Assembly (NCBI GenBank): GCA_018302805.1
Contig: JAGVZD010000002.1
Span: 1-46,723, forward strand
DNA length: 46,723 bases
Reading direction: 5' to 3'
From: Candidatus Woesearchaeota archaeon
Lineage (GTDB): Archaea > Nanobdellota > Nanobdellia > SCGC-AAA011-G17 > JAGVZF01
Both the position numbers and the translations under genes were made by a program. The notes beneath the pieces are model-generated. The model searched no databases. It worked only from the letters and a program-made list of their open reading frames with translations, and had not been told where the DNA came from. Positions 1 through 46,723 of this stretch are shown in pieces (the first letter of the stretch is position 1; the number at the start of each line of letters is the position of its first letter).

Positions 1-257
1 CAGGTAAGAACCTTGTTGGGTGTACACTATATTCCACTTGTGAACCATGTCCTATGTGCTTTTATATGGCTTGGGTAACCGAAATATCTCGCTTAGTATA
101 TGGAGCAACAATTAGTGATTCTATTGCCGTCGGACTACCAGAAATTAAAATTAGTGTAAAAGAACTTAATAAAAGAGGAGCTAACAAAATGGAAATTGAG
201 GGAAATTTTCTAAGGGATGAATGCATAAATTTACTTAAAGAATTTCACAAAAAATGA
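1..257 (+). CDS. nucleoside/guanine deaminase family protein (5'-truncated by window edge)
   Basis: Frame is open upstream of the ORF-track Met and reads TLYSTCEPCPMCF, the CEPCxxC zinc motif of cytidine/deoxycytidylate deaminases. Confidence 0.8.
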   Translation, partial: GKNLVGCTLYSTCEPCPMCFYMAWVTEISRLVYGATISDSIAVGLPEIKISVKELNKRGANKMEIEGNFLRDECINLLKEFHKK

Positions 258-330
258 TTTATGCCTTTTGGGCTGTTTCTGTGTATAAATTAGCCCTATT
301 TTATCACTATTTACACAAAGCCTTCAGAAT

Positions 331-344
331 AGAAAGCTTTTTAA
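331..344 (+). promoter_or_regulatory. putative BRE/TATA promoter of dacZ
   Basis: AGAAAGCTTTTTAA at archaeal spacing from ATG 370, consistent with a leaderless transcript. Confidence 0.45.
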
Positions 345-369
345 CTAGAAAAGAGAAAAATTGCAGGCC

Positions 370-1203
370 ATGAACAATATTCAGAAATCAATCGGCCTTG
401 CTGCTGCAAAAATTGCAGAGGATATTGATGCAGATTGTATTGTTTCTGTTGAAAGAGTAATAAGTGAAAAATATAATATTGATGATCCTGAGATAGAAGT
501 AAAGGTTTCTTTTTTTAGAAAATTTAAGAAAGCTGTTTTTAGAAAAACTGAATATACAAAAAAATTAAGGGATTTGGATCAAGAGACTGTAGCTTTGCTC
601 AAAGAATTCTTAATGGAAGGAGTAAATAAAGATTATATTAAAAAAGGCGATAGAGTTGTTTGTGTTCTAGATGAAGCTATTGGGAGTATTTTAAATGGGC
701 TTCTTATAATTGATGTTGATAAATTATTCTTTGACATGAGTACACATAAAATAACTCAAAATGTAACTCCTGGTGTTATAGAATCTGTTTTAAGTATTTC
801 AAAAGAGTTATGTCAAGAAGGTAGAGAAGGAAAAAAAATTGGCACTACTTTTATTATTGGTAGAAGAGATGATGTTGTCAAACATACAAGACAATTAATA
901 ATTAATCCTTTTACTGGATATGCAGATGATGAAAGAAGTATTATGGACCCTGGTTTAAGAGAGACTATTAAAGAATTCTCACAACTGGATGGAGCTTTTG
1001 TTATTGATAATGATGGTACTATTATCACAGCTGGAGCTTATATTACAGCTAATACTGATAATATTGAAATTCCTAATGGTTTTGGAACAAGGCATAGGAG
1101 TGCTGCAGCAATTACAAAAGAGACTGATGCTATTGCAGTTGTAATCTCTGAAAGTAATAGTATTAGAGTTTTGAAAGACGGAAAGATTATAATGAGGATT
1201 TAA
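370..1203 (+). CDS. dacZ: diadenylate cyclase, archaeal DacZ type
   Basis: C-terminal DAC domain with LDGA and GTRHRSA motifs and GREGKKIGT; N-terminal extra domain as in archaeal DacZ; ATG at 370 lies ~26 nt after a TATA-like box. Confidence 0.85.
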   Translation: MNNIQKSIGLAAAKIAEDIDADCIVSVERVISEKYNIDDPEIEVKVSFFRKFKKAVFRKTEYTKKLRDLDQETVALLKEFLMEGVNKDYIKKGDRVVCVLDEAIGSILNGLLIIDVDKLFFDMSTHKITQNVTPGVIESVLSISKELCQEGREGKKIGTTFIIGRRDDVVKHTRQLIINPFTGYADDERSIMDPGLRETIKEFSQLDGAFVIDNDGTIITAGAYITANTDNIEIPNGFGTRHRSAAAITKETDAIAVVISESNSIRVLKDGKIIMRI

Positions 1204-1242
1204 TAAATTTAGATTTAAAGTAAGGCAAAGCGGTCTGCTTAT

Positions 1243-1602
1243 TTAATCGTTAAGAGTTAGAATCACTACCGGTTCTACCCAGATAATCTGTTCATTTTTT
1301 ATCAGGGATTCGGCAAAATCTCTCTCTTCACCAATGGGTACAATAACTCTGGCACCTTTTAATTTATCATCATAAAATTCAATTGTTAAGCCATAATTTT
1401 GAATAATGGTATTTGCCTGGTTTTCCGTTATATATTGGGCAAAGGATACAAATATTAGTCCTTCTTGATATGATAATGGACTGTCAAAAGCTTCTAACAT
1501 TCTATCTAAATCCCTTTGATCGGTCTGGGTACATCCATTAACTAGAATTATGGCTACAATAATTATTGAAAATTCTAAGAAATTTCCTTTCATTTTATTC
1601 AT
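1243..1602 (-). CDS. putative lipoprotein with subtilase propeptide/I9-like domain
   Basis: Signal peptide ending VNGC; IFVSF...ANTIIQNYGL...VIVPIGEE...IWVEP pattern resembles S8 propeptides. Confidence 0.5.
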   Translation of the reverse strand: MNKMKGNFLEFSIIIVAIILVNGCTQTDQRDLDRMLEAFDSPLSYQEGLIFVSFAQYITENQANTIIQNYGLTIEFYDDKLKGARVIVPIGEERDFAESLIKNEQIIWVEPVVILTLND

Positions 1603-1717
1603 TGTTTCAAGAATTCTATAAACTTTATATTATTATCGTTTTTGTATGAACAATATTGATTTTCTTTATAAGATAAAATCTAAACTTTTTTAAGTATAAC
1701 TATCAAGCTAATTCTAT

Positions 1718-1804
1718 GAGCCTGTAGCGCAGCTTGGATAGCGCGGCAGCCTCCTAATTTTGGAAGACAGCTGTAGGTCGTGGGTTCGAATCCCACCAGG
1801 CTCG
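1718..1804 (+). tRNA. tRNA-Arg(CCT) with 12-nt canonical intron (1757-1768)
   Basis: Acceptor GAGCCTG/CAGGCTC, anticodon stem GCAGC/GCTGT, T arm GTGGG-TTCGAAT-CCCAC. Confidence 0.9.
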
Positions 1805-1876
1805 CTATTGTAAAAATGAGTTGCAACAAATAATAATAAAATCTCCTTATAAATATTTATAGTAAAATTTAGTAGT

Positions 1877-2413
1877 CTAAATAATAAATCTCAAAATTGC
1901 TGCATTCTCTAATTTTTGGATCGCCATCAAATCTTCTAATTTCTTATTGTCAATTATTGCTCGAAAAATTCTTGATGGACCAGCATGAGTCATAACTAAA
2001 ATAGTTTCATAATTATTTAAATCCTTTAAATAAGTATAAAATTTGTTTATCCTATCCCAAACATCCCTTAGGCTTTCTCCTTGACATGGTCTACCTTCAT
2101 ATAAACCCCCTGGTAATTTATATAATTCTTCTGAAGTTAAAACCTTCCCTTCATATTCTCCGTAGGATCTTTCTCGTAATAAGGATGTAGTTACCATGGG
2201 AATACTGTGATATTTTAGGACTTCATTGGCTGTATGCAAACATCTAGAAAGATCACTTGAATAAATTATGTCTAATTTAAGGCCTTTTAGTGATTCTGAT
2301 AATTTCTTAGCTTGCAATTTCCCTTGTTCGGACAACCTACCTTGGCGCCAGCCCGTTGTAATATTTTGTATATTTTCTTCAGTTTCTCCATGTCTTGTGA
2401 CTATTAATTCCAT
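1877..2413 (-). CDS. histidine phosphatase (phosphoglycerate mutase family)
   Basis: RHGET, SSDLSRC, LRERSYG and THAG motifs; start moved to ATG 2413. Confidence 0.9.
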   Translation of the reverse strand: MELIVTRHGETEENIQNITTGWRQGRLSEQGKLQAKKLSESLKGLKLDIIYSSDLSRCLHTANEVLKYHSIPMVTTSLLRERSYGEYEGKVLTSEELYKLPGGLYEGRPCQGESLRDVWDRINKFYTYLKDLNNYETILVMTHAGPSRIFRAIIDNKKLEDLMAIQKLENAAILRFII

Positions 2414-2474
2414 ATTATTGAATTGCACCACAAATTTTATATAATATAGTTTTTAATTATTAAGAAGAGGAAGC

Positions 2475-2873
2475 ATGGATGATTGTATCTTCTGTAAAAT
2501 AATAAGAAAGGAAATTCCAAGTAGAATTGTTTATGAGGACAAACTTAGTTTTGCTTTCTTGGATATTAAACCTTATAATTTAGGGCATACTTTGGTAATT
2601 CCAAAAAAGCATTATCGATGGGTTTGGGATATAAAAGAGATTGATGAATTTTATAAATCTGTACGGAATATTGCTAATGCAATAAAAAAGGGATTAGGTA
2701 CTGACTATGTTGTATCATTAGTTTTTGGTGAAGCAGTCCCTCATGCTCATGTACATCTAATCCCTAGATTTAATAATGATGGTCATGGCAACGCAATTAA
2801 ATTAGGTAATTTCAAGAATATTTCTGAAGATGAACAATTAGATTCACTTAAAAAAATCCAAAGCTTTTTATAA
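2475..2873 (+). CDS. hit: HIT family hydrolase
   Basis: DCIFCKI N-terminus, GHTLVIPK, HAHVHLIPR histidine triad. Confidence 0.95.
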   Translation: MDDCIFCKIIRKEIPSRIVYEDKLSFAFLDIKPYNLGHTLVIPKKHYRWVWDIKEIDEFYKSVRNIANAIKKGLGTDYVVSLVFGEAVPHAHVHLIPRFNNDGHGNAIKLGNFKNISEDEQLDSLKKIQSFL

Positions 2874-2901
2874 CTTATTTTGAAGCTATTTCTTATATTT
2901 T

Positions 2902-2990
2902 GGCGCTGTAGCTCAGCCTGGTAGACCTTTTGGCCAGTTAGCAATGGTCTCATGAGCCATGGGCCGGGAGTTCAAATCTCCTCAGCGCCA
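2902..2990 (+). tRNA. tRNA with CAT anticodon (probably elongator Met; Ile2 not excluded) with ~15-nt D-arm intron (~2925-2939)
   Basis: Acceptor GGCGCTG/CAGCGCC, anticodon arm ATGGT-CTCATGA-GCCAT, T arm GGGAG-TTCAAAT-CTCCT; D stem GCTC/GAGC restored only after removing ~15 nt. Confidence 0.85.
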
Positions 2991-3758
2991 TATATTATAA
3001 TATTCTAAATTCAGTTTATCTCTAATCCTTCTCTTATTATTTGGATAAGGGTATTTTAATTTTTCATCATAAACTTTTGAGTATTCATAAAAAGTATTTA
3101 ATTTGCAGAAATGTTTGGAGTTAATAAAACCTATTTTTCGGCAAAATAAATCCAAGTTACGCGGACCATTAAATTGAAACCTATATTGATCTTGAAGGTG
3201 TCTAAATCCACCATCTAGTTTTAGCCTTTTTGCCTTGTAAATGTGTCCTTGTAAACCCGAATCTGATAAAAATTTAAAAATTCCAAGAATTAGGGGTTTG
3301 GATATTCCATTTGCTTCAATTCTGGGATAAAATTTGTTGGGATTTTTTGTCAATACTAAACTTCCATCTGTTGCAATGAATCCCCTTGTAACGTTTATCA
3401 TCAGGTTATATTTATTAAAAAAATCGGGAATTGATATCATAGGACCCTTATGGCCCACAATAAACCCAAGGTCTTTTAACTTATTAAACAAAATTATATC
3501 TTCAAATCTAAGATCTAAGCTCCCAAGATTGGGCCTTTCGTGATATTTAACATCTCTGTTATTTAAGTCTTTAACTAGTGGTATAATTAAAGAATCAAAG
3601 AATTCTTTATCACCATAAATGCTTCCTGTTATACAAATCGTATGCTTAGTATGTCTTTTGTAAACTCCGTTAGATAGGCACCCATCACCTAGCATTATTC
3701 CATAAAATAATGCTAACTTTTCTTCATAATTTAAAAATTCAATTCCTTTAAAAGCCAT
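2982..3758 (-). CDS. free-standing double-motif LAGLIDADG endonuclease
   Basis: Motifs FYGIMLGDGCL and VTRGFIATDGSL; C-terminal F..KIGF.NSKH typical of intein-type LAGLIDADG domains; no intein splice residues or host gene. Confidence 0.85.
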   Translation of the reverse strand: MAFKGIEFLNYEEKLALFYGIMLGDGCLSNGVYKRHTKHTICITGSIYGDKEFFDSLIIPLVKDLNNRDVKYHERPNLGSLDLRFEDIILFNKLKDLGFIVGHKGPMISIPDFFNKYNLMINVTRGFIATDGSLVLTKNPNKFYPRIEANGISKPLILGIFKFLSDSGLQGHIYKAKRLKLDGGFRHLQDQYRFQFNGPRNLDLFCRKIGFINSKHFCKLNTFYEYSKVYDEKLKYPYPNNKRRIRDKLNLEYYNIWR

Positions 3759-3900
3759 GTATAAATTAAGTAATTTAATAATTAAAATATATGTGAGAAA
3801 TAATATTAATATTGCATTTGCTAAATAAATTTAAGCAGCGTCATTAAAATAAACCTCTTATCTAGAAAACTTTAAATAATCACAGACTTGATAAATTATA

Positions 3901-4164
3901 ATGAATGCAAGAATAAAATATGGTATTTTATTCGGAATTCTCGGTCTTATTTTAGGTATTATGGCAGCCCTATTCTTAGGTGTTATGTTATATGGTATTT
4001 TTTGGCTTTTTATTTTTGGTGATGATAAATGGCCATCTTATGCATACTCATTAATTTATGTTATAATAACTATTGTTTTTTTAGTGATTGCATGTGTGTT
4101 TGTATATCTAGGAGTTAAACGTGGTTCAAAAAAAGACTCTAATAAGAAATATAGAAAAAATTAA
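3901..4164 (+). CDS. small membrane protein (2 TM)
   Basis: Two long hydrophobic segments and a basic tail. Confidence 0.65.
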   Translation: MNARIKYGILFGILGLILGIMAALFLGVMLYGIFWLFIFGDDKWPSYAYSLIYVIITIVFLVIACVFVYLGVKRGSKKDSNKKYRKN

Positions 4165-4211
4165 AAGTATTTTTAAGTTTCTAAAATAAATTTAAACTAA
4201 AAATAGTAACT

Positions 4212-5129
4212 TTAATTATAGGTTAATCTTAAGAAATCTTTTATTTTCATATTATTTACGTACTTCTTGTCTTTCAATTCTAAATAATATTTACTTTTTA
4301 CTACTTTATTCTCTTCTATTCTGCAATTTCCCCATCCGGGGTTCTTCCAATCAATTCCCCAATTATAATTGATATAGCAAAACGCCTTAACATTATTATG
4401 GTTTTTAATCCATTTAAAATATGGATCAAACCACTCATTCCAGCAATCTTCTCCTTTTAATATACCTACCCTTGCTGCAGACGATTCACAAATAATTAAA
4501 GGTTTTTTATGTTTTTTCGATTCTTTATAGAAATCTTCAGTTACTTTGTCTTTGTTATCTTTAAAATGTCTAACTCCAAATAAATCATTACCGAACCAGT
4601 CAATATAGTTGTCGCCAGGATAGAATTTCAAAATGTCCTTAATGTTTTTGTTAAAAGCAGTACAGGCACACCAAATAAAAGCTACATTTTTGATATTATT
4701 TTTTCAAAAAGAATTAACAATATATCTAAAAGCCCTAATGTAGTCTTTAGCATTATAATTGTGAGAAGGATTATTAAATTCGTAGCCGATTCTTAAAAAA
4801 GTCGGATTCCTTAAATTTTTTATTTTTTTGCAAAGAGATGTCAATTCTTTGTCGTATTTTCTTTCAAAAATTTCCCTACATTGAGAACCTTTTTCTCTAG
4901 TCTTTAGATTTAACCCAATTTGAGGAATTAACTCTTTTGATATATTTTGCATTTCTTTTAGTTTTTTAGAAAAATTAAGACTAATTTCATTAATCCTAAT
5001 ATACATCATATAAAGAATTGGTTTAGATTTATATAGGGCACTAGAGTAGTTTTTAAAAGTAGTTGGACTTTGTCCTGCACCATGGATTACTTTATTTCCT
5101 ATAGGCTCAAATTTTTGATTATAATCCAT
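4212..5129 (-). pseudogene. GH26-like glycoside hydrolase interrupted by one in-frame TGA (4704-4706)
   Basis: LRIGYEFN in the upstream ORF; FYPGDNYIDWFG and KPLIICES in the downstream ORF; the 72 nt between them are in frame and open (KNNIKNVAFIWCACTAFNKNIKDI). Confidence 0.75.
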
Positions 5130-5177
5130 AAAATAAATAGTTTTTACTTACTTAAAAAATTTTGGAAAATAGAAATG

Positions 5178-6893
5178 CTATATCAATCCAGCTTTAATTT
5201 CTTTTAAGATATTTTTATAATAATACTTACCCCATTTCCTAATCTGGGTTTTATTTAAATGATCTAAATAATCTGCTATTTTTTGACCTGTTATAAATTC
5301 TGGAAGAACTACAAAATCTGCGCCATTCTCATACAAAACTTTAAGTTCAATTAAATCTTTTGTAGTTACAAAAATTAATCCATTTTTGTTAACTTTTCTA
5401 AATTCCCTAATGATTTCTAAATTATTTTCTAGATTATGGATTGTAGAAATTACATAATGTGGTTTTACTTTAAATAATTCCTCTATAAAATCTTGATCAG
5501 AAACATCACCAAATATGCAATCAATACCCTGTTTTTTCAAATTGGAAATCACATCAGGATTAAAGTCAACTGTCAGAAATTTCTTATTTGATTTATTCAA
5601 TGATTTAATAACATTATAACCTGTTCTGTGCCCACCTAATAAAATAATATCATATTTTTTATTCTCTAAAGAAACAATTTCTTCTTTTAATTTTTTTCTC
5701 TCAAAAATAGTTAGATATCTTGAGAATAATACATATAATTTGTCATTATATAATATCAAATATGTTGAAATTGTAATGGTAATTAAACCTACTAATGTTA
5801 TTAGTGTTGTTATTCTCTCGTTTAAATGATTAACCTTAAGACCAAGATTTACTAAAATGAGTGAGAACTCGCTAATTTGAACAATAGCTAAACTAATTAA
5901 GAAATTTGTTCTTTTTTTATAACCTATAAAGGCACCAATAACTAATAGTATTAACAATTTCCCAATTATGACAAATATTGATAAGATTAAAGCTGGAATT
6001 ATAACTGACTTTATTGAATTTACAGCCATACCTAGACCAAGATTTACGAAAAATATTACTATGAAAAAATCTCTTAATGGTTTTATTTTATTTAGTATAG
6101 TATAATTATAAGGGATTACAGTTAAGCTAACGCCTGCTAAGAATGCACCTATTTCGACACTTAAGCCTGCAATATAAGCTAGGGAAGCCAAAAGAAAACA
6201 CCAGGCAATACTTGCAATGAATAGTAATTCTGGAGAAGAATACATCAAGTTAAATATTCTTTTTAGGAAATATTTACTTGAGATTACAACAAAAATTATT
6301 AATGAAAGACCTTTGATGATGATGATTGTAGCTGATAATAAATTAAATGAACCATTTCCTAAACTTGTGACTAAAATTAAAGCTAATATTGCTACAAAAT
6401 CCTGAACTAATAATACACCTACTAAAATTTTCCCATATAATGTGTCTATGCTATTTTTATCAGACAATAGTTTTACTATGATAACAGTGCTGCTAAAAGT
6501 TATTGCTAAGCCAATATACAGTGATTCAACATTACTAAATCCAAGGGCTTTAGATATAAAATAACCAAAAAAGAATGTTATTATAATTTGGAGTAAACCT
6601 ATTATTAAAGATGATTTACCAGTTTTCTTCAATGTAGAGAAATTGAGACTTAAACCTATTAAGAAAAGAAGGAAAGCTATCCCTATTTCAGCAAATAAAT
6701 GTATAGTTTCAGAAGGTGTTGCTATTTTCAAAAATAATGGTCCGAGAATTATTCCAGTGAATATATATGCTAATATTGGGGGTTGTTTTAATACCTTGGC
6801 AATAATAGAAAGAATTGTTGCAATTAATAGTATTATACTTATATTTAAGAGAAGACTAGAACTAAATACTGATGTCATCTCTTCTATAACCAT
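5178..6893 (-). CDS. Kef/CPA2-type cation:proton antiporter with C-terminal RCK/TrkA-N domain
   Basis: Multiple TM helices, FSSTVII and LLVQD CPA2 motifs, QISEFS, C-terminal IFGDVSD/GADFVV. Confidence 0.9.
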   Translation of the reverse strand: MVIEEMTSVFSSSLLLNISIILLIATILSIIAKVLKQPPILAYIFTGIILGPLFLKIATPSETIHLFAEIGIAFLLFLIGLSLNFSTLKKTGKSSLIIGLLQIIITFFFGYFISKALGFSNVESLYIGLAITFSSTVIIVKLLSDKNSIDTLYGKILVGVLLVQDFVAILALILVTSLGNGSFNLLSATIIIIKGLSLIIFVVISSKYFLKRIFNLMYSSPELLFIASIAWCFLLASLAYIAGLSVEIGAFLAGVSLTVIPYNYTILNKIKPLRDFFIVIFFVNLGLGMAVNSIKSVIIPALILSIFVIIGKLLILLVIGAFIGYKKRTNFLISLAIVQISEFSLILVNLGLKVNHLNERITTLITLVGLITITISTYLILYNDKLYVLFSRYLTIFERKKLKEEIVSLENKKYDIILLGGHRTGYNVIKSLNKSNKKFLTVDFNPDVISNLKKQGIDCIFGDVSDQDFIEELFKVKPHYVISTIHNLENNLEIIREFRKVNKNGLIFVTTKDLIELKVLYENGADFVVLPEFITGQKIADYLDHLNKTQIRKWGKYYYKNILKEIKAGLI

Positions 6894-6965
6894 TTTGAAA
6901 AAAGTGTTTTAGTTGTTTATAAATTTAATTCTTTTTATAGCAATAGTATTAAGAAGAATAAAAAT

Positions 6966-7256
6966 TTATTTCTTTGCTAAAGTTATTTCTATTGTGCTAA
7001 CCCTGATTAATTTTTGTTCCTTGTTTTCGAATTCTTCGCTGTCAATTTTTATATCTTTTATTGTGACCGTATTTTCAAGGAATCTCTTAGTAGACACTTC
7101 TGCTATGTCCACCGCCCTGGAGATGAATTTTCCTCTTGCTTTAATAACTACTTCTGCTGCACCTTGTGTTGTGAATTGCATTACAACACCTGTAACATAG
7201 TTCATAAATGGTTTTCCTCCAACAAAAACAATGTGATCATCTGCATTTTCTGCCAT
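6966..7256 (-). CDS. albA: DNA/RNA-binding protein Alba
   Basis: VGGKPFMNYV, IKARGKFISRAVD, VSTIEI; GGAGGT RBS before ATG 7256. Confidence 0.95.
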   Translation of the reverse strand: MAENADDHIVFVGGKPFMNYVTGVVMQFTTQGAAEVVIKARGKFISRAVDIAEVSTKRFLENTVTIKDIKIDSEEFENKEQKLIRVSTIEITLAKK

Positions 7257-7277
7257 ATTAGTTACCTCCATCTGTCT

Positions 7278-7481
7278 TTACTTTTTTTCCTTCAGCTCTT
7301 TTTGTTTTTTTAATCGTGTTAAGTACCCTGCAATTGAATTTTTTAGTTTCTTCGAAGGTATGTCCGCATAAAAAGTTGCTATCTTTTTATTAGAATCAAA
7401 ATCTGATTTGACTTCGTCAGGATGCTGCTTAAATATTTCTATTGCTGTTCTCTTCACAAGTATTGTTTTAATTCTTCCCAT
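7278..7481 (-). CDS. rps17e: 30S ribosomal protein S17e
   Basis: MGRIKT...SKKLKNSIAGYLT. Confidence 0.95.
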   Translation of the reverse strand: MGRIKTILVKRTAIEIFKQHPDEVKSDFDSNKKIATFYADIPSKKLKNSIAGYLTRLKKQKELKEKK

Positions 7482-7513
7482 ATTGTCACTTTATCAGAAT
7501 AACTTTATAAATG

Positions 7514-8809
7514 TTATGTTTTCTTTCTAGTCCTCTTATTTAATCCAGCTTGGAAGCTCATCCTTGATGCATAATTTAGTGGATTTTTGAATTTGTCACA
7601 GTAACTACACTTTATATTTAAGCTAGAATAGTACGCTTCATTATCGCAATTGGGCGGCATAATATCTTGGGTTTGCCTTTTATGCCAACTTAATTGAGTT
7701 TTTATATAATTATCGGGTAAGGGTTCACTATTTTTCTTATTCCAAGAATAAATTAGGGGTTCTATGTCTGTAAAAGAATAATTAGATTTCTTTAGAAAAG
7801 TAATCAATATAAAAAGAGCTCTTTTCTTTCCATCTGCTTTCATCCCACTCAGAATTTTTTTAATGCAGTCTGGAAAGTAAATATCACTGATTTTTACAGA
7901 ATCTGTATATTTTTGAGTACCGCCTACTCTTGGGATTTCTGGAGCTTTCTGTTTGGTTTGCCAGTCCAAAGCTTGAATAAATAATTGTTTTGCTTCATTT
8001 TCAACAAAATCGTCTGTATTTAGGAAATTTACTGTAGCTTCTACGTTTTCTAGCTTAGCACTGGATAAATCAAAATTCTTTAATGAGTTTTTAGTAATGG
8101 GAATACTAGCTAATCCTGATTTTTCATTAATTGAATATGGGGCTCTAAACATATGCCTACTTGAAATTAAAATAGAATCAATATCAAGTAACGAATAGGG
8201 ATTAAGCTTACCTTCAATTACTAGGGATTTATAATCAATCTTATATTTATTTTCGAGCTCCTTAAGTGTATATTTCTGCTGTATTTCCTTAGCCAGTGGT
8301 TCTTTTATCATACCTTTGATGAAATTTGCAATTATTCTTGAAAATTCTGGAAACATTAGATTAACATCGAGATTATTAGCCTTTTTTGGTATTGCTTTAT
8401 AAGGGAGAGCTATATGAAAACCCTTATTGCCTGAGAATTTTATACTGGGGTTTTGAATATCATAATAGTTTAATGCTTCTAAGATTAATTCTGCTGTTAT
8501 TCTTGACATTTCTATATCAAGACCGTCTATATCAAGAACTAGATCCCAACCTATTCTCAAATTGTCTAATTCTTTCCTAGACATTCCAGTTTTTAAGATT
8601 AAAGGATTGGACCAAAGCTCTTCAGAGACATGAAATGAAGTCACTCCTTGTCTAGCTAACTCCACTATATCTTCATCGAATTGTAATATATCTGGTCTTT
8701 TCCCAAAACCTTTATCTCCAAATTTAAAACTTACTTCCCTATTTGAAGATATATTTAAAATAGACCTCTTAATATCATTTCTTGAATAATAATTAATTAT
8801 TGGGTGCAT
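7514..8809 (-). CDS. priS: DNA primase, fused small subunit plus large-subunit Fe-S domain
   Basis: WDLVLDID and FSGNKGFH AEP motifs; C-terminal FPDCI...PPNC...CSYC cysteines of PriL. Confidence 0.9.
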   Translation of the reverse strand: MHPIINYYSRNDIKRSILNISSNREVSFKFGDKGFGKRPDILQFDEDIVELARQGVTSFHVSEELWSNPLILKTGMSRKELDNLRIGWDLVLDIDGLDIEMSRITAELILEALNYYDIQNPSIKFSGNKGFHIALPYKAIPKKANNLDVNLMFPEFSRIIANFIKGMIKEPLAKEIQQKYTLKELENKYKIDYKSLVIEGKLNPYSLLDIDSILISSRHMFRAPYSINEKSGLASIPITKNSLKNFDLSSAKLENVEATVNFLNTDDFVENEAKQLFIQALDWQTKQKAPEIPRVGGTQKYTDSVKISDIYFPDCIKKILSGMKADGKKRALFILITFLKKSNYSFTDIEPLIYSWNKKNSEPLPDNYIKTQLSWHKRQTQDIMPPNCDNEAYYSSLNIKCSYCDKFKNPLNYASRMSFQAGLNKRTRKKT

Positions 8810-8812
8810 CTT

Positions 8813-9211
8813 TTACTCTAGAAGACTTTGGATATTTTCTATATGATTATATATCTTTATTAATTCTTGCTTTAAGGCATCTTCTGCTTCTTTAAGTTCA
8901 TCTATTTTTTGTTTTATTAATTGCTCTGTTTCATAAGGACTTTTTTGGACCAAAACATTTGCACCTACATTCACCAAGAGTTTTTCTGTATCTTCTAGTT
9001 CTGCCTTAATAAAAATTCCTGGAAGAACTTGAGTAAAAATTTTAGGTTTATTCTTTATTTCCTTAAATTCATTTAAATGTTGTATTTGATTAGATAACTC
9101 AGTAATCTGGTTAGAAACTAGTGTCAATTGATCTTGAATTTGCTGAAATTGATTGGTAAGTATTTGTAATTCTAAATAATTTTTTTGTAATTCTTCTTTT
9201 TCGTTTGGCAT
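8813..9211 (-). CDS. pfdA: prefoldin alpha subunit
   Basis: Coiled coils flanking GIFIKA..LLVNVGA hairpins. Confidence 0.9.
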   Translation of the reverse strand: MPNEKEELQKNYLELQILTNQFQQIQDQLTLVSNQITELSNQIQHLNEFKEIKNKPKIFTQVLPGIFIKAELEDTEKLLVNVGANVLVQKSPYETEQLIKQKIDELKEAEDALKQELIKIYNHIENIQSLLE

Positions 9212-9552
9212 TATTTTTTGGATTTTTTCTTTGGTAAAGGTTTAGAAGGCTTAATAGGTTTTTCCTCTACTGATTTATTTTCCTTGGTTTTGCGGTTTTT
9301 TATAAAATTTTGTTGTTTTTTAGGATGAATTTTAGCAGCTTCTAATGCCTTTCTAACTTCAACTGTGCTTGCTTTTTTATCAATTTTTAGAATTTGATCT
9401 AATGGTTCTAGATGTTTAATATTACATCTCTTACGTCGGACATAACCATCTATAACAACAAAATTATTATCCAAAGTATCTATGATCACTGCTATATTTC
9501 CAGCATCCCTTCCTGCGGTTTTAAGACATAGTCTACCTATTGACATTAACAT
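9211..9552 (-). CDS. rpl14e: 50S ribosomal protein L14e
   Basis: IGRLCLKTAGRDAG, RKRCNIKHLEP. Confidence 0.95.
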   Translation of the reverse strand: MLMSIGRLCLKTAGRDAGNIAVIIDTLDNNFVVIDGYVRRKRCNIKHLEPLDQILKIDKKASTVEVRKALEAAKIHPKKQQNFIKNRKTKENKSVEEKPIKPSKPLPKKKSKK

Positions 9553-9817
9553 TTTTCAAAGTAATCTCCTTTATTTTTTCTCTTGAACATGAGGAACACA
9601 AATTACCCCCAAAGGGCCTGCTTATAACTTTTTTAGATTTTGGCAGGTTCCTAAATTTTGAAGGTAATTTTCTGGGAATACCATGAAGTTCTTTCTTGCA
9701 GATTGCGCACTTAGGAGTTTGTGGATTTCTTCTATCAAATTGAATAACTACCCTTCCACCAGGAGTTTTAACTCGTTTTCTTCTGAATGTCCTTGATTTT
9801 GATTTTGATGGTAACAT
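9533..9817 (-). CDS. rpl34e: 50S ribosomal protein L34e
   Basis: KTPGGR, CAIC, RPFGGNLCSSC. Confidence 0.95.
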   Translation of the reverse strand: MLPSKSKSRTFRRKRVKTPGGRVVIQFDRRNPQTPKCAICKKELHGIPRKLPSKFRNLPKSKKVISRPFGGNLCSSCSREKIKEITLKNVNVNR

Positions 9818-9818
9818 T

Positions 9819-10283
9819 TTAGTAATAAACCTTCAATATTTTTTTAAATAGCTGGTTAAAAACAAGGCTGGATAATATATAAATCCCTATCCATCCAAAA
9901 CCACTATTTAGACCTACCTTAGGTATATTAAATGGTAAGGTTAATATAACTTGCGAATCAGGAATTGATTTCCTTAGCCATGTGAAGATAAAGAATAGAG
10001 GTATAAAATTTATTAACATTGGTTTAAACGTATGCTTCATCTGCTCAAGAGACATCTCAAACATTCTCTTCTGCATTTCCATGATCTTACCAGGATCATT
10101 TTTATTTATTTTTGATTCTTCTTTTATCTTCTTTTTTAATTCTTCAGTTTCTAATCTTAATTTTTTTAATGATTCCTGATTTGTAAAATACTTATAGGAT
10201 AGGTTTACGATAAAAGAAGCTATTGCTGAAATTATTACTACAAATAATAAAGGATTATCTGTTATAAAAGACATTTTATTCAC
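9819..10283 (-). CDS. EMC3/TMCO1 (DUF106, Oxa1 superfamily) membrane protein
   Basis: TM-coiled coil-KPM..-GW..YIL pattern at its conserved position after secY. Confidence 0.9.
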   Translation of the reverse strand: MNKMSFITDNPLLFVVIISAIASFIVNLSYKYFTNQESLKKLRLETEELKKKIKEESKINKNDPGKIMEMQKRMFEMSLEQMKHTFKPMLINFIPLFFIFTWLRKSIPDSQVILTLPFNIPKVGLNSGFGWIGIYILSSLVFNQLFKKILKVYY

Positions 10284-11682
10284 CCATCATTTTTCTTAAA
10301 GCAGGATGCATATCTACCATATGCTGCTGTGCTATATCTTCATATAATCTATATATAATCATTACGGATAATAATATACTTGTACCATTTGTTAATGCAC
10401 CTATAACATCAGCTGTTGCAGCCAAAAAACCAATTGCAATAGCACCCATAATAGTTAGAGGTTTAATATACCTGTTAAGTAATCTTTCTAAAACTCTCTC
10501 ATCCCTTCTAAACCCAGGGATTTGAAGACCTGAAGCCATCATCTGCTTAGCTTGACTCTTTGCATCCATACCTGCAGTATTCACCCAAAATATTGAGAAA
10601 ACAACTGAACCTGCTATAAGGAATAAAGAATAAACAAATGCATGGGCCAAATCAATGGAAACAAATGATCCTCTGATAAAACTTCCAACTAAATCAGGAG
10701 GGAATAACCATGCTATTATACCAGTAGAGGGAGTATTTCCTGAAAATGTTCCAAGGAGGGGTTTACCTGCATTTTCTAATAATCTTGCCCATAATTGAAT
10801 ATTTGCTAATAATGCTGCAATTAGAATAACTGGAATATTGCTTGTATAAATAAACTTTAAAGGCCATCTAATACCATGACCCCTAATGCTTCTGATGCCT
10901 CCAAAACTCAAAGGAATTTCCACTTTCATAGCTTGGGAATAAACTGCAAATATAAAAATGATCACTGTCGCAGCAATTCCAGCAAAAGCTAGCAAGGCAC
11001 CTCTTGGATCTTGGTTTATTAGAGAAGTAACCATTACTAATAATGCACCTACTGGTGGTTGACCAGATCCAAAAGCCCAAACACCACTTTGAGATAGCGG
11101 AGAAAATATTCTAATCATAAGTTGTGAGGCAACACCGGCGACGATAAAAAGGCTAATTCCTGATCCAAAACCCCATTTATTTATAACTCCATCCATATAA
11201 ATTACAAGAAGACCGCCAAGTATTAATTGAAATATCAAAATTAATGGAGACAATCCTTCTTGTGGGCTTAAACCACCCATAATTACATATATAGTTGCTT
11301 CAAATAATACAAAAACAATAGATAATAAATTCTGAAGACCTTGGAATTTTGCCTTACCTTCATGAGAAGCCATATCATATTTCAAAATTCCTGATCCAAC
11401 AAGAAGCTGGAGTACAATTGATGCTGTTACTATTGGACCAATACCTAAAGACATAATTGATCCAAAAGATGCACCTAAAATTGTAGATAATTGCTGGAAT
11501 CTAATTAACGCATTTTCACCCAAGCCATATAATGGAATAGCAGACAATATATAGAATGCCAATAAGATGATAAAAGTCCATTTTAATTTCTCTTTAAAAG
11601 GTAACTTTTTTTGTTGAGGCCCTTTAACTTCTGGAAGAATTTTTATAATAGAATCTAAGAAACTAGGCATTGCTTGGCTCAC
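10276..11682 (-). CDS. secY: preprotein translocase SecY
   Basis: SLGIGPIVTASI, GSGISLFI, YTSNIP, QIPGFR. Confidence 0.97.
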   Translation of the reverse strand: MSQAMPSFLDSIIKILPEVKGPQQKKLPFKEKLKWTFIILLAFYILSAIPLYGLGENALIRFQQLSTILGASFGSIMSLGIGPIVTASIVLQLLVGSGILKYDMASHEGKAKFQGLQNLLSIVFVLFEATIYVIMGGLSPQEGLSPLILIFQLILGGLLVIYMDGVINKWGFGSGISLFIVAGVASQLMIRIFSPLSQSGVWAFGSGQPPVGALLVMVTSLINQDPRGALLAFAGIAATVIIFIFAVYSQAMKVEIPLSFGGIRSIRGHGIRWPLKFIYTSNIPVILIAALLANIQLWARLLENAGKPLLGTFSGNTPSTGIIAWLFPPDLVGSFIRGSFVSIDLAHAFVYSLFLIAGSVVFSIFWVNTAGMDAKSQAKQMMASGLQIPGFRRDERVLERLLNRYIKPLTIMGAIAIGFLAATADVIGALTNGTSILLSVMIIYRLYEDIAQQHMVDMHPALRKMMGE

Positions 11683-12133
11683 CCGAAGTTTTTTTGTTTT
11701 TTACAATTACTTCTCCACCTAGTGCAGAAACCTTAGCAATTGCATTTTTTGATGCTGCATCACAGATAATCTTAAGTTTCTTTGTAACAATTCCAGAACC
11801 AAGTAGTTTATGATATCCTAGCTTTGTTATATCTACTATGTAAATATTATTTTCTTTATTTTTGGTTAATTGCTCTGCATGAGTATCTATATAGAACAGA
11901 TTTATTGCTTTTTGTTTAAGATGTATAGAAGTAAATCCTTTCTTACCATAATAAGAATGACCATACTTCTTCAAGATACTTGGCTTTTTTTGGTCTGCCC
12001 TTTTCCCAGTACCTGCCATACCTACACCACCTCGGTTACCTGATCCTCGGTGTTTCTTTTTAGCACCCCAACCGTGAGTGGTTTGAGCCCTCATTTTCTT
12101 TGACTTTTTCCGTTTATTTTTTAATGCTAACAT
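11663..12133 (-). CDS. rpl15: 50S ribosomal protein L15
   Basis: THGWG..KKHRGSGNRGG, KLLGSG. Confidence 0.95.
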   Translation of the reverse strand: MLALKNKRKKSKKMRAQTTHGWGAKKKHRGSGNRGGVGMAGTGKRADQKKPSILKKYGHSYYGKKGFTSIHLKQKAINLFYIDTHAEQLTKNKENNIYIVDITKLGYHKLLGSGIVTKKLKIICDAASKNAIAKVSALGGEVIVKNKKTSGEPSNA

Positions 12134-12134
12134 T

Positions 12135-12605
12135 TTAAATCATGTTCATAATTAAATCATTAATTTTATCTTTCCTATATCCTAGAGCACCACCTTTTGA
12201 AAAAGGTTGTTTAATGCCTTTGTTTTCAAATCCTTTAATTGGGGGTTTCAATCTGAAGAAAAGTCTTAATCCAGGAATGTCTTTCAATTCTTTTTCAAGA
12301 TCTATAAAATTTTTAGAAAATTCATCTAATGACATTCCTAATTTCATTGAAATATATTCCTCACTAATTTGTTTATTTCCAGGAAGCTTTCCTCTGCTTT
12401 TTAGCAATGCATCAAAGGTGGCTTCATTTATTTCACCCCAAGTCACATAGTCTTTTATTAAATTAATCATACCTAAAACTTGAGGGGTATTTTTTAGAAT
12501 AACACAAGTATTTCTCTTATATAATCTCAAAATTTTAAATGTGTCTTTAACTTGTTTAACTGCTCCAATTTCTCCCCTAATACGAATTATTGCAATCCTA
12601 TTCAT
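12135..12605 (-). CDS. rpl30: 50S ribosomal protein L30
   Basis: IRIRG, DYVTWGE, FRLKPP, GGALGYR. Confidence 0.95.
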   Translation of the reverse strand: MNRIAIIRIRGEIGAVKQVKDTFKILRLYKRNTCVILKNTPQVLGMINLIKDYVTWGEINEATFDALLKSRGKLPGNKQISEEYISMKLGMSLDEFSKNFIDLEKELKDIPGLRLFFRLKPPIKGFENKGIKQPFSKGGALGYRKDKINDLIMNMI

Positions 12606-12606
12606 T

Positions 12607-13395
12607 TTATATATTTCCCTCAACCAAACCCGAAATTTTATTATAATTGGATTTTACTTTTGTTTTGGTCAAATTCTTTAGTGCATCAAAATAAGCATAC
12701 ATTAAATTGATTTTAGTTCTAGTTTGACCATACGTTTTTGAGTGAATATCTTTTATACCTGCCAGATTCAACAATTTTCTGGTTTCTTTTTCCGAAGCTA
12801 AACCTGTGCCTTTGGGGGCAGGAATTAATTCAACTTTTACACTACCACATCTTCCATATACCTTAAAGGGTATTGAGTGAGGACTTCTACATGAGCATGC
12901 CCAACTACCACACCCTCGCCTTATTGTAATTAAACTTGTTTTTGCTGCTCGTAAAGCTTTCTCTCTTGCAGGTACTGTTTCTTTTGCTTTCCCTATGCCA
13001 ATACCCACATGTCCATTTCTATCACCAACAATAACTAATGTTGAGAATTTTGGTTTATTCCCTTCCTTGGTTTTACGTTGTGTTTGTCTCCAAATACTTC
13101 GTTTACCACCACCAAATTTTCCCTTAGACTGACCTATAAATGCAAAATCTGATTCTAAATTTGGTATAAGCATTTCAACTATTTGAGGTTCAAGAATTCT
13201 TAAACCTGAGCTGAGAATCTCATCGACATTAGTAATTTCCTTATTCAAGACTCTTAATCCTAATTTTGTTTTTGGCTTCCATGAGTCTGTAGCCTCCTTT
13301 TTTGCAACACCAATGGGTGCTTCTTCCAAAGGAATATCTACTGGTGGCTCGGGTACTACTACTTCTTCTATTTTAGTGTCTTCTTCTTTTGTCAT
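12607..13395 (-). CDS. rps5: 30S ribosomal protein S5
   Basis: WKPKTKLG, RRGCGSW, PAPKGTGL. Confidence 0.97.
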   Translation of the reverse strand: MTKEEDTKIEEVVVPEPPVDIPLEEAPIGVAKKEATDSWKPKTKLGLRVLNKEITNVDEILSSGLRILEPQIVEMLIPNLESDFAFIGQSKGKFGGGKRSIWRQTQRKTKEGNKPKFSTLVIVGDRNGHVGIGIGKAKETVPAREKALRAAKTSLITIRRGCGSWACSCRSPHSIPFKVYGRCGSVKVELIPAPKGTGLASEKETRKLLNLAGIKDIHSKTYGQTRTKINLMYAYFDALKNLTKTKVKSNYNKISGLVEGNI

Positions 13396-13973
13396 TATTT
13401 CTCCTTGTCAATAATACTTTTTATTTGGTCAACAACAACGCCAATCTTGTTCATGTCAAGATTTTTTTGCTGATAAGTTGAAAATTGAATTTTATTAATT
13501 GCATTAATTTTAGTAAAATAATCTCTGATATGATCTCCATGAATCTTTGATTTATCTGGAAAAATTTTTTCATTAGACTGATTTGTTTCTACACCTGCAT
13601 CAATTAATCCTTTTATTGCGGCATATGGTCTTGATTTTTTATTAGGAGAAAAAATACCAAGATCAATTACTACCTTATTGATTTTTTTATTAATAATTTT
13701 CTTACCGAATAAATAACCTGAAAGATATGCAGAAGGTATATTTCCTCTGTGATAAGGCCAGCCGAATTTTTTAAGTTGAGAAGAATGAGTGGTTATAATG
13801 ACTTGATCATGATCATTATTAAATAGAATTAATTGAAGTATAATATTATTAGTGTGATTTCTAATAACAACTCTTGGAATTCTGGAACTTAGATACTTTA
13901 CTCTCTTTCGATAATTAGTTTTCCTTTCCATTTTCCTTCTATACATTACAGTATATTTTTTACCTGATGACAT
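13395..13973 (-). CDS. rpl18: 50S ribosomal protein L18
   Basis: RRK..KTNYRKR, GNIPSAYLSG. Confidence 0.95.
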   Translation of the reverse strand: MSSGKKYTVMYRRKMERKTNYRKRVKYLSSRIPRVVIRNHTNNIILQLILFNNDHDQVIITTHSSQLKKFGWPYHRGNIPSAYLSGYLFGKKIINKKINKVVIDLGIFSPNKKSRPYAAIKGLIDAGVETNQSNEKIFPDKSKIHGDHIRDYFTKINAINKIQFSTYQQKNLDMNKIGVVVDQIKSIIDKEK

Positions 13974-14427
13974 TTTTTTTATTTTGAATAAGGTTATTTT
14001 CTTTCAAATAAATATTGATATGTCTTTTACTTCTAAAAAAACCTCCAGATACCCTTTTATATAGATTTCTATATGTTTCTTTAGCAATAAGATCTTTATC
14101 TCTTAATATCAATAACAATCCCCTCTGTGCCCTAACTTTAGATATCCAATTTCTTTTGGATGGATCCCTTGCGGTTTTTTTTCCTTTTCTAGAACCTATG
14201 CCTCTTCGTCTTCCTAACTTTTGTTGATGTGCTACATATTTGGCATGTCCTCTGGATATCCCTTTTTTCTTTCTAGCAATTATTACTCCATTTTTAATTA
14301 AAGATTTAATATCTGCTTTGGTGATAGATTCTTTAATCAGGTCAATCTTATCTTTATTAAATATTACTCTATCAAAACCACATTTCAAAATTTGTGCAGC
14401 TAACCTTCTTTGAACTTTTAAATTCAT
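13960..14427 (-). CDS. rpl19e: 50S ribosomal protein L19e
   Basis: QRRLAA, GRRRGIGSRKG. Confidence 0.95.
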   Translation of the reverse strand: MNLKVQRRLAAQILKCGFDRVIFNKDKIDLIKESITKADIKSLIKNGVIIARKKKGISRGHAKYVAHQQKLGRRRGIGSRKGKKTARDPSKRNWISKVRAQRGLLLILRDKDLIAKETYRNLYKRVSGGFFRSKRHINIYLKENNLIQNKKNVIR

Positions 14428-15065
14428 TGTTTTTCTCCAGGTGTTATTTTGGTTCTTGTCACGTTCATCCTTGGAGATTTATCTTGAACATCATGTATTT
14501 GTTTTGGTTGAATTTGTTTTTCATGAAGCAATATATCTTGTTTCTCCTTATCTAGGTCTTCCTTTGTCTGTTTTGTTTCTGGTTTTATTTCCTTTGTTTT
14601 TGATTTTTTCTCCTGTTTAAGTTTTACAGATTCTGATCTTTTTCTCTTTCTAGCTTCAAAAATTTGTTTCATACGTTCTGATGCAGAATTTACATCTTTG
14701 AAGTTTAATATTCTAAAGTCTAATTGAGCTACTTTTTCCAGTAATTTAATTTTATTTTTTATTCCTACAGTAGAACTAATAATTAAGGAATTTTTATTTG
14801 GATCTAATTTGTTAACATCATGAATGTTAGAAATTAAAATTGGAATTAAACCATTTTTATCCATATACCTTATTGAAGCTGGCGATCGATAGCCAATAGA
14901 TGGATTTTTAATATGACCTTTTCTCTTCAATCTTAATTTGTTGTGTAAACCCCTCGGTTTTCTCCATGTATCCCTAAGCTTTAATTTTCTATAGTTTCTT
15001 CTAACAAAATGAGGTTTTACTTTCTTCTTATTTTTTCTTAATTCAAGTAAGCTTTGCTTATCCAT
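14424..15065 (-). CDS. rpl32e: 50S ribosomal protein L32e with long charged C-terminal extension
   Basis: WRKPRGLHNKLR, PSIGYRSP. Confidence 0.93.
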   Translation of the reverse strand: MDKQSLLELRKNKKKVKPHFVRRNYRKLKLRDTWRKPRGLHNKLRLKRKGHIKNPSIGYRSPASIRYMDKNGLIPILISNIHDVNKLDPNKNSLIISSTVGIKNKIKLLEKVAQLDFRILNFKDVNSASERMKQIFEARKRKRSESVKLKQEKKSKTKEIKPETKQTKEDLDKEKQDILLHEKQIQPKQIHDVQDKSPRMNVTRTKITPGEKQ

Positions 15066-15609
15066 TTTGAATACTTTTCTCAATCATCCAGATACCATCC
15101 ATAAATTTTCTCCTATCTTTATTTGTAATTCTTGTTGATTGTTCTATACTTGAGCTCATCATTCCGGCCAGTTCTTTGTCAACACTCGATACACTTATAA
15201 TATCTCCAGTAACACTTACCTGAACATTTTTAGTTAATTTTACTTTTCTTGGTATTTTTTCTCCCAAGAAATTTTTAATGATAAGTGTTTCCTTATCAAT
15301 TGAAACATTCATTGGAAAATGACCAGAGCATATTTTTAATTTATATAAATAGGGAATGGTTACTCCATCTACCATATTTTTTAAATGTGCTGTAAATGTG
15401 TTTAATACTTTCTTTTCTCTTTTCGAGACTGAACCATATGTATTAAGCATAATTTTATTTTCACTTATCACAATCAAAATCTTTGGATGTGCAAACTTCC
15501 TCATTGTTGACCCTTTCGGTCCATTAACTGTAATTAAAAATGAATTAAGAGTTACATTAACACCTTGGGGTATTTCAATTTCCGAGGAATATTGCTTATT
15601 CTCTGTCAT
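15058..15609 (-). CDS. rpl6: 50S ribosomal protein L6
   Basis: HFPM, NFLGEK, KDRRKFMDGIW. Confidence 0.95.
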   Translation of the reverse strand: MTENKQYSSEIEIPQGVNVTLNSFLITVNGPKGSTMRKFAHPKILIVISENKIMLNTYGSVSKREKKVLNTFTAHLKNMVDGVTIPYLYKLKICSGHFPMNVSIDKETLIIKNFLGEKIPRKVKLTKNVQVSVTGDIISVSSVDKELAGMMSSSIEQSTRITNKDRRKFMDGIWMIEKSIQNG

Positions 15610-15610
15610 T

Positions 15611-16003
15611 TTAATAACAATATGCTAACAATTTACCTCCAAAACCTTTCTCCATTGCTTCATTATGAGTCATAATACCTTTTTGAGTTGATACAATCAG
15701 GATTCCGAAATTTTTAGCAGGTAAAAATCTTTTTTCGTACTTTTCATAATTATCTTTCTTTACAGAAAACCTAGGTTTTATTGAACCGCAGTTATTGATC
15801 TTACCTAATAAGTGAACATTAATAAATTTACCATTAGTGTTTTCTATATCAGCAAACTCACCCAGGTATTCATTTTCCTTAAGTAAAGTAAGGACATGTC
15901 TAATCAATTTAGAGGATTGACTAATTACACATTCTGCTTTTCCAACCTTCTCATTGTTTAAGATGTGTGATAAAGCGTTTGATAATGTATCATTAAGTGA
16001 CAT
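15611..16003 (-). CDS. rps8: 30S ribosomal protein S8
   Basis: GKINNCGSIKPRF, GGKLLAYCY. Confidence 0.97.
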   Translation of the reverse strand: MSLNDTLSNALSHILNNEKVGKAECVISQSSKLIRHVLTLLKENEYLGEFADIENTNGKFINVHLLGKINNCGSIKPRFSVKKDNYEKYEKRFLPAKNFGILIVSTQKGIMTHNEAMEKGFGGKLLAYCY

Positions 16004-16011
16004 TTTTCCTC

Positions 16012-16242
16012 CTAGTAATATTTTTTAAATCCAATTTTTTTCGCAATATCTCTGAAGCATTGCCTGCATAATTTTATACCATATTTCTGTATATGGGCTC
16101 CAAATCTTTCGCATCTACTACATCTTCTTGAACCTGAACCTATAGTTCGCTTTTTTGGAGCATTATGCTTTTCATATTTGGCTAATTTAACTGGTTTATT
16201 TTCAAGTTGTTTAAAGACTTTTTGATAGTTCTTAATGGTCAT
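16012..16242 (-). CDS. rps14: 30S ribosomal protein S14
   Basis: CSRC...LCRQCFR zinc motif. Confidence 0.95.
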   Translation of the reverse strand: MTIKNYQKVFKQLENKPVKLAKYEKHNAPKKRTIGSGSRRCSRCERFGAHIQKYGIKLCRQCFRDIAKKIGFKKYY

Positions 16243-16762
16243 CTTCTTTTAACCTCACTTGAAATTTATTTTTAAGGAAATTTATTGAATCTTCCTGAGT
16301 GATTTGGTGACTTATGGGTATACGGATTTTTTTGTATCTTCTTTTACTGATTCTATATCCCTTTCTTTGGAACGTTATTGCTGCTTCTAATCCAATTATA
16401 CCAATTTGTGGATTATATTGAGTGTTAGGAATATCAATATATTCTGGAATTCCAAATGATAAATTACCTTTATTGTCAAAATTTCTAAATGCAAGTGAAT
16501 GGTCTATTGCATCCAATAATCTACTTAACAATAGCTCTGCCTTTTTTCCTCTAATAGTGACTTTACATCCAATTTCCAATCTTGGACGAAGACCCCATGT
16601 AGGGATTCTTTTCATAGTTTTTGTTTTAATTGGTTTTTGCTGAGCTATTGTTTGCAAGAGAATCACAGCCTTGTCCAACTTATCTCCTGGTTGTCCAGTA
16701 CCTATATTCAATGTTATCTTTTCAATTCTTATGTCCCGCATTTTATTTTCCTTATTTTTCAT
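16232..16762 (-). CDS. rpl5: 50S ribosomal protein L5
   Basis: IEKITLNIG, IGCKVTIRG, GNLSFGI. Confidence 0.95.
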   Translation of the reverse strand: MKNKENKMRDIRIEKITLNIGTGQPGDKLDKAVILLQTIAQQKPIKTKTMKRIPTWGLRPRLEIGCKVTIRGKKAELLLSRLLDAIDHSLAFRNFDNKGNLSFGIPEYIDIPNTQYNPQIGIIGLEAAITFQRKGYRISKRRYKKIRIPISHQITQEDSINFLKNKFQVRLKEDDH

Positions 16763-17462
16763 TTTGGAGAGTTATAATTGGTTTATCAACACCAATCACA
16801 TATGCAAATTTTTTTAATGTTTCGTGAGTTTCTTTGTCTATAGAGAATGTAATCTTTGCAGGTTGCATTCCTATACCTTTGTTGACTGATATTATTTTAC
16901 CAATACTCCCTAGTTTGGTACCACCCATTAAGTAAATAGTGGCACCTTCCTTAAGAGGTAAATGGTTAATTATTTTGTTATTGTTGAGGTCTAGTACTAG
17001 GGTATCTGATACACTATATGTATCTTTATTGACAATAATATTTCTACCATCAGATAAATTTAATTGGATTCTATTCTTCGGTAAAATGGTTTTATTTATA
17101 ACTTTGACAGGTTTTATGTAAGATTCCTCCTTGGCTATTTCAGTTAACAAAAATTTACCTTTCTTATTTAATACTAATCTATAAAATTTATTTAATTTTT
17201 CTATTGATATAGTATCCATTAAACCAATAGCGAAATGTTGATCTTGCCTAATTTTATTATCTATTTTTATTTCCTTATTATTTAATATTTTTTTGATGTC
17301 TCGTTTAGTTAACCCATACTTCAAAATATATCTTAGCAATATGTCAATATTAATGCTGGAATCTAAGCTATATGGGCCTGGCTTTGTTCTTGTGATCCAT
17401 TTTCTATTTTTTCTCGGAATTTGCCAAATCTTTGGTGCCGCAATTCGTGATAAGTGTGCCAT
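16752..17462 (-). CDS. rps4e: 30S ribosomal protein S4e
   Basis: HLSRIAAPKIWQI, IGLMD, QLNLSDGRNI. Confidence 0.95.
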   Translation of the reverse strand: MAHLSRIAAPKIWQIPRKNRKWITRTKPGPYSLDSSINIDILLRYILKYGLTKRDIKKILNNKEIKIDNKIRQDQHFAIGLMDTISIEKLNKFYRLVLNKKGKFLLTEIAKEESYIKPVKVINKTILPKNRIQLNLSDGRNIIVNKDTYSVSDTLVLDLNNNKIINHLPLKEGATIYLMGGTKLGSIGKIISVNKGIGMQPAKITFSIDKETHETLKKFAYVIGVDKPIITLQNEK

Positions 17463-17463
17463 T

Positions 17464-17844
17464 TTATTTCTTTTCTATTCTCTTTAATCTCCTTTTATCT
17501 TCTAATATTAACTCACTTATTGAAACATTTGATGGGTGTATAGGATAAAACACCTTTGAGCCATCTTTCTTTGTTATTGTCGCATTATCTATAAGAACTT
17601 TATTTAATCTAAGTAGTACCTTAGTGATTTTTCCTGTAGTTTTTTTGAATTGTCCCCTCATTATTTTTACTGTGTCACCTTTCCTAAGAGGAAGACTATT
17701 TTTATGATATTTTGTTTTTAAGGTATCTGATAATTGTGCAGACATTAATTTTAATCTAATATGTTTTGGGGCATTGTACAAAAACTTTCTTTGTTTACGT
17801 GGTTGTTTACTGGACCTCCAAGACATAGAAAATTTAGATTTCAT
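17464..17844 (-). CDS. rpl24: 50S ribosomal protein L24
   Basis: SKQPRKQRK, GDTVKIMRG, IHPSNV. Confidence 0.95.
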   Translation of the reverse strand: MKSKFSMSWRSSKQPRKQRKFLYNAPKHIRLKLMSAQLSDTLKTKYHKNSLPLRKGDTVKIMRGQFKKTTGKITKVLLRLNKVLIDNATITKKDGSKVFYPIHPSNVSISELILEDKRRLKRIEKK

Positions 17845-18242
17845 ACTACAATCCTCGCTAGTTTAGCAATTGAAGGCCATCGATAGGAAACTTCTTTAGC
17901 TACTGGACCTTTGATCAAAGTACCTTTTGGATTACCCTTTTCATCTTTTAGAACTACTAATGCATTGTCTTCAAATTTAATTCGTGTACCATCTGGCCTT
18001 CTGTATTCTTTTCTTTGCCGGACTATTACGCAAGGCACTACTTGTTTCCTCATTTCTTGTGTACCCTTTACAACTGATGCCAGAACTAAATCTCCCACAC
18101 CTGCGGAGGGATTTCTTCCATGAACTGTCTTTGATCCTTTTACTGATACAATTATAAGCTTCTTGGCCCCCGAATTATCACAAGAGTCAACTTCAGCTCT
18201 CCTTCCAATTCCTTTTATAATTCTTGATCTTAATGATTTCAT
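17841..18242 (-). CDS. rpl14: 50S ribosomal protein L14
   Basis: DNSGAK, FEDNA, KGPVAKE. Confidence 0.97.
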   Translation of the reverse strand: MKSLRSRIIKGIGRRAEVDSCDNSGAKKLIIVSVKGSKTVHGRNPSAGVGDLVLASVVKGTQEMRKQVVPCVIVRQRKEYRRPDGTRIKFEDNALVVLKDEKGNPKGTLIKGPVAKEVSYRWPSIAKLARIVV

Positions 18243-18243
18243 T

Positions 18244-18570
18244 TTACAGTATCGATATTATTACAAATTTTTTGGTTTTACTTATTGGTCTACATTCAAC
18301 AACCTTGACGTTATCATTGATTTTTGCATCTATGCAAGGAGGATTATGGACCTTTAATCTGGTTTTCCGCTTTTCGTACCTTTCATACTTCCTTAAATAA
18401 GATGGCCTAATCCATTCAATAATAGCTGTTTTATTTAGATCTTTTGAGACGATAATTCCGGAAAATATCCTACCTCTGACACCCATATTACTATGGAAAG
18501 GACAGTGATTATCAACACATTGTGATTTTGGTTGAGGTACATCTAATCCAATATTCACTTTTGTATTCAT
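18244..18570 (-). CDS. rps17: 30S ribosomal protein S17
   Basis: CPFH, KYERYEKR, ECRPISKTK. Confidence 0.97.
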   Translation of the reverse strand: MNTKVNIGLDVPQPKSQCVDNHCPFHSNMGVRGRIFSGIIVSKDLNKTAIIEWIRPSYLRKYERYEKRKTRLKVHNPPCIDAKINDNVKVVECRPISKTKKFVIISIL

Positions 18571-18803
18571 TTTAATAATCTATCTTCATGCCTCCCAATA
18601 GTTGATTTTCCGTTAATAATTTTAATTTTATTATTTTCAAATATCTCTAATTTGGTTAAGTGATTTTTTAGTACAATTTTATTTTTAAATTTTGTTTGAA
18701 TCATAATCGAATATTTAGTTTCATCTAAAACTACTCCGTTTAACCCTATCAATGTAGGATTTTTCGAGTCTACTATGTTTATGTATGTGCCAATCATTTC
18801 CAT
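18567..18803 (-). CDS. rnp1: ribonuclease P protein subunit p29
   Basis: GLNGVVLDETK, GRHEDRL; conserved position between SUI1 and S17. Confidence 0.85.
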   Translation of the reverse strand: MEMIGTYINIVDSKNPTLIGLNGVVLDETKYSIMIQTKFKNKIVLKNHLTKLEIFENNKIKIINGKSTIGRHEDRLLK

Positions 18804-18815
18804 TTTTGGTTATTA

Positions 18816-19124
18816 TTAATCCGTACTTATTGCACCAGGATTGAAGCCCAGATGAACAAGTTCATCTTTGACCTTTTGTACGTGATCTCCTTGCAATTCA
18901 ATTATGTTATTCTTAACTGTGCCACCACACGCAAGTTTTGACTTCAGTTGCTTTGCAACATTCTTAATGTCAATATCGCTTTTGCTTATCCCTTCAACAA
19001 TAGTTGCTATTTTACCAAAGCGACGTTTAACTTTTCGTATGCTTATCCTCTGTTCTTCTTTTGCAATTACTTCACATACACAAAGCTCTTTATTTAGTCC
19101 ACATTTTGGACAAACATCAGGCAT
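18816..19124 (-). CDS. sui1: translation initiation factor aIF1/SUI1
   Basis: CPKCGL..ELCVC, LACGGT, IELQGDH. Confidence 0.95.
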   Translation of the reverse strand: MPDVCPKCGLNKELCVCEVIAKEEQRISIRKVKRRFGKIATIVEGISKSDIDIKNVAKQLKSKLACGGTVKNNIIELQGDHVQKVKDELVHLGFNPGAISTD

Positions 19125-19338
19125 TGCTTTTCTTTACCTCCTCTTGTTGGTTATTCATACTTGTTTTAATTTTAGCGATAGTCTTTTTTATAAGTTTGAT
19201 TCTTCCCGGGTTTTCAGGAAGAGTCCCCATTGCAATTTGAGATCTGTATTTAATGAGTTCTCTATTTAAATCTGCCATTTTAGTGATCAATTGATCTTTA
19301 TTCATACTCCTAATTTCCTTATTTCTCAGTATTGCCAT
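19117..19338 (-). CDS. rpl29: 50S ribosomal protein L29
   Basis: MAILR..EIR, ENPGRI. Confidence 0.95.
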   Translation of the reverse strand: MAILRNKEIRSMNKDQLITKMADLNRELIKYRSQIAMGTLPENPGRIKLIKKTIAKIKTSMNNQQEEVKKSNA

Positions 19339-20077
19339 TCTTCTTCTTTGATTTAGGTTTTATTGATTTAACAGGTTTCTTTTTTTGGTGTTTTTCAGTT
19401 TCTGTATTTTCTAAGACAACTTCTTCTTTTATTTCCATCTTATTTTCAATAGGTTCTACAATGAGGGGTACTTTTTCGATTTCCCTTAAAGTAATTTTAT
19501 CAGGTAATTTAATATCGGGAGTTAGTATTATTACTTTTACTCCGACTGATCCAGACTTCAAGTGTGCAACTGCGTATCCAACATTAACAAAATTCTCTGC
19601 TATATCTCCTGATTTTTTTAAGTATCCTGCTGAAAATCTCCAAGATTTAGCCCTGCTACTTGGAATACCTCTACCAGAAATGATTATTTCTGCGCCCAGA
19701 GCACCTGAATTTATTATATCCTGTAACCTCTGATATCCTAAAGATTTAAACCTTTTTGGACCGAATCTCTCGAAAGTGTGAACAATAGATTTAGCGATTG
19801 TTTTTGCACTAAGATTAGGATTAATTACTTCAGCAACCTCAACTTGCGGATTTTCCATTTTAAATTTTGTTTTTAATATCTCTGTTAAATCTTTTATCTT
19901 AGAACCTCGTCTTCCGACAATTAATCCTGGTTTTGAAGTATGGATTATTATTCTCTCCCCTAATGGAGTTCTTTGAATTTCAGTATGAGAGTAACCATCT
20001 TTATCTAAGGTATTAGAGATAAATTCCTCTATCTTAAATTCCTTAATTTTCCTTGCAATAAATTGTCTTTCAATCAT
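19319..20077 (-). CDS. rps3: 30S ribosomal protein S3
   Basis: KPGLIVGRRG KH domain, GVKV. Confidence 0.97.
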   Translation of the reverse strand: MIERQFIARKIKEFKIEEFISNTLDKDGYSHTEIQRTPLGERIIIHTSKPGLIVGRRGSKIKDLTEILKTKFKMENPQVEVAEVINPNLSAKTIAKSIVHTFERFGPKRFKSLGYQRLQDIINSGALGAEIIISGRGIPSSRAKSWRFSAGYLKKSGDIAENFVNVGYAVAHLKSGSVGVKVIILTPDIKLPDKITLREIEKVPLIVEPIENKMEIKEEVVLENTETEKHQKKKPVKSIKPKSKKKNGNTEK

Positions 20078-20078
20078 T

Positions 20079-20549
20079 TTATGTAGAGGTTATTTGTTTT
20101 TCCTCCAATTGTACTTCAATATGTGTCCTTTTCATTTTAATTCCTCGATGTCTTCCTGGATGATGCATTCTGTTTCCCTTATTAGCAATCATCTTAGATA
20201 TTATCAAGTTACTAGCATCAAGACCTTTATTTTCTGCATTGGCCTCAGCAGAATTCAGAAGCTTAAGGATCTCCTTTGATGCCTTGTTCGGATATCTACC
20301 CGCGGCAATTCCAGGCTTGTGACCAGTGTCCATATTAAATCTTAGATATGGTATTGCAGTCTTCTTTACTATTACATTACTAAGTATTTTTTTTGCTTTC
20401 TGAAGGTCCTTATATCTGAGGAAATTACATATTTCTATAGATTGTTTTGTAGATATGGGTAAATTATCAGCTTTAGCTAAAGCTGTATGATCTGCATTTG
20501 TACTTGCAGATGATTCCTTAATTTTTTTTATTTTTGTTGATGTTACCAT
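20079..20549 (-). CDS. rpl22: 50S ribosomal protein L22
   Basis: GRYPNKA, AEANAENKGL, THIEV. Confidence 0.95.
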   Translation of the reverse strand: MVTSTKIKKIKESSASTNADHTALAKADNLPISTKQSIEICNFLRYKDLQKAKKILSNVIVKKTAIPYLRFNMDTGHKPGIAAGRYPNKASKEILKLLNSAEANAENKGLDASNLIISKMIANKGNRMHHPGRHRGIKMKRTHIEVQLEEKQITST

Positions 20550-20551
20550 GT

Positions 20552-20947
20552 TTATTTAACTGATACTGATGCACTTGATTTAGTTGCTCCAATTCCTGGC
20601 GCAGAGTGTTTAACTTTTACTCTGGTTTGTGTGAATTCTCCAAGATAATGGCCAAGCATTTCTTCTATAATAGTCACTGGACTAAACTCCTTACCTTGAT
20701 GAACTAAAATTGTTAGACCAAGCATTTCAGGTAAGATTACCATGTCACGGCAATGTGTTTTTATTTGCTTCTTAGACATTCCTGAATTATGTTTTCTTAT
20801 TTTTTCCAGTAAACTTTTCTGAGCAGGCGTAAAGCCCCTCTTTAAGCTTCTTCTTTGTCTTGAATTAATTAATTCCATAAAAGATTCAATTGATAATTTC
20901 TTGAGTTCTTCAATATTTTTTCCATAAAATAATATTTCTTTGGCCAT
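20552..20947 (-). CDS. rps19: 30S ribosomal protein S19
   Basis: KTHCRDMVILPEM, GHYLGEF, PGIGAT. Confidence 0.95.
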   Translation of the reverse strand: MAKEILFYGKNIEELKKLSIESFMELINSRQRRSLKRGFTPAQKSLLEKIRKHNSGMSKKQIKTHCRDMVILPEMLGLTILVHQGKEFSPVTIIEEMLGHYLGEFTQTRVKVKHSAPGIGATKSSASVSVK

Positions 20948-20948
20948 T

Positions 20949-21674
20949 TTACTTCTTCTTACCTGTTCTTCTTGCTGCAATTAAACCAACCTTTCTTCCA
21001 GGAGGCGCATTTCTGCTAACAGTTTTTGGTTTACCAATATGCTTACCCCTCCCTGAACCAAATGGATGATCTACTGCATTCATTGATACACCTGATGTAA
21101 TTGGATATAATCTATTTCTTGCTTTCATGGCATAGAACTTTTTGCCTGCTTTACCAAATGGTTTTTCTAATCTACCTGCACCACTTACTACCCCAATAGT
21201 TGCTCTACACGAAGCATTAAATTCTTTTGTTTTCTTGCTTGGAAATTGCACAATTACTTTGTACTCGGTTTTTGATACAATTTGTGCGGATGATCCTCCT
21301 GTCCTAATAAATTTCCCGCCATCGCCAGGATTACCTTCAATATTGAATATACTAGTTCCAATTGGGATACTTTTTAATGGTAAAATATTTCCAATAGATA
21401 TGGGGGAGCTATTTCCAGAATATATTACCTGTTTAGTCACAGTACCATGTGGCGCTGCAAGCAAAATTTCTTCCCCAGTTTCAAATTTCACTTTTGCAAG
21501 TGGAGCTGAATGTCCAGAGCAATGTAATAAATCTATAATAATTCCCGAAACTGAACTATTTTGCTCTTTATCATCGTAATTTCTATAGGATAGCTTTCCA
21601 ACAAAATTATGACTTGGAGCCCTATAAGTAGATGTTCCTCGTCCTCTATGCCTGGCAATTATTCTCTTACCCAT
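20949..21674 (-). CDS. rpl2: 50S ribosomal protein L2
   Basis: MGKRI, MNAVDHPFGSG, PPGRKVG. Confidence 0.97.
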   Translation of the reverse strand: MGKRIIARHRGRGTSTYRAPSHNFVGKLSYRNYDDKEQNSSVSGIIIDLLHCSGHSAPLAKVKFETGEEILLAAPHGTVTKQVIYSGNSSPISIGNILPLKSIPIGTSIFNIEGNPGDGGKFIRTGGSSAQIVSKTEYKVIVQFPSKKTKEFNASCRATIGVVSGAGRLEKPFGKAGKKFYAMKARNRLYPITSGVSMNAVDHPFGSGRGKHIGKPKTVSRNAPPGRKVGLIAARRTGKKK

Positions 21675-21675
21675 T

Positions 21676-21936
21676 TTATATCAAACCTAGTTGTGTCGCG
21701 ATGTCTATCGCTGGTGTATCTGGAGATAATTTAACATATGCTTTTTTTAAGCCCTCTCCGGTTATTAAAGTGTTAACGTGAAGTACTTTAACATTAAATG
21801 CTTTTTCTACAGCATCCTTTATTTGTGTTTTGTTTGATTTTCTTTCAACTATAAGTATCAACTTATTCTCCATTTCCATTACTCTGACTGATTTTTCAGT
21901 TGCCAGAGGATATTTAATGATTCTGTATGGATCCAT
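21676..21936 (-). CDS. rpl23: 50S ribosomal protein L23
   Basis: PLATEK, KKAYVKL. Confidence 0.97.
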   Translation of the reverse strand: MDPYRIIKYPLATEKSVRVMEMENKLILIVERKSNKTQIKDAVEKAFNVKVLHVNTLITGEGLKKAYVKLSPDTPAIDIATQLGLI

Positions 21937-21937
21937 T

Positions 21938-22768
21938 TTATTCTTTTATTTTAATTTTCCTCGACTGATTTAAAAATAATTTTTCTCTTGAAAGTTTTTC
22001 TATTGATTTATTTGACCATATAATTAAACGACCTGGATTTGCACCTGGAGCTAACAATTCTGCATTGAGATTATTGACGACGCAGACATCAAATCCAGGT
22101 ATATTTTCTGCTGCTTTTATTACAGAGCATTTAGAAGATACTACTATGAGAGGTCCTTTCTTAATTCTATATTTCCTTCCTCTCAATCTTGCAGCGCCTG
22201 CTTTTATTTTTCTCTTTAATGTATTTGCTAGTTCTTTTTCAAGACCTAATTTGTTTAATATCTGAGTTAATTCTTTAGTTTTACTTATTTTTTCAAATTC
22301 TTCTATTAAAATAATTGGTGCTTTTGAAGTATAATTTTTTTCTTCTAATAAATCTTTGTTTATTGATGCAGCTATAGCAGATCTGATTGCTTTTCTTCTC
22401 TCACCAATGTTAAGTTTTTGAGTATAATCTTTACCTGCTTTTGGCGGATGTGCTCTTCTTCCCCCAACTGTGTTTGGAGCAAATGCACCTACCCAACCAA
22501 ATTGTGATCCTCTATGCCATATCACTTTTCTTGGGCTTCTTGAAATACCAAGACCATAACTCCTTTTATAATCTCGTCTTCTTTTCGAGATTCTAACACT
22601 TGGTCTCTTGCCAGCTTCTGGAAACGCACCATATGGTTGTCTAGAATTATTCTGGACTGCAAGAGAAGCTTTCTTAATTAAATCTAATCTTATTGGTTCA
22701 TCAAAATGAATTGGTAAATCTACTGAACCTACTTTCTGTCCGTTTAAATCTAAGATATCAGCTTTCAT
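21938..22768 (-). CDS. rpl4: 50S ribosomal protein L4
   Basis: GGRRAHPPK, LLAPG..PGRL. Confidence 0.97.
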   Translation of the reverse strand: MKADILDLNGQKVGSVDLPIHFDEPIRLDLIKKASLAVQNNSRQPYGAFPEAGKRPSVRISKRRRDYKRSYGLGISRSPRKVIWHRGSQFGWVGAFAPNTVGGRRAHPPKAGKDYTQKLNIGERRKAIRSAIAASINKDLLEEKNYTSKAPIILIEEFEKISKTKELTQILNKLGLEKELANTLKRKIKAGAARLRGRKYRIKKGPLIVVSSKCSVIKAAENIPGFDVCVVNNLNAELLAPGANPGRLIIWSNKSIEKLSREKLFLNQSRKIKIKE

Positions 22769-23735
22769 TTTTAACACTTATATAACTTATATTAATTGGA
22801 TGGGCTTTTTTAAATGGTCTAATTGCTTCAGAGAACCTTATTAATCTTTTATATGGCCCTGGTACAGATCCTCTAAGTAATAAATACTCATTTTTGATAT
22901 TGCCATAATGCTTGAACATTGATTTTGGTGTTATTTTTGAACTGTCTTTTTGAATGTCCAAAATAATATTATTAAAAATAGTTCTTGTGTGAAATCCCAT
23001 TTGTCCTTTCTGAGGAACTCTAAAAGATACTTTTGAAGGGGTCCATGGACCTAAGTTTGCTGGGGCTCTTCTTTTCTTTTCTGATTTGTGAGATTTAAGA
23101 TTTATTCCAAATCTTTTAACAGGACCTTGAAGGCCTTTTCCTTTGGTTATTGCATGAATATCAACAAATTGGCCTTGTTTGAAATAGTCGCTAACTTTTA
23201 ACTCTTTATCTAGCAAGGATTTTGCAAAATTTAATTTTTCCTGAACTTCGGATCCCCCAATATCAACTTCGAAGACCTCTGGCTTTTTCTTTTCTAAAGT
23301 TGTTAATTTGGGTTGAGTATAAATTAGAATTTTTATATCTTTGATATTACCTAGATTAATATCATCTATATTTTTATTATATTTTTTAGGTATTTTTAAT
23401 TTCCTAGATAATTCTTTGTCTAATTTCGAATTTAAGAAATCTGTGTGTACTTTTAATTGATTATCTTCATGCTTATAAAACCTAATTGCATAAACTTTAA
23501 TAGGAGGACATTCAATAATAGTAGCAGGAGTATAGATATTTTCTTCTTTAGTTGCTGAATGAGGATTTGAATCTTTTAAAAGTAAATGGGTCATGCCTAC
23601 TTTGTAACCACAAAATCCCATTAATTTAAGTTCATTAGTCTTTTTCCAAGCTCTAATTCGTGGATATATTCTACTAGCTCTCTTCCTCGGCCAGTATTGC
23701 AAACTTCCTGCTCTTGGTTTATGTGCTCTTGGCAT
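22758..23735 (-). CDS. rpl3: 50S ribosomal protein L3
   Basis: GSLQYWPRKRA, GYKVGMTH, GKGLQGPVKRFG. Confidence 0.97.
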   Translation of the reverse strand: MPRAHKPRAGSLQYWPRKRASRIYPRIRAWKKTNELKLMGFCGYKVGMTHLLLKDSNPHSATKEENIYTPATIIECPPIKVYAIRFYKHEDNQLKVHTDFLNSKLDKELSRKLKIPKKYNKNIDDINLGNIKDIKILIYTQPKLTTLEKKKPEVFEVDIGGSEVQEKLNFAKSLLDKELKVSDYFKQGQFVDIHAITKGKGLQGPVKRFGINLKSHKSEKKRRAPANLGPWTPSKVSFRVPQKGQMGFHTRTIFNNIILDIQKDSSKITPKSMFKHYGNIKNEYLLLRGSVPGPYKRLIRFSEAIRPFKKAHPINISYISVKNES

Positions 23736-23885
23736 TTTTTAATATTATTTTTTAATAGTCTAATAACTTGCAGAATAAGCGGCTTCTTATGTACAGTAGG
23801 GAATTTTAAAGAATTTGCTAGTATTTATAAAGGTTGTGGTAGAGATTTGAATAAATTGGGAATTGAGGCGATGACAATTTAAATT

Positions 23886-24374
23886 TTATCCGCCAGAATC
23901 ATCAGAAGAACTTCGCTCATATTGAGAACCTTCTGAAACTAATTGAATCTCTATATTTACATCAAAAGGTTTAGAAAGATCTTTCATAAGGATTATTAAT
24001 TCTTCAATATTTTCTCTGCCATTGGCTTCTAAAACCCATTTACTGTTAGAAACTGTATTTCTTGCTTGATTACTTATCCATAATGTTCCTAGATCAAAGG
24101 CATATTGCTTTTGTTTCCATTTAATTCCAAGAAAATTTTTTTGAATTGGATCCCTAGGTTTTAAGATAGTAATAGCATCAGGATCTGGTTCTTCTACTCT
24201 CCATCCACATGAATTCCCGATTATATAATTTTTACTCTTAAGATATTCTGCAATTTTATAGGCTGGAGTTTCATAATAAGATACCTTATTTTCTTTAATT
24301 TTTTGAGTTATTTGAGAATTATCTGAATATTGTCCTGAAGATTCAATCTTTCCTAAATAATCATCTATTGGCAT
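23886..24374 (-). CDS. hypothetical protein
   Basis: 162-aa ORF starting 3 nt after the upstream gene's stop; N-terminus MPIDDYL resembles the neighbour's MPIDQYF. Confidence 0.7.
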   Translation of the reverse strand: MPIDDYLGKIESSGQYSDNSQITQKIKENKVSYYETPAYKIAEYLKSKNYIIGNSCGWRVEEPDPDAITILKPRDPIQKNFLGIKWKQKQYAFDLGTLWISNQARNTVSNSKWVLEANGRENIEELIILMKDLSKPFDVNIEIQLVSEGSQYERSSSDDSGG

Positions 24375-24377
24375 TTT

Positions 24378-25094
24378 TTATGTTTTAATTTTTACACGTC
24401 GTACCCCGAGTCCAGGAGACCGGTACGTAGCACCCCTATTGCAGTCCAGACCAGCCCTACCTGAATTAGCGAAGAACACAGCGACAGAATTATTTATTGG
24501 AGCAAAATACCATAAATTTCCACTTTTGATATTACTTGGGGGCAATCCATGCCTTGTTAAAGTATCAATCCATTGTTCTAAATCTATTCCAGGATTTTTA
24601 TTGTCCGACAAGTAATCTTCTAATAGTATGAAATGTGCAGGTTGTAATTTGTTATTGAAAGTTCTATGATCATAATTTATTATTAATGATTTATCAGTTG
24701 GATTAACTTTAAAATCTGCATCTAACCATTCTCCTTGCCAAGGATCTTTTATTTCTAAAATATCATAAGCCATTTTGAGTAATATTGATTCGTCAATTCT
24801 TTGCCCATTTCCATCAAAACCTCTGCCAATTTTTAATAAGGATAAAAAATCTACATATTGTCTTATATTTAGCATAAATGAATTTTCACGATGCAATGCA
24901 TGATGAGCATTAAACCAGTTTAATCCAAAATGTGATTTTTCACAGGAGATTAATAAATCCCGATAAGAATATGATCCATGTGATTTACCTTCAAGAAAGA
25001 TATATCCTTTGTCATTTGCACTTTTGGAGGTGAATCTAATTTTATCAGAAGTTCGTACACCTTCTAGTTTATCGAAATATTGGTCAATTGGCAT
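24378..25094 (-). CDS. putative DGR-target-like protein (C-type-lectin-like fold, variable-region-like C-terminus)
   Basis: EW motif then C-terminal VAVFFANSGRAGLDCNRGATYRSPGLGVRR encoded by a locally GC-richer segment. Confidence 0.6.
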   Translation of the reverse strand: MPIDQYFDKLEGVRTSDKIRFTSKSANDKGYIFLEGKSHGSYSYRDLLISCEKSHFGLNWFNAHHALHRENSFMLNIRQYVDFLSLLKIGRGFDGNGQRIDESILLKMAYDILEIKDPWQGEWLDADFKVNPTDKSLIINYDHRTFNNKLQPAHFILLEDYLSDNKNPGIDLEQWIDTLTRHGLPPSNIKSGNLWYFAPINNSVAVFFANSGRAGLDCNRGATYRSPGLGVRRVKIKT

Positions 25095-25223
25095 AATTCT
25101 ACTATGGAAAAAGCCCTTTATAAATATTTCTAATTTTACTTTCTTTGTAGTAGTAAAAATTTATTAGAATTTAAAATTGCCCTTAAACTGATAGAATTTG
25201 ATTTGATTTTTTGTTAAAGAATT

Positions 25224-25883
25224 TTAAATATCCTGTGATTTTGTCTCCTGTTGTCTCTCTTTTAATTTTTTTTCTCTTTCTGGAGAATCATGCCACTTCC
25301 TGTATCTATCCCAAATTTCAGACCAAATATTATCAAAATATCTAGGAGAAACAATCGCTGCATCATTCCTCAATTTCTTAAGACTAACAACATGGGGATA
25401 TTTATTGTCAAACGAAAATAAATAACTATATGTTTTTTCTAAATCTAATTTACTTAAGAAATCAGTATAGCTCAATTCATCTTCTTTAAATCCACAATCC
25501 TCTATTCCAGTTATCTTTTCATAGATTTTATTATCGAGGGAACCTGATTCAATGAATTTCGATTGAATATTAGAAGGATTTTTACTCTTTTTTAAGTCAA
25601 TTTTATAATCAGATAAAGATTCAAGAAGTGTATTATAATCAGATGTGGGAATTAATCTTAAATTTGGGTAATCGTGGTTATCCTTAGCTCCTTTGGAGTA
25701 TAAATATGATTGAAACTTTTGAATTTCTGGTTCTGGAACATAAACTGTAAAAATGTCAATATTCTCTGTTGGTTTATTTAGGATTAAATCAAGACCAAAT
25801 CTACCTGTAGCAAACCAATGGTACTTAGAACTCTTTAATGTGTCTACAATATCTCCTTTCAAATAAAATTCTCTAATATCCAT
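25224..25883 (-). CDS. hypothetical protein, possibly AbiEi-like partner or degenerate nucleotidyltransferase
   Basis: WFATGRFGLDL...IDIFTVYV segment; 30 nt downstream of a nucleotidyltransferase gene on the same strand. Confidence 0.45.
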   Translation of the reverse strand: MDIREFYLKGDIVDTLKSSKYHWFATGRFGLDLILNKPTENIDIFTVYVPEPEIQKFQSYLYSKGAKDNHDYPNLRLIPTSDYNTLLESLSDYKIDLKKSKNPSNIQSKFIESGSLDNKIYEKITGIEDCGFKEDELSYTDFLSKLDLEKTYSYLFSFDNKYPHVVSLKKLRNDAAIVSPRYFDNIWSEIWDRYRKWHDSPEREKKLKERQQETKSQDI

Positions 25884-25913
25884 AAATAATCAAAGGTAAA
25901 TAGTTTTATTAAG

Positions 25914-26732
25914 CTATGCTCGAGCTAATTTGCAATACCCAGCCATATATTCTTGGCTAGGTCTAACTAGAACTTCTTCATTAGGCTTACCAATTGTATT
26001 ATAAAGACTAATGACTTTAGCAAGTTTAAGTTTCTGTTTACTACCTAGTTCAGCATAAATATCATTTACCATATACTTTTCAATTTCAGCTAATCCAAGT
26101 AAATTATAAATATCTGCAATATCTCTATCTCTTGGTAATCCAGTTTTTGTTTCTACATTTAGTTTTAACTTTATCAAGTCGATAATGCTCATTGCTCTGA
26201 TATTGTGTCCTAATATATCAATATCTCTTGATCTACTCCATATCTTTTCATCAATTTCCTCTCTACATAATACAATATCTCCTGCAGATTTGGGAACATA
26301 AAGATCTATTTTAAAAGGAGGTTTACTGGGATTTCCTTCCAATTCCCTAAGTAATTCAAGTTCATCTTTGATATAAGCAACATCCTTATCTGGAAAATGG
26401 GATGTATTTACTTCAACTTCTTCAAAAGCACCTTCTAGAACAGATTCAATGCTATAATCTCTTGAAACAAGATCAAGGTCGTGTGAACCCCTCCATCTAC
26501 TAAGTATTTTATCTCCTCTTGCACTATATAGATGAGCCAAAACCGCATAGCCTCCAATAAGCATATATTTCTCTTGTAATCCTGTAGAATTTAACTTTTC
26601 ACAAACAGCAATTAAATAATTAAACGCTCTTGAGAAGTCCTCTGATTTATTATTTAAATCTCTTAAAATAGACTCCATTCTATTAGAGTCTACCTTATCT
26701 ACAAATGCAAAGGCAATATCTTCTAATCCCAT
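25914..26732 (-). CDS. Pol-beta superfamily nucleotidyltransferase (AbiEii-like)
   Basis: LIGGYAV, RGSHDLDL, KIDLY, LIKLKL, RDRDIADI motifs. Confidence 0.75.
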   Translation of the reverse strand: MGLEDIAFAFVDKVDSNRMESILRDLNNKSEDFSRAFNYLIAVCEKLNSTGLQEKYMLIGGYAVLAHLYSARGDKILSRWRGSHDLDLVSRDYSIESVLEGAFEEVEVNTSHFPDKDVAYIKDELELLRELEGNPSKPPFKIDLYVPKSAGDIVLCREEIDEKIWSRSRDIDILGHNIRAMSIIDLIKLKLNVETKTGLPRDRDIADIYNLLGLAEIEKYMVNDIYAELGSKQKLKLAKVISLYNTIGKPNEEVLVRPSQEYMAGYCKLARA

Positions 26733-26842
26733 AAATCAAATGAAAATTTTACTCTTTATAAACCTTTCTATTTTTGCTACTTATAGATAGTAAAAAAGGT
26801 AAATCTTATAAGATAGGGCATATATGTAATTAAGTGATTTAA

Positions 26843-27799
26843 ATGTATGAAACAATTGATTTAATTGTACTTCCTAGACAGACCTTGAACCAAGAAGACT
26901 TTCTAGCCAAACCGCAATGTTCTATAGCTTTGGATGGTGTTGTCCGAGGGGGGCCTTTTAGAGATGAAGAAACTAGACATGTTAACTTTGATCATCATGA
27001 TGGAGTTGATAGAGAAATCACTATGAGCACATGTAAACAAGTATTTATGGCAATAAAGGGTGGCTTATTTAAATCTTATAGGCAAAATGGAAAGCCATTT
27101 GCTTATGTTTATGTTAATGATTCTGATCAAGATACATCATTATCTGTATTTGAATTGGAAAATAATAAAATGTTAGAAGGATCTCAAAGTAATCCTTTAT
27201 TTAATAGATTACTTGAATTAACAGATAAATTAGACATAACTGGAGGAGCCTTTCCGCTTAATCTTAGCGATAAATTGATGAGGCAACATTCATGGATATT
27301 CCAGCCTTATTCAGAATTGAGGAAATCAGGAGCACTGGCGACAGCAAATCATCAAGTTATACAAGATAATATTGAATCAATAATGCTTAGGATTAAAGAA
27401 TATCTTATGAATAGAGGTGGGGAAGCTGAGTTAGATATTAGACACAAGATTTTATATGACTCTCCATATGGATATCGTATAATTCATGAAATTGGTGGTA
27501 ATGATGCAAGATACTATTTATTTGGTAATGGTATGGATGCCTTTGTAAGCTTAGTTGCGGAAAGACCTGATGGAAAAAAAGTATGGAGCATTGGAAGGAG
27601 AAGCGGTTATATCCCATTTCCAGTGCAAGAATTATATGATGAATATAATAAAGCAGAAGGTCTTACTAGGGAAAATGGTTGGAATGGTTCTACATTAGTT
27701 GGAGGATCCTCAAGATTTTTCGGGAGTATACTTAATGATAAAGATCTGAGATATTTAACTGACGAATTTCTTGAAAAAAAATATGGAAAAAAAGTTTAA
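26843..27799 (+). CDS. hypothetical protein with DHH-like motifs
   Basis: IALDG, NFDHH, NDSDQD, GWNGS..VGGS. Confidence 0.6.
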   Translation: MYETIDLIVLPRQTLNQEDFLAKPQCSIALDGVVRGGPFRDEETRHVNFDHHDGVDREITMSTCKQVFMAIKGGLFKSYRQNGKPFAYVYVNDSDQDTSLSVFELENNKMLEGSQSNPLFNRLLELTDKLDITGGAFPLNLSDKLMRQHSWIFQPYSELRKSGALATANHQVIQDNIESIMLRIKEYLMNRGGEAELDIRHKILYDSPYGYRIIHEIGGNDARYYLFGNGMDAFVSLVAERPDGKKVWSIGRRSGYIPFPVQELYDEYNKAEGLTRENGWNGSTLVGGSSRFFGSILNDKDLRYLTDEFLEKKYGKKV

Positions 27800-27865
27800 G
27801 ACTGAATCTATAAAATTAAGATTAAGTTTTTATAATTATTTATTTTATTTATTTGTGTGGTAAAA

Positions 27866-28207
27866 ATGAATAAAAAATCTATTGAAAGTATTGAAAAAGA
27901 TGCTAAACCTTTGGATTTAATTATATTGGCACTTCCAGCTAGTGTAATGACATGTAGCACTTCAATGGGCGGAACAGATTATGCTGTGGGATTTTTTGAA
28001 GGTGTTAAAGATGGCTGTGTTTATCTAACTCAAATTCAAAAATCTGCTTATCTGGAGTCAAAGGCTTGTAAGTTTCCAAAAGAAGATATTGATGCATATC
28101 AAATATTAAGAAGATATAAACCTAATCCGAGTGAAGATGGAATTGATGAGGTACTATGTGAAATATTGGGCATACATATCCCTGATTATGATCCAGAAGG
28201 TGATTAA
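27866..28207 (+). CDS. hypothetical protein
   Basis: ORF of ~113 aa following a TTTTTATAA box. Confidence 0.6.
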   Translation: MNKKSIESIEKDAKPLDLIILALPASVMTCSTSMGGTDYAVGFFEGVKDGCVYLTQIQKSAYLESKACKFPKEDIDAYQILRRYKPNPSEDGIDEVLCEILGIHIPDYDPEGD

Positions 28208-28219
28208 TCATTAGGAAAA

Positions 28220-28924
28220 TTAAGCTTCAAATTTAATTTCTTTTTCAAATGTTATTCCATCAACTTCAATGAATCTTTTAATTTTTCCTTTTCTTTTTGC
28301 ATTGACTCTAGCTTTTGCAGGATCATTCGCAAATTCTTTTGGAATAACTAACTCTTCGATTATAAAAGTATGTTTAATTTTAACTTTTGAAAAATCTTTA
28401 TCATAGTCAAATAAAAATTCTTTCGCAAAACTAATATCTTCTGTCTTAAATGTACAAAAATCTGCTTTTGCTGCTTTGTCAGCCCCAGGTTTTGCGGATT
28501 TAGGCAATTTTTGTTTGGTTGTTAAGTTACCATAATCTGTGTTGAATGTAAGCAAAAACAAAGCATTTGGGAACTGTTTTAATGCATTTAATAAATCATC
28601 TTGCGAAATATCTGCAGCTATTTGAAATTTTTTTATACCTGCAAATTGGGAAACATCTGCAATAGGAAATTTAACTTTATCCTTAAATTCCTTATTGTTA
28701 GTTATAACTACACCGCTAATATGTGCAGTATCTTTAATCTTAAGAGCTAATAAGGAAACAAATTCTTTTGCAAATTCGTAGCTAGTTTTTATTTTAAGAT
28801 TTTTTTTAGTTTTATCAATTTCTATAAGAGCTTTATCTTCAAAAATCCCTTTACTATATCTTTCAAACTGAAGATGTACACTTCCATCTATTTTATTTTC
28901 GAATAATTTTTTTATGAAATTCAT
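28220..28924 (-). CDS. hypothetical protein
   Basis: 234-aa ORF whose start overlaps the cutA stop; normal composition. Confidence 0.75.
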   Translation of the reverse strand: MNFIKKLFENKIDGSVHLQFERYSKGIFEDKALIEIDKTKKNLKIKTSYEFAKEFVSLLALKIKDTAHISGVVITNNKEFKDKVKFPIADVSQFAGIKKFQIAADISQDDLLNALKQFPNALFLLTFNTDYGNLTTKQKLPKSAKPGADKAAKADFCTFKTEDISFAKEFLFDYDKDFSKVKIKHTFIIEELVIPKEFANDPAKARVNAKRKGKIKRFIEVDGITFEKEIKFEA

Positions 28925-29226
28925 TTTTGAATGTCGTTAATCCATTTTAAGAAAACTTGATTTACATCATTAACACTTAAAGAAACTATCATTGGCCTCT
29001 CATATGAATGATGTTCCTTGACATATTTCTCTATTTCCTTGAAGTTATTCTTTGCTGATTGGATTACTAATGCAAATTCCCTGTCATGGATAACTTCATC
29101 TTTCCACCAATAAAAAGAACTAATTGGGAGGTAATTAACACATGCTGCAATTTTCTTTTTAACAATTCCCTGTGCTATGTTTCTTGCTTCTTCCCGAGTA
29201 TCGCATGTAACATAGACTAAAAGCAT
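28921..29226 (-). CDS. cutA: divalent-cation tolerance protein CutA
   Basis: VYVTC...IAACVN...SFYWW...HSYERP; start moved to ATG 29226, out of the tRNA. Confidence 0.9.
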   Translation of the reverse strand: MLLVYVTCDTREEARNIAQGIVKKKIAACVNYLPISSFYWWKDEVIHDREFALVIQSAKNNFKEIEKYVKEHHSYERPMIVSLSVNDVNQVFLKWINDIQK

Positions 29227-29291
29227 AAAATTCAAATCAAGATTGCATTTATAAAAGTTTTTAAATTTAAAAAATATCCAAGTATTGATAT

Positions 29292-29380
29292 AGTCCCGTA
29301 GTCTAGCGGTCAAGAGGCTTGGCCTGATAAGATAGCGGACTCTGGATCCGTTGACCCAGGTTCGAATCCTGGCGGGACTA
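29292..29380 (+). tRNA. tRNA-Gln(CTG) with 16-nt D-arm intron (29315-29330)
   Basis: Acceptor AGTCCCG/CGGGACT, anticodon arm GCGGA-CTCTGGA-TCCGT; BHB: helix GTCA/TGAT, bulges AGA and AAG, inner helix GGC/GCC. Confidence 0.92.
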
Positions 29381-29383
29381 TTT

Positions 29384-30121
29384 TTAGATTAGAATAAAAT
29401 CTCCTTTTGAATAAGGTGGCGACGAAAGGCACAATATCTCAAGGGGTTGCTTTAAAGTATTTTTAAGAGAATGATGGATATTTTGAGGGATGTAAATCAA
29501 TGAACCTTTACCTATATTTTCATCTTTATCATCCAATTTAATTGTCCCTTCCCCTCGGATTACGAAATAAACTTCTTCACTCTTTATATGGTAGTGTTGT
29601 TTTGCTTTTTTTAATCCTTTAAGATAGCCTACTGCAATTCCAATATTAGAATTTGTTCTTTCTTTAAGAGAATTTAATTCATAAACTGTTGCACCATCAT
29701 GAGAGATATGAGATTCAGTTAATAAGTTAAGTTCCTTGACTTGTGGTTCTTCAAATTCTCTTAATATTAATTTAATATCTCTAGGATCAAAAGAAGGTGT
29801 TGATATAACTAAGTGCTCTAGATCTTCACTTTCTGATATATTTTTGAGTTTATGTGGAACTCTTACATCTATTGATACATATGCTCCTTTCTTAACGTTA
29901 TAGGCTTGATTATTAAGATATAAAATTCCTCTTCCGCTTAAGATAAAATATTTTTCATTTGTAAAATAGTGGTTATGGAGAAGTGAAACATTTTTTGGAT
30001 ACATAAGGACATGAGCTAAACTGACTGATTCAAGTTTTATAACCTCACGAAGAATTTGATTACAAATATTTTCTACTGTCGGTATATCATATATGTTCAA
30101 GATATAAGGTTGCTTAACCAT
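29384..30121 (-). CDS. tandem cupin-domain protein
   Basis: Two HxH...E.Y....G.G...H cupin motifs. Confidence 0.88.
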   Translation of the reverse strand: MVKQPYILNIYDIPTVENICNQILREVIKLESVSLAHVLMYPKNVSLLHNHYFTNEKYFILSGRGILYLNNQAYNVKKGAYVSIDVRVPHKLKNISESEDLEHLVISTPSFDPRDIKLILREFEEPQVKELNLLTESHISHDGATVYELNSLKERTNSNIGIAVGYLKGLKKAKQHYHIKSEEVYFVIRGEGTIKLDDKDENIGKGSLIYIPQNIHHSLKNTLKQPLEILCLSSPPYSKGDFILI

Positions 30122-30148
30122 AATACATCAAAGATTGTATGTATTTAC

Positions 30149-30769
30149 TCATTTATTATTTTTATGCCTTTTAAAGGCTTTTGATACGTGCATAAAATAC
30201 CAAGCTATAATTACTGCAATTAAGATTATAATTATAGAATCTGCTATAAAACTATATTTATGGATTAACGTCCAATTTTCAGCTAATATAAAACCTAAGA
30301 ATAAAAGAAAGGTATTCCAAATTGTACCTCCAATTAATGTGTAAATAACAAATTTAGTAAGATTCATTTTTCCCATGCCTGCAGGAATTGAAATTATATG
30401 TCTTACAACTGGAATGAATCTCCCAATGAAGATCGTTTTCTCTCCATTTTTTTTAAAGAAATCTTCTGTCCATTGCAGGTGTGCTTCTTCTAATAATAAA
30501 TATTTGCCAAATTTTCTTATAAACTTATCTCCATAAAATTTCCCAATGTAATACGAGATTAACGAACCGATTAATGTGCCTAATGAGCTAAATATTATTG
30601 CCAGGGTCAAAGATAGTTTGCTTGTTGCAACAAGAAATCCAACAAATGGCATTACTAATTCTGAAGGGATAGGAGCGATCATACTTTCGAGAGCCATCAA
30701 TATTAATATCCCAAGATAATTTATTGCCAAAATTATCCCTGTAATAGTTTCAATTAAAGCTGAAAACAT
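30149..30769 (-). CDS. dedA: DedA family membrane protein
   Basis: LES...PIPSE, GRFIPVVRHIISIPAG. Confidence 0.93.
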   Translation of the reverse strand: MFSALIETITGIILAINYLGILILMALESMIAPIPSELVMPFVGFLVATSKLSLTLAIIFSSLGTLIGSLISYYIGKFYGDKFIRKFGKYLLLEEAHLQWTEDFFKKNGEKTIFIGRFIPVVRHIISIPAGMGKMNLTKFVIYTLIGGTIWNTFLLFLGFILAENWTLIHKYSFIADSIIIILIAVIIAWYFMHVSKAFKRHKNNK

Positions 30770-30883
30770 AAATTTTGAGAAAAATTTTAAGTTAAGAAGG
30801 TTCCGGTTCCAAAAATCATTTTGATACTCTTTTATAGTAATAAACTTAGAAAGATTTATAATTTTTCTTATATTTAAATATGA

Positions 30884-31966
30884 ATGGCAAGCAAAAAATC
30901 AGATTCTAGTGTGAATGAGAACCAAGAAAAGAAGAAAGCAAATTGGCCTTTGTACGTAATTAAAGTTTCAATTTATGCATCAATTGGATTAGGGATTTGG
31001 AATATATCTGAAAAATATCTAGCTCCACAGATTAACAAATATTTCGATTCACGGATTAACAAACTTAATGATCAAAGACGTACTGAAATTTTAGCTAAAT
31101 TAGAACATAGTATAAGAGAGTATTACTTAAATTCTACATATATTAATGCTTCTAAAATCAACTATGCTAAGGAAAGTGAATTACTGTCAAAGTTACAATT
31201 ACAGAACTTTTCAGATAGTAAGCCTGATCGAGATAAGTCGATAGAAAATTTAGTAGAGAATACTGTAAATATTGGGCATATTTTTGTACCTTCTTTAGAT
31301 ATAGATAATTTAGTTGAAGATGTTTTAGGTTATGATGGGAGATCAAATATAATCTTCTGGAATTCTGGACCATCTTCGAATGCATTTATTATAAGCAATG
31401 AAGGACATCTTGTTACTGCACTTCATGTTGTAGAAAATTATTTTAATGATTACAATAAAGTAGTTGTAATGGATGATAAGAAAAAAATTCATAATGTCAC
31501 AGCCATTTTAGCATTTTCTAAACTTTATGATCTTGCACTTTTGAAAACAGATATAAAAGGAAATATATCAGTACCGATACTTGTTAATGAGGATACTCTA
31601 CCTAAAAATGCAACCTTATACAGTATTGGTAAAAATGTTATAGGTCGTCCTGATTTTGAATTTACAGCGGAGAAAGTGTATATTAAAAATAAAGACACTA
31701 TAAGTATAGAGAGGATTGTTTCTGCAGGTATCCTAAAGAGAGTGAGCGATGATATTATAATAAGTAGAGAGGGTACTTTATTGGGAAAGAATGTATTAGC
31801 TAATAATTTTAGTCGAGGTGGTTACAGCGGAATGTTTGTATCTGATGAATATGGAAGGATTGTCGGTGTACATTCATTAGGTGGATCTGAGGGAAGCAGA
31901 TTATCACCTGCATCAAAAATTAAAGAACTCGTTGATTTCTATCTAGCCTCATTAAAAGGCAAATAG
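30884..31966 (+). CDS. membrane-anchored trypsin-like (S1) serine protease
   Basis: VTALHV (His), DLALL (Asp), GGYSG (Ser), GRIVGVH; N-terminal TM segment. Confidence 0.85.
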   Translation: MASKKSDSSVNENQEKKKANWPLYVIKVSIYASIGLGIWNISEKYLAPQINKYFDSRINKLNDQRRTEILAKLEHSIREYYLNSTYINASKINYAKESELLSKLQLQNFSDSKPDRDKSIENLVENTVNIGHIFVPSLDIDNLVEDVLGYDGRSNIIFWNSGPSSNAFIISNEGHLVTALHVVENYFNDYNKVVVMDDKKKIHNVTAILAFSKLYDLALLKTDIKGNISVPILVNEDTLPKNATLYSIGKNVIGRPDFEFTAEKVYIKNKDTISIERIVSAGILKRVSDDIIISREGTLLGKNVLANNFSRGGYSGMFVSDEYGRIVGVHSLGGSEGSRLSPASKIKELVDFYLASLKGK

Positions 31967-32015
31967 TTAAAAAGAGAGAATTTTCATATTATAAATATTT
32001 TATAAATTGAGAGAA

Positions 32016-33038
32016 ATGGGAATCATTAAAATAAAAGAGGTTAGTAAAAGTTTTAGGGATAAATCTCAAGAAATCCTAGATAGAAAAAATGATAAGGCTA
32101 AATTTAAATTTTTAAAATATATCACTTACAGAAAGTTAGTAAAGGCTCTTAATTGTGTAACTTTTTCTGTTAATAAAGGCGAAATTTTTGGTTTGCTTGG
32201 ACCTAATGGTGCTGGAAAAACAACATTGAGTAAAATGATAGTGGGACTGCTTAAACCTGATAAAGGGAGAGTATTAGTTTTTGATAAACAAGGTGATGAT
32301 ATTAATAAAGAAAGTAGGAGATTTAATGTTGTTTTTGCCAGAGCAAACCTATTTTATGAATTAAGCGGTAGAGAAAATCTAGAATTTTATTCTAAGTTAT
32401 ATGGAATTAAAAATTATAAAAAAAAGATTCAAAGGTGGATAGAAATTTTTGAGGTTGATAAGAAAGCAGAGAGCAAGACATATACTTATTCTACAGGAGA
32501 GGCAATGAGATTTAAAATAATTAAAGCACTTTTAAATCAGCCAGAACTATTGGTTTTAGATGAACCTACTATTGGGTTAGATGTCAATATGGCGATCAAA
32601 ATAAGAGAGTTATTAAAGCAATTAAATAAGAAATACAATGTTACAATTTTTCTAACTACACATTATATGGAAGAAGCAGATTATTTATGTGATAGAGTAG
32701 CAATTTTAAATAAAGGAAAAATTTTAAAGATAGGTACTGCAAAGGAAATAAAGGGATTATTGAGGAAGAATAAAATTGTAGAAGTTCAAATTAAAAATTT
32801 TAATAGCCTAGTTTTAAAGAAAATTAAAGATTCTGGATATGTCAAAGATTTAGAATTTATTGGAGTTGAAGAAAAAATCAGAGTAATCCTGAAACTGACT
32901 GCGAAGGTTGAAGATTTTATTACTTTCTTGCATAAAAATAATCTGAAGGTAAGTTCAATAAATGTGGAAGAACCAAGTTTAGCAGATGCATATCTCTATT
33001 TAACTGGTCAAGAGTTGGTGAGCGATGAGCTTCTTTAG
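32016..33038 (+). CDS. ABC-2 type exporter ATP-binding subunit
   Basis: GPNGAGKTT, LVLDEPT, TTHYMEEA. Confidence 0.93.
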   Translation: MGIIKIKEVSKSFRDKSQEILDRKNDKAKFKFLKYITYRKLVKALNCVTFSVNKGEIFGLLGPNGAGKTTLSKMIVGLLKPDKGRVLVFDKQGDDINKESRRFNVVFARANLFYELSGRENLEFYSKLYGIKNYKKKIQRWIEIFEVDKKAESKTYTYSTGEAMRFKIIKALLNQPELLVLDEPTIGLDVNMAIKIRELLKQLNKKYNVTIFLTTHYMEEADYLCDRVAILNKGKILKIGTAKEIKGLLRKNKIVEVQIKNFNSLVLKKIKDSGYVKDLEFIGVEEKIRVILKLTAKVEDFITFLHKNNLKVSSINVEEPSLADAYLYLTGQELVSDELL

Positions 33039-33828
33039 GGATTTATGGATACTAACGATATTAGACTTCAAGAGATATTATACTTGGTCAGAAAGAATTG
33101 TATTTGATGTACTATTAAGCATAATTGGTTTCTTGAGTTTTGTATTAGTTTGGCAGGCTGTCTTTAAAGGAGGTTTTGAAGGTATAGGACCTTTGACAAA
33201 AGATAATTTCATTGTATTTATATTGTCTGGAAGTATTGTTTGGGAATTTATTAGCGTAAATTTAACAGGCGATGGTATATGGGCTTTTATAAGGGAGAAA
33301 TATCAGGGAACATTGCCTTACCTATTAGTTAGTCCTGCAAATAAATTAGCTTTTGTGTATAGCAAAGTCATGATTAATTTGTTTAAAATATTAATCAATG
33401 TTATATTGTCTTTGTTTGTTGCTTTTGTTTTCTTTGATATTAATTTTAATGGAAGTATTTTGTTAGCTATCTTTTCATTACTTCTTATTTTTGTTACATT
33501 TTCTGGGATTGGAATTGTAATTGCAAGTTTAGGTGCGTGGAGAGAAGGCATTGCAAATGTCTCTTTTGTTCTTGGTTCTATATTATACTTAGTATCTGGG
33601 GTATATTATCCAATAGAAATTTTTCCGGAAACAATGCAAAAAATATTTTTTGTACTACCAACAACCCAGTCAATCAACTTACTAAGAGAAATAGTAATTA
33701 ATAATGCATCTTTTCTTAATGTGTTTCCAATTTTAAGTTACCTGTTAATCTGGGGAATTGCTTTAATAATTTTAGGTCTTATAATTTTTAAGAAATTAGA
33801 AAAGAAAATTAGTTTATTAGGTATTTAA
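33025..33828 (+). CDS. ABC-2 type permease
   Basis: About six TM segments, REK.QGTL..LLVSP, SGVYYP. Confidence 0.9.
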   Translation: MSFFRDLWILTILDFKRYYTWSERIVFDVLLSIIGFLSFVLVWQAVFKGGFEGIGPLTKDNFIVFILSGSIVWEFISVNLTGDGIWAFIREKYQGTLPYLLVSPANKLAFVYSKVMINLFKILINVILSLFVAFVFFDINFNGSILLAIFSLLLIFVTFSGIGIVIASLGAWREGIANVSFVLGSILYLVSGVYYPIEIFPETMQKIFFVLPTTQSINLLREIVINNASFLNVFPILSYLLIWGIALIILGLIIFKKLEKKISLLGI

Positions 33829-33874
33829 TTAATTCGATAGACTTATAAATTTCTTTAAAATATTTTGAAACTAT

Positions 33875-33986
33875 GCTCCGTTAGTCTAGCCCGGTCAAGG
33901 ATTCGGCCCTCTCGAGCAAACTTTTCTTAAAAGTTTAATCAAAATGGAGAAAGGCCGAGACCCGAGTTCAAATCTCGGACGGAGCA
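33875..33986 (+). tRNA. tRNA-Glu(CTC) with 37-nt canonical intron (33915-33951)
   Basis: Acceptor GCTCCGT/ACGGAGC, anticodon stem CGGCC/GGCCG, BHB helix CTCT/GGAG, T arm CCGAG-TTCAAAT-CTCGG. Confidence 0.92.
33918..33943 (+). repeat. palindromic intron element, copy A
   Basis: AAACTTTT-CTT-AAAAGTTT-AATCAAA inside the tRNA-Glu intron. Confidence 0.9.
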
Positions 33987-34056
33987 TTTAATGCTTGAGA
34001 GCATTTAAATAATTTTTCACAATCTCTTTCCCGGAGGGGTGGTAGGAGGCAAATAA

Positions 34057-34518
34057 ATGAAAGGGATATTAAAAGGATCCTTAGCAGCAATTGTATTTGC
34101 TATCGGAGTTGAGGCAATTTCATGCAGTGAGGCAACAAGGCCTTTTGAACAAGGATTGGGCTGCACGCTGCAGGATACTACTTTGGTATCTGTAAATGAT
34201 CAAAGGTCACTTCGATTTGAAGCTGAAAGTAGCACCTATTATGTAAGGATTTTGCATGTAAGGCCAGAACCAGAGGATGTGCCCAACCCAAGTGCACATA
34301 TCGTTTCTATGTTGGTCAATAACTCAAGATACGTAAGTGGACTGTTGAGTAATGGTCAAGACATTGATAGGCTCTATTTAAGAGGAGAAACTACATCCAC
34401 CGAACCAACAGGTGGTGACGAAGCAATTCTAGACATTACGTACGCTAGGGGGCGCATTCCACCAAGTGAAGGTGCTGAAAGAGGAACTGTTGGTCTGAGA
34501 TTCATACGGTGTAGATAA
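34057..34518 (+). CDS. hypothetical secreted protein or lipoprotein
   Basis: AGGAGG RBS, signal-peptide-like N-terminus with Cys; GC-richer than neighbours. Confidence 0.7.
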   Translation: MKGILKGSLAAIVFAIGVEAISCSEATRPFEQGLGCTLQDTTLVSVNDQRSLRFEAESSTYYVRILHVRPEPEDVPNPSAHIVSMLVNNSRYVSGLLSNGQDIDRLYLRGETTSTEPTGGDEAILDITYARGRIPPSEGAERGTVGLRFIRCR

Positions 34519-34687
34519 ACTTACTTTTCTTTTTTTATTTAATCAAAAGAGGTAATGCCCAAATTAAAGATAATGCTAAGATCGAATAACTTACATGCCT
34601 CATAAATTTGTTAGTGTACCGATTAGGATTTCTACAGAGTCTGAAGAAAGTGCATATATTTATAAAAGTGGAGAAATTTAATTTTAA

Positions 34688-36277
34688 ATGCCAAATGCTT
34701 TATTAGTTTATCCAAAGAATCCTGTTACATTTTGGAGTTTTGATGAAGCTTTAAAGATTGCTGGGAAAAAATGTTCTTTTCAACCTGCAGGATTACTTAC
34801 AGTTGCAGGAATGTTACCAGAAAGATATGCGCCTAGAGTCATAGATGAAAATGTTGAACCTTTAAGAGATACAGATTTAGAATGGGCAGATGTTGTTTTA
34901 ACTTCATCTATGATAATACATTTGGATTCACTTGAAGAAATTATTAAACGAGCTAAAGAACATAGAAAACCTGTATTGTCGGGAGGTCCATTAGCAACAC
35001 AATATTTTAATGATATTAAAGGTGATGCAACTTTCTTCTTAGGCGAAGCTGAAGCAGGATTTGTTGACACATTAGATGAAATTGTAAGGCAAAGATTTAT
35101 ACCTGGAAAGCGAGTAGTTGATAAGCGAAAAAAGTTTGAATCCTTAAATAATACTCCTTTACAAAGATTTGATTTAATCAAGGATAATCTGCAAAAATAT
35201 GCTTCGATGGCTATACAAATTACCAGAGGTTGCCCGGAATCCTGCACTTTTTGTAACATACCCTCATTGTATGGAAAGAAAACAAGATTAAAATCTGCAA
35301 GCGATGTAATTCAAGAACTGCAATTACTCTATGATCTTAAATGGAGAGGATCGGTAATGATTGTAGATGATAATATTGTTGGTAATCAGACAGCAATTAT
35401 CCCGATTCTGAAAGAAACTGCTCATTGGCAAGAGAGGCATAACTATCCTTTTAGCCTCCATACTCAAGGAAGTTTAAGAATGTATGAAGATCCTAAGTTA
35501 ATGGACGCTATGTACCAAGCTGGATTTAATCTGGTTTTTTGGGGGTTAGAATCTCCAGCTGCTGAAAGTTTAAAGGCTATGGGTGCTCAAAAAAATCTGC
35601 AAGCAACTAATGAACGTGGAAGGAGATCAATGCTTGAAAAAGTTCGTGAAATTCAAAAATATTATTTTAGGGGTCAAGCTGGTTTCATTATTGGTTTTGA
35701 TGCAGACCCCCCTGATATTGCTAAGAGGATGAAGGCATTTATTGATGAATCAAGGATTAGTGTTGCAATGGTTGGTCCCTTAGGAGTCTTGCCAGATACT
35801 CCGGATTGGATAAGATACTCTAGAGATAATAGACTTGTAGAAAGTGTGAGGTATAATGGAGATTCTGGATTGTTTGCCAAAGAATTAAGTTATATTCCAA
35901 GATACCAAGATGGAAGTGAAATGGATCCAGAAATTGTTTTAGGAAGGCATCGTGAAGTTGTACAACATATAAACAGTCCTGAGAATTATTTTGCAAGGAC
36001 ATTAGATTATATTAATCATAGAGAAAGAAAACCAATTAGGCAAACTAGGATTGATTTTGCTAATTTTAAAGCTGCATTTAGATCTTTTTATTATCAAGGA
36101 ATTAAGAGTGATTACAAAAAAACTTACTGGGATTATTTATGGAAAGTTGCATCTCATGATTTAAGAGATATTCCAGATGCGATTACTTATGCTGTAGAAG
36201 GCCATCATTTAATTACGCTAACTAAAAAAGGGTTGGAAGAATTTAAGGGTAAAATTGGATTAGAGAAGAGTGTTTAA
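34688..36277 (+). CDS. B12-binding radical SAM protein (DUF4070/HpnP-like)
   Basis: LVYP...FWSF N-terminus, RGCPESCTFC (CxxxCxxC), VDDN, GFIIGFD. Confidence 0.9.
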   Translation: MPNALLVYPKNPVTFWSFDEALKIAGKKCSFQPAGLLTVAGMLPERYAPRVIDENVEPLRDTDLEWADVVLTSSMIIHLDSLEEIIKRAKEHRKPVLSGGPLATQYFNDIKGDATFFLGEAEAGFVDTLDEIVRQRFIPGKRVVDKRKKFESLNNTPLQRFDLIKDNLQKYASMAIQITRGCPESCTFCNIPSLYGKKTRLKSASDVIQELQLLYDLKWRGSVMIVDDNIVGNQTAIIPILKETAHWQERHNYPFSLHTQGSLRMYEDPKLMDAMYQAGFNLVFWGLESPAAESLKAMGAQKNLQATNERGRRSMLEKVREIQKYYFRGQAGFIIGFDADPPDIAKRMKAFIDESRISVAMVGPLGVLPDTPDWIRYSRDNRLVESVRYNGDSGLFAKELSYIPRYQDGSEMDPEIVLGRHREVVQHINSPENYFARTLDYINHRERKPIRQTRIDFANFKAAFRSFYYQGIKSDYKKTYWDYLWKVASHDLRDIPDAITYAVEGHHLITLTKKGLEEFKGKIGLEKSV

Positions 36278-36299
36278 GACTATATATTTTAATATAGCT

Positions 36300-37181
36300 T
36301 TATAATAATGGTAAGGCAACTAGTAAGGATATAATTAGTAATACATAACTTACATGTCTAATATAACTGTTTGTATATAAATTTGGGTTTTTTATTACTT
36401 TTAAATAAAAGGGGGCAATTAGTAAAACTATAGGGGTTAAATAAATTAAATTATATGGTAGTGAACCGATGTTCTCAATATTAAAGAATTTATCATTAAA
36501 TAACATTAAGAAAAATGAAGCTATCGCTATAAACATTAAAGCGAAGGCAGAAATTTTAATTCTATCTTTATTATAAGTTGTTACTGAACTTTTATACTTT
36601 AATTTTTTTTCTAAATCATAATGATGAAGTCTATAAAATAAAAATCCAGATGTTTTTGTCAATGTTACAAAAATTAAGCCTAAAATGGGGATGTTAAAAG
36701 ATGTTGTAAATAAAAACCATCCCGCTAAAAATCTCAGAATTTGGCCCAGCATACCGCAAGAGATAAAGTCCCAATTAGCAGATTCTTTAAATCTAAATGG
36801 TTTCAAAGTATAAGTTAATTGGTTGAATAAGGTAAATATTATTATTAAAAGAAAATAAAAACTAATGAGTGAAGATAAAATAATAGACAAAGAAATTAAA
36901 ATTGAGGCAGATATTGTGGCAGTTTTTTTACTTAATTGGCCTGATATTATAGGCCTTTCTTTCTTTTCTTTATGAAATTTGTCCACATAAATATCACTTA
37001 AGTCATTTAATATATAAAGACCAGACCACATTAATACCCCTAAGACTAAAAAACCAAAAAAGAACTCTTTTATAGGAGGTAATTTATTTAATGCTAAATA
37101 AGATGCCAGTAGCATCACCCATAAAGTTTTTAGCCATAATAGAGGCCTACATGATTTAATAATATTTAATAGAGTTTTCAA
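36300..37181 (-). CDS. UbiA family prenyltransferase
   Basis: RP..W.K, YILNDLSD..VD..H..K..RPI.SG; multiple TM; TTG start. Confidence 0.88.
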   Translation of the reverse strand: MKTLLNIIKSCRPLLWLKTLWVMLLASYLALNKLPPIKEFFFGFLVLGVLMWSGLYILNDLSDIYVDKFHKEKKERPIISGQLSKKTATISASILISLSIILSSLISFYFLLIIIFTLFNQLTYTLKPFRFKESANWDFISCGMLGQILRFLAGWFLFTTSFNIPILGLIFVTLTKTSGFLFYRLHHYDLEKKLKYKSSVTTYNKDRIKISAFALMFIAIASFFLMLFNDKFFNIENIGSLPYNLIYLTPIVLLIAPFYLKVIKNPNLYTNSYIRHVSYVLLIISLLVALPLL

Positions 37182-37222
37182 ATCACTATTTCATAATTTT
37201 ATGATGTTATAAAGTTTATGAT

Positions 37223-38419
37223 TTAATTACGTCTGTGTAAATTATTATGTCTTCTTGGTTTATTGAATCCGGATCTATAATCAAAATCTCTTCTTCCAAC
37301 ATCAAAGTAAACTCTTTTAAATTCTTCTCTAGGAAGCTTTAAAATTTTAATGGGATACTTTTGCAGGACAGCGGAAAAGAAAGAATGGTCATTAGAGGAA
37401 AGTAATGTTATTGCTTTTCCTGATTTGCCTGCGCGGGCAGTTCTACCAATTTGATGCACATATTCTTCTGGATTTTTTGGAACACTATAATTAAAGATAT
37501 GTGTAACATTTTTTATATCTAGACCCCGAGCAGCTATAGCAGTTGCTACAAGAACATGAGGTTTTCCCTTGTGAAAGCCATTTATAACATTTAATCTTTT
37601 GTTTTGTGACATACCTCCATGGATAACTTGCGCATCTATGTCATTCTTAATTAAATTCCTTGCAGTAAGATCTGCGTTTCGTCTAGTCGAACAAAAGACT
37701 ATGGCTAATTTAGGATTTTCTTTTTTGATTAAGTGCACTAGCATTGAGAATTTCTCTTTTATGTCAACATCATAATAAAATTGATTAAGGTAACTTTCTT
37801 CCACATGTGGTTGAGATCTAATAACTACTGGTGATTTCATGTAGTGATTTTTCAGTTTAGCAATATCATCAGATATAGTGGCCCCAAATAATAATGTCTG
37901 TCTATTTTTTGGAGTCGCCTTCAATATAATTTCTATGTCTTCGATAAATCCCATAGTAGACATTTTATCCGCTTCATCTAAAACAATGACTTTAATTTTT
38001 GATAGGTCTAAAGATCTTCTCGATAAATGATCTACTAATCTTCCAGGAGTGCCAACTACAATATCTGCTTTCCTAATGTGAAATTCTTGAGGTTGCAATG
38101 AAACCCCACCATAAACTACTGTTGTGTATAACTTAAAATATTTTGTAAGTTTTCTGATTTCCCTAGCTACCTGTTCAGCAAGTTCCCTTACAGGAACAAC
38201 AATTAGAATTTGCACTCCTTGCCCAGTTTTTATATTATCAAGAATAGATGAGCCAAATGCTATGGTTTTTCCCGAACCTGTTTTAGACATGGCAATTATA
38301 TCATGACCTGATTTTATTTGAGGTATAACCTTTATTTGGATATCTGTAGGTTCAATTATGTCTTCTTCAGATAATGCTTTAACTATTTCTTGTTTTATCC
38401 CTAATTCAGTAAAATCCAT
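37223..38419 (-). CDS. DEAD-box RNA helicase
   Basis: TGSGKT, PVRELA, GTPGR, DEAD, ARGLD, GRTAR. Confidence 0.95.
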   Translation of the reverse strand: MDFTELGIKQEIVKALSEEDIIEPTDIQIKVIPQIKSGHDIIAMSKTGSGKTIAFGSSILDNIKTGQGVQILIVVPVRELAEQVAREIRKLTKYFKLYTTVVYGGVSLQPQEFHIRKADIVVGTPGRLVDHLSRRSLDLSKIKVIVLDEADKMSTMGFIEDIEIILKATPKNRQTLLFGATISDDIAKLKNHYMKSPVVIRSQPHVEESYLNQFYYDVDIKEKFSMLVHLIKKENPKLAIVFCSTRRNADLTARNLIKNDIDAQVIHGGMSQNKRLNVINGFHKGKPHVLVATAIAARGLDIKNVTHIFNYSVPKNPEEYVHQIGRTARAGKSGKAITLLSSNDHSFFSAVLQKYPIKILKLPREEFKRVYFDVGRRDFDYRSGFNKPRRHNNLHRRN

Positions 38420-38579
38420 TTTTAATATAGAAAACCTTATAATTTCTAAAAGCTAAATATTCCATTAATCAGTGAGGTTTTAATCGAGTTTATAAACATA
38501 ACTATTTTAGACTTTTTAGATGAATTTGTTATACTTGACTTCATAAAATTTAAATATTAGTTTTGTATTTATCTAGATT

Positions 38580-39386
38580 ATGGTTAAAAAAATTAAAAAA
38601 TCAGGATTATTTGGTAAAGTTGTATTAGTATTAAGTATTCTACTTATGGTCTATTTAATAACAATAAATGCCTATTTATTTGACTTAAATAAAGATTTAA
38701 AGCAAGAATTAGCAAATTCAAAAGCTAATCTGGAGATTAAGAAAGAAAGTTTCAAATTTAGTGCTGAGAATGAGCAGGGGACTTTAGTAAGCATTTTATT
38801 ACCGGCAGTTAATAGGGATGGTAAAGGAGTCAGTACAGTATTGAAAATTCGTGCAGAAAAGGGGACTGGCAAAACCCTTGCAGATATAGACAATTTATTA
38901 TTCTGGGTAGATACACAAAATAGTATAAGGATGGCAAAAGAAGTTGCGTCTGATATAACCAATACGGATTTAAGCAATGTAGACTTAACATATAGTGTTG
39001 ATGCTGGTGATGCCCAAGTTATATCAGGACCTAGTGCGGGAGCTGCTTTGGCAATTGCAACTATTGCAGGAATTGAGGGCAAATCCCTTAATAAAAAAGT
39101 TATGATTACTGGTAGTATCAATCATGACGGAACTATTGGTCCTGTTGGGGAAATAGCTCAGAAAGCAAAGGCTGCCAAAGAAGCAGGTGCAGAAGTATTC
39201 CTTGTACCTTTACTACAAGGCCAAGAGGTTGTTTATGAAAGACAGGAACATTGTCAGAAATTCGGTAGAAGTCAATTCTGTACAATTGAGCAAATTCCAA
39301 AAAAGGTTAATGTTGAAGATGAAGCAGGCATTAAAATAGTTGAAGTGAGAACTATAAAGGAAGCTTTAGAATACTTCTATAATTAA
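38580..39386 (+). CDS. membrane-anchored Lon-C (S16) serine protease
   Basis: GPSAG Ser and PVGEI..K Lys dyad; N-terminal TM; no ATPase domain. Confidence 0.9.
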   Translation: MVKKIKKSGLFGKVVLVLSILLMVYLITINAYLFDLNKDLKQELANSKANLEIKKESFKFSAENEQGTLVSILLPAVNRDGKGVSTVLKIRAEKGTGKTLADIDNLLFWVDTQNSIRMAKEVASDITNTDLSNVDLTYSVDAGDAQVISGPSAGAALAIATIAGIEGKSLNKKVMITGSINHDGTIGPVGEIAQKAKAAKEAGAEVFLVPLLQGQEVVYERQEHCQKFGRSQFCTIEQIPKKVNVEDEAGIKIVEVRTIKEALEYFYN

Positions 39387-39387
39387 A

Positions 39388-40020
39388 ATGGATTTAGAAA
39401 AACTCAAAAAAGAACAAATTGAGTTATCCAGTAAAGTTTCAATTATTGGTACTCATAAAGAAATTAAAACTATTGGTGGTTGTGACCAATTAGTTATTGG
39501 AGATGAGATATATTCTTGTGTTGTTTTGTGTGATGCTGATAATTTTTCTGTTCTAGAAAAAACTTTTGCTATCAGAAAAGTTGATTTTCCTTATGTTCCT
39601 GGGTTTCTAGCATACAGAGAAGCACCGGTCATTATTGATGCTTTCTCAAAATTAAAAAATAAGCCTGATTTAATGATGATAGATGGAAATGGGATCTTAC
39701 ATCCGAGAAGATTTGGTATTGCATCACATCTTGGGGTTACATTAAATATAGCTACAATTGGAGTTGCTAAAAAATTATTGATAGGCAGAGTTGAGAAAGA
39801 CAAGGTATTTGTTGGGGAAGAGTTAAGAGCTATGAGATTAGAAACAAAAAAAGGAGCAAATCCAATATACATTAGCCCAGGACACATGGTAAGTGTTCTT
39901 AGAAGTTATGAAATTGCAAAAAATTCCATAAAGCCACCACATAAACTGCCAGAACCACTTCATTTAGCACATAAGTATGTTAGTAGAATCAAGGAAAAAG
40001 TAAGCCCGGTAGAAGAATAA
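39388..40020 (+). CDS. nfi: endonuclease V
   Basis: FPYVPGFLAYRE, DGNGILHPRRFGIASHLG, IGVAK, PIYISPGH. Confidence 0.95.
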   Translation: MDLEKLKKEQIELSSKVSIIGTHKEIKTIGGCDQLVIGDEIYSCVVLCDADNFSVLEKTFAIRKVDFPYVPGFLAYREAPVIIDAFSKLKNKPDLMMIDGNGILHPRRFGIASHLGVTLNIATIGVAKKLLIGRVEKDKVFVGEELRAMRLETKKGANPIYISPGHMVSVLRSYEIAKNSIKPPHKLPEPLHLAHKYVSRIKEKVSPVEE

Positions 40021-40024
40021 GCTG

Positions 40025-40038
40025 AAAGATTTATTAAG
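40025..40038 (+). promoter_or_regulatory. putative BRE/TATA promoter of tRNA-Val
   Basis: GAAAGATTTATTAA ~25-35 nt upstream of the tRNA 5' end. Confidence 0.5.
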
Positions 40039-40086
40039 TTAATCTTTTACAATGTTTTTATGGGCTTGTGGTCTAGTGGCTATGTC

Positions 40087-40114
40087 AGAAACTTTTGAGA
40101 AAAGTTTAATCAAA
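40087..40114 (+). repeat. palindromic intron element, copy B
   Basis: AGAAACTTTTGAGAAAAGTTTAATCAAA in tRNA-Val intron 1. Confidence 0.95.
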
Positions 40115-40163
40115 ATTTAAGTAGCAAACACAACTCTCACTCAGTTGAGGTCCCAGGTTCGAA

Positions 40164-40191
40164 AGAAACTTTTGAGAAAAGTTTAATCAAA
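40164..40191 (+). repeat. palindromic intron element, copy C
   Basis: 28 nt identical to copy B, forming the 5' end of tRNA-Val intron 2. Confidence 0.95.
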
Positions 40192-40224
40192 GTGCACGAA
40201 AGTCCTGGCAGGCCCACTTGTAAT

Positions 40225-40935
40225 ATGAATTATGACCAGCATTTTATAAAGGATGATCTTGTTGCAGCCAGGATAGTAAAGTACGCTCGGGTCTCATCAA
40301 AATATAAGGTAATTGAAATTGGTTCGGGTAATGGGGTTATAACAAAGCAATTAGTTAAAAAGAGCCCTGTCACTACTATTGAAATTGATCCTAAATTATG
40401 TGAAGAATTAGAAAAATTAAAACTACCAAACTTGAAAGTAATAAATAAAAATATTTTATCTTACAATATTGATTTTGATATTGCTGTTTCTAATCTACCA
40501 TTCAATATTTGTGAGCCATATTTTAATATTTTAATTAAAAAAGAATTTAAAAGGTGTGTATTTTGTGTTCCAATCTCTTTTTCAAATAGACTAACCAATG
40601 AACAAGGACTTCTTTCTTTGATAATCCCGTTGTTTTTCAAAATAAAAGTTTTAGAGACTATTCCAAGAGAAGCCATTTTACCTATACCAAAGACTGATTG
40701 TGCTATAATTTCTGTTGTCCCACAGAGAATTTGCAGTAAAAAAAATTCTGTTATAAAGGAGATTTATTTACAGATGGATAAGAAGTTAAAGGTGGCAATA
40801 AGAGAATCTTATTGTAAGGTGTTAAAATTAACAAAAAAACAAGCTAATGAAAGATTACCTAAACTTGATTATCTGGAAAAAAGAGTTTATATGTTAAATT
40901 ATATAGAGTGGAAACAACTCATTTTACAAATTTAA
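40225..40935 (+). CDS. ksgA: 16S rRNA adenine dimethyltransferase KsgA/Dim1
   Basis: DQHF, VIEIGSGNGVIT, IEID, SNLPFNI; start moved to ATG 40225 after the tRNA. Confidence 0.88.
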   Translation: MNYDQHFIKDDLVAARIVKYARVSSKYKVIEIGSGNGVITKQLVKKSPVTTIEIDPKLCEELEKLKLPNLKVINKNILSYNIDFDIAVSNLPFNICEPYFNILIKKEFKRCVFCVPISFSNRLTNEQGLLSLIIPLFFKIKVLETIPREAILPIPKTDCAIISVVPQRICSKKNSVIKEIYLQMDKKLKVAIRESYCKVLKLTKKQANERLPKLDYLEKRVYMLNYIEWKQLILQI

Positions 40936-40990
40936 GTTATTAAGATAATTTAAAAATTTTTCTAGATAATTATGCGAATATTAATTTTAA

Positions 40991-41500
40991 CTATAATTTT
41001 GTTTGATTTTTAAAAATTCCTTTATATTTCGCGTTCCCATAAACTCTTTGAAAAATAAATTGACAAATTTTAGTACCTGCTTTAATCTTAATAGGAATAT
41101 GGCTCATATTACTTATTTCTAAAACTTGTTTATTGTTAATTCCTGGCTGCATAAACGGTGCTGAGATATGAACCATTAAACCAATACGGGCAAATCTGCT
41201 CCTGCCTTCTAACCAGCCACAAATATCTGAAGGTAACCTTATTTTCTCTTTAGTTATGCCCAATATTGTATCTTGGGGATTTAAAATTATATCTTTTGAA
41301 GTAATTAGTTTTGTTATTTTTTTATAATCTGCTTTATCTGAGGCAACAAAGATTTTTTTTGAATTAGAGAATATCCTAAATTTATTATCCAAAGTCAAAT
41401 CTATTGAAGCAGGTCCAATATTCTTAATATTAAAAGGAGTTATTTTTATCCTTTTTTTCTTAATCTCCTGGATTAATTCTGGTTTTGTTAATATAGACAT
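40991..41500 (-). CDS. dcd: dCTP deaminase
   Basis: PASIDLTL, EGRSRFARIGL, LEI.N, ICQ. Confidence 0.93.
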   Translation of the reverse strand: MSILTKPELIQEIKKKRIKITPFNIKNIGPASIDLTLDNKFRIFSNSKKIFVASDKADYKKITKLITSKDIILNPQDTILGITKEKIRLPSDICGWLEGRSRFARIGLMVHISAPFMQPGINNKQVLEISNMSHIPIKIKAGTKICQFIFQRVYGNAKYKGIFKNQTKL

Positions 41501-41623
41501 TCTTTTCAAAAAAGTTAGATTCAAATATATTTATAAGTGTTGTCAAAGAACTAAATGCTGAATAAGTTAGATAAACAATAATTATGTTAAATATCAATTT
41601 TAAATCGGGACTAGGTTAAAATT

Positions 41624-41707
41624 GCGGCTTTAGTTCACCGGTAGAATCCGAGCTTCCCAATTCTTAGGAATTAGCTTGAGAAGTGGGTTCGATTCCCACA
41701 AGCCGCA
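41624..41707 (+). tRNA. tRNA-Gly(CCC) with 13-nt canonical intron (41660-41672)
   Basis: Acceptor GCGGCTT/AAGCCGC, anticodon stem CGAGC/GCTTG, BHB helix TTCC/GGAA. Confidence 0.92.
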
Positions 41708-41769
41708 TTCTACTGCATACATTTACAGTAAAAATCAAATTTAAATACTTTATCTACTTTATAATTTAA

Positions 41770-42231
41770 ATGGAAAAATATTTAATAAGTGATGAGGAAT
41801 TTGAACATATCGGGATTGAGTTTAATTTAGCCAGAAATCTAGTAAGGTATCTTCAGTTAGTAGATAAAAGAACTAGAAAGATAATACTAGAGGAATTATA
41901 TAATAGAGAATCTAAACCTGATATTCCCTACAATCTTGGAAAAGTATCTTTTAAATATTTTAAAGTTGATGATTGTAAGCCCAATAAGGAAAAGCTTGTC
42001 AGTGATTTTGGTTTAGAGGCTGTATTGGCAATTTCAACCATAAGCCAAAAATCTATTTCTGAATTATTACGAGAACAAAGGTTAATTCCAGATCCTACCC
42101 TATATTTAATCAAAGTGGGAGAACATGATATATTAAGTACGCCAAAAATATTACCTATTGTTAAGAAAGATGAAGTAGAAGAAATAATTTCTGCCTTAGT
42201 TAGTAAGGCACTGGCAAATAAAAAAACTTAA
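41770..42231 (+). CDS. hypothetical protein
   Basis: 153-aa ORF with an upstream TTTAAATA box. Confidence 0.65.
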   Translation: MEKYLISDEEFEHIGIEFNLARNLVRYLQLVDKRTRKIILEELYNRESKPDIPYNLGKVSFKYFKVDDCKPNKEKLVSDFGLEAVLAISTISQKSISELLREQRLIPDPTLYLIKVGEHDILSTPKILPIVKKDEVEEIISALVSKALANKKT

Positions 42232-42256
42232 ATAATATTACAAATGAGTTCTTTTC

Positions 42257-43894
42257 ATGAAGAAAGAAAAAAGGTTGATAACTGCTGCATTACCATATAC
42301 TAATAACGTACCACATATTGGAAATATTGTAGGAAGTCATTTGCCCGCAGATATTTTTGCAAGGTATTCTAGATTAAATGGTTTTGATTGTGTTTTTATT
42401 GGAGGTACAGATGAAAATGGAACAACTTCAGAGATTGCTGCACAAAAATATGGGATAGGCTACCAGGAATTATGTGATTTCTTTTTTAAAATTCATAAGG
42501 AAATATATGATTGGTTTGAAATTAGTTATGATAATTTTTCTAGAACAAGTAAGCCTATTCATCATGAAACTGTAAAAGAATTTTTTCTTGTAATGCATAA
42601 AAAAGGGTTTCTAATTGAGAATAAAGTAAGAATACCCTACTGTAATTTTTGTAAAAGGTCCTTAGCAGACAGATATATTTCAGGAATCTGCCCTTACTGT
42701 AGCTATGGCTCTGCTAGAGGAGACCAATGTGAAAAATGTGGAAAGCTTTTGGAACCGGAAAACTTAATTAAACCTAAGTGTTCTGGTTGTGGAAAAAGTG
42801 AAATTGAATTTATAGATAAAAAACATCTTTTCCTAGATTTGACTGAGCTATCTAAGAAACTTGAAACCTGGATTAAGAAAAATAAACATTGGAGAAAACA
42901 AGTATCTAGCATAGCTTTGGCCTGGATAAATGAAGGTCTGAAACCTAGAGACGTTACTAGAGAATTAAATTGGGGAGTTACAGTACCTATTAAAGGCTAT
43001 GAAGATATGAAGATCTATGTTTGGGCAGAAGCAGCAATTGGTTATATTAGCTCCACAAAAGAATGGAATAATGTTAAATGGGAACAATATTGGAAAGACA
43101 AAGATTCAAGGATTTATCATTTCATTGGCAAAGACAATATTCCTTTTCACACAATTTTGTTTCCTGGAGAATTAATGGCACATGGTGGATTTAACTTACC
43201 TTACAATGTTGTGGGATTACAATATCTTAATTATGAAAATAGTAAATTTTCTAAGAGTAAAGGACATGGAATTTTCTGCGAAAATCTTCCAGATGCAGGA
43301 TTAGATGCAGATTATTGGAGATTTTATTTGTCTTATCTGATTCCAGAGACAGGGGATACAGAATTTTTATGGAAAGATTTTCAAGATAGAATAAATAATG
43401 ATTTGATTGGAAATTTTTCAAATTTCATAAATAGAACCTTAAGTTTTACATGGAATAATTTTGATGGGGAGGTAAATGGACATTTAGATAAGGAATTTTA
43501 TAAAGAAATTAGTAAGCAAATAGACTTAATACTTAAATTATATGAAAAAGTAGAACTTAAAGATGCTTTAAGTGAAATATTAAAATTATCTGACTATGGA
43601 AACAAATATTTCCAGGAAAATGAACCATGGAAGACTAAAGATAGAAACATTCTATTTAACTGTGTTAACTTGTGTAAAATTCTTGGATTATTAATACAAC
43701 CTTACCTGCCATCAACATCAAATAAAATACTTGGATTTCTTAATTGCAGAGAAACAGATTGGAAGAATCTAAACGAATTCAATGTTAAAAAGATTAATGA
43801 ACCTAGAATATTGTTTGAAAAATTAGAATCAAAAAAGATTGAAGATTTGAAGAATAAAACTGCAAAAGTAACTGAATATAAGATTAAAAAATAA
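42257..43894 (+). CDS. metG: methionyl-tRNA synthetase (catalytic core, lacking the C-terminal OB domain)
   Basis: LPYTN.VPHIGN, zinc knuckles, GKDNIPFH, KFSKS. Confidence 0.97.
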   Translation: MKKEKRLITAALPYTNNVPHIGNIVGSHLPADIFARYSRLNGFDCVFIGGTDENGTTSEIAAQKYGIGYQELCDFFFKIHKEIYDWFEISYDNFSRTSKPIHHETVKEFFLVMHKKGFLIENKVRIPYCNFCKRSLADRYISGICPYCSYGSARGDQCEKCGKLLEPENLIKPKCSGCGKSEIEFIDKKHLFLDLTELSKKLETWIKKNKHWRKQVSSIALAWINEGLKPRDVTRELNWGVTVPIKGYEDMKIYVWAEAAIGYISSTKEWNNVKWEQYWKDKDSRIYHFIGKDNIPFHTILFPGELMAHGGFNLPYNVVGLQYLNYENSKFSKSKGHGIFCENLPDAGLDADYWRFYLSYLIPETGDTEFLWKDFQDRINNDLIGNFSNFINRTLSFTWNNFDGEVNGHLDKEFYKEISKQIDLILKLYEKVELKDALSEILKLSDYGNKYFQENEPWKTKDRNILFNCVNLCKILGLLIQPYLPSTSNKILGFLNCRETDWKNLNEFNVKKINEPRILFEKLESKKIEDLKNKTAKVTEYKIKK

Positions 43895-43916
43895 GAGGTT
43901 CACCAAAAAAAATATT

Positions 43917-44375
43917 ATGATTAGGAAAGCGACAAAAAAAGATATACAAGATATTGCTTTTATCGAATTAAATAGTGGGTATAAATTTAGGGGTCAAATA
44001 AGTACTAATGAAGAAATTGATAGAATAAAAGATGATTTTCTAAATGGTTGTGATTTTTTTATAGAAAAAGAAAAAAGAGCCTATGTTTCAGTACTATTCA
44101 AAAATAGTGTTTGCCATGTAGACTATCTTTCTGTAATTAAACGAGAACATGGGGAGGGATTAGGGGGTTTATTCATGCAATTTATTGAAAAGAAAGCCAT
44201 AAATAAAAAATGTAAGAAGATAAGCTTGGAAGTTAATAGTAAAAATAGCGCTGCTATTAATTTGTATAAGAAATTAGGATATTCTGTAGTCAAGGTAAAA
44301 GAAAAGGTAAATTATGGTAAAAAAGCAACAAAATTTGTGATGGAAAAGGATTTAAATTTAAGTGATAATAATTAG
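43917..44375 (+). CDS. GNAT family acetyltransferase
   Basis: HGEGLG acetyl-CoA loop, LEV...N..AINLYKKLGY. Confidence 0.9.
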   Translation: MIRKATKKDIQDIAFIELNSGYKFRGQISTNEEIDRIKDDFLNGCDFFIEKEKRAYVSVLFKNSVCHVDYLSVIKREHGEGLGGLFMQFIEKKAINKKCKKISLEVNSKNSAAINLYKKLGYSVVKVKEKVNYGKKATKFVMEKDLNLSDNN

Positions 44376-44379
44376 AAAC

Positions 44380-44706
44380 ATGGGAGAAATAAAATTTGAT
44401 GATTGGCAAAAATTTGATTTTAGAATAGGGGAAATCCTTGAAGTTTATGATCATCCAAATGCTGAAAAGCTTTTTGTCATTAAGGTTGATATTGGAGAAA
44501 AGTTAATTAATTTAGTTGCAGGGTTGAAAAATTATTACGAGAAAGAAGATTTAATTGGGAAGAAAGTTGTTGTTTTTACAAATTTGGAGCAAAAGACATT
44601 AAGAGGGATTAAGAGTGAAGGGATGGTGTTAGCAGCTGAAAAAAATAATAATGTTGTTTTGTTAACAGTTGATAAAAATATTGAAAATGGTGCTAATATA
44701 AGATAG
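44380..44706 (+). CDS. tRNA-binding OB-fold protein (MetRS C-terminal/Trbp111-like)
   Basis: HPNAEKL, VAGLK.YY, NL....LRGIKSEGMVLAA. Confidence 0.92.
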   Translation: MGEIKFDDWQKFDFRIGEILEVYDHPNAEKLFVIKVDIGEKLINLVAGLKNYYEKEDLIGKKVVVFTNLEQKTLRGIKSEGMVLAAEKNNNVVLLTVDKNIENGANIR

Positions 44707-44707
44707 T

Positions 44708-46492
44708 TTATCTGTTCTTTTCTTTTCTAACTTGAAGATCATATAACCTCTTATAGATTGAACAACTCTTTAAAAGATTCTTATGTCTGCCTTCTGCTAT
44801 TATTTTTCCTTGGTCCATTACAATTATTTTATCTGCATTTAGTATTGTTGATAATCTATGGGCAATTATTACTAATGTTTTATCACCATGAATACTTTTA
44901 ATTGCTTCTTGAATTGCTTGTTCTGATTCAGAATCTAAGTGGCTTGTTGATTCATCCATAATTATTACACTTGCTCCCGTGAATATAGCTCTGGCAATAC
45001 CAATTCTTTGCCTTTGCCCACCAGATAATCTAATTCCTCTCTCACCTATTACAGATTTATACCCTTTAGGCATTTTAGAGATAAATTCATGTGCAGCAGC
45101 TAATTTTGCAGCAAATATAACTTCCTTTTCCTTAAATTTTAATCGGCCATATGTAATATTATCTTTTATGCTTCTATTAAACAGGTTAATATCTTGTGGG
45201 ATGTACGCAATCCTTTTCCTTAAGGAAGCCCTTCTGGCATTCCTTAAGTCAATACCATCCCATAGAACTTTACCTTTGTCAGGATCATAAAATCTGAGAA
45301 GTAAATTTGAAAATGTAGATTTTCCTGCTCCGCTTCTCCCAACTATTGCAACAACCTCTCCTTTCTTAAAATCTACTGTAATATCTTTTAATGCTTGATA
45401 ATTTTTTGAATATGAGAAATTAACTTTATCAAATACAATTTTATTTCTAAGCTCCTTAAGATCAATTGCATTTCTTGAATCCTTTAATGAATCATCTTCT
45501 GAGAGAATTTCAAATAGATGTTTTGATCTGCCAACAACTCTTCTAATTCTAGTAAATATAGAATTTAATTCTCTTAATGGTGCGAATGTTAATTGCTGAT
45601 AGCTAATTAATAATACAATTAGGCCTATTGTATATTCATTTTTGTAAAATTTCCATATACTAAATGTTAGTAAAATAATTCTCATTAGAGTTTCTATTCC
45701 GGTTTGCATTAGGCTTTGAACCAGCCAAAGCTCTTCTTCCTTATACTCTAGGTGATGAATTTTTGCCCATACTTTTTTGTAATTTTTAGATTCTCTTGAT
45801 TCTGTACCAAATGCCTTTACAGATCTTACATTGCCTGCAGCATCATATAGTAATCTTGATGCAAAATGATGTATTTTATTAACAAAATTTTGTCTCTTAG
45901 CGATTTTTTGAGATACAATAAATGTAACAATTACATAAATTGGAATTGGAATTATTAAAATTAATGCAGCCCCTGGAAAACTTATAAATGCAATTATTAA
46001 AACAATTATTAATGTTATTAAATAAACTAAGAAATTATTTCCAAATAATTCGTGAATTATAGTCCAAATTGAACTTGCACCTCTATCAATTTTTCCCGCA
46101 AATTCCCCGGAGTCATGTTTATCATGCCATATTGTGGGAAGGTTAAAGAAATGATTTAGAACTCTATATCTCCAGTAATCTTCAACTTGTGTAGCAATGA
46201 AGAAGCTTAATCTGTTGACCCAAAAACGAAATAGTGTCATTGCTATACCAACCCCAAATAGACTTGTTAACAATATTATATATAATCTAATTTCAAGATT
46301 TGTTGGATTTGCTAATTTTTCTAAATTATCAATGATAAGCTGAACAATTTTTGGAGCTACTGTTTCTAGAATTGCTACAAAAAGAGCACATACAAACATA
46401 ACTATTACTTTCCATTTGAATTTTATCCAGGCTGTTTTAAAAATAACTCTTAATATTCCCAAGAATGTAAGATCTCTTTTTTTTATTTGCAT
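44708..46492 (-). CDS. ABC exporter, fused permease/ATP-binding (MsbA-like)
   Basis: TM domain, GRSGAGKST, LSGGQRQR, DESTSHLD, IAHRLST. Confidence 0.95.
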   Translation of the reverse strand: MQIKKRDLTFLGILRVIFKTAWIKFKWKVIVMFVCALFVAILETVAPKIVQLIIDNLEKLANPTNLEIRLYIILLTSLFGVGIAMTLFRFWVNRLSFFIATQVEDYWRYRVLNHFFNLPTIWHDKHDSGEFAGKIDRGASSIWTIIHELFGNNFLVYLITLIIVLIIAFISFPGAALILIIPIPIYVIVTFIVSQKIAKRQNFVNKIHHFASRLLYDAAGNVRSVKAFGTESRESKNYKKVWAKIHHLEYKEEELWLVQSLMQTGIETLMRIILLTFSIWKFYKNEYTIGLIVLLISYQQLTFAPLRELNSIFTRIRRVVGRSKHLFEILSEDDSLKDSRNAIDLKELRNKIVFDKVNFSYSKNYQALKDITVDFKKGEVVAIVGRSGAGKSTFSNLLLRFYDPDKGKVLWDGIDLRNARRASLRKRIAYIPQDINLFNRSIKDNITYGRLKFKEKEVIFAAKLAAAHEFISKMPKGYKSVIGERGIRLSGGQRQRIGIARAIFTGASVIIMDESTSHLDSESEQAIQEAIKSIHGDKTLVIIAHRLSTILNADKIIVMDQGKIIAEGRHKNLLKSCSIYKRLYDLQVRKEKNR

Positions 46493-46514
46493 ATGCCCCT
46501 CATTGAAAAATTAA

Positions 46515-46637
46515 TGGGCCCAACCGGATTTGAACCGGCGACCTATATCGATTTAATATTTCGATGGCTGTCCAATCTGGCTATCAGTATCACCCTCAAA
46601 TGAGTCGAATGCTCCAGCCAGGCTAAGCTATGGGCCC
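46515..46637 (-). tRNA. tRNA-Ile(GAT) with three introns (46589-46605, 46566-46581, 46545-46559)
   Basis: Acceptor GGGCCCA/TGGGCCC; three BHB-like motifs; removing 17+16+15 nt leaves a 75-nt cloverleaf with anticodon arm TTCGA-CTGATAA-TCGAA. Confidence 0.85.
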
Positions 46638-46723
46638 ATAATCTTAGTTGCAGCAACCTTAACAATAGAACATTCGTATTATTTATAAAAGTTGCTACAG
46701 AAGGTTTTTAAGTGTAGTCTTGA

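Follow-up and report, generated by a model that had tools for sequence, protein, structure and literature searches.

Diversity-generating retroelements (DGRs) whose variable proteins adopt a C-type lectin (CLec) fold were reportedly described in DPANN archaea and Nanoarchaeota by Paul and colleagues in 2015 and 2017, and the existence of DGRs with CLec-fold targets in DPANN archaea is already established. In the excerpted text of Handa et al. 2016 (PMC5006420), AvpA-like proteins are reported from Woesearchaeota genomes marked 'no DGR'. The gene analyzed here, from a Candidatus Woesearchaeota archaeon, adds to these systems a different, unannotated CLec target family and an orphan copy of the target; the family may already stand among the DPANN targets in the supplements of Wu 2018 or Roux 2021.

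The window, that is, the whole stretch of 46,723 nucleotides that was analyzed, corresponds to contig C54; the assembly comprises 1.03 Mb in 74 contigs, with a completeness of 89.5% and a GC content of 30.1% (this genome is labelled G000 in locus names). The features discussed below are collected in Table 1.

Table 1. Coordinates of the target gene, its variable end and related features; plain numbers are positions in the window
Feature	Location	Strand	Basis or remark
Target gene, 238 aa; product predicted to be soluble and to have a C-type lectin fold; belongs to a multi-copy family	24378..25094	-	ORF (ORF list of the window), homologues, AF2 model
Variable region (VR), 80 nt, GTCGCT to CTCGG, codons V204 to G230	24406..24485	-	GC, A, GC3, TR alignment
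IMH-like invariant 3' VR end CTCGGGGTACG	24400..24410	-	motif search
N-terminal leader MPIDQYFDKLEG, common to about 17-21 genes, in this genome only	25059..25094	-	pattern scan
Tandem gene, 162 aa, same leader, no GC-rich tail	23886..24374	-	starts 4 nt past the target-gene stop
Window copy	C54		tail GC 0.51
Sister copy	C28:1622-2398		tail GC 0.59
Sister copy	C9:4478-5227		tail GC 0.56
Sister copy	C47:12901-13629		tail GC 0.52
Extra A-rich TR segment	L018:1159-1176; also L020, L021, L023, L037		TR/VR comparison

A gene end of deviant composition

A sequence-only reading of the window had pointed to a GC-rich C-terminal end of the target gene. The peptide that it quoted maps exactly to V204-R233 (24485-24396), and the compositional shift is confirmed: the last ~90 nt contain 52% GC in a 30% GC genome and are, in addition, poor in adenine. 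The GC content is 0.52 at 24400-24499 compared to 0.24-0.33 in the flanking 100-nt segments, and the adenine content of the last 108 nt of the gene is 0.21 compared to 0.38 in the gene body. Genome-wide, a GC content of at least 50% is reached by 62 of the 41,085 segments of 100 nt (0.15%), which fall into 35 regions including the tail of the target gene. The Gly, Arg and Ala content of the encoded peptide does not alone explain the shift in GC because GC3 is raised as well (0.47 in the tail and 0.18 in the body). The anomaly in the composition of the tail is genuine and lies far beyond what chance would produce.

Of the 35 GC-rich regions, 7 contain a tRNA called by ARAGORN. Judging by eye, we take the regions other than the target-gene tail to be mostly tRNA-like, along with one that resembles a 5S rRNA, Gly-rich linkers and three sister tails of the target gene. 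Several of these islands look like tRNAs missed by ARAGORN, and two ARAGORN calls in the window (1718-1805 and 41623-41708) are tRNAs with four-letter anticodons ('tRNA-???') that probably represent intron-containing archaeal tRNAs. Islands of at least 50% GC that match no tRNA, Gly-rich linker or VR are located at 34401-34500 of the window, at C48:5701-5875 and 6251-6350, and at C4:176-275.

Directly downstream of the target gene, on the same strand, are ORFs that, from their sequences, presumably encode L3/L4-like ribosomal proteins. The sequence of the 238-aa protein contains no signal peptide or hydrophobic segment. Its 55 homologues include none with a functional name, and precomputed Pfam domains are present only on one weak match. 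Neither the protein nor its 162-aa neighbor matches a Pfam or NCBIfam family above the cut-off, and the search of Pfam with the 238-aa protein at E<=1 yields a single, chance-level match to a family other than FGE-sulfatase.

Predicted fold of the target protein

The AF2 model of the 238-aa protein, built from 44 homologues, has a pLDDT of 89.8 and a pTM of 0.86, is uncertain only at residues 1-30 and consists of a single globular domain that follows a short N-terminal helix. The best match to this model among the 48,161 chains compared exhaustively using VIA-align is TaqVP (5vf4; Z 9.5, 186 residues aligned, rmsd 4.2), the DGR variable protein of Thermus aquaticus. Next come C-type lectin domains with Z values of 7-8.8; AvpA of Nanoarchaeota (5ioo) scores 7.9, TvpA 7.4, and Mtd and the FGE paralogue 1y4j 7.1 each. 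Because Z values of 7-8 are common best scores, what counts is solely the top match and the agreement among the entries of the list. In a Foldseek search of the PDB, the top matches are all C-type lectin domains, with E values from 5e-3 to 5e-2, all of them weaker than 1e-3, and the fold assignment leans on VIA-align given that the Foldseek E values are 5e-3 and weaker. The profile of the 44 homologues matches no PDB sequence at E<=1, AvpA included. According to the model, the 238-aa protein folds as a C-type lectin and its C-terminal strands are made up by the VR; the sequence-only reading had anticipated such a fold.

An expanded paralogue family with a shared leader

The family of the target protein is unusually expanded in this genome: the profile of the 44 homologues has 16 matches here, compared to a maximum of 9, followed by 7 and 6, in the 150 other sampled genomes of the order. 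Homologues of the family are present in 52 of the 150 sampled genomes of the order. The paralogues are mostly ~240 aa long and 35-51% identical to the window protein, and most copies are arranged in tandem arrays, with a gene start 1-12 nt past the preceding stop. Many share the C-terminus V-A-x-F...C...P...LGVRxxKIK.

Only four family-type copies in the genome have GC-rich, A-poor tails (Table 1). The tail of the copy on contig C2 is intermediate, with a GC content of 0.46, and those of the remaining copies range from 0.24 to 0.42. The GC3 values of the four GC-rich tails are 0.47-0.63, compared to 0.10-0.33 in 16 of the 17 other listed ORFs, the exception being an ORF on C66 from outside the family. 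The four tails can be aligned with a single gap, a 1-nt deletion in the C28 copy, and contain invariant blocks between codons that vary at positions 1 and 2 and keep a pyrimidine at position 3. The same type of VR is also found on a body that is unrelated to the main family, in C9:4478-5227 (L003/L016) and L012:823-1617. In these proteins, only the last ~40 aa match the main family, so that they may represent another CLec subfamily or have acquired the VR module by transfer.

A further common trait is the N-terminal leader. The genome contains 21 ORFs that start with MP[IVL][DE].[YF], typically MPIDDYLGKLEG. The DNA pattern for MPID.Y[LF].K was located at 17 sites of G000, namely, 25059-25094 and 24339-24374 on the minus strand of the window and 15 others, and is found neither in 30 relatives, the same-genus genome included, nor in the reversed control. 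The AF2 model renders residues 3-10 of the leader as a helix of low confidence. The leader could serve for docking, for export or as a recombination handle. It is also found on unrelated bodies, including those of the 162-aa neighbor and of the ORFs at C57:4787, C9:5230 and C66:15470; the body of the 162-aa neighbor, with the leader removed, has no BLASTP match to the lectin family, and only 4 homologues of this neighbor were identified. Other genomes appear to possess shared leaders of their own: the N-termini of the two G031 targets, which lie at contig ends, are identical, and tandem genes of G012 have a different shared N-terminus.

Complete DGR cassettes in relatives

Comparison of the tail with 40 relatives using blastn produced matches in three genomes, from other families of the same order. 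No DNA match to the window VR was detected by blastn in same-genus and same-family genomes, which also encode no close orthologue of the target, only proteins with 28-40% identity, so that the VR cannot be compared between orthologues.

In G031 (L010/L018), the VR of a homologous target at 626-692 is followed by a 67-nt template repeat (TR) at 1092-1158 and by a reverse transcriptase (RT) gene that starts at 1218; the encoded RT matches RVT_1 with an E value of 2.7e-22 and scores below the NCBIfam cut-off for group II introns. G026 (L011/L020) carries a similar cassette that includes two VRs, a TR and an RT. In the four VR/TR pairs of these two genomes, changes are observed at 12/17, 13/17, 11/20 and 12/20 of the adenine sites but only at 0/50, 0/50, 1/47 and 0/47 of the non-adenine sites, respectively. 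For the six cassettes G031, G026, L021, L023, L036 and L037, two of which come from a metagenome pattern scan, the mismatches that fall on TR adenines amount to 11/11, 11/11, 15/17, 12/12, 15/15 and 11/12. The cassettes of the relatives are textbook DGRs that share one TR sequence family. Of the 150 other sampled genomes of the order, 67 encode RTs of the DGR type; in the same family, five of the six genomes do so, and the same-genus genome encodes two. Among the 52 genomes that possess the target family, 35 have an RT match and 17 do not.

The TRs of five of the six cassettes contain an extra A-rich segment of 18-25 nt between ...TCG AAA and the ...CTCGG end. The segment is missing from every VR, with adenine changes present on both of its flanks, and its potential to form a hairpin is no better than that of shuffled sequences (z of -1.1, -1.2 and +0.2). 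According to the excerpted text of Wu et al. 2018 (PMC5758913), TR and VR differ in length in about 7% of DGRs. Two additional observations concern the surroundings of VR-like sequences. At L037:2450-3862, a 470-aa protein whose P-loop match to nSTAND3 is weak (E 7e-4, short of the cut-off) is encoded between the TR/RT and the target. At L051:2986-3108, on a 21.9-kb viral contig from IMG/VR with 30% GC, an encoded protein ends in a VR-like tail of the type described here, and no RT was found within 3 kb.

The variable region compared to foreign templates

All TRs with which the tails of this genome were compared are heterologous. The window VR is 70-75% identical to the TRs of relatives by blastn; the tail can be aligned at the DNA level to non-coding TRs from other families of the order, but the gene body cannot. 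The nearest TR, that of L024/L037 on a metagenome contig, carries the GCT-ACG-TAC block that is otherwise private to the window VR. Relative to this TR, the window VR is changed at 8 of the 18 adenine sites versus 6 of the 48 non-adenine sites (Fisher p=0.008). When the four tails of the genome are compared with each other, all 17 columns that correspond to adenines of the G031 TR vary, in contrast to 15 of the 50 other columns, and the respective values for the G026 TR are 20/20 and 12/47 (p = 2e-7 and 4e-9).

Regularly spaced, pyrimidine-ending codons in the tail had been interpreted as derivatives of AAC/AAT template codons. Against the nearest TR, TTC is opposite AAC, GAC and AAT are each opposite AAT, three separate GGT codons are opposite GAC, AAC and GAT, TAC is opposite an unchanged TAC, and TCT is opposite AAA; the template adenines fall in about 13 VR codons. 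The genome contains exactly four occurrences of CTCGGGGTACG at <=1 mismatch, one in each GC-rich tail. The same end is found in the VRs of four of the six complete cassettes, where the TRs read CTCGGAATAAC.

The non-adenine changes separate the tails from one another. Relative to the L024/L037 TR, they number 1/48 in the C28 tail, 2/48 in C47 and 6/48 in C9; in the C2 copy, they number 19/48, and its tail, judging by this divergence, is fully decayed. The 6/48 changes of the window VR compare with 0-2 non-adenine differences in the six cognate VR/TR pairs. Three of the six are third-position transitions in NNY codons, a pattern expected from ordinary drift, and one metagenome TR carries the C that the window VR has at column 42. 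Several differences other than A-to-N, up to 11 in one target, are described as frequent in CPR/DPANN-set DGRs in the excerpted text of Wu et al. 2018 (PMC5758913), so that the 6/48 changes could also stem from an active, sloppy element of this kind or from an unseen TR variant.

Search for the retroelement and for signs of rewriting

The 1.03 Mb assembly contains no match to PF00078 (RVT_1); tblastn with two DGR RTs gave a best E value of 1.8, and the order-wide search for RT proteins found none in G000. A blastn search of the assembly with the VR and two foreign TRs detected only the four VR tails, and the motif of the TR end does not occur in any TR-like context in the assembly. The sequence-only reading had noted that neither RT nor TR was visible in the window; this is borne out, and the assembly-wide searches likewise turned up neither. 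Because the assembly is 89.5% complete and consists of 74 contigs, and DGR repeats break assemblies, absence of these elements from the organism is unproven. That reading had staked itself on a TR or RT in the genome or its close relatives: the genome yielded neither, but they are present in five of the six relatives of the same family. The L024/L037 cassette was considered as the missing piece of the genome and rejected: the contig is only 65-73% identical to the genome, over short stretches, and hence belongs to another archaeon. The same holds for the metagenome scan as a whole, in which TRs were found only on contigs that are 65-73% identical to the genome, i.e. those of other organisms.

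The Logan contigs of four sequencing runs show no differences over the VR, although such contigs drop rare variants; several of the four runs may be source samples, and the cover of the stretch is partial in runs X10 and X12. A sister VR, C28:1622-1740 (L002/L013), has a 1-nt deletion that shifts the frame, with the loss of the LGVRR strand, and the original C-terminus, ...LGVRRANIKT followed by a stop, is still readable downstream in the family frame. Two metagenome loci, L027 and L034, share the deletion; in one of them, an adjacent segment is 6% divergent. The persistence of this lesion argues against rewriting given that any rewriting would erase it.

Origin and present state of the variable region

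With regard to its origin, we consider the tail very probably to be a DGR-type VR. The broader interpretation that we favor, with considerably more reserve because it includes the present state, is that of a binding-surface segment which was written by a DGR and is now a frozen relic. Under this scenario, the gene would encode a CLec-fold protein without a signal peptide in which the strands and the loop of V204-G230 make up the binding surface, their coding sequence having once been DGR-written; binding of a ligand via the VR surface would be expected from the analogy to the variable proteins of DGRs elsewhere. In relatives, the TR would be copied into cDNA by the RT and miscopied solely at adenines, and the cDNA would overwrite the VR as far as the invariant CTCGG/GGGTACG end, a mechanism that we infer from the measured TR/VR pattern combined with the established biology of DGRs. 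The writer, that is, RT plus TR, being absent from the assembly, the window copy would no longer be rewritten, and the frozen VR would evolve as ordinary coding sequence, with one fixed specificity among about 16-20 paralogues. Four paralogues would keep fresh-looking VRs, and the other tails would either have decayed to the genome composition or never have been written.

Two explanations do without a DGR. The GC-rich tail could be a conserved structural motif, that is, a selected Gly/Arg/Ala/Pro-rich sequence of lectin paralogues, given that V-A-x-F...C...P...LGVR is conserved across the 44 aligned homologues and that paralogues without GC-rich tails keep the peptide motif too. This very observation, however, indicates that the motif does not require GC: tails of paralogues with the same motif have GC contents of 0.24-0.42 and GC3 of 0.10-0.33 (the non-family C66 excepted). 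Furthermore, the tail, unlike the gene body, aligns in DNA to non-coding TRs of other families, and the variability is concentrated at TR-adenine columns, all of which makes selection on the peptide a very unlikely explanation. Even less probable, to the point of being barely worth entertaining, is a structured RNA gene (e.g. a tRNA fragment or an sRNA) embedded in the gene as a GC-rich stretch. Many of the other 34 GC islands do look tRNA-like by eye, and one 5S-rRNA-like, but neither an Rfam match at E<=1 nor a tRNA is located at positions 23500-25500, and the stretch is in frame and encodes a peptide that is conserved across homologues.

A more serious competitor is an active remote target, in which a DGR on an unassembled or unbinned contig, or on a separate replicon, rewrites the VR as well as its sisters in trans. 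In favor of this, the completeness of the MAG is 89.5%, RTs occur in 67 of the other 150 genomes sampled from the order and five of the six from the family, neither the ORF nor the IMH-like end is damaged, and the tail has a high GC3; moreover, the excerpted text of Wu et al. 2018 (PMC5758913) documents remote targets for cellular DGRs and describes multiple non-adenine differences as common in the CPR/DPANN set. Against continued activity, the 1.03 Mb assembly yielded not even a fragment of an RT or TR, the TRs from the metagenome scan belong to other organisms (contigs 65-73% identical), the VR is identical in contigs of the four runs, the frameshifted sister VR is unchanged in two further contigs, and the C28 and C47 tails agree better with the nearest TR than the window VR does (1/48 and 2/48 versus 6/48). 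On balance, we regard present activity as unlikely, if well within consideration. The proposal of the sequence-only reading that the gene is a trans-diversified target is accordingly split: the DGR-type VR on a CLec-fold protein of a DPANN-type archaeon stands, but present diversification in trans looks doubtful, with no RT or TR in the 89.5%-complete assembly, a VR identical in contigs of four runs and 6/48 non-adenine changes. A bolder version, which we deem rather improbable, envisages a receptor repertoire of ~16-20 paralogues united by the leader, with 4-5 dispersed VRs rewritten in trans by a non-chromosomal DGR (e.g. that of a virus, a plasmid or a partner organism), together with a lineage TR containing an A-rich segment of 18-25 nt that is never transferred to the VR. 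If this were true, the never-transferred segment would entail template jumping or else processing of the RNA ahead of reverse transcription.

Implications and comparison with known systems

The interpretation of the tail as a frozen, DGR-written VR leaves the accepted view of how DGRs work unchanged. What it adds is a CLec family with no Pfam or NCBIfam match above the cut-off and no sequence match in the PDB, which joins the DGR targets of DPANN archaea, as well as a case where DGR-written sequence is revealed, even without the retroelement, solely by an anomaly of composition, in that a gene of an AT-rich genome has an end rich in GC and poor in A. One genome here combines several states of the tail, namely, fresh-looking, drifting, frameshifted and AT-rich (decayed or never written), and this coexistence could serve to time the loss of a DGR.

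The locus resembles the DGRs of DPANN archaea and Nanoarchaeota in that it belongs to a small-genome groundwater archaeon and comprises a CLec-fold target whose short VR is C-terminal, with template codons of the AAY type and a last strand that is invariant and specified by the IMH region; unlike these DGRs, it has no RT or TR in the assembly of its own genome. TaqVP (5vf4) is the best structural match of the 48,161 chains, but the sequence identity is only 12%, and TaqVP is bacterial, with a chain of 381 residues compared to 238. The likeness to AvpA (5ioo) is purely structural (Z 7.9), with no sequence homology (the profile matches 0 PDB chains at E<=1), and the VR of the window is at the very C-terminus, whereas AvpA extends 46 residues past the VR according to the excerpted text of PMC5006420. 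The protein also differs from CLec targets of the FGE-sulfatase type in lacking a Pfam FGE-sulfatase match, although the FGE paralogue 1y4j is structurally similar (Z 7.1).

As in the remote targets described in the excerpted text of PMC5758913, e.g. those of Treponema denticola, VR genes are far from an RT, and several target paralogues are present per genome. Unlike the window VR, those of the Treponema denticola type have, in the same excerpt, a cognate TR in the same genome and A-only differences; here, no TR was found in the own genome, and 6/48 non-adenine sites differ from the nearest foreign TR. The cassettes of relatives in the order have a TR and an RT located 0.4-3 kb from the target, in contrast to the genome analyzed here, which has neither; what the two share is the TR/VR family GTCGC...TTC...CTCGG, the target family, with 28-63% amino acid identity, and the IMH-like end.

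Follow-up and report, generated by a model that had tools for sequence, protein, structure and literature searches.

A short A/T-rich module of 27–28 nt overall, composed of an 8–9-bp palindrome, a free 3-nt loop and the tail N-ATCAAAA, occupies three tRNA introns in a 46,723-nt stretch of DNA (the window) from a small groundwater archaeon, and two further tRNA introns in the rest of its 1.03-Mb genome. Copies in related genomes are abundant in intergenic DNA, and at one site the bare 28-nt unit makes the difference between sister species. The tentatively preferred explanation, which we hold at slightly less than an even chance, is a dispersed, sequence-constrained and REP-like module that is gained and lost as DNA and tolerated in tRNA genes, where it forms the hairpin on the intron side of a relaxed bulge-helix-bulge (BHB) intron.

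Copies in the window and in the genome

The motif pattern AAACTTTT-N3-AAAAGTTT-N-ATCAAA(A), searched with up to two mismatches, matches the window exactly three times, always on the + strand (33918–33943, 40089–40114 and 40166–40191; Table 1), as the initial annotation had claimed, and is found in none of 100 dinucleotide shuffles of the window. The host genes and intron positions are also as proposed there: in silico removal of 33915–33951 leaves a 75-nt tRNA-Glu(ctc) and removal of both Val introns a 73-nt tRNA-Val(cac), each recognized as a cloverleaf by ARAGORN, while the unspliced Val gene is detected by neither ARAGORN nor Rfam. Alignment also bears out the 28-nt identity between the Val copies (40087–40114 vs 40164–40191) and shows that the Glu copy, 82% identical to them over this span, differs mainly in the loop. 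The count of three applies to the window but not to the genome, which holds five copies, all five in tRNA introns and in sense orientation (Glu 37/38, Val D arm, Val T loop, Asp 37/38 and Gln T loop). After in silico splicing, ARAGORN reports a 73-nt Gln(ttg) and a canonical Asp(gtc), for the latter of which many D-intron boundaries are possible. The claim that no copy lies outside introns holds for the window and, by pattern search, for the whole genome. The description of the remaining introns as 12–17 nt long was inexact, given the intron of roughly 33 nt, as read by eye, in the minus-strand tRNA gene. A search with Rfam 15 of the window and 10 motif-rich loci returned tRNA and rRNA models only, leaving the module without a family match.

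The concern that the Val duplication might be an assembly artefact is answered in part. The T-loop copy is bridged across 40134–40300 by contigs from two runs (X1 and X8) of two studies, with 0–1 differences. The D-arm copy has no bridging contig among the contigs listed, but a D-arm intron with the motif is present at the same Val site in two independently assembled relatives, G006 and G011, the second of which belongs to another family (locus L393).

Table 1. Motif copies, their introns and host tRNA genes; window positions unless a contig is given.
Feature	Position	Strand	Basis
tRNA-Glu(CUC) gene, one intron	33875..33986	+	Rfam tRNA match, 44.9 bits
Glu intron, 37 nt, position 37/38	33915..33951	+	hand-placed by bulge-helix-bulge rule
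Motif copy 1, loop CTT	33918..33944	+	pattern search, alignment
tRNA-Val(CAC) gene, two introns	40062..40216	+	ARAGORN after in silico splicing
Val D-arm intron, 43 nt	40085..40127	+	hand-placed; spliced product canonical
Motif copy 2, loop GAG	40089..40115	+	pattern search, alignment
Val T-loop intron, 39 nt, position 59/60	40164..40202	+	hand-placed; spliced product canonical
Motif copy 3, loop GAG	40166..40192	+	identical to copy 2 over 28 nt
tRNA gene, 123 nt, two introns of ~33 and 15 nt	46515–46637	-	introns read by eye
tRNA-Asp(GUC) motif copy, intron 37/38	C33:4517	sense	genome pattern search
tRNA-Gln(UUG) motif copy, T-loop intron	C67:1349	sense	genome pattern search

Intron anatomy and sequence constraint

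The window introns show the anatomy first proposed for them, with the motif at the 5' end and, behind it, a local exon-pairing tail. In the Glu intron, 3 nt precede the motif and an 8-nt tail follows, whose GGAG pairs with loop nucleotides 32–35; in the Val D-arm intron the motif has 4 nt before it and a 13-nt tail after it, with TAGC pairing to exon GCTA at 40079–40082, and in the Val T-loop intron 2 nt before it and an 11-nt tail after it, with CGAA pairing to the T-loop TTCG. In all five hand-placed introns of the genome, a 3-nt bulge that separates the exon helix from the 4-bp exon-paired helix contains the 3' splice site. The intron hairpin begins 1–4 nt past the 5' cut and its 3' side is separated from the 4-bp helix by 8–30 unpaired nt, and the geometry of the 5' splice site is that of a relaxed, not a strict, BHB motif. 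Minimum-energy structures of the whole precursors (RNAfold) include the BHB helices for Glu, where the anticodon stem, the 4-bp helix and the motif hairpin are all present, and for Gln; they are absent from the Val and Asp folds. The predicted sites would be cleaved by the splicing endonuclease, for which the genome (89.5% complete) has one PF01974 match, a 201-aa ORF with the N. equitans catalytic subunit as its best solved relative, and no second subunit at E ≤ 0.001. The sequencing runs listed as holding this sequence include no RNA run.

Introns at the D arm, the T loop and position 37/38 have only the 28-nt core in common, and their tails are local. Whole-intron similarity across tRNA genes or positions was found solely for the Val and Gln T-loop introns, which have the motif in common, together with similar tails and identical T-arm flanks. 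Unrelated hairpins occupy the equivalent place in other introns of this genome. Most introns are longer than the module, so that insertion alone does not create them.

It is the sequence of the module, more than its fold, that is held constant. In the orthologous Glu(CUC) intron of three families, 22 of the 23 specified motif positions are kept while the loop and linker vary, as compared with 26 of 40 positions in the 5' exon. The RNA hairpins of the three window introns reach only -3.2 to -3.5 kcal/mol, which 73 to 96 of 200 shuffles equal or better, and stem changes in 292 copies comprise 3 double (compensatory) and 27 single ones. Exact conservation of an A/T-rich 23-mer across the class and on viral contigs points to a sequence-specific reader, probably a protein, and the retention of one orthologous copy across families fits a host function better than a selfish element, a point against the dispersed-module explanation.

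According to the preferred explanation, the module, which is dispersed through the class of this Woesearchaeota-like genome, would be gained, lost and swapped as DNA, its sequence being held constant by the putative reader. A copy that reached a tRNA gene, probably by insertion, would survive there because the splicing endonuclease removes it. Lying 1–4 nt past the 5' splice site, it would serve as the intron-side hairpin, and a locally evolved short tail would provide the 4-nt exon-pairing strand and the 3' bulge, hairpin and tail together giving a relaxed BHB intron. T-loop introns may later have spread among tRNAs with a common T-arm sequence.

Distribution and turnover among relatives

Of 201 genomes sampled from the order, 61 carry the motif when up to two mismatches are allowed, copy number ranging from 0 to 40 per genome, and a reversed-pattern control gave one match in each of two genomes. 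In a class-level sample of 301 genomes, 48 contain it (47 of 300 if the unpublished G400 is left out), and its range extends to other orders of the class and to giant-virus and virophage contigs. Low-copy genomes carry the motif mostly in tRNA introns, high-copy genomes mostly at gene boundaries. Among the first matches of 30 genomes from other families, 17 are in tRNA introns and 2 abut tRNA ends, whereas the 19 copies fetched from G010 comprise 1 in an intron, 2 beside tRNA genes and 16 beside ORFs; 17 of 76 copies examined begin exactly at a stop codon. The motif is thus not intron-specific, and judged by the refuting condition that the initial annotation had set, an intron-specific system holds for this genome (5/5) but fails at the level of the order. 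Since this genome has no intergenic copy, movement within it is deduced from its relatives.

Presence and absence of the module are seen directly at the DNA level. The G038 ortholog of the G010 site L054 is shorter by exactly 28 nt; the flanks of the two sites are 88% identical, and any target duplication is 1 nt at most. At three further orthologous sites the stop codon is shared but the hairpin behind it is another one, and for the 19 G010 sites a motif-bearing ortholog was found in 3 cases (and 1 partial) among 19 G038 sites. The search for empty alleles recommended by the initial annotation proved productive: the Val T loop is intron-less in G006, whose ortholog has the D-arm intron only, and intron-less Val T-loop alleles from the same metagenomes (X1, X6 and X8) stop exactly at 40163 and proceed to the 3' exon. 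Swapping is illustrated by an orthologous Leu/Ser D-loop intron whose tail is common to G000 and G006 but whose hairpin differs between them.

Two origins had been offered at the outset. The first, a mobile intron family, suits the Val/Gln T-loop pair only, as the other positions share the core and not the intron. The second, a REP/MITE-like element rendered harmless by splicing, is the better fit in view of the 28-nt core, the intergenic copies and the 28-nt gap, but its MITE side is not borne out, there being no target-site duplication (repeats of at most 1 nt) and no internal sequence beyond the 3-nt loop. The REP-type feature, a multicopy short extragenic palindrome with a conserved oligonucleotide, is present in relatives and not in this genome, where all five copies are intronic. 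The suspected link to HUH/Y1 transposases finds no support in a gene survey: of the 61 motif-bearing genomes 20 have a Y1 gene (PF01797), as have 41 of the 140 others, whereas G000, G006 and all but one of the 9 genomes with at least 13 copies have none. A TnpB-type gene is weakly enriched (26 of 61 vs 42 of 140), and the analysis found no candidate transposase or reader protein for the module. The lack of a known mobilizing enzyme counts against the dispersed-module explanation, as do the weak hairpin, the rarity of compensatory changes, the excess length of most introns over the module and a duplication of at most 1 nt. So does the orientation of intron copies, 38 sense and 1 antisense, which random insertion does not predict.

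Alternative readings and known systems

This strand bias speaks for a possible, though on balance improbable, alternative in which a protein reads the hairpin and single-stranded tail as RNA, marking ends or processing sites of mRNA, pre-tRNA and pre-rRNA. The sense orientation of all three rRNA-spacer copies and the orientation of upstream ORFs (35 on the same strand, 14 on the opposite one) agree with it, as do three copies 3 nt past tRNA 3' ends, the constrained sequence with its free loop, the purine-richness of that loop on one strand (thymine at the third position in 4 of 58 copies) and the location of the module always in removed or untranslated parts of transcripts. Intron copies might then, with the same modest likelihood, act in tRNA maturation or become small, possibly circular, RNAs after excision. 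Reversed copies between same-direction genes and directly before tRNA 5' ends and start codons speak against an RNA signal, however, and the unrelated hairpins at the same place in other introns indicate that splicing does not need the module sequence; the weak fold and the lack of an Rfam family or candidate protein also weigh against it.

A rather unlikely combined reading would make the module both a gene-boundary mark, read by a sequence-specific protein common to these archaea and some giant viruses and virophages, and a vehicle for the birth of protein-spliced tRNA introns; if true, it would be an archaeal counterpart of eukaryotic introners. On this reading, a bare module inserted behind T-loop position 59 would be open to splicing from the start, by partial pairing of the module's tail with the conserved T-loop sequence. 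The T-loop intron of two relatives (L037 and L039), which amounts to the module plus about 5 nt, has this appearance.

It is unlikelier still that the module is a transcription signal in DNA, a gene-boundary cassette in which the T4 runs of the palindrome on both strands end transcription and the tail half, resembling by eye the BRE/TATA box of this genome's tRNA promoters, starts it, intron copies being fossils or internal promoters for the next gene. Forward copies do begin at stop codons in 17 of 76 cases, with downstream starts commonly 7–62 nt off, and sister species have a post-stop-codon hairpin of different sequence. Reversed copies end, as judged by eye, 0–3 nt before 5 tRNA genes, 5 start codons and virophage genes, so that the tail falls at about the TATA-box place for leaderless transcripts, and a TATA-like box is found at a fixed -31 to -35 in 14 of 27 tRNA genes of this genome. 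The start of a KsgA-like gene lies 33 nt past the Val T-loop copy here and 51 nt past the Glu copy in G006. Yet distances to downstream starts vary widely, the promoter likeness was assessed by eye only, a terminator within a tRNA gene would be harmful, and neither the 1–4-nt spacing from the splice site nor the intron sense bias has a transcriptional rationale. This genome, moreover, is without any intergenic copy, and the module is therefore not its general transcription signal.

Least probable, and indeed very doubtful, is a classical mobile intron family of the Thermoproteales type, in which entire BHB introns copy themselves from one tRNA gene or position to another, any intergenic copies being either escaped introns or look-alikes of separate origin: the Val/Gln T-loop pair, a G189 tRNA-Gly gene with two same-loop copies like Val here and the near-uniform orientation of intron copies favor it, but only 28 nt are common between positions, intergenic copies are exact matches that far outnumber introns in some genomes, and it is the bare unit that differs between sister species.

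The dispersed-module explanation invites comparison with several known systems. In bacterial REP elements, which are accompanied by RAYT (Y1) transposases, a conserved oligonucleotide flanks a short palindrome outside genes. Like these, the module often lies just past genes, in either orientation and in tandem arrays, with widely varying copy number; unlike them, it has no Y1 association, forms an A/T-rich weak hairpin, is intronic in tRNA genes and is conserved far beyond one species. The ends of IS200/IS605-type elements combine a sub-terminal hairpin with a short cleavage/target motif and produce no duplication. The module likewise pairs a hairpin with a short conserved single-stranded motif, and its 28-nt difference is precise and without duplication, but it is a single hairpin without cargo, and this genome, like most high-copy ones, has no Y1 gene, the TnpB-type gene being only weakly enriched. 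Introner elements of algae and fungi are transposon-made spliceosomal introns of eukaryotic protein genes, with target duplications. They embody the idea proposed for the module, a dispersed DNA element whose insertion makes an intron because host splicing can remove it, whereas the BHB intron here would be protein-spliced, lies in archaeal tRNA genes, shows no duplication and has no known transposase.

In Thermoproteales, related tRNA introns at different positions and intron transposition have been described (Fujishima et al., 2010, as related in PMC4090602 and 10.64898/2026.10.13.758758), by a mechanism which these two sources, as far as available, call unknown and thought to act on DNA. 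In contrast, what is common here is a 28-nt core instead of a whole intron, and this core is conserved across a class, has dozens of copies outside introns and is polymorphic in bare form between sister species. Kaneta et al. (2018; PMC5829648) associated DPANN splicing endonucleases with disrupted tRNA genes, and the case in the available part of that paper resembles the present one in its single alpha-type endonuclease subunit, Woesearchaeota-like genome and many non-canonical tRNA introns; a shared intron sequence is not described in that part. The gain of archaeal tRNA introns at new positions is said to have a still unknown mechanism in the accessible text of a review (PMC4090602), and a 2026 preprint on Asgard archaea, in its accessible part, found no general route of intron gain (10.64898/2026.10.13.758758). 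With its intronic, intergenic, empty-site and swapped states in close relatives, the defined 28-nt unit offers a candidate vehicle for such gain and makes intron birth testable, and its distribution may show how archaeal tRNA genes acquire introns.

The hairpin module in tRNA introns of the studied genome

The pattern described in the initial annotation, a palindrome of 8 bp around a free 3-nt loop followed by a fixed tail (N-ATCAAA(A) across the copies of this genome), matches the window only on the + strand, at exactly the three places named there (33918, 40089 and 40166), when up to two mismatches are allowed, and 100 shuffles of the window gave no match. The two tRNA-Val copies are identical to each other over 28 nt, and the tRNA-Glu copy is 82% identical across the same span. 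The whole genome (G000; 1.03 Mb in 74 contigs, 30% G+C, 89.5% complete) holds five copies as opposed to zero for a reversed-pattern control, the copies outside the window belonging to tRNA-Asp(GUC), contig C33, and tRNA-Gln(UUG), contig C67. A looser regular expression over this assembly revealed no further copies, only reverse-strand echoes of the palindrome and one unrelated sequence with four mismatches, seen twice. Chance or an assembly artefact is ruled out by the shuffles, the metagenome contigs, the 28-nt comparison and the orthologs in relatives. No Rfam family matches the motif. Its 15-mers led to no relevant paper (one match, a mammalian study) in the main texts searched, and the same main texts yielded nothing linking Woesearchaeota tRNA introns to a common sequence.

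Splice sites were placed by hand according to the bulge-helix-bulge (BHB) rule, and all five introns then exhibit a common plan. One bulged nucleotide and 1–3 spacer nucleotides are followed by the 8-bp palindrome with its 3-nt loop, the tail, a variable linker, 4 nt complementary to the 5′-exon tetranucleotide just before the last two nucleotides of the exon, and two bulged nucleotides at the 3′ end.

Motif-bearing tRNA introns of the window with hand-placed splice sites
Intron	Site in tRNA	Positions	Strand
tRNA-Glu	37/38	33915-33951	+
tRNA-Val	D arm	40085-40127	+
tRNA-Val	T loop, 59/60	40164-40202	+

With the exons joined in silico, ARAGORN drew canonical cloverleafs of 75 nt for Glu(ctc) and of 73 nt for both Val(cac) and Gln(ttg). 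It likewise recognized the joined Asp(gtc), whose second intron, in the D arm, could have many different boundaries. RNAfold recovered all three elements (stem, 4-bp helix, hairpin) in the Glu and Gln precursors, and this arrangement is absent from its folds of the whole Val and Asp precursors. The predicted 3′ splice site is canonical and the predicted 5′ site relaxed. The genome encodes one splicing endonuclease of the alpha type, its nearest solved relative being the catalytic subunit of N. equitans, and relatives of the gene (best identity 74%) are labeled, e.g., as Candidatus Woesearchaeota or Nanoarchaeota MAG. DPANN enzymes of such type have been linked to heavily disrupted tRNA genes (Kaneta et al., 2018; PMC5829648). 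On contig C49 (locus L067), splicing endonuclease and RNase Z-like genes are divergent neighbors.

At C33:4448-4598, the motif-bearing tRNA-Asp intron contains a degenerate second 3′ arm, whose pairing with the 5′ arm can give a longer helix as an alternative, and the additional D-arm intron of this gene has a hairpin of its own. A 123-nt tRNA with the anticodon CAU (window 46515-46637, - strand) carries, judged by eye, two motif-free introns, one within the anticodon loop (~33 nt) and the other following the anticodon stem (~15 nt). Also by eye, the intron of a tRNA-Val gene (C14:8632-8734) seems to interrupt the anticodon itself, which would read GAC once the intron is removed.

Distribution beyond the genome

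At the order level, where the sampled genomes are incomplete and, being related, non-independent, the motif was found in 61 of 201 genomes at up to two mismatches (0 to 40 copies per genome), and the reversed-pattern control in two genomes with one match each. A class-level sample at up to one mismatch gave 48 of 301 genomes, families of other orders included (47 of 300 without the unpublished G400, on which no other claim depends). All four copies of the congener G006 are intronic (Glu-CUC, Glu-UUC, the D arm of Val and the D loop of a Leu/Ser tRNA). The first matches in 30 genomes of other families, classified by inspection aided by an ARAGORN deletion test, comprise 17 within tRNA introns, two abutting tRNA ends and 11 elsewhere. 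In high-copy genomes (nine have 13 or more copies), most copies lie between genes: in one such genome, G010 (27 copies at up to two mismatches), the 19 exact copies that were fetched lie beside ORFs (16), in a tRNA-Ser intron, against the 5′ end of a tRNA and 33 nt upstream of a tRNA (one each). Assignments of copies in relatives to introns or to a gene context were mostly read by eye from the flanks. The proposal that the motif is confined to introns thus holds for the five copies of G000 and fails at the level of the order; the motif is private neither to this genome nor to introns.

Exact matches also occur in 56 stretches of a viral collection and at least 120 stretches of a metagenome collection. 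Two multi-copy viral contigs encode an NCLDV major capsid protein, a five-copy contig encodes a virophage capsid protein, and tandem arrays of the motif exist with periods of about 27–38 nt. On giant-virus and virophage contigs (L181, L195, L202, L208 and others), the identical motif follows stop codons or immediately precedes start codons, in some cases as tandem arrays. The metagenome loci have G+C contents between 19% and 70%, and on the G+C-rich contigs the motif forms an A/T island at gene ends. On four hot-spring contigs (L246, L258, L264, L286), a pilin-like ORF contains it in frame within its lysine-rich N-terminal part; related hairpin units are also in frame in these ORFs, and in L258 the motif and these units appear in tandem. 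The spread beyond the class argues against a purely lineage-specific intron system and in favor of either a portable unit or a reader that is widely shared.

Sequence constraint and turnover

When 58 copies of relatives are compared, 23 positions hardly vary, in contrast to the loop and to the nucleotide just ahead of the tail. The orthologous Glu(CUC) intron of five genomes from three families keeps 22 of the 23 specified positions, as opposed to 26 of 40 in the 5′ exon; its loop is different in all five genomes and its linker varies in length. Because recent-looking copies have a common loop (both Val copies plus that of Gln in G000, and both tRNA-Gly copies of the relative G189), different loops suggest older copies in which selection maintains the remaining sequence. 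Folding energies of the three introns in the window are -3.2 to -3.5 kcal/mol, and 73–96 of 200 shuffles fold equally well or better. Stem changes in 292 copies include three double compensated pairs vs. 18 mismatches and nine G-U single changes, a count which proves little as the set was gathered at up to two mismatches and is therefore biased. The constraint acts on the sequence and not on the fold. Other introns of G000 have unrelated hairpins at the equivalent place, so that splicing as such would not require the motif sequence.

Different intron positions have only the 28-nt core in common. The T-loop introns of Val and Gln also share their tails and T-arm flanks, a likeness which fits a putative transfer via recombination between similar T arms. 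The search for empty alleles suggested in the initial annotation was successful: the T loop of the G006 tRNA-Val has no intron, and DNA contigs of three metagenome runs (X1, X6, X8) run from 40163 straight into the 3′ exon, joining as predicted. Another empty allele with a different T-loop sequence was found on DNA contigs of X1, X4 and X8. For tRNA-Gln(UUG), G006 has D-loop and anticodon-region introns and an empty T loop, the reverse of the state in G000, and the orthologous Leu/Ser D-loop introns of both genomes have a similar tail and different hairpins. The same metagenomes (X1, X4, X6, X8; window 33800-40300) contain a G006-like relative; on contigs there, the Glu-type 5′ exon is linked with a different set of introns, and a KsgA-like gene comes after tRNA-Glu.

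In a comparison of the congeners G010 and G038 (19 sites each), a motif-bearing G038 ortholog was present for only three G010 sites, plus one partial case. Six G010 sites were sought in the G038 genome, two of which (L052, L063) gave no usable ortholog. One G038 ortholog lacks exactly the 28 nt of the module; its flanks are 88% identical to those in G010 and any duplication is at most 1 nt long, which contradicts a MITE with target duplications. Three G038 orthologs have the same stop codon followed by a different hairpin. A second hairpin family, with the same CTTTT-N3-AAAAG core and another stem base and tail, lies at gene ends in G010, G038 and the relatives G045 and G074 (e.g., L062, L354, L375, L417, L419) and stands in place of the motif at some orthologous sites. 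The proposed co-occurrence with Y1 transposases was not borne out, as Y1/RAYT genes showed no association with the motif in the sampled genomes. A TnpB-type gene (PF07282) is present in 26 of 61 motif-bearing genomes vs. 42 of 140 others, and in seven of the nine high-copy genomes; in the two cases checked by coordinates it does not adjoin a motif copy, and the motif is at most weakly tied to such genes.

The reading tentatively preferred as the best supported, at slightly less than even odds, is a dispersed, sequence-constrained module which genomes gain, lose and swap as DNA and which, in tRNA genes, would persist by providing the hairpin on the intron side of a relaxed BHB intron.

Orientation, gene boundaries and alternative readings

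Copies in tRNA introns are sense in 38 cases (G000, 5; G006, 4; loci L018–L047, 18; G010, 1; the relatives G045, G116, G074 and G011, 10) and antisense in one. Of the sense copies, 24 lie at 37/38, seven in the T loop and seven in the D arm or loop. As seen by eye, the palindrome of intron copies always starts 1–4 nt past the 5′ splice site; the sole antisense copy, in the D-loop intron of the G116 tRNA-Phe, has a mirrored geometry, with its palindrome directly next to the strand that pairs with the exon. A passenger model leaves two main facts unexplained, namely this strong sense bias in introns and the conserved orthologous copy. An RNA signal with a protein reader appears rather unlikely, the main fact against it, as against a signal in transcription, being the zero intergenic copies in G000.

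Non-intron copies abut gene boundaries with their palindrome side. A stop codon lies directly at the motif start in 17 of 76 copies, its T preceding the motif, and the motif starts 3 nt after the tRNA 3′ end in three copies. Reversed copies, by eye, end 0–3 nt ahead of five tRNA genes and five start codons, and one rRNA operon has three sense units between tRNA-Ala and the 23S rRNA gene. A transcription boundary cassette, to which these placements would correspond, is nevertheless distinctly unlikely in view of the same lack of intergenic copies in G000, and a promoter at fixed distance is contradicted by forward copies lying from 2 to >60 nt before the next start.

Likeness of the motif to the tRNA promoters of G000 was judged by eye. 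A TATA-like box starts 31–35 nt before the mature 5′ end in 14 of its 27 tRNA genes, and an archaeal RNase P RNA was not found in the 89.5% complete assembly; its tRNA transcripts may therefore be nearly leaderless, as has been described in Nanoarchaeum equitans (PMC3491384). A KsgA-like ORF lies directly 3′ of a motif-bearing tRNA in both G000 and G006, the identity of the tRNA being different: it follows tRNA-Val in the window (40225 onward, its ATG 33 nt past the T-loop copy) and tRNA-Glu-CUC in G006 (L012, 51 nt past the motif copy).

A classical mobile intron family is improbable, only the 28-nt core being common to the different intron positions. The four readings overlap. The dispersed module bears likeness to REP elements, introners, the ends of IS200/IS605 elements and the hairpin rule of giant viruses. 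The nearest precedent is provided by related introns at different positions in Thermoproteales (PMC4090602; 10.64898/2026.10.13.758758). In contrast to the introns described in these sources, the common unit here is the core and not the intron, it is conserved across the class, and it also occurs outside introns.

Follow-up and report, generated by a model that had tools for sequence, protein, structure and literature searches.

A predicted three-intron tRNA-Ile(GAT) gene with a CAT triplet inside its first intron in a Woesearchaeota archaeon

We examined a 123-nt locus on the minus strand of a Woesearchaeota contig (positions 46515-46637) and conclude that it is very probably a real tRNA-Ile(GAU) gene, whose product would read ATT and ATC codons, with three BHB introns at 30/31, 37/38 and 43/44 that are predicted to be spliced as the initial annotation had proposed. 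The case rests on the structure of the predicted product, an exhaustive search of BHB-compatible splice states and comparison with orthologous genes in related genomes.

Gene structure and predicted product

The window, meaning the whole stretch of DNA that was analysed (46,723 nucleotides), is the entire contig C54 of an assembly (G000) that comprises 1.03 Mb in 74 contigs, has 30% G+C and is 89.5% complete. DNA runs containing the stretch come from groundwater and soil metagenomes, and none of the listed runs is catalogued as RNA. The Rfam model RF00005 matches the gene end to end (model positions 1-71) with 43.7 bits, the gathering score being 29 bits, and the alignment puts 37 extra nt into the anticodon loop and 16 into the variable region. 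The gene has an acceptor stem of 7 bp, a D stem of 4 bp with a 10-nt loop and a T stem of 5 bp with the loop TTCAAAT; the discriminator base, at 46515, is A, and CCA is not encoded.

Three separate introns of 17, 16 and 15 nt divide the gene into exons of 32, 7, 6 and 30 nt, all on the minus strand (gene index k is 46638 minus the window position). Exon 1 (46606-46637) holds tRNA positions 1-30, namely the 5' strand of the acceptor stem, the D arm and the first four bases of the anticodon stem, and is followed by intron 1 at 30/31 (46589-46605, gene index 33-49), which carries a full hBHBh' motif. Exon 2 (46582-46588) is a micro-exon that covers positions 31-37 and includes the anticodon GAT at 46583-46585. 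Intron 2, at the canonical site 37/38 (46566-46581, gene index 57-72), has a relaxed BHB and separates exon 2 from a second micro-exon, exon 3 (46560-46565), which supplies positions 38-43, the 3' strand of the anticodon stem. Lastly, intron 3 at 43/44 (46545-46559, gene index 79-93) is of the hBH type without an inner helix, and exon 4 (46515-46544) holds positions 44-73, comprising a 5-nt variable loop, the T arm, the 3' strand of the acceptor stem and the discriminator.

The 75 nt that remain without the three introns make up a canonical cloverleaf, with GAT as its anticodon, that passes the strict cloverleaf test described below. Its predicted anticodon loop, CTGATAA, is 7 nt long, is closed by a 5-bp stem and has U33 and a purine at 37, and ARAGORN reports tRNA-Ile(gat) when run on the 75-nt spliced product. 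Discriminator A73 and A37/A38 fit what we take to be identity elements of tRNA-Ile. The three introns, their positions and the 75-nt product had all been put forward in the initial annotation, and each element was recovered where it had been placed, in a strict cloverleaf with which the orthologs agree. Upstream of the gene, an A/T-rich, TATA-like element on the same strand (46680-46693), read from the sequence, is a possible archaeal promoter; a similar element, CTTTATAAA, lies upstream of the orthologous genes in many relatives.

BHB motifs and splice-state search

Archaeal BHB motifs usually have two 3-nt bulges, each cut after its second base, with a 4-bp helix between them. Introns 1 and 3 both have a 4/4 central helix and 3-nt bulges at the exact exon boundaries. 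For intron 1, the central helix CATT/GGTG includes two G-U pairs and is flanked by the bulges CGA and ATA; the CTC/GAG hairpin on the inner side has 3 bp and the outer helix has 2 bp. Helix, bulges and hairpin are just as they had been described beforehand. For intron 3, the central helix is ATCG/CGAT and the outer helix consists of 3 bp formed with the last bases of intron 2, falling to 0 once intron 2 is gone; because an inner helix is absent, this motif is classed as relaxed. The motif of intron 2 is relaxed because of an A.A mismatch that reduces its central helix to 3/4, and it has an inner helix of 3 bp and an outer helix that grows from 1 bp in the primary transcript to 5 bp, the anticodon stem, after removal of intron 1. 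In the right context, at least one flanking helix was found beside the bulges of each of the three introns.

Under a lenient definition, the 123-nt gene contains 48 candidate BHB motifs. As such a definition is unselective on its own, the weight of the argument rests on the cloverleaf test and on the comparisons. We followed every BHB-compatible removal up to four deep (170 splice states) and required of each product full acceptor, D, anticodon and T stems together with T33 and a purine at 37. ARAGORN accepted 19 of 50 spliced candidates of final length, with assorted anticodons; it is too permissive for spliced candidates, so this strict cloverleaf test was used instead. Two of the 170 states passed, the 75-nt product and a 90-nt form that retains intron 3, and both read GAT. 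When letters were shuffled within each intron, none of 300 shuffles reached the 75-nt product and three reached any strict cloverleaf.

Comparison with related genomes

The ortholog in a genome of the same genus (G001) is 88% identical over 141 nt, has the same neighbouring gene downstream and carries introns at the same three sites (30/31, 37/38 and 43/44). The two genes differ by about 12 substitutions and indels, all of which can be placed in introns (6 in the first, 1 in the second and about 5-6 in the third) and none in the 75 exon positions (12 of 51 intron columns versus 0 of 75 exon columns; Fisher test, p about 8e-6). Exons 1 and 4 are identical, exon 2 (ACTGATA) does not vary even though the introns on either side of it diverge, and for the two species the same mature 75-nt tRNA is predicted. 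An independent metagenome run yielded a 125-nt contig with a G001-like allele, in which 6 substitutions and 6 indel letters all fall at intron coordinates. Contigs from four DNA runs contained the G001-like allele and joints belonging to tRNA genes of other organisms; an intronless GAT arm and CAT arm joints among these contigs were traced to such other tRNA genes and rejected as spliced forms of the present one.

To place the gene in a broader context, we searched 41 genomes and read Ile(GAT) genes in 16 of them. Eleven were solved by the splice pipeline, which was given 14 and returned no solution for those of G003, G004 and G028; the remaining genes of the 16 were read by eye and with motif tables. 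The halves of the window gene match Ile(GAT) genes of 14 further related genomes besides G001, with exon 1 up to 100% identical over 31-33 nt to the genes of G028 and G005; the 5' part is also 93% identical over 28 nt to the Ile(TAT) gene of G000 itself. The number of introns varies from none (G009, G015, G034 and G038) to one (G017, G035 and G004, where it lies in the D loop), two (G028, G029 and G032) and three (G000, G001, G003, G005 and G031), and G006, whose 5' end was not resolved, has at least three. Triple-intron tRNAs had initially been called rare, which is overstated for this lineage, given that 5 of the 16 Ile(GAT) genes read have three introns. With zero, one, two or three introns in the same gene, these 16 genomes form a compact series for the study of intron gain and loss.

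The orthologs with fewer introns give an external check on the predicted product. In the intronless genes of G034, G015, G009 and G038, and in the single-intron genes of G017 and G035, the anticodon arm and variable loop are as predicted here, and those of G034 are exactly the ones predicted for the window gene. The boundaries of the non-canonical introns were checked by register. The five genomes tabulated for the intron at 30/31 (G000, G001, G003, G028 and G029) all have a 4/4 central helix there, and this helix covaries, its third and fourth pairs switching among T.G, T-A and C-G. The control register 27/28 gave 0-1 of 4 pairs in these five genomes and reached 4/4 only in G005 and G031, where the first intron sits at 27/28. 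For the intron at 43/44, the central helix is 4/4 in all six genes that have it, and shifting the boundaries by 1-2 nt left only 0-3 of the 4 central pairs.

These data bear on a reading in which introns 1 and 2 alone are removed and the 15-nt insert at 43/44 stays in a 90-nt tRNA as a long variable region. Such a product passes the cloverleaf test if a 20-nt variable region is allowed, and if intron 2 were removed first, intron 3 would lose the only flanking helix it has. Against it, tRNA-Ile is a class I tRNA, and the same 5-nt variable loop is present in all 10 orthologs tabulated. Nothing occupies 43/44 in G028, G006, G017, G035 or the four intronless orthologs. In the six genes with the insert it is bounded, in exact register, by two 3-nt bulges around the 4/4 helix, and between G000 and G001 the insert diverges and its flanks do not. 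We consider retention of the insert very unlikely.

We also weighed whether the locus is a decaying pseudogene, with the working Ile(GAU) gene lying in the unassembled 10% of the genome. At 89.5% completeness, a second Ile(GAT) gene, or for that matter a second EndA subunit, could be unassembled, and the relaxed BHB motifs of introns 2 and 3 would suit decay. The confinement of the differences between the two species to introns (none in exons versus about 12 in introns) argues against this, as do the maintenance of the BHB helices through compensating changes and the conservation of the neighbouring gene and the upstream A/T-rich element. In addition, Ile(GAT) genes are just as interrupted in relatives from other genera, and the ortholog searches turned up no intact second copy in those genomes. 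Decay is highly improbable on this evidence.

Separately, the 37/38 introns of the Ile(GAT) genes of G006 (L007, 70 nt) and G032 (L015, 62 nt), genomes of different families, have in common a hairpin-like element of about 22 nt, perhaps a mobile one.

The CAT triplet in intron 1

The initial annotation had described a decoy CAT anticodon in the first intron. The triplet is indeed in intron 1, at 46600-46602, where it merely lies in the loop of the inner hairpin. A tRNA with anticodon CAT (Met or Ile2) would arise if one large intron followed the naive loop CT-CAT-T, and a straight read of the gene, in G000 and likewise in G001, does give the 5' strand of the anticodon stem followed by CT-CAT. 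That read puts T at position 37, as had been pointed out at the outset, and among the 170 BHB-compatible states, none that reads CAT satisfies the strict cloverleaf requirements. The CAT segment varies between G000 and G001, unlike the ACTGATA segment, and the intronless orthologs read GAT. Moreover, an elongator-type CAT tRNA is already encoded at 2902-2990 of the window, and Ile2(CAT) is not expected in a genome with an Ile(TAT) gene and no TiaS match. We give the CAT reading almost no credence.

It is extremely improbable that the hairpin has a function of its own in imitating a Met/Ile2 anticodon arm, for instance as a decoy aimed at a synthetase or modification enzyme. In G000 and G001 alike, CT-CAT comes after a 5-bp stem strand, but this arrangement is missing from the equivalent 30/31 introns of G003, G028, G029 and G006; a 2-nt insertion gives the two species of the genus hairpin loops of unequal length, and the role of CTC/GAG as inner helix of the splicing motif accounts fully for that stem. 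Since CAT is absent from the introns of those four relatives, nothing suggests a function, and the triplet is incidental and a trap for annotation only.

Splicing order and folding

We scored each motif in all six possible splicing orders in silico. The motif of intron 1 was unaffected by context in any order, and the fully supported orders were 1-3-2 and 3-1-2. Intron 2 comes last because its outer helix requires intron 1 to be gone and because intron 3 requires the tail of intron 2. From this model we infer that splicing is likely ordered, with introns 1 and 3 removed in either order, followed by the canonical intron 2. The initial annotation had held that splicing must be ordered; the scoring supports this in silico and adds that intron 3 would need intron 2 present and intron 2 would need intron 1 removed.

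The proposed pathway would begin with transcription of the tRNA-Ile(GAU) gene as a single precursor, in which EndA would cut both 3-nt bulges of each BHB and RtcB would ligate the exons. Intron 1 would bring a complete motif of its own. The motif of intron 3 would draw its central helix from the 3' strand of the anticodon stem and its outer helix from the tail of intron 2, and the canonical intron 2 would have to await excision of intron 1 before the anticodon stem could form as its outer helix. Exon 3 (46560-46565) alternates between two partners, pairing with exon 1 in the anticodon stem or with intron 3 in the BHB central helix, and as both conformations share the same six bases they are mutually exclusive.

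Thermodynamic folding gave a mixed picture. The central helix of intron 3 had a probability of 0.87-0.98 in the precursor, and the anticodon stem reached about 0.5 only once introns 1 and 3 were out. The central helix of intron 1 had a probability of only 0.02 in the naked precursor, and that of intron 2 reached 0.00-0.04 even with the other two introns out. The same model fails to recover the D stem of the mature tRNA (0.04-0.09), so we gave its evidence against the BHBs of introns 1 and 2 little weight. The minimum-energy fold of the precursor contains a 7-bp helix between gene index 17-23 and 55-61 (window 46615-46621 and 46577-46583), in which D-loop bases pair with the last bases of the anticodon micro-exon and the first of intron 2; it is in competition with intron 1's BHB and may be due to chance.

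The dependence between motifs raises the possibility that the introns are interlocked. The inner helix of the 43/44 intron is absent from the genus of G000 and G001 and has 4-6 bp in the homologues of four other genomes. On the basis of two closely related genomes and a 3-bp helix, we hypothesize that the 43/44 intron borrows the tail of the canonical intron, its own inner helix having decayed. The wider proposal is that the 43/44 intron leans on the canonical intron's tail, that the canonical intron becomes a substrate after the cut at 30/31, and that the order may be hard-wired in this way and carried out by a plain alpha4-like EndA without an extra loop; we regard this model as tentative and, taken as a whole, rather doubtful. 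If true, it would mean that one intron can help the enzyme to recognize another and that relaxed motifs are within reach of a 'strict' type of endonuclease.

Splicing enzymes

The genome encodes both enzymes that the proposed pathway would use. An EndA gene on contig C49 (G000:C49:5020-5622, minus strand) matches PF01974 with 107.6 bits and specifies 201 aa with N and C domains; a search of G000 for a paralogue found none even at E up to 10. Residues 32-201 align to the alpha4 enzyme of M. jannaschii with a single one-residue gap, and, compared with the catalytic subunit of N. equitans, the protein is six residues shorter ahead of the region of the catalytic histidine. The nearest EndA genes are from organisms labelled Candidatus Woesearchaeota or Nanoarchaeota archaeon, many of them from groundwater. 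RtcB is represented by a full-length match to PF01139 (537 bits) with no stops. The EndA gene and an RNase Z-like metallo-beta-lactamase gene (L021, 2161-3057) stand back to back, so that two tRNA-processing nucleases adjoin.

The alpha4 enzyme is described as strict for the canonical BHB in the sections of PMC4033280 and PMC4090602 available to us. The relaxed motifs of introns 2 and 3 set against an alpha4-like EndA count against the proposed splicing. The inserted loop L3 of Kaneta et al. 2018, as far as it is characterized in the available sections of PMC5829648, was not located in the G000 EndA. With micro-exons of 7 and 6 nt and interdependent motifs, the gene offers a substrate with which to ask what a loop-less EndA of the alpha4 type cuts.

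tRNA complement and performance of annotation tools

A scan for T arms and acceptor stems together with Rfam gave 32 tRNA candidates in G000, to which a tRNA-Phe(GAA) was later added. The splice pipeline solved 24 of the 32 candidate genes, and among these only the window gene reads GAT. A check for another tRNA-Ile(GAT), suggested in the initial annotation, found none: a search of G000 with an intronless ortholog returned only the two halves of the window gene and other isoacceptors. A regular expression that matched bare GAT anticodon arms anywhere in the genome proved uninformative, with 63 matches in A/T-rich sequence and none of them in surroundings that resemble a tRNA. The gene at 46515-46637 is apparently the sole source in G000 of a tRNA for ATT and ATC. 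These two codons make up 62.7 per 1000 codons, or about 6%, in stop-free runs of at least 200 codons, a frequency at which a GAU reader is indispensable.

The initial annotation had also suggested a check for a full set of CAT tRNAs. The elongator-type gene at 2902-2990 is the only CAT tRNA found in G000; for the initiator, a short anticodon-arm motif matched only one site, on contig C66, that is not tRNA-like, leaving the set incomplete as detected. G000 carries a tRNA-Ile(TAT) gene (C17:5711-5844, minus strand) with two introns of 31 and 29 nt, and a search of this 89.5% complete genome for the TiaS family gave no match. Taken together, these two results indicate that AUA (38.4 per 1000 codons in G000) is probably read by a UAU anticodon rather than by an agmatidine-modified CAU, and no third CAT tRNA is expected.

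The warning that automated scanners could miss or misassign the gene proved true for ARAGORN, which made no call at 46515-46637 by default and with the intron option reported tRNA-Ala(agc) with a 33-nt intron. Automated tRNA inventories of DPANN genomes of this kind will look incomplete when they are not, because the tool misses or mislabels such a gene. ARAGORN also reported a 'tRNA-Ile(gat)' at 29291-29381 (plus strand), which we rejected as a second GAT gene: it is a tRNA-Gln(CTG) in which GAT lies inside a 16-nt D-arm intron, with a length of 73 nt after removal. With it, the window has two false anticodons that lie inside introns.

All six tRNA genes of the window (1718-1804, 2902-2990, 29292-29380, 33875-33986, 41624-41707 and 46515-46637) are 84-123 nt long, exceed the length of a mature tRNA and have at least one insertion each. 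The pipeline resolved five of them, as Met CAT, Gln CTG, Glu CTC, Gly CCC and Ile GAT; the sixth, at 1718-1804, had no solution and was called Arg cct with an intron by ARAGORN. Elsewhere in G000, tRNA-like genes of 198 nt (C4:12531-12728, minus strand) and 126 nt (C69:4577-4702, minus strand) were likewise left without a pipeline solution, and C13:5300-5400 (minus strand) and C27:5871-5967 (plus strand) hold, respectively, a tRNA-Phe(GAA) with an insert in the T loop and a tRNA-Pro(GGG) with a T-arm intron.

Relation to known systems

Multiple-intron tRNA genes are best compared with those of the Thermoproteales (Sugahara et al. 2007/2008, as cited in the available sections of PMC4033280). 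According to these sections, the maximum there is likewise three BHB introns per gene, canonical and non-canonical positions are mixed, relaxed hBH and HBh' motifs occur, and splicing is by EndA and a ligase. In contrast, the host here is a mesophile-type, Woesearchaeota-like DPANN archaeon with 30% G+C and a genome of about 1 Mb rather than a crenarchaeon, and a single alpha4-like EndA was found instead of an (alpha-beta)2 enzyme with the Crenarchaea-specific loop. Among DPANN archaea, the same sections list multiple-intron tRNAs for ARMAN-1/2 and N. equitans. The portions of Kaneta et al. 2018 (PMC5829648) available to us predict tRNAs for one Woesearchaeota and one Pacearchaeota genome, associate the alpha4-type EndA of DPANN with heavy disruption of tRNA genes, link this disruption to the inserted loop L3 and describe tRNA sets that software cannot complete; no account of the present gene, or of Ile(GAU), was found in those portions.

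A second point of comparison is the order of splicing. In the text available from PMC3728597, nested or ordered archaeal BHB introns are cited, in which the motif of the last intron cannot form until the others have been processed, and in the three-intron tRNA-Ile(UAU) of the red alga Cyanidioschyzon merolae removal ends with the 37/38 intron, the order of the two before it being free. The order predicted here in silico is the same, with 37/38 last; what differs is that the 43/44 intron would also need the canonical intron to be present, as its outer helix comes from that intron's tail. As nested introns and an order ending at 37/38 have already been published, the principle of ordered splicing is not new. 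In the literature examined, to the extent that its text was available, we found no description of a non-canonical intron that uses the tail of a canonical intron for its flanking helix. Judged against the available parts of PMC4033280, PMC3728597 and PMC5829648, multi-intron and nested tRNA introns are already in print; nothing here alters what is known of how such introns work, and the present gene is a well-supported example of a structure known in kind.
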